A stretch of 62,478 bases of DNA, taken from the NCBI GenBank assembly GCA_001938485.1, contig MQRK01225273.1, positions 1-62,478 on the forward strand. Reading direction: 5' to 3'. Below the pieces are notes generated by a model that was not told the origin of the DNA, did not search any database, and saw nothing but the letters and a program-made list of their open reading frames with translations. Source of the DNA: Girardia tigrina (taxonomy: Eukaryota). The translations under genes and the position numbers were made by a program. Positions 1 through 62,478 of this stretch are shown piece by piece (the first letter of the stretch is position 1; the number at the start of each line of letters is the position of its first letter).

Positions 1-1526
1 TATAATTTATATATTTGTTTAATATATTTTTATATATTTAAAATAATCTGAGAAAGAGAATTCTCTTCTCAGTATTATCTCAAAATATAAAATCTAAATA
101 GGCTAAGTACCTAAAATCAATTTGTAATTTTTGTCAATCCGATTTGTAAATTCTGTTTATAAAAAATAAACTTTATAAATAAAAGAAACTTTGTTTTGAT
201 TTTCTCGTTATTAAGTCATAAATTCACCTAATACACCAACAAAAACTTATGGACGACATAATCGATGCCTTGAATCACATCAACATGTCTCTGCTGTTCC
301 CTTTGCAGAAACTGCATGTCACTGACATATGTCATGACCCTCTCGAGTTAGAACATTTTCGAAAGCTCAAGAGCCCCCAATGGTTATTAAGGGTCAACCA
401 CAACCCAAGGTTATTCAGGAATCTATTCATTTGCTCTCTGACATGTTTGACTGTACACAGTTCTGACGCCTTTTCTCACCTGACATCTGACTAGCAGTGC
501 CAAGCTCGAAGGGCCTGCGGGTTCGATTAAAGACAGGACGGGCTATGGGCCCCCCGCCTAGATCAGTGTCGATCGGGGTTGATTTCATATTGTGTAAGCA
601 CATATTTTCCTCTAGTTAATGCATCGCACATGCTTGTATAAAATGTGTCGACGATTATAATTTGAAGCACTGTTATGTAATATTTAAGACTTGCAGCACT
701 GTTGTGTCTCCATGCGAACTTGTGGTACTGTCGTGTCTGCTTGGTCTAAACCTATTAGTCTGAAACATATTTTTGGATAATGATAACAAATAATAATATC
801 GAAATTTGATCAAAATAGCAAATCGAAAATATCATTTTCCAAAAAACATTTTACGACTATCCACAAATGTTTAAGCTGTATTAAATAGAAAAAGAAATTT
901 TAAATGTTTTGAATGAAATATTTTTTCCACAAAAGATTTTAAAAGTTACTAATAACATAATAAAATGATTTAAAAATATTATAGAAATTTTCCTTTCCAC
1001 AAAAATATAGAAAAAAATTCTGTTGGCCAAGTAGAGTTCTGTCCGCATAAAGAATGGATTAAAAAAATTTTTTTGATTTACTAGTATTTTACATATCATA
1101 TTAATGAAACTTTTTAGAATTTTTAACTAATTTTTTATGAAAATATTATTAAACAATAAAATAAAAATTTTATTTTTCAATGACTTTAAATATCAATCTT
1201 ATTTCAAGGATTTTAAAAACAATGAATAATTTCAATTTATCAGCACAAAGAAATTCACCTAATTCTTCATCATATTAATGGAAAAAAGCCAATTAAAAAG
1301 TTTAATAAAAAACAAATTATTTCAATAATTTAAATAACTTAATTAAAACAAAATATTGGAAACCTAAAAAACAAAAACGAACACTATTTTTAAAGTAAAC
1401 AGTCATTATAAGTTCTTTTTCACCACATAAAGAAAAAAATGAATGAATTTGTAATTTATAATTAAAAACATTTGTTTGTCTGAAGTCGTCTGATGATTAT
1501 ATTAGTAACGGATAATTTGAATTGCA

Positions 1527-1592
1527 ATGATCAATGAAGTCGAGTCGAATATCATCAAACGATACGACATTAAGAACAGAATCGGTGTTGGA
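1527..1592 (+). CDS. MAPK15: MAPK15 exon 1 ([22 protein letters not shown])
   Basis: ATG at 1527, donor GTAAAT at 1593; supplies the first half of the Gly-rich loop; 47-nt intron follows. Confidence 0.9.
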
Positions 1593-4500
1593 GTAAATTT
1601 CAAAGTAAATTAAATTCGTTCTATTTGAGTTGTGTTAAGGCGTACGGGATCGTCTGGAAGGCGATCGATAAGAAAACCGGTGAAAATGTCGCGTTGAAAA
1701 AGATTTTCGATGCTTTTAAAAACGAAACAGACGCGCAGGTGTCACATTTGATCATTGTATCGGTGTATAATCGGTTGGGAGACTCATCGACTTTTATTCT
1801 GTCTCGAATCTATATATATATATATATAAAACAAAAAATAGCCATTTTTCCAAACATTTATTTTTATTTTGCAATACTAGTTTCGCTATCATTAATGAAA
1901 AGAACTCCTTCAATTTTTAAATTGAAGGTAATTTTTACGACAAATAAAGTTTCTGGTTTCTTTTCTAAAAAATCAAAAACTCCATTGAGTGTAGAGGTAA
2001 ATATAATACATCAGTTTAAATGTCACAAGTGTGAATCCTTGTACATTGGAGAGACAAACCGTCACCTTCGAACTAGAATTGCTGAACATACTCAATCGAG
2101 TCGAAACAGTTCCATTCTTAATCATATATTGAATTGTAGGGATCGAGAAAATATAGGGAGTGATAAGGAATTTAGTGTTTTATGTAAAAATTTTGATAAT
2201 TATAAGGGGAGGATAATCACTGAAGCAGTGTTAATTAAGCATTATAAACCATGCTTAAATGTTCAAAGTGATTCCTCAAATTATATTAAAATATTTTAAT
2301 TCTTAGTTTTTTTTGTCTTCTGTTTCTTTTAAGTTTTCTTTTTTTGTGTCTTTTTTCTTTTTGAATAAATAATTAAAATTTTGAATATTGATTTTTAGAC
2401 GTTTTTTCTTGTTATTTTTTTTTAATTAAGAATAAAAAAAGCCTTAAATTGAGTAGTATTGTGTAACAGTCTACCGCTATATAAAAGGGACTTAAACCTG
2501 AAATTTCAATTAGTCAATTGAAGATGCCAATATGGCGAACTAGTATAGCAAAATAAAAATAAATATTTGGAAAAATGGCTTTTTTTTGTTTTATTAACCC
2601 GATTGCCATTGGAATTAATTGAAAAGTATAATATATATATATAGGTAACTCGAAAAAAGCGCCCACGAAAGAATTACATTAAAATAAAAAAGAAATTAAA
2701 TAATTAAAAAAGGATGATAATAGAATAAATAAATGGGTTCACATCAATTAGTCGAGGTGAGAATTTGTAGGAGATTTTTGGATTTTTTTGCAAGATATGT
2801 GATCTTCGAAACGTACAAAAAGAATATTTTCTTTTGAAAATACATGGAATCTCAATTGAGTTTCCATCAAAAAGTACATATTATAACAAAAGAGAAGACT
2901 CATAGTTTAAACGCTGTATATTAAATGATCAGTATTATTTATTTTTGATCAGTATATAAAAAAAATTGACTAGTATATTATTTTTACTTGAAAAGGAACT
3001 GGTAAAATTAGGAAAGAAAAAGAAATAGTTGAATTTTATATTGAATTTTCATTTATTGATCGAAGAATATTACATGAAAATAAAACAAAACTATACTTAA
3101 TTTTTTCCTAAATCTATATAGTTATAGAAGAGCTCTATAGTTCTGCAAAATCCCAACAAATCCATAATATTTTGTATTTTGAAAAAAATAAAAACAAATG
3201 ATAACTAAAATTAAACAATTAATCAATTAATAATGCTTTTGTTGCTTTTAATCGTCTGCCTCTTTTACGTTTTTCACCAATTGGAACATCTTTTGCAGCA
3301 TGCGGTGGCTTCACATATTTTAATCTTATTGATAATCCAATTAAATGTTTGCACGTGTATTGCTTGAGAAAACTTGGACAAGTACATTTTCCTTCAATCC
3401 ATTTGGCTGACATATCATCACTGTTTGGTAAAGTAACAATCAACAAGGCAAAAGCTCTCTTCTTAAATTGGTCGAATGTATTCCATCGTATTTCTTTGAT
3501 ATTTTGTATTTGTTCTTCACTTGAGTTAATTTCGTCACCTGCTGGACAATAATATTCAGTTGAATTTTCAAGTATTGTTGAAGTAACTTTTTTATTGCTT
3601 TTTTTCCCATTGATAACCTTTAGTTCATTTTTAGAGTTCAACAGTTACTTTTTCTTTAAATTGCTTATCATTGTTTGCGTATTGTTTTGACCATTTTGAC
3701 TCGGTGGTCAGACATTGTTCCAAAAACCGAGGTAATGGTATTCTTTCTCTGAATGTTTCTTCTTTTTTATTACTAGATTGTGTGATTCTAACAAATTATT
3801 TTGAGGTGGTGTGTTATGAGCTACTTCTTCGTACCAGTTTTGATGCGTTGATAAATACCACATTTGCTTCATGTATTCGATAAATACCTTTTGTTTTTTG
3901 GTAAGCCACTTTTTGATAAACAAATCTTTTGCTTTTTCAAACACGTCTTAGCTGCATGCCTATTCAAAGTGTATTGATATCTTCCATAATATCTTTATGA
4001 AATGTCTCATTAGCTATGTTAGAAGACAAAAGATCTGCACTGGAATATATTTAATAAAAAACTAAATCACAAACATACATACATCAGTTATATACAGAAT
4101 AAAAGGAGAGTCAAAGGTTAAATCTGTTCTCGACCCCGTCATAGTTATATAATACAAATTTAGAATTATTCTAAATTTGTTGATTATGTAATATTTATTT
4201 AATTAATTTAAATTTAATTTTATAACATCTCACATCCCCCTCATTTTAAAATGTTTCAACCACTCTATATTCCTCACCAATAATTTTCCGTTTTTATCTT
4301 GTAATTCATAGCTTCTGTCATGTCACTGTTTATGAATTTTCATCGACCCCTCGTAACGGTTATCATCTTTATTACTTTTGTTTTCAACCTTTACGAGAAT
4401 ATTCCTTATCGTAAAGAACTATATTTATATGTTTGGGTAGTTCCTTCGGATATGCATAGCATTGGATTTTCCGAATTTTGTTACAGTTTCTGTATGAATG

Positions 4501-7500
4501 TCGTTCTTTTTTACAGTTGAAGCATTTGATTTCTTCTTTCTGATTCCTTTGATCTTTGAATTGGCATAATATTTTCTCTGATTTGAAGTGTTTCTCGAGA
4601 AGTTATTTGCCGGTATATTCTGAAAGTTTCTTTTCTTTTTCACCATCTGAGCAAAAATTTCTTTTCGATTGATGACTGCTACTTCGTTGTCTTCTAGAAC
4701 ATATTCCATTTTATTGACAATACTTTTGATATCTTCAATTTTCGTCGCATTGCGCATTTTTAGCTCTTTCTTTGTTTCCACATTTTTCACACAATGGACC
4801 ATGAAATAGGACGTTAATTCCTCTTTATTACATTTGTGAGACAACAGTTTGTCGACCATTTTATCGATCTTCTGAAAAAACAGTGCAGCTGGATCACTTC
4901 CTTTTTCATAATTGTATAGATTCATGAAGTCCGGAATCAATGAAGATGGTTTCTCGAAAGCCGCTTTCAACCTTTCATCGAACTTGGTTATCTTTGGATC
5001 TACAGCTTCATAAATTGAAATTAGGTTCTTGTTCAACAGTCCTTTGACGAATACATTTTGGACGTCTCCTTCAATTTTGTAAATTTCCAAGAATCTATTG
5101 TAATCCGTAATAAATTCGTTGATGTCTTGTTGTCCATTGAACGCTTGCGGAATCATATGATTGAGAAAATTTGCGTAGGTAAGCCATGCTAGAAGACAAA
5201 CGATCTGCACTAAAATATATTTAATACAAAACTAAATCACAAACACACATCAGTTATATACAGAATAAAAGGTGAGTCAAAGGTTAACTCTGTTCTCGAC
5301 CCCGTAATAGTTATATAATACAAATTAAGAATTATTCTAAATTTGTTGATTGTGTAATATTTATTTAATTAACTTAAATTTAATTTTATAACATCTCACA
5401 GGCTAAATGAATATTCTTCACCATGCATATGAACCCAGCACATGATTAGCAAAACATTTTCTCCAAACAGTTATTTGAAAGCATTACGAATTGCATCGGA
5501 ACCATCAAATATTAATGTGTCTACTTTAATTTTTTCACAAATTTTGTCAGTTGATTCTACCAAAGCTTGGAAAATAATTGCCAAGTCTGGTTTCGCTTCA
5601 TTTATGCAGATGTTGATACCATAAATATGAAAATGCCGGTCTAAATCAGTTGTACCACTTATCAAAACTGGCTTGCCTTCCCAAATCAATTTACTATAAA
5701 AGTATTATTACAGATTTTTCGAAGAAATTTACTACAAAAAATATTATCACAAATTCGGTGACGAAATTTACTACAAGAAATATTATCACAGATTCGGCAT
5801 CGAAATAATACCGGTGAATCAATTTTGTTATCAATCAAATTAATTATATTACTAATCAAATCAATAAAATACATATTGACATATTTTATTACAGATCGGT
5901 TATTTTATATACTGATCAATCGGGAATTTATCAATATATACTGATCAATTTAAATAAAATACTTTTAATTTATTTAAATTACTGATTTTTTAAAGAAAAA
6001 AATACTGATCAATTAAATACAAGCCTAGTGGAAATAATTATATTTAATTATTTATTTAGTTGCTGTAACAATATTTTTAAGCAATCTTTTTTTCTAAAAA
6101 ATCTAATAGAGTTTTGGTCTGTACGACAATTAGTCGGGGGATTTAGGATCGACAATTTATTCAAAATGACAATTTATTATGGTCGATAACTGGTCAGCAA
6201 GATATATGTTCGTTGAAGTGTACAAATTTTTTCGGTACTATATATAAATATATTTACTAAGTTAATTAATAATTATTAATAACAATTAATAAATTAAGTA
6301 AAAGACAGATATATTATAAATTAAAAGAAACATTAACAAATTTAACAATTTATTATAAAACATAAATATTAATTACTAATCAAATCAATAAAATACATAT
6401 TGACATATTTTATTACAGATCGGTTATTTTATATACTGATCAATCGGGAATATATCGGATATTCTTCTTCCATCATCAGCAATTATTTTTGTGAATTACT
6501 TCTCCTCTTTTTTATTAATGTTACTTTTTAATAAATTTAAATTACTACACAACAATTAAAATGAAAAAAATCAAAATTAAAATGAAAAAAGGAAAAAAAA
6601 TAAATTAAAAAATCCAGGATGAAATTTAAAGCGGACAAAAAATCCCCGATGAATTGTCACCTTCATTAAAATTGTCTTCCAATCATAAATCCCTGACGAT
6701 TTGTCGCCGCGACAAAAAATACTCAACTATCTTTCAAACATATTTTTCTGCATCTGTGAAGTAATTTTCTCCATGTTTTGCTTTTATCTGTATGAATTTC
6801 AAGTGTGTTTTTACTCAATCATTATTTAAACTGATTTTTCAAAAAGTTTTTTTTTAAATCTTTACTGTAAGTATCATTATTTCGACTATTGTTACATTGC
6901 TTAAATCTCAAATAATAAGTTACAAAAATTATTATAAAAATTAAAAAAGTTGTATAATAATAATAGTCAAAATAATGTTACTTTCAGTTAAAATTTAAAC
7001 AAAAATAAAAATTATGTTTGGGCGCTCTTATCCGGATACCATATATAAATTTATTAAAAAATAATTTTGCTAGAGTTTTTTTAAGGAATTGTACATGTAT
7101 CGGATATTCTTCTTCCATCATCAGCAATTATTTTTGTGAATTACTTCTCCTCTTTTTTATTAATGTTACTTTTTAATAAATTTAAATTGATTAAACTTAA
7201 ATTATTAAAAGGGAACAATGTAATTAAATATTTATTTAATATTTAATAAATATTTCGGCGACATGCGGGGTTGCAATAGAATGTTTGCAAGACCTCCACT
7301 TGTGCGCCTCGAGCAGCGCCAGATCACGGTCCACCAAAATTGTCAGAGTCAAGCGAACATCCAATTATAATAGCCTCATTTATCGCTCATCATTGCCAAA
7401 TAAAATCTAAATACACAGGACAAAAATAAAACAAAGCTTTTCAAGATAACAATCCCATTACCAAGTCACTCAAATCATATATTAAACTATCACATCTTAC

Positions 7501-10500
7501 GGGAACATACAATAATTAAAAAACATTTAACCAAAAATATATCGATCGCGATCAATTCGATTCTCGCAAACCAACCATTGGCAGCTTTGGATTGCCGTTT
7601 GAGAAAAAGATATGTTTACTCTATTGTTCCATACTTTACAAGGTAACTGAGACATATAATAAAGATGAAAATTGACAGCCAACCAAAAGGTAATCTTTGA
7701 GATCAAACTCATTGGATGAAAATGAGTTTATTTCCTTTTCCATAAAATGACATATATTTTTATACAAATTTACTTTGCTATGTTTATATTTTGACGATAA
7801 AATCAATAATTTTGTGAATGATTTGGAAAGAACAAAGAAATTCGAAACCAAATGATCGAATGTGTTATTATGCTGAATGACCCAGTCTAAAACCTGGAAC
7901 AGTTGAGATAACACACTGTTTTCTCAAATTGCCATTTGGTCACATATTTCATTCAAATTGCATCGATGAAGTTTCGTATTATTTTTGGTTTGTTATTATG
8001 AGGGGTTAATTTAATGTTTTATCTCGCCTGAATAATTTATTATTTTTTTTAATTTAAAGGGTAAAATATTTTTATGTTAATATGCTTATTCAATATTTTA
8101 AAATTAAAAATGATATAATAAAAGAAAATCATAAAAAATAAAATATTTATTTAAAAATAAAAAATATCTTTTAATGTATCTATTATAATATCTTAAAATT
8201 AAAAATATCAAGAAAACAAAAATATTAAATATTTATTTATAAATAAAAATATTTTTAGTAAGTAATTTTAAAAAACTTTGAAATAAATTTTGAAAATAAA
8301 GTTTAAATAATTTTCGAAATAAATTTTCAGGATTTTAAAAATTAAATCGAGAAGAATTTAATGGATTAATTTGGGTCAAGATAATTAAATTAAATTAACA
8401 GGAACATTTGTTTTAAAGATGTGAATTGTTATATAAATAAATTTTGGTGTTAAAAAAATGAATCCTGATATTGAAGTTGCAACCACTTCTCACAGATATG
8501 AAGACTAAAATTGAGTGGATTGCTTGATAACACTTTACATTGTTGATTGCAGATATTGAACATTTGTATTCTTACTTTAATTTGAAACTAAATCCAAAGT
8601 CCAAAGTTTTTTATGCCTTTCATTGGAGTTATGGAGAAAATCATAGAACAACATAATTATATTATTCGATTCGATAAATCTTGAACCATTTGAAAATCTA
8701 ACGCACCAAATAGACACACAAGTTTTAGTGAACGAAAATAAAAAGGTAAAATGATCATGAGTATATTAGACCAATGGATCAAAAAAGGATATTCGGTAGA
8801 AAATAATTAGCAAAAATGAGAAAGTCTGAGGGATGGCCCTGATTTATGGTATGATGGACTCAAAGAATAAATCAAACCGGTATTTATTTTCAAGTATTAA
8901 ACAAGTATATCGATGTATACAGTGTTCTTTGGATTTGTATGCAAAAAGTTACGTGAGTGGAGTAAAAAAGTAAAAGTTTTTCGATATCAGATTTTCCAAA
9001 TGCGTACACACATGGCGATTTCAATCATGCATGATCAATGGTAAACGTTTACTTTGATTTGCATGGGATTTGGTTTTAATAAAGTCTTAAAACATTTAAC
9101 GATGAGTATTATCATCAGATTCGAAGCTACTAATGGATCTTATATTGGCAATATAATAATGACGAACCAAGAGTTGATTTTATAATAATAAATTGGAAAA
9201 TTTCAGTAAAGATTTTTTAAAATATAATAAAAGTAATGTTGTAAAATTAATTTTGAAGATTTATAAATTTAATTAAAATAAATGAATTTTAATGAGATTT
9301 TTAAAGGATTTCATTATCTATATGTATAAATGGTTTGTGCAAAAGAAAAATTGTTCAACGAAAATTTGTTCGAAAATATGTAATTAATAAAATTTTGATG
9401 TTATGAATTCAATTTATGATATCGAACTTAACATATAGTTTTAAAAATCTGTGATTATCCCAGACCAATTATACACTGTCAGATTTGTAATTGAGTGTTG
9501 TTAATTATTTTTTTAAGCGTACATTTAGAGAAATAGCGTTTTTACAAGAATTCATTGAACATCCGAATATAATCACTTTAATTAATGTGAGAAAAGCGGA
9601 CAACAATCGCGATATTTATCTGGTATTTGAGTTAATGGGTCTGAGAGTTTTCTATTTTAAGAAATACTTCCATATTGCTCTCCATCAAGAACAAACTTTT
9701 TTCAAATCTTTCCTTTATGATCATTCTAAAAATTGTTTTTCATTATTTTTCATAAAGCAAAATTAAATTTTTTTTCTGCAAACATTTGAATTTAAGTAGG
9801 AATACTTGCTGCACCGGTTGAGTAAGTAAGGGGACTGCGAAGTCTTGTATCACGTAACAAAAAAAAGATAAGACAGTCCATATAATTGTGTTTTTAATAA
9901 TGACTAGATTTCCATTTCTATACTAATGTCAGCCGATCCTTTTTCCCATCAAAACAGTTTTGGTCTTCATCACAGTATACAATGAATTCAAACAAAATAT
10001 TCTGCACATATATTTCTCTGTATTAATTAATAATTACCTAAAAAATAATAATAATAATTAATTAATAAAAAAAATTGTTTTTTATTCTTAATATTTTTCT
10101 CGGTTTCTAAATCGAATCAAATTCTGCTTATAATAATAATTTTCTATTGTAATAAGAATTTCCATTTTTCTTTCGAACTTCTAAAATATATAGATAAATT
10201 AAATAAATAATTAATTTCAAGTTTTAACTTTAAAGCTTACTTATATTTATTTCCCTATTCTGCTCAAACATGTATCATAATCTTTCGAATTTCACTTCCA
10301 CACACATACATGTAACCTTTGTTGCAGGTCCTTGTGATCATTTAGTGCTATTCCTCCACTATTTTGATACACTGGACGGTCAATCGAATTTCCCATCATC
10401 AAATATTGATAAGTAACCATTCTTGAACTAACTGAACCAATCATAGATTATACTGCTTGATGGGCATTAATTTGCATAACTTTCCTTATAATATTATTGT

Positions 10501-13500
10501 ACTTTTTTATTTATTTCGGTATCAAATGGAAAAATATATAGGAAATGATAAATGATATTACCTAGTACTAATAATGCCTTACAGGGTTACAAATTATTAT
10601 TATAATACTAAGCTGTCTAGTCTTGACCGGATATTTATTGAGCGTATTGCGTAAAGATAATTTCCTCTATTTATTGTTTAAAAACAATTAAAATATGTGA
10701 AACAAGATAGTGGAAAAGAAAGGTGAAAAAAATTCTTTCTTGAAAAGATAGGCGAAATATGGAAGAATTACCTATTCGATTTTGTTTTTAATGCATTTAA
10801 CACAGATTCGGATTTACATAATGTTATTAAACGCGGAAATTTACTCAAGACGATCCACAAGGAATACATCATTTATCAGATTCTGCGGGCGCTGAAATAC
10901 ATTCATTCTGGTAATGTAATTCACCGCGATCTGAAGGTAATTATTATTATTGTTATAACTATTATGATTATGATTATTACTATTATCAATGATAATTTAT
11001 CATTAATGTTATTGTTATAATAGTAATTGTTATTATTATTACTATTATTATGAATAATATTAATACTATTACTATTGTTAAATATAACATTATTATTATT
11101 ATTACTAATGATTATGATTATTACAAATGAAGACATCACTCCATTGTCAGGGATGTATGAAATAGCAGGAATATATGAAGTAGTAGCGCAGATTGATTTT
11201 ATTGTATCAGAGATTGATGTAGTAGCACAGATTGATGACATAGTAGCAGGGATTGTAACACTAGGTGAAGTGACTGAAGTCACAGACTTCTTCGGAATGA
11301 CTTGGAAGAAATTGATGATGGTCTTGTGTGTCGTCATGTTGTATTACAATCAAAGTAATATGACAAGGTAGGATCAATTACAATGACAATATGCACTGCA
11401 TAGTATGCAGTAAGAGTAAGCTCAGAATAATGATAGATATAAAACAGAAAATGTGTGTTTGTGTGGGTATTTGTTTGGATGTAAATGATTCCCTCATACC
11501 ACGTCAATCCATGTGTGCACACTTTCTTTCTCTCTCACCCACGTTACCTACACTACTCTCTGTCACCCTATAGGTCTGCTGTTCAGTTGTTCTGTATACA
11601 TTTTGACTACTACTAGACTATAGATATGGTATATGCATAAATATGACTCCCTATTTCTTTTTCATTTGTATTTTTTACATGGGGGTCAGACTTGCGTTTG
11701 GGGGGCCGGGCCTGCCGACGTTACAGGCCTGTACTAATGAGTTTCCATTATAAATCAAAACTCAGAATAATTCTGCAATCTTTATTTTTAACAACTTAAA
11801 ATTTGCTCCTTTGTATTATTTAAATAACTTTATTTCAAGAGAATTTTTATAAGAATATTATGAAGTCCATAAAAGATAATATTAGGTATATAATTTTTTT
11901 TTATAAATTATTTATCCTTACAAAATACTTGACAATATTTCAATTCAATATTCAACAAAATTTCTATCAAAAACTTGACAAATTTTCTCTCAAAATTTCC
12001 AAAATTAATTATTTAATGAAAATCATGTCTTGCTCAAGATTCGCTCTGATTGGTTGATTACTCGACTCGATTTTCCTGGACACACACATACTTCGATCAC
12101 CAAAAACAATCAATACTCCCCACAATGCAGTATAATAAGACGAACAAAATTCAATTAATGAATTTTGGATTTTTTTTTCAATAATGAACAACGGAAAAAA
12201 ATCTTGGGGATACAGCATTAAAAGCCACTTACATCAACAAAGCCCGTTCTTCATCCAAAAAAGGTTTTGCTTAGTGTATGGTAGGAATGTAAGGGAATCA
12301 TTTATTTCGAATTGCTTCCCAACAAAGACACAATTAATTCTGACAAATATTGTCAACAATTATCAAAATTGGATGCAGCAATAAATTATCCTTCGAATCT
12401 CGTTACCTTCAAAACTCCCTCACTTGAAAGAAATGTGAAAATTCAGAAGGTTTCAAAAAGTATTTGTAGAAGTTTTTTTGCGAGCAAAAATCAAAGCTTT
12501 TACGAGAGGCATAACGAGTCTTGAACAGAGATGAAGAAGGGTGGTAGAGAGCAACGGAAAATATTTTATTGAATAACTACGCTTATATAAACTTTTAAAA
12601 ACCTCCAAACTCTCATTAAAAATGCTACGAATTTTCCGAACAACGTAATATATTTTATATATCTTCATATATAGCAATAAAACAATAAATATATCAGCAA
12701 TTCTCATTCAATAAATAACAGAAAAATTTTGATTTGAATCGTCTTTGGGCAACGAGAGAGAGGAATTTATAAATAAATATAATGATAGATAATTTATAAC
12801 TTAAATTACGAAACAATTATCATTAATGTTCTTGTTATCATTATATTAATTATTGTTATTATTATTAAATATAATTTTAAAATAATTTTCATCATTTTAA
12901 AATTTAATTTAACATTTTATTTTTTCATTTATTCAGCCTGTTTATTATGAAAATATTATTAAATTATTATTAAATTAATTTTAAAAAATATAATTTAGAA
13001 AAATAAAATTTTCTTTTAAAATAAAAACATATTTTTGTTAAATTGTCAATGTGGTATAGATTATTTTTTTTATCAAAGCTAATATAAAAGACATCTTTTT
13101 TCCATGGATTAAAACCAATATTTTTGTCAGCCTTCCAACGTATTACTCGACACAAATTGTACCGTTAAGTTGTGCGACTTCGGCTTGACGAGATCTTTAC
13201 ATCAAATAGAAGCTGTAAATAATCGGACTGAAGGAATGGATGACTTTAACACAGATCCCACATTGACTGAATATGTCGCCACTCGATGGTACCGAGCTCC
13301 GGAAATACTACTCGGTTCTACCAAGTATACCAAAGCCGTAGATTTATGGAGTGTCGGTTGTATCCTTGCAGAAATATTGCTAGGGAAAGCTCTTTTCACC
13401 GGTTCTTCTTCTTTAAATCAAATTGAAAAAATCGTCTCAGCTCTTCCAAGACCCAGCGAAGAAGGTGAAATAGAAAATACAATATATATATAATATTAAC

Positions 13501-16500
13501 AAAATATATTCATTTTAGATATCAAAAGTATCAAATCCGAATATTGCCGATCTATTTTAAATCAAATTATTTGCAAGTAAATCTACGTTTAAAAAACATT
13601 TTTTATTTACTTACAAAAGATAAACAGTAAAATTACTTTCAATGAATAATATTAATTTCATACAAATGAAAATTTATTTTATCCATTATATTTTTATTCT
13701 TTTTCCCCTTTTTTGTGAACATTTATATGTATTATTGAACCATATTAATGCTTTTTTGATCGGAATTGTTTATTTTGCGCAGATTATTTTATTTGATTAT
13801 TTTCAAGAACACCAATTTTAATTCTCCTGATTCACGTAGTGAACGACAACAAATATATAATGCCTTAAATAGTCGACAAAGTCCACAATATGGTCATGTA
13901 AGATCGGTGATTAAAGGTCTTAGAAATTTCTAACTATTAGGTGTATAACTTAGTTTTTTGAATTTTTTTGAAGAACAGACAAGTTTATTTGTATGACATA
14001 ATAAGTTTTATTCTAATCAAAATATTTTCCATTGTTAATTATGATTTTCGACCATCTTTCAGGCAAATTATGAATTCCATCGAAAAAAAGTTTTGGTCTT
14101 TTGATGCCATCCATTGTTCCAGCCATTTTTTATATGTTTCTGGTTTCTGAAGTGCTGGTCCCGAAGAGCGCTTTGCATTGATCGGAACAGATGATAATCT
14201 GATGCGGCACAATCTGGTGAATAGGCAGCATGCGGTAGAATTTCCCATTTAAGTGCTTNNNNNNNNNNNNNNNNNNNNNNNNNNNNNNNNNNNNNNNNNN
14301 NNNNNNNNNNNNNNNNNNNNNNNNNNNNNNNNNNNNNNNNNNNNNNNNNNNNNNNNNNNNNNNATTTCATTAACTGTTGTTGGTAACGTTCTGCATTAAC
14401 AGTTTCATTCGAATTCAGTAGCTCATAGTACAGTACACCTTTCTGATCCCACCAAATGCACAACATAACCTTGCTTCCATGACTGTTTCTTTTTGCTGTT
14501 GACGTGGACGGTTCGCCGGGATGAACCCACGTTTTCTTGCGTTTAGAGTTAACATAATAAATCCATTTTTCATCTCCTGTCACAATATTATGCAAAAACG
14601 ACCATCTTCGTTGTCTTGTAAGAAATGAATTGAATATCAGTAATCGACTTTCAATGTTGGCTTGATTCAATTCATGTGGTATCCATTTCCCTTCTTTTAG
14701 AATCATTTTCATAGCATGTAGACGTTTACTTATGGCTGCTTGAGTAACATTTAACTGTTTTGCAAGCTCTTTCTCTGTTTGAGTATAATCTTCCTTCAGT
14801 AATGATTCCAAATCTTCANNNNNNNNNNNNNNNNNNNNNNNNNNNNNNNNNNNNNNNNNNNNNNNNNNNNNNNNNNNNNNNNNNNNNNNNNNNNNNNNNN
14901 NNNNNNNNNNNNNNNNNNNNNNNNNNNNNNNNNNNNNNNNNNNNNNNNNAAAACTGTCTGCAGCTTTTTTCTTTTGATTAAAGCAAAACAGTAGTGCTTC
15001 CCGCAAATACTGTTTTGTTGGTATGAAAGTTGTCATGCTAAAACGTGATTAAAAATATGTTTATGACGTATTTAAGGTCAATGATCTATTTACTTTTAAT
15101 GCCTCGATTTCAGTACTTTAAAAATCTGTACGTACAACTGTAAAATAATGCTTATTACAAAGGTTACACCATCTCTTAGAAAACCCAAAAAAACTAAGTT
15201 ATACACCTAATATATAGAATTGTCAGATAAAAAAATATTTCGTATCTTAACTGTGGAATTAGGGATGAAAAACCTTTCGGCAAGATGAGTTCCTTCAGAG
15301 AATGAGAATTCGTCATGTACAAATTAAAAAATGGAGATCAATGGGTTTTTTAACCCTCAAATATGATAATATCAGTGAAAAAAGCTTGAATATATATTTT
15401 TTTCAGTCTTTATATGCTAAAAATATAACAAATTGACTTTCTTATCAAGGGCCAACCATTAAACGTTGAATATTACATTAAACATTTTAGAATGCCGTAA
15501 GAAAATCCATTTTCATTGGAACAATATAGGTTCCCATAGAAGTTCTGTTCTTTCAAATTGCCATTTCAGTCAAATTACATCGATGAGATTTCAGATTGTT
15601 TTGGGTTTGATATAAAGGGTAAAATTGAGCGGATTGTTTTGATTATGCTAAGTTTCGTCTGAAAAATTAGCTTTTGGTTGACTGCTAATTGCTATCTGTA
15701 TCATATGTATCCATTGGAAGCAGGATATTTCGATGCCGGACATTTTGATACCGCCGTTTCGACGCTGGGACTTTTTGACGCCGCCGTTTTGACGAGGGGA
15801 ATAAATAAATAATATTTATTAAAATATTTCCACATGATTTCATAAAATTTAAAATTTAGAAAAGTTTTATATGCCTTATTTTTATATTTCGATGTTAACG
15901 TTCATATGATTTTACTAAGATTTGAAACACATGAAAATAAACATAGAAAAATAAATAATTAAAAACTGAAAATAAAACTTTTATATTATGTATTGGAAGA
16001 TTCCTATTAATGAATCAATTAATTATAAACATTTGTATGTATAATTACTTTTGTTTATTTACTTCAAACTCTTTAATTTTCACTGATTGATTTGTTTAGT
16101 CACAAATTAAAATTAGTTTTTTTTATTAAATATTTGAAATTTGTAAAAAAAATAAATCGATTAAATTGCAGTTGGTTTAACTGCATCAATTGTAATAAAA
16201 TCTTAATTGAATAAAATATAAAAGTTTTAAAAAGGTGAATTGAGTTTTGTGTTTTTCATTGAATTCGAAATCGAAAATTTGAAAACAAAATTTAAAAATG
16301 GGCAACTATTTTGATAGCAAATCGTGTTTGGACTTAAATGGGAATCGTCAGCAATTACTTTCGGATGATCGATCGAGAGTATCACCGATCGATTCTTCCT
16401 CCGGCGACTATGCGGAGGATTTGGTGAATTGTTTTTTCATTAGTCGTGGTCTGGGAAGTAAGTCGATGTTGCTCAGGCAGAGTGGCCGCGATGTTTGGAC

Positions 16501-19500
16501 AGACGGAGAGGAAAATAATCGATTTGAAATGGGAGAAATTAAATTAAAATTTGTGGATTCCGTTAATAGAACTGATCCTTTTGAATGTCGCAAGCTTAGT
16601 TAAATTGACCGAATCACTAGGAATTCCTTCTAAAAAAATAAATAATTTAAAGGACCTAGAATGTTTCGTAGGATTGTTGAAGCTATTATTTCTAGATCAG
16701 AGAATAAGAACAAGAAAGTGGAGATTGAAGGAGAATTATTATACATTACCTTGACCGCACAATTACCCGAAGTTCTAGTCGAGCGTTGGGAGAGAACTCG
16801 TCTTTCTGAAGGAAAACCTCAGAATTTATCAGTTTTAAAGGATTGGCTAATAAATGACGTGGAAATAAAGCTGACCGCTGCGGAAGCCGTTCATTGTATT
16901 AGCACATTCAATCCCAAACAGCGAAATCAGAATATTAGAGAATTTTCTAAAGGAAAATCGTTCTTTCAAAAAGAAGAAAGAAAACCAACTGGATCGAAAA
17001 GAAATTAAAAGAACACCATGTTGAGATTTCCAAAAGTGTTTCTGCAAAAGAGGAAATGTGTGTAGATACATACACGATCTAAAAAAGGAAGAAAGTCCAA
17101 TCAAATGTAAATATTTCGAATCCGGCAATTGTAGATATGGAACTAATTGTAGAATCCTTCATATAAAGACAAACGACTCGAATCCTGATCAAAATTCAAA
17201 AATAGAAGAGAAAGAACATAAGAAAATTAGAAAGAAAGAAAATGAGAAAGATAATCAAAATGATGAGTGCCTTCTTCCGCATTTCTCAGTATTAAGAAGA
17301 CAGAAAGAAACCATCAAAGTTAGAATGGTATTCGATGCAGCCGCTAAATGGCAAGGAATTTGCCTGAACGACAAGATTCACCAAGGACCAAAATTACAAA
17401 CAGACCTGTTTGAGATTTTACTTAGATTTTGAAGATTCAATATTGCTTTAACGTGCGATATTGTAGAGATTTTTCTACAGATAAAAATTAAAGAAACAGA
17501 CAGACGGTACATGCGATTTTTGTGGAGAAAGAATAACGAGTTAGTGAAATACGAATTTAACAGGTTAGTGTTTGGAACTAATGCGTCCCCATTTTTGGTA
17601 CAATGAATTAGTAAAATGAACGCGGAAAGACATGAAATCATTGTCAGAAGCCACAAAAGCAATTTTGGAATCAACGTATATGGATGACAGTTTGATATCA
17701 GTTGAGACAGAAGAGCAAGCGGTAAAAATGTATAAAGATTTAAAATGGTTGTGGAAGCAAGCTGGGATGGATGCTAAGAAGTGAGTGTCTAATTCACAAA
17801 GTTTGAGAAACATCATTCCAGAAGGAGACAAAGCAAAGGTATATCAAATTCTAAATTAGGATGAGAAAGTTACTAAAACGCTGGGTTTAATATGGGACCC
17901 AGAACGAGATGAATTTTCGTTCAATGCTAGAGAAGAAGTTACGGAATGGTGTACAAAGCGTTAGATTTTAAGTGCATTGGCCAAGGTTTACGACCCGCTT
18001 GGTTTCCTAACAACATAAATAATGCTGGGAAAATATTAATACACGAAATCTGGATGAATGGCACCGATTGGAACGTCGAAATTTCAGAACCGTTAAAAAT
18101 TAGAGTCCAAAACTGGGTTGAACAACAAAAGAATCTAGATACAATTCGTATCAAAATAACTTTAATTGAAAAAGGAGGAAAAAATCAAATCCATGTCTTT
18201 TGTGATGCTTCTAAGGATGCTTTCGGAGCAGTTAGTTACATCAGAGAGATTTAAAAGAATGATGATAACACTAATATAATAGCAGCGAAAGGAAAAGTAT
18301 GTCAACAAAAACAGTTTCAATTCCACGATTGGAATTAATGGCTGCGGTAGTCGGAGTAAAGTTGACGAGAAAATTAGTCAGTGCCTTGGGTATAACCATG
18401 GATGAAATCCTTTTTTGGACTGACAGCATGGATGTATTGTATTGGGTGACAAGATACGGGATAAAGTTTAGTACATTTATTGCTAATCGAATTGGTTATA
18501 TTCAGGAATTCGCAAGAGGAAATCAATGGAGATACGTGCCATCAAAGGAAAATTGGACCGATATTCCTTCTAGAGGGTGCTCAGTGACACAACTTTCAGA
18601 AATGCAAAAAAGGTGGACGGGCCAGAAATTCCTTCAACTCCAGGAAGAAAATTGATCAGAACGACCAAAAGAGTTAAAACGGAAGTGTGGTTAGAGAAAT
18701 AGGGTGTTGTCTTGAACACAGTGCATATTGGTGAGAAAAATGATTCCGAGAATTCCGTGGCTAATAATCATTATTCGAAATGGAGAAAATTGGTCTTAAA
18801 AAGAATATCCGAGACACATATGATAGATAGAGTTGAGGAAGCTGAAAATGATCAATTAAGAAAGTGAGTTTGAATTAGCAGAAAAAGAAATAATAAAGAA
18901 GATCAATAAGAATGGTTAAAATCGCAGATACAATTAATTAAGACAGGAAAAAAACTTAAAGCAAAGTATTCAATATTAAAAGCAAATCCTATGATTACAG
19001 AAGACGGACTGTTGAGAAGCGACAGCATAATAGTGAAATCTGAGTACCTTCCTTGGAATTTACGATATCATTCGTGAACCGTTGAAAGCGTTCGATAAAA
19101 TCTGAATTGATTTCGCTGGTCCGATCCTTACGAAACAAGGACAGAGACACATTACAAATTATTTCATTTTATGCCCAAAAATCCTAATTAATAACAAATT
19201 ATTTCATTTTATTCCTAAAATTCCTAATTAATAACAAATTATTTCATTTTATTCCTAAAATTCCTAATTAATAACAAACTATTTCAGTTTATTCCTAAAA
19301 TTCCTAATTAATAAAAAACTATTTCATTTTATTACTAAAATTCCTAATTCATAAAAAATTATTTCTTTTATTCCTAAAATTCCTAATTCATTTCAAATTA
19401 TTTCATTTAATTCTTATAATTCCTAATTCATTACAAATTATTTCATTTTATGCCAAAATATCCTAATTTCTGGCGTCGAAACGTCCCGGCGTCGTAAGGT

Positions 19501-22500
19501 CCCCACGTCGAAACGGCGGAGTCAAAATGTCCGGCGTCGAAATGTCCCGTACCCGTATTCATTGCCTTGTAAAGTACGAAATGATAGAGTAAACTTATTT
19601 TTTTCTCAAACGGCTATTGACAGCTGCCAATGGTTAAATTTGAGAGAATAAAATTGATCGCGGTTAAAGTATTTTTATTTACCCTGTTTTATGGTTATAT
19701 GGTGGCACCTTAGAAGATTTTAAAAGACAAAATTTTACCCCGAAAGCACCTTAGTAAAGAGTGGAACCTTAGTTAAAAGTGGCACCTTAGTAAAACGAAA
19801 CAAAAATTAAAAAAAAATTTCCATCTTTTTCAATGATATTTTTGAATCATCATAATCTTCATCTTCGCTACCAAAATTATTTTCATCCAACAAAATATCA
19901 ATGAGCTGCTCACGAATACCTTGATCTTCATCTACCTCATCTTTAGATTCTTCAGATTTTTCATCGCTTTCCTCAATAACTACATATTCAACGTCTTTGT
20001 GTTCATTCGGATAAAAATTGATTGCGGTCTTCTTGAAGCCATTTTTGATGGCAGAAACTGGAACTGAATCCCACGACTCTGATATCAAATGACAAATCTC
20101 ATCATATGAAGCTGTCTTCAAATTTCCTGATTTCGTATATTGCTTACAACCATTAATCATCCAATTTACCCAATGACGACGCAAATGAGCTTTAAATGAT
20201 TTGTTGACACTGATATCCAAAACTTGTAATTTTTTCGTTAATCCACCTGGAATCATGGCCATTAAGGTTCCATTTGCAACAAATTTCGATTTGACTTCGG
20301 CAGTTCGATATCCAGGAGCAGAATTTAGCATAAGAAGTGATTTTGGATTAAAAATTGCCATTCTTCTTCTCAAACATACTTTTTCAAACCACAGAAGAGT
20401 TTCACTGGATGTCATGCATGATTTTTCATTAGCTGATACGATAACATTTTGGGAAACGATCTTTTTGGTATTGTTTTGAGGCGGAAAATGACATATGCGG
20501 GCAATTTATAGCCATCAGCAGTAACACATAAGACGACTGTAAATCGAGATTTTTCAGCACCAGTTTTTGCGACGCGAACATCAGAAGAACCTTTTTGGTC
20601 AACAGTAAATTTTGATGGCATATCAAACGTTACAGGAACTTCGTCCATGTTACCAATGTGTTGAAGATAATATGCTTCTTTGTTTTTTGAAACAAAATCC
20701 ACAAAATTCATCATTTACTGTTCCCAATCATCAGGAAGTTTCTGACCAACTGAACTTACTGCACGCACGGTAAGTCTATTTTTCTTAATGAAGCTACTAA
20801 TCCAAAATATAGAACCTTTAAAATCTTTAATTTTCATTCGTACAGCCATTCCTCTAGCTTCACTTAAAATTGATATTCCGGAAAAAACATATCCTTCTTT
20901 TCTTTGTTTCAGCACCAATTCTTTTAATTTTACTTCTAATTTTGGCCATTTAATCGATCGAATTCTCCTTACAACTTTTGCTTCCTTATTTCCTTTGGCT
21001 TCCATGAGATTCTTCTCGTTCTTCCATCGTTGAATTTGATTGCGATGAACTTTAAAATGTTCAGCTGCCTTTGAATGTAAAGAATTTAATTAACAACATA
21101 CTGTTTAAATTGCAATGTATAAGTCTTTCGCTTTGCACTTGACATTTTTAGAGTACCCCGTTTTATGGTAAATTAAAACTAATTTTCATTTAAAATAAAA
21201 TTTTTAAAAAAAGCATAAAAAGCATTATTAAAAACATTCATAAAAAATTTATTAAAAAATTTAAAAAAGTATAAAAACATATAATAAGATGGCACCTTAG
21301 AAGAAAGTGGCACCAAAAAAAATTTAATAAGGTGGCACCTAAGTAAGCAGTGGTACCTTATAACCATAAAACAAGGTAATTTTTATGAAAAAAGAAATAA
21401 ATTCATTATTATTGATTGATTTTTTAGTAAAATGTTTTTTTAATTCTTTTGAAGTTCTTTATAATGCATTAGTTTAATACATCGTGTGGATTGACTTCAT
21501 CATTGGATTTCTATCTTGAAACACGTTGTCTTAGTTCGATCAATAACCTCTAAGACTCGGTATAATATTAAAAATTCACATGTTCTAAAAATTTCTATTT
21601 TGAACAACCTTTATTACTAGTACGAAAAAAAACAATTATTTTAATTAATCACTGTTTATTTTACTTTTCGGCATTTTGAAGGAAATAGACAATGTGGAGT
21701 GCTACAGTGTCATTAAATTTTATCTATAAACTTAGAGAAAGTGCAAACAAAACCATAAGAGATATCAAAAAAGTTTATAGTGGTCATTTTCCATCCATGG
21801 CGATCCTTTATTTTTTGCTATCAGAGTCTAAGTAATGCAAATGATCAGTGAATGATTCTGGTGGAGGAAGAAGACGAAATGAAATACCAAACGAAATGTG
21901 ATCATAAAACACAAGTATGCAAAATAGCAGCTCAACTGAAAATTAGCTACGATACAGCAATTTGTGAAGCAGATTTGTGCCGACGTTTTTGACTCCAAAG
22001 ATGAAAGAGGCATACTTTCGGTAGGCTCTGACCTACCTGGCAGTTTCTGAGCAAATCGTTACAACTTTTCTTGATAATAATTTACTACTCACGAAGAGAC
22101 CGTACATAGAGGGCATTACTTTTCGTGTCAAATATTATTTATCATCACAGAACCAACAGTTTTTTTGCTTCTGCTTTTGATGATCCCTTGCAAGTATGGT
22201 ATAAACTTGTTGGTAACCAAGGATGCTATATTGAGAAGGATGTAAAACATTTTTTTCATATTAGTAATAAATTGTGTTTAAAATAAAAGTTGTTAGTAGT
22301 TATGTTTCATTTCATACCGAGTCTTGGAGTCAGATCGATAAATTATGAGCATAGATATATAAATTATGCAGATGTATATCTACAATTTATCAAGATATAA
22401 ATAAATTAATGTATATATAAGTTATGCACTTTAAATATTTTTTTCTGTTAATTTCACAAAAATAGGTTTATGTTAACAAATATTTTGTTGATTCAATATC

Positions 22501-25500
22501 ATTTAATTTAGTAACATTTTTTTACAATTCAAAATTTGTCACATTTTAAAATGTTAAAATAAAACAATAAATCATGAATATTCTGTTACAAAACTGAATT
22601 TGTTATTATTACCACATTTTTTATAAACTTCACCTGTTGTCGATCTGTCCGAGAAAAATCTTTCAACTCAAATTTATAAATTAAATACTGAAATAAAACA
22701 TTAAAATAATTTTAAATTAATAGAAATCTTTTGTTAATTTAGTTAAAATATGTTTTAAAAAATGCAATAAAATAAAACATCAAATTATGTAGATTTTATA
22801 ATGGATTTTAAAGAAATTTTATAAAATATTGAAATGTTAATCTATAAAATTAGTGTAATTAAAAATAATAAATTCAATTTTTTAAATAACGTTTTTAATA
22901 AATAACTTGTCAGTATTTATAATCCAGTATTTTTATGTATAATCTGGTCAAAGAAACCGAAAGAAAAGTTCCTCAACAAAAATTGTTTGAATAATTGTTA
23001 TTTGTGATAGAAATAAAGTTTTGCGTTTAATGAATTCAATTCTTGACCAAGAACCCAATAGGTGTCAGAAGTGACTTGTGTTTCACTTGATGACACAACC
23101 CTTCCTTTATGACCCCACCTTATGATGACCATTAATTATATCTATTCAAGTAACCTTGTTAGACATTTCGTTTCATCCAAATGAGGTTGAAGGTTTGAAT
23201 TTTTTATTTTTATAATATAATACATTTTTTATTAAAATATTTTCATCATACTATTTTATTTTGTGTATAATTTATGTGTTATTTAAACAGACCGGGAAAA
23301 AAGTTAAATGAGATTTTTCCAACGAATATCGATCCTGTGGCTTTTGATTTGTTAATAAATTTGTTACAATTTAATCCCAATAAACGTTTAACAATCGAAG
23401 AGGCTCTGGAACACAAATACGTTGAGAAGTACGTTCAGTTTTAATAATAAATATTTTATCAACTTTTTCGTTGCGAAAATTATATGACTTTCTTTCTAAT
23501 TAGTGTAATTGTTACAAAAAGAGGAAAACTAATTCAATATGCTTTGGTTTTAATGAAATGAACAAGTATCCCTTGCTTCAAACGAACCTTTTGTTTCTTT
23601 CCAGTCACATAATATTTGAAAATTTTCACTAATTTTTCCTTTATTAAAAGCAATTTCATTTTGTAAAAAGTATATATATATCCATAGATACTCAGATACA
23701 ATTTTACTTATAAGAATAGGAATTTATCCCACGGAAAGGGAGAGTTCGAATCACACATTGAGGAAAGAGAATAATGAGCTCAATTACTTGAAATAAAGTC
23801 GTTTTTACTAATTAAAGCTGATTATTTTTGCAATGTTATATTTGTTATTAAAAAAAAATAAATAATCTTAACCGTCTTCAAGGTACTTAAATAGAATTTA
23901 ATTTTTAAATCTTGAGTAGGAATTCTTTTCAGGTGACATTACATTTATGACCCATTGACAAAATAAATCAATAATTTAGAGCCATTACTTCCACAAGTCA
24001 ATGAAATTTTACGAATTAGTTCAAAAATAAAAATATTAAATAAAAATAAAGGAGTAATTCATTACAGTCGTCGAAAACCAGAAGTTTCAAAGCCTAATTT
24101 ATCTTTTGAAACATTTAAAAATAATAATAAATTAATTAACAGATTTTATTGGAAATTAAAACTTTAGTTCCATTTACCATTATATATTTAACCGATCTCT
24201 GCACATAAACATAAAGGTAGTAAAGGGTAGTGGCCAAATAAACAGATTTTTCGATTTAGAAATTGTTTAAATTAAAAAAATTGTACTTCCGTATAATGAA
24301 TTTTTTTCTAATATCTCATTTTATACGTTTCAATTTTACATGTTTATCCCAACATCATTCGCGTTATACCAGATTTTTCTTGTTCAATGCGTTTTCATAC
24401 AACACGTAACGTATTAATCGCGTTTTACGGGAGTCTACTGTATTCATTAATTTTATTATTACACAACAATGAGTAAACTATCAACATAGAATTCCAAAAA
24501 CTTTCAAAAATTACCTAAATTATGATTAAAATTACAAACTTAAGAAATCAGATTTTTCGATTTTGAAATTGATTAAGTCTGTTATTTTATTCATTATTCA
24601 CGTAATTTTATTTGTCATTATGAGGAGTTAGTTAAAAATTTCGATTTTCCTAATAATTTATAATTTTTAATTTAAAATTTTGACAAAAAGTTAATAATTA
24701 GAAATTCAGTAGAAATTTTTAAAAAGAAGAACATTTAAAGAAATAATAAACTAAATAAAAGTTATAATGCAAATTTATAATATCAAGCTACTCCAAAAGT
24801 ATTTTTAAAAAAATAAATAGTTTTTATAAATTAATTTTAAAATTAGATGTTTATATAAATGAAAAAAATAATTTTATTGTGCTTAGAATATATTTTAAAA
24901 ATACATAAAAAAAGTTGGATTAAATAAAAATTTCTAAAATAATAGTATAGGATATAATAAAGTATTTTTTAAGTTTTACAAAATCATTGGATTTTATATG
25001 AATGAAATAAATTAATTTTATTTGTAATATATTTTATAAATATATTTTAAAAATAATAAAAAAAGTTTAATTAAATAAAAAGTTAAAAAATGTTATGGAA
25101 TATAATAAATTATTTTTAAGTTAAATAGTTTTTAAAAAATTAATAAGATTTTATTAGAAATGGAATAAATTAATTTTATGTGTAATATATTTTATAAATA
25201 AATTTTAAAAATAATTTGAGATTAAATAGTTGTTATAAATTAATTAAATTTTTATATAAAGAGCATGAATTCATTGATACATAATATATTTTATTTAAAA
25301 GTAATAAAAAGGCTTGATTAAATAAAAATTTCAAAAAAAAGTTTAATTAATAACATTTATGAAGAAACTAATTAACGACAAGGTCAAATAAAAATTTTAA
25401 TTAACGATAAATTTTTTGAAAATCTCGAGTTGTGATAATAATAAAATTTTCATGTTGAATTATGAACGTCGAATCTATTGACAATGAAAGAGGCATAAAC

Positions 25501-28500
25501 ACCATTTACAGCCATCATTAGAGAATATGTTTCTCCTAAAAATGTATTTTCTCTACATCATGACACTTCAAGAATATTTGATCTCTCAATCTTGGCATGT
25601 CTCTGATTTTGTAAAGCTCATTCATATTATTTCCAGGTTCCATGATCCGGAATCAGAAATAACCATTGATCATGAAATAGTTCCTCCGATTAACGATGAA
25701 TGCCAACTATCGATTGAAGAATACCGATCAAAACTGTATGATGTTAGTTTTCCATTATTATCATTTATATAATATATTATCATAATATTAATAATATTTA
25801 ATTTTCTGACAAAACGATGGTGAATGAAATTATAAATTTATAATTATGATTCTCAATGGAAAATTACATGTTCTCTTTTATTTAAGATGATTATGCAAAA
25901 GAAAGCAGAAAAGCAAGCAAGGACTCAAGCTAAAAGATGCGTTGGGGAAAATAAATCTTTACGAGTTAGTTGAAAATTTCATAATGGAAAACATTTTTTT
26001 CTAATTATCTAACTAATGGTTTCCTTATAAAATTATCAATGTTTATTATTGTAAATAATAATAATAATTTTTTGTTTAGTACTAACACTAATTAATTAAT
26101 TTTATTTCTTACAATTATATTTTGTTTTTCTTAATAAATTTAGAAAACAATTTTTTTTTCAAAATTTATAATATTTAATAAAAACAAAAAACAAACTCTT
26201 TTTCTGACAATAAATATAATTTTTGTCCAAAAAATAATATTTATCTTTCAGATTATTTATGTTAATTTTTTAAAAATTTTTGTAAGTAATTGAAGTGTTT
26301 TTATTTTGTGTAATGATTTATATAATTTTATAAATCATTATATAACCTTGATTTATATAATTTTGGTTAAATTTTCTATAATTTGTTTTTGGATATTAGG
26401 TCGTCAAGTATGAAATTTGTATAATTAAAGTCAGTTTATTGATAATAAAAATATTTATATCATTCATCAAAGTATACACCCATATTATCGACATACTTTT
26501 ACAATTTGAGCAGCAACTTGTTGAGGCCATTTGAAAAAAAAATATTGAACGAGAATCTATAAATTCCTGGAAAGCTATTTTTACGATATCATCGAAAGCG
26601 ATTTTTTTCCAATTAAAAATTTGTTCGAATTGAGGAAGAAATATTAGTCGATTGGGGCTACGTCGAGTGAGTATGGAGGATGATCCAAAATTTCCAACTG
26701 AAGTTCCTGTAGTTTTGTCACGGTCTTAAGTGAGTATGCCGTTTCACATTGTCGAGGAGAAAGATATGATTCGACCTGTTCACCAAAGAAGGCTGTTTTT
26801 CTTGGTGACCCAACAGATGCACGCAGCGACAAATGCACGTACCGACAAATGCGCTAAAAGGGGATTACAGAAATGTTTTTGATATTTTTTATAATTAATC
26901 CATTAATGCTAAAAAAATTTTTGAAATATAAATTTAATAAATGTTTATGAAAATTTTTTTATTATTAATTCGTTAATGTTAAAAATATTTTTGAAATATA
27001 AATTTACTATAATGGACAAAAAGATTTTAAAAAACATAAATTTATTATCCATTAAACAATTATCTAAAAGAGACAATCTAAATGTCAATATTAATAGCTA
27101 CTGTGTGAAAATAATCCTTAAATTCACATCCTTTATAAACATTTATTAAATTAATATTTTAAAAATTATTTTTAGCATTAAAGAATTAATAATAAAAAAT
27201 TTCAAAAACATTTATGCAATCCTCTTTTAACGCATTTGTCGGAGTACCGTTTTTCTTTGAGTTTCCGCATCATATCTCTCAATTGGTTTCAGTAACCATA
27301 TGCTGTGATCGACAAATCAGGTTTCATGAAGTCATAATGGATTACAGCTGCGGCAAATCACGAAACACTCATTATCATTTTGTTTTGATGAATTATTTGC
27401 TTTGGACTGTGTTTTGGTGCTTCATTCGTGCCCAACAAGCTTGTTGAACGTTTGTGATTATCATATAGGATCCATTTTTCATCACAAGTGACGATTCGAT
27501 TCAAAAAGTGATTATATTTATAACGAGGAAACATCATCAAGCAATCATCCAAACGCTTTTGTTTCTGCTTTTCATTCAACTCATGTGGAATCTACTTATC
27601 CAAATTTTTCACTTTACTATTTTGAGCGAAGGGATTGAATATTGTTTGTTTTGTAACAGCAAATGTTAGCGGTAAATCATAAGTATTTTGTGATGGATGA
27701 GACTCCACGGTTACCTTATATTCCTTATTTCCATTCATGATTCCAAAAGTATTCTGATATCTTAGTGTCCACATTTGCTAGTCTGACTAACCTTCCCTCA
27801 GTTCGATCTGGTGTTTTCAATAGAGTCTAGTTGTTGAACAGAATCTTCACTTAAAATTGCGATCTATCGATTCGAAAGTCGTTAAATTGTGTAACTAAAA
27901 ACATGCTCAAATTTCTGATTGATTGTGTACCGAAAAAACATTAATTTTGTATTTGTATGTACCTGGACATGTAATGTACAATATGCCTTTGATCGTGTTT
28001 GTATATGTAAATATAAATAATAAATTTGTAAGTATGCTTATGTTTGATAATGATATTATTGTTCTAAAACTATATCAAGATCGTGCAAAATTGTATGGGA
28101 TACGTGTAAATAATGATATTTTAAGGGGTTCTCTGTCTGAAAAGGGAGAGAACTACTGTATTAAAATAACATCAATTAATTATATATTAAGAATGTGCAA
28201 ATTAATGCCCCTGCAATTTGAAAAATTATTATTGTTTTATTTTTAATTAAACATTTTTATTTATATTAAAAATCAAATATTAAAAAAAGCTTTAATTAAA
28301 ATATATTTGATTAAAATTGTAGTATGTATCCTATTTTTAATATAAATTCACATCAGATATGTAATGTTTCGTCATTGTAGAATTTCATTCTATGAACCTT
28401 TACACTGTGATTTGATCTATTTTATACGAATAACATGAATTTATCTTTGTTTTTATCTTTTATTTTAATATAATTTTTGAAACCGTCTGCGAATTGTACA

Positions 28501-31500
28501 AGTATATTTAATTTGCTAAGCTTTTTTTGCATTCCTGTCATTGCATGGTTGGGTGATTAATTATCCATAGACCACAAAATCCACCGGGGCTATTAATCTG
28601 TAAAAAAGATATTATTTTAGAATAAATTGTCTCAATTTTAAATTAAAAAAGATTTAAAATATTTTGTTAAGAATTGTTTATTTTTAAAATATGTATTAAT
28701 TTATAAAAAATTATTACCGATTTAGAAATTATTTCTAAGTTTCAATTTTTATAACTTTAATCAGATTTTGATTGTTAAGATAAATGTCGGCGAATCGATT
28801 ATAAAAAGAAAGTTGAAAAATTGTTAGAAATAAAAATTATTATTTTGTGCTAATAAAATTTTTTTAACAAATATGTATTCTAATTCAAATATCGAAAATG
28901 ATATCAACGCAACCAAAAGAAATCATTCCACCTGCGAGGAATATTTTGAATGTTTGATGTTTTGTGTTTGAATGTAGTATGCTGATTTGCGATTGTCTCC
29001 CACCCAGGTGGATGATTAATATTTAATTCTTATTATCTGAAAATATGTAATGTTTACATTTATTTCTAATTTAATAATAAATAATTGTTAAATTTTAAAT
29101 AATTTTATTAATTTTATTTACAATTTTTAAATAAATAAATTGAAATAATATTTTTTTAATAATTAATAATCATTTTAATTTTTAACCAATAAAATTTGTA
29201 TTAACAACATCAATATGATTTTTTGGGTTACCATACAATTGCGTACATAAAAATTGCATAAGGGACAATTGTGTAGAGATTATTAAATTATTATTATTAA
29301 TTATTATTAAATTATTGATGGTGTTGAATGAAATGATGACACCTATATACAATTCCAATATTTGACAAATTTTGTTTATTAACAGTTAATTATATTTTTA
29401 AAATAAAAAGCTAAAAATCCAAAGAAACAAAAAGGTTCATTAAATATTTATTAAAAATTATTGATAAAATTATTTTAACTAAAATTTTGATTAAACGTTT
29501 TTTTTATTATGATTAAACGTCATATTGGTGTTTTTAATATCATCAAATGCAAAATTATGGGAAAGAAAATCAGATTCTGTGATCAAGAAATATATGAATA
29601 CAATGTTTTGATTGAAGTTACTGAAAAAACATCAACCGAAACAGAAGTTTACACAAAAACAAAAAGTTGCATAAAGATAAATACAATGATGGTATGATCA
29701 TCAAATTGAATTCTTTGAATTAGAATTCTACAGAGTTTGAATTCTTTCGTCTAATTATTAGAATTGATACAATTGTCTTGACTTTCTCAAAAAATGTTTT
29801 AATAATAATGAGTACTAAATAAAAAAAATAGTAACTAATTATATTAATTTGATATTTCAAAGAATTCACGTTCGTTCTCTTTTATAGAGGATGTAAGAGA
29901 GTTTCTTGTACGGCAAGGATAAGTCATGTTTATAATTATGACATTTCCACAAAAAGGTCTACCCTTAAACACTTGGATTCTTGGAGTTGTAGATTTCTAC
30001 TTTCGGTTAAAATAATTTTTCACAAAAAGATTACCTAAAATTTAAGACTTGAATGCTCTGCAATGGAGATTTTTTGTATTAGATTAAAATATTTATCAAA
30101 TCAATGATACAATAATACTAATAATAATAATAAAATTAATAATAATAGTAATAATAATAATCATAATAATAAAAATAATAATAATAATAATGCTACTTAA
30201 GTTAAATTAATATTTAAGTTTCAATAATTTAAATATAATCAACAATTTTAAAACAATTCTACTTTCCAAATCTTCAAGATTCCTGATGGTAACAAAAAGT
30301 GCGTCTATATATATATTAATAATTAACAAAATAAACACTTCCCAATCGTTTTTTTAGTGCTAAATCAAGCGTATAATAAATCATTTCCATACAAGAAAAC
30401 TTATTCTAACGAAAAATCTTATAATTTTACCCAATTGAAAATTAATGTTTAACAGTTGCATAATTTTCTTATCCCACTGAAATATATTTTCGGACAAAAA
30501 ATTGATGAGTTAATATTTGTTCCCGGAAGGTTATAAACAGTTCTAAAAATTTATTTTAAGAGATTTGACTCTAGTACTTTTAATATGAAGCTCAAAACCA
30601 TTCAGTTACCGGATAGTGAAGTAAGTTATCTTAACAGAAATGTAAACAGAAACTTAATATCTCAACTCGAAAAATAATTACATCTCAAAATTAGTTCAAC
30701 CAGAATAAAAATAAATTAGTAAGAGACACTTGAAACTATTTTTATATAGTCATTCTATCCCATTCTCACTCCATCAGTGTATATTGCCCGTGAGAATCTA
30801 TTTTTACTGCTTCTTCTTTCGTCTTTCTAAAGGAATTATTAATCTTATATTCTCTATTTAAAAACTTACAAAGTAAAAGACAATTTTAGAGAAAGTGAGT
30901 AATGTAAATAATAAAATATCTTTTCCGTTCATTCGTCTATTATATTATATGTATTATCTATTCTCATGCTGCGATGACTTTTATTTCTTTTGATAATTTA
31001 AAAGGTTTTGTTGAAGTTTGTTCTATCTAATTTGTCTGAAATTAATATGTATCATGATCATTGCCGTAAATCAGACTATTAACAACATCAATATGACTTT
31101 ACGAACATTTATTATTATCCCAAGTGGAATTGTTATTAAAAAAAATTATTCAAACCACTTTCACTATTCGATATTTTTCTTGATTAATATATTTCTGAGT
31201 TTCTTCCTAATTTTTAAAATAAATGAAAAATATTTATTAATAATTATTAATTATGAAAATTCTTATTGGTTAACTTTAAATCTAAACATTTTAAAAGTAT
31301 CAATAAAATTAATATATTAAAATTATTAGTTACATTAAAAATTAAATATTACATTCGAAAATTTAAATATTACATTTAAAAAATATTTTTAGTCTTTTTA
31401 CTTTAAAATTAAATTAAATTATTTTAAAATAGTATGAATCACGGAACATACCAGTCATCCATCTGGGTAGGAGAGACGCAAATCGAATCAACATACAACA

Positions 31501-34500
31501 TGCACAATATAAAACAACAAACAATTCAAATAAAAAATATAAAATTCATTCTCTCTCCCAAATGGAAAGATTTGAGTTTGGACTTTTGTCTGTCGTTAAT
31601 ATAAGATGAGTTGTAGGTAAGTTAGAACAGACAGCATAAAGGATGAATCGCGAAGACGGCTTCCATCACGATCATGCGATTTGTAATTAAACAATTATGA
31701 AACATATAACCATGAAAATTGCGTTGATTAAATTCGGATTTTGCACAATTTTCAAACAAAATCAAAGTCCTCACTTCTCATGCCCAAATTGTTTTGATAC
31801 AACAATGAGTCATAAAATTTATATTGATGGGTCATTAAACAAATTCTTTTTTTACCACGTTTTACTTAGCTTCGTTTCTTGTCTGGAACAAATCTTGCGA
31901 TTGATTTTTCGACCACTTTCAGTCATCCAATTGAGCTGAATTTTTTTATACAGGCTTGCTTCCGTTGACAATACAATATTTTAAAACATTTACGGCTCTA
32001 CATAAACCGCATATGCTATAATTTAACTTTATGAAAATTTTAACTTTATGAAAAAAATCAATAATATTAATTAATACGTACAAANNNNNNNNNNNNNNNN
32101 NNNNNNNNNNNNNNNNNNNNNNNNNNNNNNNNNNNNNNNNNNNNNNNNNNNNNNNNNNNNNNNNNNNNNNNNNNNNNNNNNNNNNNNNNNNNNNNNNNNN
32201 NNNNNNNNNNNNNNNNNNNNNNNNNNNNNNNNNNNNNNNNNNNNNNNNNNNNNNNNNTATGTGCGAAATTTTATACCTAACCAAAAACGTGGGGCATAGA
32301 AATGATCGATTGTTACTAAAAAGCAGTAAAGAGGAAATAGCAGTTACTAATAACAGTAATTCAGAAATCCGCCCCATGTTTTTGGTTAAGTATAAAATTT
32401 CGCACATGTCTAGAAAAAAATTATTTTCCTCTTTTTAGTGCATTGGTAATGCTTGAAAAACGTGGTTGTTTTTATAAAAATTTTTTTTTATTAATAATAT
32501 TATTTATTTAATTATCTTCTGCTATTTCATAAAAAGAAGAAATCTTGATTTATATACATAAGACATAACATTAGAAAAGATATGAAGGATCTTCAAAATG
32601 TTACTATGTTAGATTTTGATTAAAATTTAGTGTACGACTTTTCGTCAAAGTCATTTTAGTTTCTCACTATTTATAGTTTTTAAATAAGTTTTTATATGTT
32701 GATCATAAAAAATCAAGGAAGACAAAGTCCTCAGAGACGATTTCTTTCTTCAGTTTCATATCGATTTTCTTATCCACTTCTCATCCTTTATAACTTATCC
32801 AAAATGACCAGTACTTCTGTCATTCATTGAACATTTTATCCAAAAAGAGTTAATGATCTTGTATTAAATTTTAATTGAGAATAAATAATATCTTTTTCAG
32901 GTTTATAATAAACGCAGTGGACTTATCTTGTTTAGAGTAAGCTCTCAAAAGAAGCTAAAGCATTTAGATTAGGATTATAAAAATGTCACAATATTTCGAA
33001 TCGTTCTTTTTTGACAATAAACTTCTATTTTCATTGAAAAGTTAAAGAAAATTGTCTATTTTGGTTAAATATTTTTTTGTTATTTTTTGATTATTACTTG
33101 TTAAATTAGGCAGTTGAGAATGACACAAATGTTCGGTTGAATGAAACGTATTCTGGTGTGGAACAGAGAACAACAAACAACAGTATTAATAAATCGGTTT
33201 ATGGTAAATTATTTTAGTTTTTTATGAAATATTTAATCAAAAATTGCAATAATCAAAAAAAAACGTCATGAAAAGTAGTTAGGGGATTCTTCAATATCCA
33301 AAAGATATTCCTCGCGTAAATTCGGGGTTAGGTTATTTATTTAGGAAGATTACCACTGTAGATTAAAGATCATCAAGAATAAAATTATTGCTCTTTCTTA
33401 GCATTTATCAGATCTAAACTAAATATATGTGCTATCCTGTTTAGTGTTGTTGGTCTAAGGCAGGGGTGGGCAAACTTTTATTGCGCTGGCCAGAAATTTT
33501 TCAAAAACTTTTCTTGCGGCCGCATGCATTTTTAAGTCAATTGAATAAAAAAAACAAAGAGAAAAATTTAATGTGAATAGTGAAGTTGACTACAAGAACT
33601 AATCAAAGTTCGATAGTCGGGAGTTAATTGACTGGTTGAGATTCGAAGAATTGAACGGAGATTTGAATCAGATAAAATGGATCTATTTTTGATTTTTTTA
33701 TATTCATGCATGATCAACATATAAACAACTACCGGGTTTAAAACTAACATAACTTTTTTTGGCAAAAAAATATGAAAAATGGTATTAAATAGCAAAAAAG
33801 CATTTATTAAAATTTAATATTATTCAACAGAATAACCATCGACATCAATACAATGTTTAAGGCGCCGATGAAAAGACTTAATGGCATTTTAGCACATTTC
33901 ACCATCTATTTTTGCCGCTTCTTGGCAAATAAAATCTTTAAGTTGCTGAATTGTTTCTCGTTTTCTCTTATACACTTCACTCTTCAAATACCCCCACACA
34001 AAAAATCAAGTGGTGCCAAATCAGGTGACCTGGCCGGCGATACATATGGACCACATCATCCCAGCCAACGTTGTGGAAACGCTTCATCCAGAAATTGTCG
34101 CAAAATCAGTGAATAATGGGTAGATGCTCCATCTTACTGGAACACAGCTTTCCCTTTGCATGTTCTTGATAACGATGGCATAAATAAACTTTTTAACATA
34201 TCCAGGTCAAGCGCCACTGTTATATTTCCTTCAATAAAAAAGGGCCCATAAACACCAGTTGAAGACAACCCCATCCAAACATTAACTTTTTCACTAGCCT
34301 GTAACCTCTGATATGTTTCGGTTGGTGTTTCAGTGCCCCAAATTGTATGTCTTTTTACAATGCCGTTAAGATGGAAAGTTGACTCATCAGAGAATATCAG
34401 GTTACTAAGACAATTTTCATCTGCATCTATCGATTGAATTAGCATTTCACACATAACACGTCTAAGAGCGCAATCTTCTTCATACAAAAGTTGCGTGGCT

Positions 34501-37500
34501 TGAATTCTGTAAGGGAACATTTTAAAGTCGTTTCATAATATGTTTTGAACAGTTCCATAAGATCAATTCAGAGTTGACAACGATTTCCTGATAGAAGACT
34601 GGGGTTCTTGCTTAAAATGTTCTGCTATCTCATTTTTTTTCATCATCAATTGGTGGTCTTCCAGATTTTGGAGCATTTAGAACGCATCCTGTTTCTTCAA
34701 ACTTTTTGAAGATGCTTCTAATACTTTTTTTCGGTTGAAATATTTTTTTTCATTTAAGTCGTTGAAGTTCTCTTCTTACTAAAGTCACTGACTCATGCTT
34801 CGCAAATAAAATAAAAATTTTTACACGCTGATTTACATCCATTTTGAATCTTACGCTTAAACCAATAACAACAATTAATATATTTAAACAAAATGTACTT
34901 TTAATTATATTTTAAAGAATAAGCTTATGGATGCCTTTATAATTAAAATGAAATACAATATAATTCAAAAGGTAATGCAGTTTAAAATCCGGTAGTTATT
35001 TTATGATCACCCTGTATATGTTTGATGCGAAAAATGAAAAAAATTTGTTTGCAAAAGAACAAATAATGGAAAATTGTTCTATATTCTGTAGTTTGCCTAT
35101 CCCTGGTCTATGGAAACAATGAATAAATCTTAAAAACAAAATTATGTAGCATATTTTCATTTTTCAAATGCAAATGAAAAAAAAATGGTTACAAAACCTG
35201 ATAATCAACCAAGGTAACTGACAGTAGTAAATATTTTGCTGGTGAAGAATCTTACTTCGATGCAACTATGTCTAAGGAATCATGGTGCTAGTAAATGACG
35301 CTTAAGGTGACCCTGACAATATGTTATTATATAATAACAACTAAAATCACACTATATATTTCTACATTATTTCCTTCCCAAATAATTTCTTTGAACTTCC
35401 AGCAATCTCGGATTTATATAAAAAGTTATAACTTAGCATTAAGCACTTCATAGAAAATTCAATTATAAAGCATAAAGTTATACTCAAATTTCGATTGAAT
35501 TCAAATTGAAAATAATTATTTTTATGTAAGAAATTTTTTTCACTTTTGAAATTTGAACAAACTTATAATTTTTCGTTCAAAATTGTATTAATTTAATTAA
35601 ACCGATTTATTTTTTAAAAATTTCAAAATGATATGTTTGTCATAATTTATAGTAACTATAATAATATAGATGTTGCTTTCGGGCGAACAACCCATCAAAA
35701 ACCTCCGCCAAAGGTCAACCTTGTTGTAAACCAAGCAAGTCATACCACTGGAAATGCTAAACAGTATCTGCAAAACGGACCAAACGTTAATGTGAGAAAT
35801 AATTATTTATTATTATTATTATCACAACAACAGATTTAACTGAACTTTCTTTGATTGTTTTCAGAGATTTTATAAGCGTTGTATACAGTGAGGTTCATTT
35901 TAGGTCCATGTCTAAAATTGAAAGAATAATAAAATTTAACCAATCAAAATGTTTATTTAAGAAACAACTTACTCAAATGTCCATTTGATGATAAAATGTC
36001 CATTTGAGGATAGAAAATATATGAAATAATATTTTCTACCCCTTAACACACATACATACATAACTGCACACATAGCATACACACATAATATTAGGACCAT
36101 TTGTTAATATAATGTCCATTTAACAATATAAAATTTTGTATGTTTTTTCATAAATTTTTCAAAGTTTTTAATAAAATTTTTAATAAAAATATTTTAATTA
36201 ATTAATTTTAAATTACAAAAATCATATTTTTTTCAAAAAATTTCTTTTAACAATTGCCAAAGTAAAATATACATTAAATTTAATTAAAAAATTAATAAAT
36301 ATTTTTAGAAATTGAATTTTTGTTTTCAATTAAAAAAGTTCGACACTGAAAAAATATTTTAAAAATTTCATAAATCTCATAATTTTAAATATAAAGCATA
36401 ATTTAAATAATTTAATGGAAAAAAATGTAAATGAATAAAAAAATATACAAAAAACTATATTTAAATTACATTTAAATTAACAAATGTCGACAAAAATTAT
36501 TATTTATTATATAAATTATTATTATATAAATTAACAGATATCAAAAAAATATTTACCTTCCATTAGTTATAAATGTAGATCCAAAAAATCCACGATATAA
36601 CAAGTTTCGTTATTAACAAATGGATACTTGTTATTAACGAATGGACCTCATTGTATCATAAAAATACTGTCAATAAGTCTTTAGCCTAATCTATAAATGA
36701 ATGTGTGTCAACAATAATGATCGAACCATAAATATTTCATATTGTTGCCCATGACTTGAAACACACACGCACAGCGCATACCCAGTTAGAGATATCACAG
36801 ATAACTGATTTCCGTATAACATTGGTTTATCTAGGTTGAGTACAGAATCATTATCAAGTTTCTTCTTAGAAAACTTTAATCCATCGAAATACAAAAAATA
36901 AACCATTTAGAAATGATTATTCATCACGTGTGAGACCATTTACTATTGGATTCATAACTTGAAAAATGGAAGACAGTTTATTTTCAACTTAAAAAAGAAG
37001 AAAGACCAATGACATTTCAGAAGAGAAGCGTAAATTGTTTAAGAAAATAATCACAACAAGGATTAAATTCGAATTCATCGTCTCAACATTAGTAAAGCTT
37101 CCCCTTTTGTCATACTTAAAAATGTTAGAATTCGCAAACTTTGTTCGCAATTTGTTTCCAAATACATGACTAATGAAATGTGTGACTATCAATTCACTGT
37201 TGCACTGTTGATTTGAAATTGTTTGAACCACATGGCTAAAAATTTCTAAAACTCTTATTATTCTGCAAGTTCTGAAAGCAAAGGGAATACTTCTGAATGA
37301 AGACTTCCTCATTAATTTTTACCACACAAACGTCGTTATGAAACCTCTCATAAGAGAGAATCAATGTTGAAAGGGTTTTGTGACCTTCGTGGAATGATTA
37401 CTATGAGGAGTTAATTTTAATTTAGTGACATTTTTCAAAAATAGTTTATTATTTTTTTAATTTGTAAATTTTAAAAAAAAGTAAATAAATACAAATGTTT

Positions 37501-40500
37501 TAAAATTAAAATTCATATTATAAAGAAAACTATCAAAAATTTAATACTTATTTAAAAATTAAATATCTTTACAGTTATAACAAATGATAAATTTTAATAA
37601 AAGTTTTGAAATAAAAATTTTAAAATAAATACTAACGAATTAATTTTTATAATATTTAAAGAAATAATTTTTAAAATAAAAGGCTTATGATAAATTTAAA
37701 TTAATTAATTTTAGGATAAAATTTTAGGATAAAAATTAATTGTATTAATTAGAAGTTTTGAAATTTATTAAATTGTAAAAATTGAAGGTTGTTAAAAAAT
37801 TGATAGATTGATTTTAGGCAAAATAATTGAATTAACAAGAAATTTGTTTGAATATGTGAATTGCTATCATTAATAAAATTTTGGTGTTAAATTATGAGCC
37901 TTGATTCTAGTGATAATACAAGTGACCTAAACGCTACTTACAATTACAAATGATCTATTTGACAAAGGTAGGACAAGAAATAGCCCAGTTCGCAAGTTAC
38001 GATGCAAACCAAAAGGATAATTCATGAAAACGCTTCCACTTACACGTTACAACAGTAAAAATTGAAGAATTTGAGACTTCAAACCGTTGCAGGGATTTCG
38101 AACTTTTTAAGACCATCGTAAGAGTCTTAAGGATCACATTTTTTCTTATGTAAGAACTCAAAGAGAATTTCAAGAATATTTTGGTCGACTGTCTACAAAT
38201 GTCTTTGAAAATACATTTAATGACATCATCCACCGTTGGCGGAAATGTGTGTATAGCAATTTTTTGTTGCATTGTAATTCTGTAATAAAAATTTCAATTC
38301 GTTTCATTTTTATCTAAACGAATATAACGACTTATTAATAGTACCACGTACAATTTTGCAAACAAAACATTTTGTAGTTTTCTTAAGTTTTGTTAAATAT
38401 AAAAATATTTTTTGTAAATCAAACTGTGGATTGATGGTAAAAGTTTCGGTTGTTATTAACAACAAGAAGCAATTATGAGAGATTTTTCAATGTTTGCACA
38501 TCACTGTACGCAAGGGTACTTGTCACGCACTAAGTATTTTATCAATATCTACCGTATTGTTTTTATAGTAAAAGTAAAAATATTATATAAATTAAAATAT
38601 TGGAGAGCATTTTATTTTTATTAAAATAAGGACCAGATATTTTTAAACCATAGATTATCGCTTTTTTTCCATAAATTGATAGAATATCCATAGATTTCTA
38701 AAAAATATTCAGTTTTATAAAAATAGAATTACTGAAAATATTTCATAAACTGATAAAAAATATTATAAAGTTAATCATTTTAAAAAGCTACAAAAATGAT
38801 AATAACAGTTTAACTTTCTTTTAGTTAAAAGTTTTCTTTTCAAAGTCCACAATTCCTTGGTATCTTTTTAGGGCTTCTCTTATTCCTTAAACTAAGAATA
38901 TTAACATCGACAAGATTTGGTGATTCAAAAAGTGGTATAAGGGCAAACATTTCCTTTTCTTACTGAAATATTTCTACACAAGACGGTAAATATCTTTCCA
39001 TATTTTAATAACGGTGTTCCGTGAAATAAAAACTAGATTATTGTGATCAATATTTTCTTGATCAATATATTTCTGAATTCATACTAATTATTTTCAATAA
39101 ATGAAAATCTGTTAATAAAAATTATTAATTGTAAAGAATCTAATTGGTTAAAATTAAATCTAAACATTTTTAAAAAAGTACATATTAAATTATAATATTA
39201 AAATTTTAAATTACATTTAAAAATAAATAATACATTCAAAAATGATTTTAAATCTTTTCACTTTAAAATTAAATTAAATTATTTTAATTAGTAGGAATCA
39301 AAGAAAATACCAATCATCCATCTATGTAGGAGAGGCACAATCCGAATCAACATACAATATGCACAATATCAACATCCAATTCAATACATTCCTCATATCC
39401 CCCTCGGTTTAAATGGCTTTAGCCATTCAACATTTCTAATCAAAGTTCTACCATCTTCGAGCTGTAACTCGTAACTCCTTTCGGGATTTCGTTTCAACAC
39501 AATTGTCGGACCTATGTAAGGGTCATCTTCTTTTGATATATTTTCTTTTTTTTATCAACACTCTGTCTCCAACTTCAAAAACTCTTCTTGTCTCCACATT
39601 TTGTTCGACATTAACTTGGTTTCCGTTAGTTTCTTTATTGTTCTTCCACTAATGTCTTAATCGTCTCCCAAATATTATTTCAGCTGGTGCAACACCTGTC
39701 GTAGCTTGAACTTTACTATTCAACATAAATTCTATTTCCGACAATACTTCTGTCCTATCTATGTGGTCTCCGTCCTTCATTCTAATATTTATAGCATCTC
39801 TGATTATTCGAAATTGTCTTTCCACTATCCCATTTGTATTATGATGATATGGACTTGAATAGATTATCTCGACTTTGAACCTTTTAACTGTATCTTTGAA
39901 CAAAGCCAATTCAAATGTCTTTCGTCTATCAACATTGATTTCTTTTGGAGGTCCAAATTTCCATATACATCTGTCCAATATCACTCTACGAACTGTTTTT
40001 TCATCTTGACTAGCAACTACATTCAGGCTAATATATCTACTGAATTGGTCTACTATTGCAAGTACGTATTGATATCCGTTTATGCTTCTTTTGAATGGTC
40101 CACAGAAGTCCATGTATATTTTCTGGAAAGGTTCATCTTTTTTGACAATTTAAACAACTTTGGACTATTTCTTTAATGATATTTCTCATATTCTCCATGT
40201 CAAAATCTTCTCGAAGATAGTTATAGACCTTTTTACTACCAGCATGACATGATAGTTTGTGCATCTCTTCAATAAAATCTGTTCGATTTTCTTTTGGGAT
40301 TCAGTATTTATTTTCCTGAGTTGCCACAATGTCATTTTTAGTGTCCATTTTCTCGTTTTCCCTTTTCTTATATCTTCAACAATTTGTTTTATTTCTTCGT
40401 TATTCTTTTGTCATTTGAAATCCTCTGACTCTTCGTTCAATGCAAGAATTCTCGTCTTGATCTTTCCTTTCTGGGTCTCTTCATGCATCGTCTGACACTG

Positions 40501-43500
40501 GCTACACAATTCGCAAGAATTTCTAGACATCGCGTCAGTATTTGAATGTGTCTCATCTTTCCGATATTCTATTTTCAGGTCAAAACCACTAAGAAAATTT
40601 ATCCATGTTTGAAACTGTGGTGTAATAGGGTTTTTCGTAGTCATCATAAAAGTGATAGCTTTATGATCCGTTCGTAACAAAAATCTTTTCCAATACAAAA
40701 AATGTTTAAAATGTTGAGTGAAATAATAAATTGCAAGTAGTTCTTTCCTTGTTATGCAATAACCAAGTTAATGTTTATTCATTTTATGTGATCCATATGC
40801 AATTACTCTTTCTCTTCCACACGTCTTTCTGTGATAGCACCGCTCCTATTGTATCAAAACTTGCATCTGTATCGAGTATAAAGTCTTTTGAAAAATTAAG
40901 GTATGCCAAAATTGGTGTCTTAATCATTCTTTCTTTTAATTTTTGAAAACCTTCATCACATTCTTTAGTCCAAATCAGTTTTCTATCATTGCTCTTACCA
41001 CATAAGCCTTCTAAAACCTTTGCATATCTAGCGTAATCCTTTATGAATTTCCTGTAGTAATTCGTCGAACTCAAAAAGCTTCGTAAATGTTTGATACATG
41101 ATGGGTTTTGAAATTTTCTAATTGCATCAATCTTTGTTTTATCTGTCTCAATACCTTCTTTACTTATGACATATCCTAAAAATTTCGTTTTTTTTCTACT
41201 AGGAATTGACATATCTCTGGGTTTATTCTCAAGCCGGATTCTTTAATTTTCTCAAATACGTTATGTATTTTTTGAAGATGTTCTTCTCTATCTTTTGCAA
41301 AAAAACAAAATATCATCCAAATATTTGACTGCTTCTTTCCAATTCAAATCTCCTAGCATCATTAATTCTTGAAAGGTAGCTGGAGCCCCTGTAATTCCAA
41401 AAGGCATTCTTTTAAAACAATATTGACCATTATTTGTTGAAAACGCAGTTTTAATCTTTAAATCTTCTTCTAATTCAACCTGATAATATGCATTTCCCAG
41501 ATCGATCGTACTAAAATATTTTGCTCCATTCAACGTGTTTAACATATCATCCACATTTGGCATGGGAAATGCCGGTCTTACCGTAATTTTATTCAACTGT
41601 CGAAAATCGACACATGCTCGGATGTCTTGTTTCTCTTTTTTCCATACACAGACAAAGAGAACTACACATTTCAATTATACCGTTTTCTTAAATATTTCTA
41701 ATGACATCATCTAGTTTCTCTTCAAACTATTGTGGTAGTCGATAATGCTTCACTAAGACTGGTTCTCCACGAGTTTCTATTTTGTGTTTCGTTAAGGAAA
41801 TTTTCCCAACATTCCACTTGTCAGCCATGAATATTGATTTATATTCTGTTAATAGTCTCATTAGTTGGTTGTCAACTTTGGTGTTATATATTTCTTTAAT
41901 TCTCTTTAGTCTGTCATAATCTGTTGGACAATCTCTAGTCATCCATATATCACCTGAATCTATAGTTTCCTTCTTTAGTTTTATTCCAAATTTGTCTAAA
42001 AAATCAACTCCTGCTATCATTTCTGGATGGAGTTCTTTGACTACATAAAACTCTATAATTTTTTGTACTTTTCAATTATTACTTTTAATTTAACAATTCC
42101 ATAATTTATAAGTTCTGAATCATTTGCATTATGAATGCGTTTACTCGTTTTCTTTATCTGAACATCTTTCATACTTTTAAGTATATCTGCTTTAACAACA
42201 TTTACTTTGGCACCGGTATCCAAAAGACATTCAACATTCATATTCTTTGTATTAAATTCAATGCTTGGTCTTCCANNNNNNNNNNNNNNTCTAATATTGA
42301 GCTTTGATATTTTCAACATTTCTTCCTGTTTCAACTTTTGCGATTTTGTCTTTATCTCCTTATCAAAACAGTATGTTTCAAATTCTTCTTTCCAACAATC
42401 TAATTCACAAACTTCAAGATGGTTATCTTCCAACACACAATGACACATACAGTCATACATACCATTACATACACAATCACATACACAATCACATACACAA
42501 ACATTTTTACTTTTTAGTAAAGCACACTGATCACCTCTCCTTGTGATCGTGCATCCTCTTTCCCTGGTCTTTGTCGTATACTTGTCTAATATCTGCAAAC
42601 AATCATTGCCACGAGTTTCCTTCATTTGATCGTGTTTTTTCATATTCATTGTAATCGTTGTCATCATGCATTTCTGCAATATCATATCTTCGATTTTGAT
42701 GCTTCTGTTGATGTTGTGGGTTATTTGTTCTTTGCCATTATTTTTTTCTGGCATCTTGGTCTCTTTCTTTGAATCTATTCTTGTTCATGTAGCATTGAGT
42801 CATGATATGACCATTTTTGTTATAATAAGAACACTTTATATTTGGACGGTTTCTTCTTATGTGTCCTTCTTCGTGGCATGCCCAGCATTTTACAACTTTT
42901 GAATAGTTATTTCTCGGTTTGTATTCATTATTTCTTTGATTAGTGTACCTATTTCGAAATTTCTTTGTTGGTTTCGTTCTTTATAGTGTTGGTTTACGTT
43001 TGCCTATCATTTTCCATTCATCATGTTTACCTACCGTATTGTATGCAGCAACTGTTTCTTTTTCCATTTTGCGTAGTTCATATATATTTGAAACTATATC
43101 TTATATGTCGTTTTTTTCTTATATGTCCTTTAGATAAGAGCAATAATCTATGGATTTTTCACTATTCTATGGGAAAGCAAATATCTATGGATAAAACATT
43201 AATAAGTGACCATTTTTATTTTCTACATAAATTACAAACATATTATTTAAACCATCAAACCGATAATCATTAAAGTAAATTTAATTTTGAATCCCGAACA
43301 GTATTATCCAATTAAATGTTAAAATAAATAAATAATTTATATAATTTAAATATTAAAGTTATAATAACTTCATATTATAATCAAATTAAAATAATTATAA
43401 TGATAATTTAATGATAAATAATATAATAATAAAGCTTTTTGTAGTTTATATTTATTTTTTTTAGTTTTCTACATCTTCATCACAATTTTTTTGTATGTCT

Positions 43501-46500
43501 ATAATTTAAATAATTGTAAACGTTCTGAATAAAGATTCTGTGGTAGATGAAATTTGTTTTGAAATACTGGAAATCCATAAGAGTGCAAAATGTTTCACAC
43601 AAAAATGTTCCAGAATATGTTCCAACATCGTCGAAAGATAAATAAAATAATACCAAAATCAGGTTATTTAAAAATTACTAGACCTTTTATTACATAGTAC
43701 ACAGAAAATTATAGTTTTTTTATATTTATAATTTATGTTAAAATAAAATAATTTTGTAAGAAATATCAAATACATAATTATAATTTTACGCTTGAAATGC
43801 CAATAGAAAAATAGATCTTCATGGTTTTAATAACAAATATAAATATATTTGTTCTATTTCTCAACAGATCTTTACGGATTTTATTACATTTTAATAATAT
43901 GAAAATAATATTTATTATTCATATAATCCGTCACATTCCAAATATAATTAATTCGTGATTCTGTTAATGGAAACTTATTTATTAAAATCATAATTTATAA
44001 ATTGCTGACAACGTGGGGAATGAAAAGGAAAATAATATTAATTTTTTTCATAAGTATTATTTATTATTATATTTTATTGAAAATTTAATTTTTACACAAT
44101 AATTATACTTAATGCATTAATATAAGTGATTGTTTTTTATAAATATAATATATTAAATTCAAATCTTACTAACTAGTAAATCAGAAAAAAATTTTATATC
44201 CATTCTTTATGCTGGTACAACTCTACTTGGTCAAGAAAATTGTTGAAGGAAAAATTACTATTACATTCAGTTTTTTTATTTTTACTTTTTTACGTAATAT
44301 AAACTATTTGCAAAATTTCTATCATTTGATTGGTCGGTTAATTCACACGCACAGGCACACACATTCCCTCACACTACAGAGACGTGCTATCCCTACTTTC
44401 TCTTACATATATCATCATCCTATATTATATAATTATATATATGTATATTATAACATATTATATAGAATTTATTTTACATATTATAGTCTAAATTTTAATT
44501 TTTTCTGATTTTAAATTATTTTTATGTAAATTACCACCAATATGTTTAACTAATTCTTCAATAGCTTGATAAATTTTATTACAAATTTTACACGTAAATC
44601 CATTTTGAAAATTTTCTGCCAATTTTTAACATTTCTTTTTATACAAATTTTATTTTTTTAAAAATTTTGGTTTGAAGGTGGTTTAAATTTTCTAATTTTA
44701 ATTTGACTTTTCTTTAGTGTTATTTACACAGATACAGTGATACACCATCTATGACTTCTAACAAGCGACCTGCCATATCTCTACTTAATTATTTTGCTAA
44801 AATCCCTGCCACTGTGGATTTTAGCTCTGCTACCAAACAAACTCAAGTTTCAGTGACTTCCCTGAATGATCCTGTCAATTTTAATGACGTTTCTGTTGAA
44901 CCACCACCAAAGAAGCGGAAGCCTAAAAAATACCGTGATGAGCATTCATAGTTAACTACAGATAACTACTGTGTATTTTGTAAAGAATATCCCAAAAGGT
45001 TCTAACGGAACTTTTATCAGCCAACCCTTTACTAACTTAAAGAAGGCTGCAGGATGTTCTTCCAAAAACAATAAACTACTGAAACATGCCAAATCAGAGG
45101 CGCATCATAAAGCAAAATGCTTCCATATACCCAAAGAAGACTCTTGAGTTCATGTAGCTGTTTTCAATCAATTACTCATAGCAAGTGAATCAGTAATGCA
45201 AGAGAACCAAGATCGTCTAGTAGATTATTTAAAGATAGCATATTGACTGGTTAAAGAGGAAATACCCCACACCCCAAAGTATGGCAGACTGCTGAATCTG
45301 TGTACTGAGCTAGATGGAAGTGGGCGCATGAAGCAATGGCAGGAGCTCCGTCCTCAAAATGCTACTTATATGTCCCACAATATTCCTTGTGAGTTTCTTG
45401 TTGCTTTCAAAGAACACATGCAAGTATTTTTAAAAAATCAACTGAAACCATTCAATATTGGTGTGCCCTATCTGTCTGTCATGGCCAATGAGGCGACTGA
45501 TCTGCGAGGAAGAACTACTCTGTCAGTTTGTCTTCGTTATCTTGAACTTAATGGTGAGCCAAAATGTTTGCAGGAGTTGGAAAATACAGAGGTAACTACA
45601 ATAAAAGAAGGGATTCTGCTCGCATTGAGAAGTTTTTAAGTCCAACACCAGCATGTAAAGGGGCTGTTCTTTGATGGAGCCAGCAATATGTCGGGTAAGC
45701 ATAATAGAACACAATCACAAATGATCAAATACCACACTAAAGATGCAGTCTACGCCCATTGTCGAAGTCATTTGTTGCAGCTCGTGTGTGTCTATGCAGC
45801 ACATAAATACAGGGACATAAAGAACATGTTCTCTGTTCTTAATAGTCTTTGGCGGCTACTTTATAACTATCCAAAAAACAATCGTAAATTCAAGGCTGTA
45901 CAAGAGATCCTAGATGGCCCTCAAGTAGAACTCATACGAGAAGGAGACACAAGAGTGACATCACACTATCAATGTGTTTCAGCAACAACAAAATGTCTGT
46001 ATGCTATCATAGTTACTCTGCAAGAAATTCATGCCAACAGTGGTGATTTATCCTCAGAGGCTGGTGGCCTTCTACTGACATTTCAAACTCGCAAAGGAAT
46101 TATAATTCTACATGCCCTGAAAATAATTCTTCAGCCTCTCTCAATCTTGGTAAAGCAGCTTCAAACTGTGACAGCTATGCAGGAAATTGTTGCTACTGCA
46201 TGTTTAACTCTGACTGAAATAAGAGATAAACCTCTTTATGAAGATGATGTCACTTTCTTCATTCAATCGCATTAATTAGCACTTGTTGAAGACAACAATA
46301 CAGAGGAAGACAGATTGCGCACCAAAGTGATTAATCCATTTATTGAATGTTTACTTGACAGATATGGATTCCAGATATTTTGATAAGGTGATGGCCATGT
46401 GTACAGCTACATCTATCTTTGATCCACGCCAAAATTCTACAGATGTTCCAAATTCTCATGCCCAATAGCGAACAATTTGCAAGAGTCACCCATTCCTTTA

Positions 46501-49500
46501 AAATATTTTTGTGGATGTGATTGAAGAGTTTAACGTATTCCCAAATCACATAACCACTCTCCGAATGAAAGATAACGTGCCATCCTCTAGTGAAGTTCTT
46601 CGCTCTTTCGTCAACACCAGCGGGGCGCTAAGTGGCATCTTTCCACATCTTTCAATATTAGCTTCTATTAGGTTGTTCGATATGAAACGGGTCAAAATTA
46701 AAGTAAAATGTAAATCGATTTTTTTTAAATAATAACATTTTATTTTTAATCAAAANNNNNNNNNNNNNNNNNNNNNNNNNNNNNNNNNNNNNNNNNNNNN
46801 NNNNNNNNNNNNNNNNNNNNNNNNNNNNNNNNNNNNNNNNNNNNNNNNNNNNNNNNNNNNNNNNNNNNNNNNNNNNNNNNNNNNNNNNNNNNNNNNNNNN
46901 NNNNNNNNNNNNNNNNNNNNNNNNNNNNNNNNNNNNNNNNNNNNNNNNNNNNNNNNNNNNNNNNNNNNNNNNNNNNNNNNNNNNNNNNNNNNNNNNNNNN
47001 NNNNNNNNNNNNNNNNNNNNNNNNNNNNNNNNNNNNNNNNNNNNNNNNNNNNNNNNNNNNNNNNNNNNNNNNNNNNNNNNNNNNNNNNNNNNNNNNNNNN
47101 NNNNNNNNNNNNNNNNNNNNNNNNNNNNNNNNNNNNNNNNNNNNNNNNNNNNNNNNNNNNNNNNNNNNNNNNNNNNNNNNNNNNNNNNNNNNNNNNNNNN
47201 NNNNNNNNNNNNNNNNNNNNNNNNNNNNNNNNNNNNNNNNNNNNNNNNNNNNNNNNNNNNNNNNNNNNNNNNNNNNNNNNNNNNNNNNNNNNNNNNNNNN
47301 NNNNNNNNNNNNNNNNNNNNNNNNNNNNNNNNNNNNNNNNNNNNNNNNNNNNNNNNNNNNNNNNNNNNNNNNNNNNNNNNNNNNNNNNNNNNNNNNNNNN
47401 NNNNNNNNNNNNNNNNNNNNNNNNNNNNNNNNNNNNNNNNNNNNNNNNNNNNNNNNNNNNNNNNNNNNNNNNNNNNNNNNNNNNNNNNNNNNNNNNNNNN
47501 NNNNNNNNNNNNNNNNNNNNNNNNNNNNNNNNNNNNNNNNNNNNNNNNNNNNNNNNNNNNNNNNNNNNNNNNNNTATCTGTCAAGAAATACCTTATTTAT
47601 TTTCATACGATAGTTCAAAGTTAAGTTATACGCGATTGAAATGTAAGGTGTGAAGTTTGACCCGTTTCATATCGAACAACCTAATATTATTCTCCTGTGT
47701 CCTTTGGGTACACTTTCTATCGAGAGGTCCTTTAGTGCAATGAACAAAATCGAAATGAACCAACTCGACTTAGACAGCGACTTTCTCTCACAAATCTCGA
47801 AGTGTGTATGCTCATTTCCATCAAGGGAAAGGATATACTTACTGATGAGGAAGCATACGAAATTCTTCGTATTTTGCATAGACAAAAGGAGAGACGATTT
47901 CGTATCCCTTTTATGTGTTAATACTTTATTGTGCATTAGTTAATAATAAATCTTTTACCTTTGATGTTTGTGTTGACTTCCAGATTGTATATTAAGGTTA
48001 ATTATATAGTTGTAAAACCAGTACATTCAATCAATTAAAAAACAAGGATATTCTAACACCTAGAAAACGAGGTTCCCCCCCAAAACCGTTAGGTTGAAAG
48101 AAACAATGACTTAAACCTTACAAATACCCTCTGATAAATGTTAATACAGAAGCATTTTACATCGTCAATCTTTTGATTATAAAGTCCTCAAAGTAGTGTA
48201 TATTTTGTGAGAAATACTTTTCATATTATTTTATTTATTGTTACTTTTTTATCATATTTTGAATTTTCAATATTTAAGTTGTAAGAAAACACTTAATGAA
48301 AGATTTACAAATAATTCAGAGAATATCTCATTCTGCTAGTTACAAAGAGGATAATATTTCTCGGATTGAAGTGGATTCCACAAAGAAAAATGATTTGGAA
48401 CAAAAAAGACAAAGTAGAACTATTATGACATGCTCAAAGGAAGCGAGTAATCCGGTTATTCTGCGTGATTTAAATAATCATTCCATGGCCGCAACTGGAA
48501 ATAAAGTAGTTAGTTATACATATTTGTATATAGAATCTTGGATTTCATGGCAAAAAATTTAAATAATATTCAATAATTTTGGATCGAAATAAAGTTTTAA
48601 TGTTGTTTTAAATTTTCAATTTATTGTTAATGATTTTTGTATTTTTTTAATAAGAAATTCGTCGAAAAATTACTACCTGATAAGCACTATTATGTTAATG
48701 AACAAACAATCAGTGGAAATCTAAGATGCTTTAATAATGAGAAAGGCACAAATAAAAAAAATTCCTCCACTCCATATTCCTCTTGTAATTATCTTTTTTT
48801 AAGAGTACTGACGCAATTATTATTAAAACATTTACTATCATTAAAATTATAATCATTTCCGAGATGACTCTGAGAAGATTATTCACCGTTTGTTACAATT
48901 CTACATAGTATTATTTCTGGATTTTATAGTAATGATTATTCGAAAAAATTTCCTCATTTCTCAATAACATAAATAACATTATTAATTTTGTTGGGGTCTT
49001 GTGTAAAAAAAAGAAAGTTTTTATTAATTGTATATATAAATATATACCATACGGTTGTGTAAAATTGTGCCGTACGGCAGTCGGTGATAGCTCTGTAGTA
49101 GTTGGAATAACATTATTAAAAAAAACGAATTTAATTCTTATTTGAAGCTTGGGGCTCCTCTTTCGATCATTCCTGGGAATGAGAGATTATTACGTCTCAT
49201 TCCCCGGAATGGTGTCGAATTTTGGGGGCCNNNNNNNNNNNNNNNNNNNNNNNNNNNNNNNNNNNNNNNNNNNNNNNNNNNNNNNNNNNNNNNNNNNNNN
49301 NNNNNNTCCACTTTCGATCATTCCTGGGAATGAGGAACTACCGCCTCATTCCCGGATTGATATCGAGTTTGGGATCCCAAGTTTTGTTAAAATAAATATA
49401 AAATAAAAATATGTATTAAAAAAAATATATATATTTTAAAAAAAATTTAAAAAAAAATATAGACTCTTACTCGAGTGTTCAGGAGAAATGAAATGAATAT

Positions 49501-50612
49501 TTAGGGGAATATTCCCCTTTTAAAGCAAAAAAAAGAAGAAATGTCGACTGAGTCGACTGATTAATGAATGTCGGCCGTAATGGCCTGATTAGATTTTTAT
49601 CGGCCTAATGGCTTGTCAAAAACATACGGCCTAATAGACTGTCAAAAACATACGGCTTAATGGCCTAATTGATTTATTGGCCTTAATGACCTGATAATTT
49701 AAAAAAAATTAAATAAATATACTTATATATTATAATTAAAATATATATTTATATATATATTTATATTTGTTTAGCTCTAGTATAAATAGAGCAATAATTT
49801 TAAAAAAAAAGGACAAAAAAAAATAAAAAGCAAAAATTTTATATTACATTCCTGTATAGGATCCAAAATTATTTTCATATAATTTAAAAAGCTGTATAGC
49901 ACATTATATTCTCGCCTCCAATCATTCAAGAGTTGTACAATCCTTTGCTCAAGATTGTAATTGTATATTGAAATAAACGATTATTGAAAAAGCTTTGTTA
50001 TTTATTGGAGTCAAAGAGTTCATCGAGTTTAAACTTTGGGTTAGTTAATTGAGCGCCGAACACCAACCAAATCCTTCTGATTTTTGTGTTCAAAATCAAA
50101 TTCAAATTAAATACCCAACAATTTAATTTTAAAATTTTTAGGTATTCGCTATAAATTTAATCAATTTTGCATTTTAATCTTGAACAATATTTCATAATTG
50201 TAAAATTATTTCAAACCTCTAAAATATCTTTAATTAATACGTTAAAAATGTTCATTTAAATTTTTGAAAAAGATTACTTCTATTTTAAATTAATTCTAAC
50301 TTATTACATTTTAATTATTAAAGTTTATCAGATTATTAAATTTTCATTAATTTACCAAATGTAAATTCTGTTCGAACGATCAGTGATAGTATATACCAGT
50401 GTTGTCGTCGAGTCACTATTTTCTCGACTCGAGTCGAATCGAGTTGCCCTAAATATTTTTCGAGTCGAGTCGAGATTTAATTTTTTACGAGTCACGAGTC
50501 GAGTAGAGTCATCTTACATATTTTAAGGATGAGTCGAGTCTCTAAAACATTTTACAAGTAAAGGTTCGAGTCAAGTAAATCTTCAAATTTTACATTTCAC
50601 AAGTAAAGACAC

Positions 50613-50657
<45 letters not shown>

Positions 50658-53600
50658 ATATATATATATATATATTATTGAGTCTTGTGAACGCAAGTTT
50701 ATTATTTTGAAAATATAATTTGATTAAAGCTTTTTTATATAATTATTGGACATATTTCGATGTTTATATACATCATCAGCAATTTTAATACAATTTTAAT
50801 AGATACATGAACTTTAAAAGGTATATTACGAATTAAATATTATTATTTATTAAAGTATTATTGGGTAATAATGGCACAAATATTTTAATTAAAAATTTTG
50901 AGTATTGAAATTACCTTACTTTGCCCATTCTGAATGTTAATTGATGGGTTGAAGTGTCTTATTAGTAGAGATTCATAAAACTGTCGTTCGTAATGTGAAT
51001 CAAATCCCTTTGGTAGAACAGGAAACTCATCTTTTGAAACGGATGAGGTTCTATCCTTACAACATAACCAATGATCAAGAAACTTACTCGATTGACTCAT
51101 TTACGAGTGCTCGCTAATCCGGGTTTTGAGATGACGATTTGTCTCTCCGGTGTGGGCCTCCCATCTCTTTTGAATGGTATTGAGTCACTAGGCTCTTTAG
51201 AGGGTCCACCTAAACTAAAGAGTGCTAGCTAGCCACCGATAGGCCTCCTACGGGGACGGAGTGCTTCAGTCTCCGAAATTTCTTGGGCTTCCCTGTTGCA
51301 AATGACCAATCATGGATTGTGGTACCATGATTGAGCATCCCTTTGACTGTATTCGTGGACTTAGTACAGCCGCGAAAGGGACATTTGAACTTTCCCCTCG
51401 CATTTGGATCTGTGATCCTAAAAGACAAATGTGTATTTTTGGAATGAGTTGTTTGCTCCACCACCGTTGAAATAATCGGGGTGACTGTTGCTGACGGAAA
51501 GTCGGTCGTTTGGATGAGTGTGGGTTCTTTGTCTCTGTCTGGATTGTCGCTTCTTCTGTTGAATTGCGCTGATGATTCTGTCACATGTTCATTGATATTC
51601 TCCTTCTCCCCTATTCGATGATTTTTACGCAGATGCCTCGTAAACCATCCTTTCGTTTTGTAACATTTGCTGCATTTGGTACACTTAAACGGTTTTTCAT
51701 CTTGTGGGAGCTGAAGCGGAATGCTTACTGTGGATTCCGTGTGATCCCGCTTGAGATGTCTATTCAGCTCCTTTTGTTCGGCAAACTCCTTAAAGCAACC
51801 TTCTATCGTACATTGAAGGAGTTTATCTCTCTCATTGAGTAATTTCGGCAGATCGGCTCTTGTTCTGTTCTGCTTTCCTTCTCTTATTAAGGAGTTGATA
51901 TATTGCTCTCTTTTTATAGTGGGGTCTCTGTGGACAATGTGGTGTATGAAGTCTTCATACGTTGCACTATCTCCGAAGAGCTACTGTATATCCACTGTGA
52001 GGCATTCGGAGAGAGCTTGCTTCTTTCTCCCACTGATCTTCTTTCCTATTGAGATTGTTGCTTTCCACACACACCTCACAATGTTTGGTGTATCAGAGGC
52101 GTCCAACCTGCTATGATAGGTAAGTCTTCTGCTTGCAATGATATCCATGGGGAGTGGGAGTTCAATGTCGATAGTATCCATATGTATCCTCTCAGTCTTC
52201 TGCACTTTCATGATTGTGCGAGTGCACAAATTGTGAAAAGCAGCCAGCTTCTTGATTGTTTTGCTACCTGTTCGTCAACTCTCACAACTGTAGTATACTA
52301 CGGGAAGTATGCAAGAGCTGATAATCTTCTTCTTGTTCCCTAATGAGAGTTTGGAGCTCCTCAGAACCGGTTTGAGGTACCTGATCTTCGTGGTACCCTT
52401 TTGAATTCTTTCTCTTATCTCATCTTCAGCGGTTCCATTTGAGGAGATTGTGGAACCAAAATAGACGAATTTGGATGCCCACTCAATACCAGTCTCAAGT
52501 TGGTGTCCGGTGGTGAGAACTTTGGTATCTCCGTTTAGGTTCATAACTTTGGTCTTATTGATATTGATCTTTAGTCCTAAATCTACAAATGAGTCATTCA
52601 GTAGATTAAGGTTTCTGATAAGATTGTTCCCATCGGTGTCTATCAGGCAGAGATCGTCCGCGTAAGCCAGTCTGTTGATCTCAAGGCAGCTTCCATCTTT
52701 AGTAGTCATCTTTACTCCTCCTGAGAGACCATTCAATATCGCTTGTTTTAGGACTATATCGAAGACGATATTGAATAGGAGCGGACCTAAAACACAACCT
52801 TGTCTAACTCCTTTGTTCATATTGAAGGTTTTATCCCCTATTGAACCTTGAAACCCCTCATTGAAGGCTTTGATGACTTCAAGCATTCTCCCCCTTATCC
52901 CTAGTTTCATTAAACAGCTCCAGAGAGACTCCCGGGGGACACTGTCGAATGCTTTCTCCAGATCTATAAAGATTATAAAAATGTGGATATTTTTGTATTT
53001 TGCTTCTTCCTGTAGTTTTCTCAAGATGCTGATAGCTTGTTGCGTTCCTCTGCCTGTCCGGAATCCAAATTGCCATTCGTCCAGTGAGGTTTCAATTATC
53101 GGAGTAATACGATTAGCAATAAATCTCGCAAAGACTTTACCACCTACGTCTAGCAGGAAAATACCACTATAGTTATTGAAAAAAATTGATATTTTGGATG
53201 TTCACGATAAATAATTATTCGAGTATAATTTGAATTTTAAAGTACAACATAAGATATTTAAAAACATTAAAAATATTAAATCGTTTCAAATTTTCATATT
53301 AAAAATTAAATAAAATAAATAGTTTTAACTAAGTTTTGAATTAATTAAATGTTCTTTCATTACATAAAATAATTTTTAAATAAAATTAATATGTAAATAA
53401 AATTAATACTAAAACTACAAAATTTGAACTTTAAAAATAAAATCTGAAAATAATGAAAAATTTGTTCGAATAATTGTTTATTAACAAACATTAATAAAAA
53501 ATTATCAATTTAGAACGATGTCGAATGACGAGAGTTTTGCTGAGAGTTGTCCAAAAGACAATTCTGATTGTAATGAAAATAAAAGTTCGAAAACCCATGC

Positions 53601-56600
53601 TGGTGTTCCTAATAATAATAAGAATTATAAATAATTATAATAATTATAATAATTTATAGTAATAATTATAAGAAAATTTCGAAAATCATATTAGTGTTCT
53701 TAATAATAATAATATTCTTAACTTTTATTCTAATTAATTTGTAATAATTATGATAGTATATAAACAGTAACACTGTTAAAAATAAACAAATGAAAATACG
53801 GATTGTCTGTCAATTTGAGCAGGAATAATTTTATCAAATTAATTTCTAATAATCACAATCAAAATTAAATGTCTAGTTTTATTTTAAGTTTGTTTCATGA
53901 ATATTACTTCTGTTAAATTATTTTCGAGGATTTAACATTTCAACTACAAGTCTTGTCTGGATAATGCATTTCCTAATATCAATTGACACTTCATTCCACA
54001 ATAACGTCTCTTTAAGTCAATCCGGTCTCATTGAGTCCATTTCATTGATGGATTCAAGAGTTCACTCAATTGTGTCTTTGCTCTTTTCACCTACATTTAT
54101 GATGTTTTATAACAATATATTTATTATTTAGAACTTTCACCAGAAAAAAAACAAATAAACGCCATTTAAAAATATATTTTAGGATAATATATTTCGACGG
54201 TTTAACCGTCATCATCAGATCACTGATTATGTTCTTTTTTATTGCTTTTATATAAGAAAATGNNNNNNNNNNNNNNNNNNNNNNNNNNNNNNNNNNNNNN
54301 NNNNNNNNNNNNNNNNNNNNNNNNNNNNNNNNNNNNNNNNNNNNNNNNNNNNNNNNNNNNNNNNNNNNNNNNNNNNNNNNNNNNNNNNNNNNNNNNNNNN
54401 NNNNNNNNNNNNNNNNNNNNNNNNNNNNNNNNNNNNNNNNNNNNNNNNNNNNNNNNNNNNNNNNNNNNNNNNNNNNNNNNNNNNNNNNNNNNNNNNNNNN
54501 NNNNNNNNNNNNNNNNNNNNNNNNNNNNNNNNNNNNNNNNNNNNNNNNNNNNNNNNNNNNNNNNNNNNNNNNNNNNNNNNNNNNNNNNNNNNNNNNNNNN
54601 NNNNNNNNNNNNNNNNNNNNNNNNNNNNNNNNNNNNNNNNNNNNNNNNNNNNNNNNNNNNNNNNNNNNNNNNNNNNNNNNNNNNNNNNNNNNNNNNNNNN
54701 NNNNNNNNNNNNAATCTGGACAATTCTGATTTAGATGAAGTTGCTTTTCGAAAACTCTTAACATTTGCTACTTCAAATGTCCATTTTCTATTTAATGGTG
54801 AATGGTACAAACAAATAGATGGGGTTGCAATAGGTTCACCATTGGCTCCGACGTTAGCCTCTATATTTCTCTCTTCCATTGAAGAAAAAATAGAATTGTT
54901 TTTGGGGAAAAAACCACTACTTTATAAGAGATATGTGGATGATATCTTTCTAGTNNNNNNNNNNNNNNNNNNNNNNNNNNNNNNNNNNNNNNNNNNNNNN
55001 NNNNNNNNNNNNNNNNNNNNNNNNNNNNNNNNNNNNNNNNNNNNNNNNNNNNNNNNNNNNCTTGATTTGTTAATTGAAAGAAAAAATGATCATTATGAAA
55101 CTGAAATATTTCGAAAGAAAACCGATACTGGTTTGTACACCTCCATAAACAGTTTTTGTGAGTTTAAATATAAAAGGAATATGATTAAAGATTTGTTATA
55201 CCGCTCTTGGTCTCTTTCTTCCACGTTTTCAAAATCTATTAAAAGTATTGATATATTGAGCAAGTTATTGAATAATAACGGTTACTTTAAGTCCATCATA
55301 GACAGACTCACTCGTGAGACTGTAGATAAAATAATCGAAAAAGAAAAAATCAAAAATAAAAAAATTAATAGTTTAAACATTGAAAACTGCTTTACACCCG
55401 GGTATACTCTATGCTTACCTTACTCCGAGGGTTTTAAACACCTCAAGAATTCGATCTTGAAATCAACAAATAACATTTTAAATTTAAAAATTATTTCTCA
55501 ATCATTTAAAGTTGAGAATATGTTTTGCAATTGTGTTCTTGTCCTTTAGGATTGTGTTCGGACATTGTTTATCAATACACATGTAATGGGTGCAATGCCA
55601 CATACATCGGAGAGACTGCCCGTCATCTCTGCAAACGAGTCCAAGAACACAGTCAAAAAGGGGGAAAGAGTAATATTGCTGAGCATAAAAAAAATGTAAA
55701 TGTAATATGAGCATAAATGATTTTAAGATTTTGTGCAAGCATTTTAAAAATTATTGGGAGAGAGTGTCATGTGAAGCATTGTTGATAAGATCATGTGATC
55801 CTAAAATCAATGTTCAAACAGCACTCTCAATTTCGATTAGACTTACGTAAGTGATTGCATAATCATTCATTTTCTTATATAAGAGCAATAAAAAAGAACA
55901 TAATCAGTGATCTGATGATGACGGTTAAACCGTCGAAATATATTATCCTAAAATATATTTTTAAATGGCGTTTATTTGTTTTTAATAAAAAATTGCCATC
56001 TTTTTTCACCAGAAAGTATTTTGAAATCTTTTTCAATATAGAACAATTATCATAATAATTGTTCCATTTATACCATAATAAATCCATTGTATATTATCTC
56101 CCTTTACTTAAGACGTTACAGTTGGTTATTAGATTTGGTAAAAATATTTTTTTAGGTAACGTCTAGGAGTCCAAGACTAGAACTAAATATACATTTATTT
56201 TTACATACTAATGCATCATAATTTATTATTACAGCTGATTGTTATTATCTTAAGTTCTTCGTCTATAAATATATACATAAATAGATATATACATGTATAT
56301 GAACGTGATAATACTCACCTCATTAATGTTTTAAGAGATGTCAGAATCGATTCCATATAAATAAATGTCAGTTTACAGTTTACTAACTTGCTAATATTCG
56401 ATTAAATAGTTTAATCCAAAATTTTAAGATAGCAAAAGATAAAATAACCTTTTAGAAAGAAAAAAAGTCCTAAGTATATTTCAGTCCACACACACACAAA
56501 CAAAAGTAACTCATTTCGTAATTGTTAGTTTAATTGTTGGGGGCACACTACAGGCTGTTGTGACAGTTAACCACCCCGTCTTATTTTAATGTCACTCGTC

Positions 56601-58546
56601 AGACCAAATTATTTCATTAACGAAATTGTTATTTTCCTGAAAGGCCTGAATTATCTTTAGCAAAATCAAGCCCCTCTAACTAGGTCATCTTCAGTCAACT
56701 TATGTAATAATCATGAGCAATACAAATGAAGATCAAGCTCCTTTATATGTAGTGCAACGACCACCTGCTGATATCTAATTCAATTGATCCATGCTTTGCA
56801 GATGAAGAACAATGCAAAGATCTTGAACAATGTCTTTAGCAGCATCTGTTGTCCCTGATATCTTTCTACCAGACCAATGCAAATCACAGACGGAACAGTG
56901 TCTTTCCATTTAGTGAATAATTTGTTAATTTTTGTGATGTCAGGTCCCGGGTTACCCAATGTTTTAATACATAATATATGTATAGAGATGTGGTAAATTA
57001 ATCTGCACCTTTGTGATATCATCCAAATATGCTGTGTTGTTGAATATCGATTTTATTTACATAAAATCTAAATTGAAAGAAAATGACGAATATCATAAAT
57101 GTTGGTACATACGCTTTTAAAAGAATTTTATTGGCCAACCAATAAACAATCAGCTCATATTTATATTACTCTATTACTTATGTCTACTCCTGTATTAACA
57201 ATATTTAACAATTACGAATACTCTAACTTAAGTTATAAAGTAATCAAAATGAAACGAATATTATTTGGTTCTAAGGGAAAGGGTTGGTTTAAAAAGTAAT
57301 ATTTAATCCCTGATTGATTTTTACTTTTATTCACATGAAAAATACACAAATCGTTTTCTAAAAGTCACGGTAACAAAAATCTTTCTCAATGAAAAGTCAG
57401 AACTTGTAAGTAACCTTGTTAGTTGTTTTTGGAACATCCTCGAAATTATTGTTAAAAGTTACTTTCGACATCCAAATTTTATTATAATACAAAAAAATGA
57501 TTGCCACTAATATTTAAACAAACTTATTATTTTTTTGAGAAACAATTTGTTTTATAAATAGACATACTTATAATATTTGATTTTATTTTAATTTTATAAA
57601 TTTTGTCTTTAATAAATTTTATTAAATTTAAATTACAATAATCATTACGTGAAATTTTATTAATTAAAAAATAAATCTTTTTTATCATTCGCTAATAATT
57701 ATCTATAATCAAATTTTATACTTTTTAATTAAAAGAACATTTACAAATTCATTCATTTGTTCATTCAAAAGTTTCATTTAAGTTTCATTCATTTCAAACA
57801 CACAAATAAATGATTGTTACCAAACTTATAATTGTTCAGAAAAATAAATAATTTTATTCACAAAGATCAAAAAAACACAGTTGAATGATCACGATTAAAA
57901 ATCATTTTGCGATTATCAAGTTAGAACGGAAGAATACTGAAATTTAATGTAATGGGTCAGCTTCTTGACTCTCTGAAGTGACCATTATGAATGGAATATG
58001 TTTTGTCAGAAGATGTATGAAATCAGTTGATCTACGTATTGGAAGGATGTTGGTGTTTTTGATGTGAATCAGGATGACTTCGATGTTAAAAGCTTTTGTT
58101 ACTGACTACTGTCTGAATCTTCTGAATTTGATATGAGAAAGGAATGAATAGGGGATTTATAATTTCTGATAATTGTTTTTAATTTTGCAATATATTATTG
58201 CCAAACGAGTGTTATTAAGAATTTTAATAATAAATTAACATATTATGTTGATCGCATATGATTTCTATAGTATTCTTTATTTCTTCAGCATTTTCTAATT
58301 TATTTACTTGACATTTTAGTCATTTTAATCATAAAAAATTTATTTCAGAGCATCCAAACGAGAGCTTCATCGGCCCAACATGTCCGATCGAATAGCGCTT
58401 CATTTGGCCGAAAACAATTTGATAATGTCAAAAACCAGTCGACCATTTCTGGCTTGCGATCAACATTCGGTAGTTATTCGCAGACGTATGGGACCGTGAG
58501 TCGGTCCCAACTGAATAACATGCAGAATCGTGACTGCGTTAGATAA
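1527..58546 (+). CDS. MAPK15: Mitogen-activated protein kinase 15 (ERK7/ERK8) orthologue, whole spliced gene: join(1527-1592,1640-1738,9518-9638,10806-10936,13131-13464,13519-13576,23291-23428,25637-25742,25887-25964,33110-33203,35150-35213,35653-35791,48320-48508,58349-58546), about 604 aa
   Basis: Exons translate to [58 protein letters not shown]. The C-terminus [16 protein letters not shown] resembles the MAPK15 tail. All introns are GT-AG with compatible phases. Kinase exons are secure; tail exons 10-13 are less so. Confidence 0.93.
1640..1738 (+). CDS. MAPK15: MAPK15 exon 2 ([33 protein letters not shown])
   Basis: TAAG acceptor, donor GTGTCA at 1739; VAxK catalytic lysine. Confidence 0.95.
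1826..2620 (+). mobile_element. 5'-truncated Penelope-like element (GIY-YIG endonuclease end) with inverted partial pseudo-LTR
   Basis: ORF segment [42 protein letters not shown]; 1826-1889 is an inverted copy of 2532-2594; flanked by (TA)n. Confidence 0.88.
2515..2549 (+). ncRNA. Degenerate minimal type I hammerhead ribozyme of the PLE
   Basis: caa TTGAAGA T GCC aatat GGC GAA CTAG TA tag; the inverted copy at 1872-1889 keeps GCGAAACTAGTATTG, giving consensus CTGAAGA..GAAA CTAG TA. Confidence 0.6.
4017..5400 (-). mobile_element. Short non-autonomous Gypsy-type LTR element (gag plus integrase tail only)
   Basis: Two about 215-bp TG..CA LTRs (4017-4234, 5187-5400), primer-binding site (PBS) TGGCTTACC, polypurine tract (PPT) GAGGGGGA, TSD AGCTA/GGCTA, gag ORF followed by a frameshifted [14 protein letters not shown] knuckle. 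Confidence 0.92.
5704..5807. repeat. 39-bp tandem repeat, about 2.7 copies
   Basis: Repeated TATTATCACA.ATTCGG..CGAAATTTACTACAA.AAA. Confidence 0.8.
9518..9638 (+). CDS. MAPK15: MAPK15 exon 3 ([21 protein letters not shown])
   Basis: TTTTAAG acceptor, phase-1 donor GTCTGA; alphaC and hinge region. Confidence 0.95.
10806..10936 (+). CDS. MAPK15: MAPK15 exon 4 ([22 protein letters not shown])
   Basis: CACAG acceptor, GTAATT donor; HRDLK catalytic loop; missed by the ORF track. Confidence 0.95.
10940..11125. repeat. Degenerate (ATT)n low-complexity tract
   Basis: Runs of ATT/ATG/ACT triplets directly after exon 4. Confidence 0.8.
11130..11731 (-). mobile_element. Probable hAT element 5' fragment
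   Basis: Minus-strand end CAGGCCTGTAACGTCGGCAGGCCCGGCCCC and an N-terminal [11 protein letters not shown].. segment reminiscent of hAT transposase starts. Confidence 0.45.
12130..12650 (+). mobile_element. Degenerate mariner fragment
   Basis: Frameshifted remnants [49 protein letters not shown]; TIR-like TTCCGAACAACGTAATA. Confidence 0.75.
13131..13464 (+). CDS. MAPK15: MAPK15 exon 5 ([30 protein letters not shown])
   Basis: TTGTCAG acceptor, GTGAAA donor; DFG, TEY activation motif and APE. Confidence 0.96.
13519..13576 (+). CDS. MAPK15: MAPK15 exon 6 ([20 protein letters not shown])
   Basis: TTTTAG acceptor after a 54-nt intron, GTAAAT donor; phases 1 and 2 fit the neighbouring exons. Confidence 0.9.
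13937..15210 (-). mobile_element. Full-length (1274 bp) mariner, Mos1/mauritiana-like transposase with a C-terminal frameshift
   Basis: TIR TTAGGTGTATAACTTAGTTTTTT at both ends, TA TSD; WIPHEL, TGDEKW and [10 protein letters not shown] motifs. Confidence 0.95.
16298..19145 (+). pseudogene. Bel/Pao LTR retrotransposon gag-pol remnant (gag, RT, RNase H, start of integrase)
   Basis: [63 protein letters not shown] and DFAGP motifs; many stops and frameshifts. Confidence 0.92.
19150..19470. repeat. 40-bp tandem repeat, about 8 copies, subterminal to the Mutator TIR
   Basis: ATTATTTCATTTTATTCCTAAAATTCCTAATTAATAACAA recurring at 40-bp spacing. Confidence 0.92.
19682..21376 (-). mobile_element. pogo/Tigger-like DNA transposon with disrupted transposase
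   Basis: TIRs CCCTGTTTTATGGTTATA / TATAACCATAAAACAAGG with TA TSD; CENP-B-type HTH, GNMDEVP and [21 protein letters not shown] motifs; one stop and one frameshift. Confidence 0.92.
21540..22330 (+). mobile_element. Old internally deleted mariner
   Basis: Inverted ends CTCTAAGACTCGGTATAA / TCATACCGAGTCTTGGAG; faint N- and C-terminal transposase remnants. Confidence 0.55.
23291..23428 (+). CDS. MAPK15: MAPK15 exon 7 ([32 protein letters not shown])
   Basis: AACAG acceptor, GTACGT donor; kinase subdomain XI. Confidence 0.95.
25637..25742 (+). CDS. MAPK15: MAPK15 exon 8 ([20 protein letters not shown])
   Basis: TTCCAG acceptor, GTTAGT donor; matches the FH.P.E...QLS..EYR..LY segment of MAPK15. 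Confidence 0.93.
25887..25964 (+). CDS. MAPK15: MAPK15 exon 9 ([26 protein letters not shown])
   Basis: TTTAAG acceptor, GTTAGT donor; completes YDMI (human YQMI). Confidence 0.85.
26396..27780 (-). mobile_element. Degenerate mariner interrupted by a Mutator MITE
   Basis: TIR TA-TTAGGTCG; [13 protein letters not shown] and [14 protein letters not shown] motifs. Confidence 0.85.
26804..27248. mobile_element. Mutator-type MITE (445 bp)
   Basis: Perfect 9-bp TSD GTTTTTCTT (26795-26803, 27249-27257), GG..CC ends, long inverted arms CCGACAAATGCG.TAAAAG.GGATT.CA.AAATGTTTTTGA. Confidence 0.9.
28933..29200 (+). mobile_element. Gypsy LTR fragment (solo-LTR family TGTGAGGAATAT..TCTCCCACCCAGATGGA)
   Basis: Starts TGCGAGGAATATTTTGAA and shares the TCTCCCACCCAG.TGGA motif with the LTR beside the PPT at 39397; right end approximate. 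Confidence 0.6.
31165..31540 (-). mobile_element. Gypsy LTR fragment of the same family
   Basis: Co-linear with 39045-39385 over more than 300 bp. Confidence 0.7.
32259..32407. repeat. Small foldback / MITE-like inverted repeat
   Basis: 37-bp arms ATGTGCGAAATTTTATAC.TAACCAAAAAC.TGGGGC with 2 mismatches; next to an N run. Confidence 0.75.
33110..33203 (+). CDS. MAPK15: MAPK15 tail exon 10 ([31 protein letters not shown])
   Basis: ATTAG acceptor after a T-rich tract, GTAAAT donor, open frame with phases 0 and 1. Confidence 0.7.
33461..35105 (-). mobile_element. hAT (Charlie/SPIN-like) deletion derivative
   Basis: TIR CAGGGGTGGGCAAACT / AGTTTGCCTATCCCTG, 8-bp TSD GTCTAAGG/GTCTATGG; transposase C-terminus [23 protein letters not shown]. 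Confidence 0.88.
33703..35014 (-). mobile_element. Tc1/mariner DD41D (rosa-type) element nested in the hAT element
   Basis: [11 protein letters not shown]; 41 residues counted between D(GAS) and the last D of SPDLAPLD; TIR CAGGGTGATCATAAAATAACTACCGG (left copy decayed). Confidence 0.85.
35150..35213 (+). CDS. MAPK15: MAPK15 tail exon 11 ([21 protein letters not shown])
   Basis: TAG acceptor, AG|GTAACT donor; bridges phase 1 to phase 2 between exons 10 and 12. Confidence 0.6.
35653..35791 (+). CDS. MAPK15: MAPK15 tail exon 12 ([26 protein letters not shown])
   Basis: TATAG acceptor, GTGAGA donor, GC-richer open frame. Confidence 0.75.
35886..36653. mobile_element. Tc1/pogo-type MITE
   Basis: TA-CAGTGAGGTTCATT ... 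AATGGACCTCATTG-TA inverted ends. Confidence 0.7.
38010..38290 (+). mobile_element. Highly degenerate mariner 3' fragment
   Basis: [23 protein letters not shown] remnants. Confidence 0.55.
39045..43130 (-). mobile_element. Gypsy LTR retrotransposon pseudogene (gag knuckle, protease, RT, RNase H, integrase, 3' LTR)
   Basis: CWACHEEGH knuckle, [45 protein letters not shown] and NGIVER motifs; PPT GAGGGGGA abutting the LTR edge at 39397. Confidence 0.95.
44751..48108 (+). mobile_element. hAT (Tip100/ZMYM-like) transposase pseudogene interrupted by a mariner
   Basis: [38 protein letters not shown] and [10 protein letters not shown]|[18 protein letters not shown] (dimerisation domain). Confidence 0.88.
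46668..47684. mobile_element. Recent mariner-type insertion (interior N-masked)
   Basis: Perfect 29-bp TIR TTAGGTTGTTCGATATGAAACGGGTCAAA, TA TSD; splits the hAT reading frame. Confidence 0.92.
48320..48508 (+). CDS. MAPK15: MAPK15 tail exon 13 ([20 protein letters not shown]); donor could be at 48506 or 48509
   Basis: TTCAG acceptor in phase 0; tandem donors GTAGTT and GTTAGT are both phase 0; open frame with no TE similarity. Confidence 0.65.
49148..49381. repeat. Tandem array of about 75-bp GC-rich hairpin units (2 visible, 1 inferred under the N run)
   Basis: TCC.CTTTCGATCATTCCTGGGAATGAG at 49156 and 49307 (151 bp apart, two periods); each unit is self-complementary. Confidence 0.85.
49570..49695. 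repeat. About 25-bp tandem CGGCCTAATGGCCT repeats, likely DNA-transposon subterminal sequence
   Basis: About 5 degenerate copies of CGGCCTAATGGC. Confidence 0.65.
50397..50580 (+). mobile_element. hAT-like MITE end with GAGTC repeats
   Basis: CAGTGTTGTCGTCGAGTC start followed by many CGAGT/ACTCG pentamers. Confidence 0.55.
50613..50675. repeat. (TA)n microsatellite at the 3' end of a PLE
   Basis: Seen directly. Confidence 0.9.
50676..51157 (-). mobile_element. Penelope-like 3' fragment (GIY-YIG end plus pseudo-LTR)
   Basis: [32 protein letters not shown]; hammerhead-like motif downstream. Confidence 0.85.
50745..50783 (-). ncRNA. Hammerhead ribozyme motif, probably with a short core/stem II deletion
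   Basis: Minus strand ATTG CTGATGA TGTATATAAACATC GAAA TATG TC CAAT; stem I ATTG/CAAT; the GATGT/ACATC stem overlaps the core. Confidence 0.65.
51158..53177 (-). mobile_element. 5'-truncated RTE-like non-LTR retrotransposon (RT plus C-terminal C2H2 finger), frameshifted
   Basis: [46 protein letters not shown] and CPFRGC..H...IH motifs. Confidence 0.9.
53180..53615 (+). mobile_element. LTR fragment homologous to 58890-59270
   Basis: Shared AATTGATATTTT.GATGTTCACGATAAATAATTATTCGAG and GCTGAGAGTTGTCCAAA..CGAAAACCCATG. Confidence 0.75.
54181..54224 (-). ncRNA. Identical hammerhead copy in the inverted pseudo-LTR
   Basis: Exact reverse complement of 55906-55949. Confidence 0.85.
55906..55949 (+). 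ncRNA. Minimal type I hammerhead ribozyme (PLE-associated)
   Basis: AGTGAT CTGATGA T GACGG ttaaa CCGTC GAAA TATA TT ATCCT: intact core, 5-bp stem II, palindromic TATA stem III, GAT/ATC stem I. Confidence 0.85.
58349..58546 (+). CDS. MAPK15: MAPK15 terminal exon ([40 protein letters not shown])
   Basis: TTTCAG acceptor; the YSQxYGTV motif is typical of the MAPK15 C-terminus; TAA at 58544-58546. Confidence 0.88.
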   Translation, partial: SIQTRASSAQHVRSNSASFGRKQFDNVKNQSTISGLRSTFGSYSQTYGTVSRSQLNNMQNRDCVR

Positions 58547-58822
58547 CGATGATCCCTGTTGATTTCTGTTGTCTAAATAACTAATGAATGCTTTTACGAT
58601 TTCTTATCATATTTCATTAAATTTATTAAAAATTAAATAAAAATTTATTATCCATGTGATTTCTTCTTTTGTAAATTTTGCTGAGATTTCATATTTCATA
58701 AAATGTAAATATATTGTGAAATATCAGATTTATTCCTTTTTTGAGACAAATCTGTTATTTTAACTACTATAAGGAATGAAATTAAGCTAACCAAAAATAT
58801 TTTATTTAGTGAACTTAGTTAT

Positions 58823-59270
58823 TGTGAGGAATATTTTAAATTTTGTATGTTGAGTTTAGTATTTGGAAATGTTTCTCCCACCCAAATGGAAAATTGATAT
58901 TTTAGATGTTCACGATAAATAATTATTCGAGTATAATTTATATTTTAAAGTACAGCATAAGACATTTAAAAAACTTTAAAAATATTAAATCGATTCAAAT
59001 TTTAATATTTAACTTTTAACTAATTTTCAAATTGATTAATGAAATGTTTTTTCTTTAAATAAAATCATTTTTAAAATAAAATTAATATGTAGATAAAATT
59101 ATTACTAAAATTTTAAAATTAAAATAAAATATGAAAATAATTAAAAAACATAAACAGAAATTTGTCAATCTAGTACGATGTCAAATTCTGAAAGCTTGGC
59201 TGAGAGTTGTCCAAAGGACAATGCAAATTGTATTGAAAATAAATTTTCGAAAACCCATGTTAGTGTTCTT
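58823..59270 (+). mobile_element. Gypsy solo LTR or LTR fragment just downstream of the MAPK15 stop
   Basis: Starts TGTGAGGAATATTTT and carries TCTCCCACCCAAATGGA like the other copies. Confidence 0.7.
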
Positions 59271-60409
59271 AGTAGATATAATGAATAGTTAAATGTAATA
59301 TGAATTGTATTTAATGCAAACACAACCATGGTTACTAATCAAATTACAAAAAATAAAATGATTATTCAAAAACGTTACTTCTTGGCAAAGCTCACGTAAT
59401 TTGAATGATTCTTCTAGTTATTTTTATTAATTATCAATGGCACTTCAGTAGTACAGATCAGTACGATAATTCGAATTTGATTTAGTCACAGATTAGCTTT
59501 AGAACATAGTTAGTTCAGCCAAATAAATCGTAATTCACAAAACAGGAATTGAATATCGTCAATAGTACAATGTAGGAATGAAACAATATTTATATTAGCT
59601 ATCGTAAAATAAGTGATAATAATTTGTCATTGTTGATAAAATAAATTTGTGTTGTAAATTATTTGGTTGAGTCCCGATATAACCGTAAATATCTTCGAGT
59701 TATAAGAGAAAATATGAACTACAAACCAGGTGAGTTATTAACGTAGTAAATTGTAATTTTTAAAATCGATAAATAATGATTTTTAGAATTAAATTAAATC
59801 GTCATTGACGATTTAATAAAAATAAATGGGAAGGTTGGTAAAAATATAACCCACATCTTTTCTTTTCTTTTCTTTCTTCTTTCTCTCATCTTCTTCTTGA
59901 CAATAAAAATATAAATAAATCGTCTGTAATAAGTATTAGAAACCAAAATTTAGTTTTAAAATAAATTTATGAAACAGAAGGGCGTCTGCTAGCAAACTAC
60001 TTCGGGTATTTATACCCGATTGGATAATTGGAAACATCCAAAAACCCAATTATGATTGCTTCCTCAAACCAAGAATTAAAACCCATTACAAAAAAACCAA
60101 TTACTGCGACACAGGAAGAAGCGGGGGGGGATAAAGTGATTTAGTTATTGCAATGTTAATTGCAAATCCCGATTTTAATTATTTTAATTTTTTTTGGTTT
60201 AATTATTTTAGGTTATCGGGAAATATGTTGCTGCTCTGCCGAATGCTATTCTTCGACAAGGCGCCTTCATTTGTCCGGCCTGCTGATCGCAATCAGCAGA
60301 TGTAAAATCTTTTAATTAATTAATTAAAACTTATTAATTTTTTCTGTTTTTTTAGAAGCTTTCAAAGGCTTTTCCACTGACTGAGAAAAAGATGGATCGA
60401 AGCCCAGGG

Positions 60410-61100
60410 AGCCCTCCTCGCGTCCGTCGTTCGGTGTGCTCGAAATCAATTTAAAAGTAACGGGGATAGTCGAGTTAGACTATTCCCACAAATTTCCACT
60501 AACCATTTCATGCGTACTGGGCGTTGGATGAGAAGGCGGGTTTTCTTCGAGGCTAATATTCAAGCTGTGTCATAACAAACTTTTGTGTCTAAATTCCTTG
60601 CATTTTCAGCATGTGTATTTGTTTTCGACTATTGAGGGTCTTCTGAGAATGTCACGTTTTTTGACAGTATCTTTGAATATTTCTCCTTTTCTGATAACAT
60701 CTCTATACGTAGTTTTTACTGCATATAGCGGTTTTTCTGACTTTATCTCTTTTTTTGACATTGCTGTCTCTTGAACTGTCTCGTTTATTTCTGTCTTATC
60801 AATTTAACTATTAATTTCTTGGCCTTAGCAAAGTATTCCTTCACTGGTTCATTGGATCTTTCAAAGTTCAAAGTCTCCTCCGGATATTATTAATAGATCA
60901 TTGAATTTTTCCTATAAAAAGCTTCTTGCAGGCGGGCTTCATACTCCTTTATTTCAACTGATACGCTTTCGTATATTTCATGGGATATATGCAACTTTTA
61001 AGTATCTTGAACAAGTAGGTATAAATTTTTTTTTAAATTTGTGACAAAATAGGTAAACATTAGGAGGGCTGACATCATATCGATGTCGCAAATTGCAACG
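60410..61100 (-). pseudogene. Decayed Gypsy gag related to the 4017-5400 element
   Basis: IYESVSVEIKEYEARLQEAF aligns with [20 protein letters not shown]; purine-rich PPT-like CGAGGAGGGC. Confidence 0.6.
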
Positions 61101-61634
61101 GTCATCTAAACGTTTACTCATCAAACCATAAAGACTCTGGTGCCATCAAACCGGCGGACCGAGTCAGGGATTTTAATTCTGCTCCTAAAGATTGCTGCAG
61201 CAATAAACAGAAAAAAATAAGATTTAATAACCTTTTTTCTAGAATTCAAAAACACTCTCGATATCTTAAGTGTATTAAAACCACTACAATTTATTGTCCT
61301 AAAGACACGAACCCCTTAGCCCTCAAGGAACATAAGCGGAAACTAACTAAACACTGAGATCCATGTTGCCTTCACGTTCTAAAATGCCGGAGAACGCGAA
61401 ATCCTTTAATTGCGACGGTAAACAAATAGTTATGTGGGGCCACATTCTAAATGGCTCTCCGAGCAGTCATCTGGTTTCAATACATCGATTTTAACAAAAG
61501 TAAACGTCCACTGATCGTTTCGATTTGGTTGATTTGCTACTTTCTTGTCCCAGTCAAGCCTGGACTGTTGCTGGGGGCACGAATTGTACATGGCTGATGT
61601 GATACCATTAACATACACTTTATGCGGTGGATGG

Positions 61635-61668
<34 letters not shown>

Positions 61669-62257
61669 GTAAGTCAATATTTCAAAAATATGAAAATTAG
61701 GAAATAACAAATTATATCATTAATTTTTGTAAATTTTCTATTTATTTTATTATAATTATGTTATGCTTTTATTTATTTCACTAATAAAAAACACAAGTCC
61801 AAACCAAATCTACTGCGCAATGATTAAAAATTAATTATCATAATAATATAAATAATTTGAATTTCCGTGTCACTTTTGATTCTTAGGATTTTGGATAAAA
61901 ATATTTTTTTCCTTTCTTTTAATTTTAAATATATTTTTTTCGATTTAAAGAATAATTAGTTTTGTGTGGAGTTACTTCGAATGTTTTGACTAATTACCGG
62001 TTTGTTTTCCTGGAAATCCCAACACAATTATAATATTAGGAAAATTTGACTTTTATAAATAAATAATGAGGAAAAATCTTTTTACTGTATTGTTATAGTA
62101 AAATAAATAGCAATTTTTATTTATTTTATAGTTGTTGGATAAAGCCCTATACCATTATTATACCTTATACCATACCTATCTTTTAAATTAATCATTAACC
62201 CTTCAAATAGAAAGTTATAAGATAATATCATTTGAATAACGAATTATACCTTTTACA

Positions 62258-62331
62258 ATTCAATTTCACACAAATGAAAATCAATTTCACATTAATGAAA
62301 ATCAATTTCACATTAATGAAAATCAATTTCA
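62258..62331. repeat. 21-bp tandem repeat, about 3.5 copies
   Basis: AATCAATTTCACATTAATGAA repeated. Confidence 0.9.
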
Positions 62332-62478
62332 AAAAGTTGAATATATATATATATATATATATTAGGAGTACCCAAATGTTATGTCGTTTTTTATTGATTT
62401 TTAGAAACAAAAATAAAACCATATAAAACATTTATTTAATCAGAAAAATAGTCCCCATCGCAATCGATGACCTTTTCC

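Follow-up and report, generated by a model that had tools for sequence, protein, structure and literature searches.

Bel/Pao retrotransposons (Belpaoviridae: Pao, BEL, Sinbad, Suzu and Tas) encode Gag, protease (PR), reverse transcriptase (RT), RNase H and integrase (IN) in that order between short LTRs starting with TG, with motifs defined as LLDxG in the protease, Y[VM]DD in the RT, DAS in the RNase H and DD(45-53)E in the integrase, and with a triple Cys-His box as a hallmark (PMC554778). Retroviruses and LTR elements use the CCHC knuckle as their standard nucleocapsid (PMC554778; bioRxiv 10.64898/2026.03.22.711591). Tas is described as lacking the triple box, with no CCCH finger named for it (PMC554778). 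Host ubiquitin within a polyprotein is known from cytopathic pestiviruses (BVDV Osloss, CP1, CP Rit), in which other host pieces lie upstream and ubiquitin is the signal by which host hydrolases generate an authentic N-terminus, with cleavage shown (PMC8310069, PMC13517609). Spliced host mRNA pieces are found inside LTR elements as LTR-mediated retrocopies, where they replace the ORFs of the element (PMC5131818). The planarian element Burro contains extra host-like domains including a SUMO-like one, but is of gypsy type and keeps its CCHC knuckles (PMC6431247). Of the named Bel/Pao superfamilies (Pao, BEL, Tas, Sinbad, Suzu, Flow and Dan), Flow, reported from a planarian and cnidarians, is a candidate for the lineage described below, and the words 'zinc', 'CCCH' and 'ubiquitin' are absent from the main text of that metazoan survey (PMC3118150).

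Here we describe a Bel/Pao remnant in an AT-rich, 1.43-Gb Girardia tigrina assembly, together with its relatives; "the window" is the whole 62,478-nucleotide stretch of DNA analysed (contig MQRK01225273.1). The lineage has the Bel/Pao gene order, found in the sister copies L051 and L026 and in the polyprotein P0156, as well as short TG-starting LTRs with a short target-site duplication, matches to the DUF1759 capsid and Peptidase_A17 (RNase H region) models, an LLDDAS protease, YMDD and DAS motifs in the window itself and a D(63)D(47)E integrase in P0156. It differs from the described Bel/Pao elements in that two CCCH fingers replace the triple box and that ubiquitin and a host-derived leader precede Gag; since the triple CCHC box is absent, we regard it as a variant lineage rather than as a typical member. 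Unlike the sporadic, short-lived pestivirus insertions in an RNA virus, ubiquitin here precedes Gag as a fixed trait of 12 retrotransposon families, with its cleavage predicted, and in contrast to retrocopies the passengers lie upstream of an intact gag-pol. No description of a CCCH swap or a ubiquitin leader in Bel/Pao was found in the literature covered, a scope that excludes Repbase and GyDB entries and paper supplements, which may describe these families.

The window copy and its sister copies

The element spans 15994-19147 on the + strand of the window, the strand of all of its features given below, and is a dead, internally deleted Bel/Pao copy that, compared to the sister copy L051, shows four deletions and a 3′ truncation. 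The 5′ LTR (15994-16308, 315 bp, beginning with TG) is 93.7% identical to the 3′ LTR of L051 and contains near its end an ATG, at 16298, that opens the leader frame. A primer-binding-site-like motif at 16310-16327 is a decayed form of the family's TGGTAGCAGA motif, which lies directly 3′ of the LTR in L051 and L026, was present in 10 of the 17 family representatives scanned and presumably matches the initiator-Met tRNA. It is followed by a leader passenger remnant at 16507-16643, a piece of a spliced host coiled-coil mRNA recognised by an exon join (L112/L111) in sister copies, and by a deletion junction at 16640-16643 (placed by blastn to L037, L022, L040 and L051) where about 1.4 kb was lost which, judged from the domains of the sisters, held an Hsp90 remnant, ubiquitin, the Gag N-terminus and half of the capsid. 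The C-terminal part of the Gag capsid (16646-17008; the DUF1759 region in sisters, E 2e-11 by Pfam in P0001) is 90-93% identical in DNA to 39 other scored copies and lies one frameshift away from the frame of the fingers.

The two C-x7-C-x5-C-x3-H fingers reported in the initial annotation, one of them with a nonsense change, are present in a single frame between this capsid segment and the RT, as described there. Finger 1 (17019-17075), identified by motif match, is broken by a TGA stop at 17022-17024, the second position of the motif, and finger 2 (17106-17162) is intact, with Pfam models over their cut-offs on 17025-17429 (zf-CCCH_4, 27 bits against a cut-off of 24.6; zf-CCCH, 24.4 against 20.5). 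A second deletion junction, at 17232-17244, removed about 0.9 kb (905-930 bp) including the aspartic protease. This explains two further observations in that annotation: the absence of a visible protease holds for the window copy but not for its family, and the charged linker 3′ of the fingers, though present as sequence, is an artefact of two deletion ends fused at 17232/17244. A protease-less family was thus rejected, the loss being specific to this copy. The remainder (17244-19147), mapped by tblastn with the Pol of P0156 and by comparison to L051, contains the RT (YMDD), RNase H (DAS) and the start of the integrase region, with many stops and frameshifts and Peptidase_A17 matches at E 1e-14 and 2e-8 (Pfam); the copy ends without an integrase core or 3′ LTR.

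The remnant sits in sense orientation in an intron of a MAP kinase gene, exon pieces of which, with a TEY motif, were seen at about 1600-1740, 13113-13470, about 23300-23440 and about 25700-25800 (+); we take this gene to be MAPK15/ERK7-like. Inverted arms at 15723-15783 and 19487-19547, 85% complementary, and a 40-nt tandem array at 19113-19508 enclose the remnant, suggesting that it may lie inside a non-autonomous DNA element. Decayed transposase frames flank the site at 14068-15048 (-) and 19807-21089 (-), and are assumed to be mariner-like and pogo/Tigger-like, respectively.

Complete sister copies are about 7.2 kb long, with LTRs at their ends and near-matching 5-bp flanks, and are laid out as LTR, leader, ubiquitin ending in Gly-Gly, Gag capsid, two CCCH fingers, protease, RT, RNase H and integrase. 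L026, for example, has 7,202 bp, TG...CA LTRs and 5-bp flanks that match at four of five positions, and L051 is built likewise. LTR pairs, 85-98% identical, were present in 11 of 60 loci. The sisters fall into two subfamilies, A, to which the window copy belongs, and B. Four mosaic copies (L053, L057, L060 and L079) combine ubiquitin, finger and protease segments from both subfamilies, a pattern pointing to probable recombination between the subfamilies. Contigs of the sequencing runs X4, X5, X6 and X12 cover the element, a coverage that says nothing on transcription.

The CCCH pair between capsid and protease

The stretch from capsid to CCCH pair matched at 90-93% in all 40 places scored out of 367 candidates, the window included, and the CCCH region was present in 52 of the 60 A/B loci, with that part of Gag lost from the remaining eight. 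Ordinary CCHC knuckles, which the initial annotation allowed that full-length members might carry, gave no match in 20 A/B loci and four matches in 40 more, none of them between capsid and protease. The ligands of finger 1 were kept in 44/51, 47/52, 47/52 and 48/52 mapped copies and those of finger 2 in 46/49, 42/50, 44/52 and 48/51, and each Asp of the LLDDAS protease motif, recovered from the sister copies, in 45/49. In the six frames of the window two finger motifs forming one pair were found, compared to a mean of 0.075 single motifs and no pairs in 40 shuffles.

To estimate selection, 21 copies of subfamily A were compared with 26 of subfamily B by net pN/pS, pairwise on real copies and with within-group decay subtracted. 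The CCCH pair had a net pN/pS of 0.07 (95% 0.01-0.15; net pS 0.40, net pN 0.028), compared to 0.16 for the capsid, 0.24 for the protease, and 0.79 and 0.41 for the linkers flanking the pair, indicating that between A and B the pair is under stronger purifying selection than the protease.

The pair also extends to other families. Family C, a distant one with 276 candidates, possesses a CCCH pair of its own, and one or both fingers are intact in 20 of 20 loci. A Pfam capsid search of the assembly added families E, E2 and F, which have CCCH, families D, H, H2, I and J, which have CCHC, and family G, which has neither. CCHC between capsid and protease was absent from the 20 family C loci, P0005 and P0156. 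Of the 150 best-matching relatives of the Gag-protease region from outside this genome, 96 matched CCHC and two Bel/Pao proteins, P0005 and P0030, carried a CCCH pair at the same place, the other CCCH matches being two cellular proteins and three overlaps with knuckles. The P0030 cluster includes P0156, a stop-free polyprotein of 1,926 amino acids with the CCCH pair, and both P0005 and P0156 come from other assemblies. P0132 is 93-95% identical to family I. Shallow word-index searches (3, 1 and 4 matches) added P0163 as the sole close relative and returned no named CCCH-bearing Bel/Pao element. Given its presence in 52 of 60 sister loci, in families C, E and F and in P0005 and P0156, and the purifying selection on it, the pair is a feature of a Bel/Pao lineage, the first of the two readings that the initial annotation had offered.

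In a capsid and protease tree from which the finger columns were excluded, a branch at 77/63 separates the nine CCCH rows from all others, and a second tree agrees on this branch at 88/80; CCCH sub-clades are found at 100/99 and 87/77, and plain CCHC elements separate at 100/99. Of the 42 plain-CCHC rows, 27 and 33 were omitted from these trees, of 29 and 28 rows, as were three outgroup rows. A 59-row tree, a quick tree only, has long outgroup branches, and the root is unsure. A single origin of the CCCH swap is allowed by this topology, but weakly so (77/63). The nearest ordinary relatives, of LLDD[AG]S type, come from Haliotis rufescens (P0007), Mya arenaria (P0034) and Rhopilema esculentum (P0012); they are about 30% identical to the lineage in capsid and protease, have CCHC knuckles and no ubiquitin match, and belong to the separate clade.

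The predicted fold of the CCCH pair (pLDDT 75) is nearest to CPSF30, POS-1, TIS11d and MBNL1 (Foldseek, best E 7e-4), and all of its top matches are CCCH proteins. The structural match is local, with weak global scores (VIA Z 2.1-2.3), and in whole-model fold searches the matches were filled by ubiquitin. Ligands and fold, together with the Pfam and alignment results, are those of CCCH zinc fingers (C-x7/8-C-x5-C-x3-H). The pair shares its C-x7-C-x5-C-x3-H spacing, aromatic positions and local fold with CPSF30/YTH1, POS-1, TIS11d and MBNL1, but differs from such cellular tandem CCCH proteins in being part of a retrotransposon Gag.

Ubiquitin and host-derived sequence in front of Gag

Sister copies contain a full ubiquitin domain directly 5′ of Gag (Pfam E 7e-17), the predicted fold of which superimposes on ubiquitin with an rmsd of 0.6-1.5 A and a Z of about 16. 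As in a ubiquitin fusion, the ubiquitin fold ends in Gly-Gly and the next residue is not Pro: in A and B the unit ends in LKGG followed by Met, with G78, G79 and the Met kept in 38/44, 42/44 and 37/44 copies, and one decayed copy reads GR at the di-Gly position. Ubiquitin stands directly before Gag, in at least one copy each, in all 12 families or subfamilies sampled, and same-strand ubiquitin was found in 34 of 50 Gag loci of other families from the capsid search, many of the others being short or deleted. In 19 of 19 representatives, which include A, B and P0094 and are not independent, the di-Gly is followed by M, S, A or G, compared to a background of 18%. Met, Ser, Ala and Gly after Gly-Gly make stable, cleavable N-termini. 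The family C unit mostly ends in LRLCGG and the family G unit in KLLGG, and the P0156 unit is too eroded for a Pfam or phmmer match; because of these odd tails and this erosion, cleavage may be inefficient in some families.

Ubiquitin also occurs together with CCHC knuckles, in P0018 and in families D, H, I and J, so that the ubiquitin leader is more widely distributed than the CCCH swap; in family G it is present with no finger. The order of events, a single gain of ubiquitin or its loss in the plain-CCHC clade, depends on the unsure root. In family C (L091-L110), in two family G copies (L159, L155) and in P0005, ubiquitin and Gag are kept and are followed by coiled-coil sequence; RT was absent from the sampled family C and G copies and from P0005, the family C elements and P0005 also keep the protease, and P0005 ends in a CFAP58 piece.

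Upstream of ubiquitin, the leaders contain pieces of host genes. In family A this is part of a host coiled-coil gene, with weak coiled-coil matches only, whose exon junction is already spliced: one host exon (L112) ends before GT, the other (L111) starts after AG, and the two are joined in 14 distinct sister contigs. The family B leader has cadherin repeats (E 3e-8), common to at least 17 other loci, those of family C and P0094 have an Hsp90 piece (E 3e-26), and the A/B leader has an Hsp90 remnant (E 1e-6, PDB search); a direct BLASTP of the A/B linker against P0094 gave no match. E2 carries a piece of proteasome subunit 7 with its OB domain (E 4e-30), and family G sits downstream of an LRR piece. 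The E2 piece (L147:5560-6300, -), an acidic open frame in family C (L097:1615-2396) and an H2 piece in the upstream leader of L152, presumably A20-finger-like, all lie upstream of the primer-site motif and, for that reason, are probably inside the LTR.

Two different LTR types occur in family A, and towards its end each provides an ATG in frame with the leader; between this ATG and ubiquitin the A sisters share no frameshift beyond those private to the reference copy. This continuous frame is read from the shared state of decayed copies, from P0163 and P0168 and from single C and E2 copies. An N-terminal 'MGNYFGS' was considered as a myristoylation signal and set aside, as these residues come from translating the end of the LTR on into the primer site and vary with LTR type.

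A probable nucleocapsid swap and a probably host-processed leader

On the comparisons above, we think it likely that the CCCH pair, standing in place of three CCHC knuckles, is an RNA-binding nucleocapsid and that host deubiquitinases cut ubiquitin off Gag. Translation would start at the ATG in the LTR and continue, by way of the primer site and the passengers, into ubiquitin, Gag and Pol, and host deubiquitinases would cut after Gly-Gly, giving Gag a fixed, stable N-terminus whatever stands upstream. The cleavage step is modelled on the ubiquitin insertions of cytopathic pestiviruses and is, by that analogy, likely (PMC8310069). Because the Gag N-terminus would be fixed by the cut, the leader could tolerate repeated capture by template switching, and switching to a co-packaged mRNA would change it at little cost (PMC5131818). 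The CCCH pair would take over from the knuckles, binding the single-stranded RNA of the element for its packaging and priming.

Ubiquitin is re-captured from the host and so refreshed: at the DNA level, the family C unit shows 90-92% identity with unit 1 of a host tri-ubiquitin gene and 72-74% with a different host polyubiquitin. In family E (L125, L141, L144 and L147), a partial ubiquitin ending in GS stands head-to-tail ahead of the full unit, a probable trace of capture from a polyubiquitin mRNA. Selection on ubiquitin could not be demonstrated between A and B, where a net pN/pS of 0.66 (95% 0.31-1.68) gives no clear sign of purifying selection. All three results would also fit a ubiquitin that is a by-product of the frequent capture of abundant polyubiquitin mRNA, or one that stays attached or is a folding or expression aid only. 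We hold this to be rather unlikely, since the position directly before Gag is fixed in 12 families while identity to host ubiquitin falls from 72/76 to 20/76, since the Gly-Gly end and the small or Met residue after it persist, which an uncut fusion would not need, and since the upstream remnant in family E ends in GS and not GG.

A still less probable alternative is that selection maintains the CCCH pair for binding to host RNA or protein, for example in evading piRNA or decay machinery, while packaging falls to basic stretches of Gag. The capsids of Atlas, a Bel/Pao element, are described as packaging nucleic acid without knuckles via a basic tail (bioRxiv 10.64898/2026.03.22.711591), the linkers around the CCCH pair are lysine-rich, and the nearest folds of the pair are mRNA processing and decay factors. 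However, the pair takes the exact place of the knuckles between capsid and protease, and no CCCH family retains them, whereas a mere addition to Gag would more likely be found alongside knuckles. A one-off capture of a host fragment in the window copy, the second reading of the initial annotation, or a chance Cys/His pattern is refuted. This copy is heavily rearranged and its family is one that takes up pieces of host mRNA, but the region is shared at 90-93% by 40 or more scored copies, the pair is under selection, and it recurs in distant families and other assemblies.

A wider and tentative proposal is that the whole Bel/Pao clade outsources its first polyprotein cut to host deubiquitinases, which would turn the 5′ leader into an exchangeable cassette expressing host gene pieces as separate proteins, and that within this clade a CCCH nucleocapsid replaced the knuckle, its mRNA-like binding pulling host transcripts into particles and driving the captures. 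A lineage in which an unrelated RNA-binding fold replaces the CCHC knuckle and has stayed under strong selection would be a natural test of what a nucleocapsid requires. The ubiquitin leader would likewise let an autonomous element transport pieces of host genes with no damage to Gag, as an enduring equivalent of the ubiquitin signal in pestiviruses.
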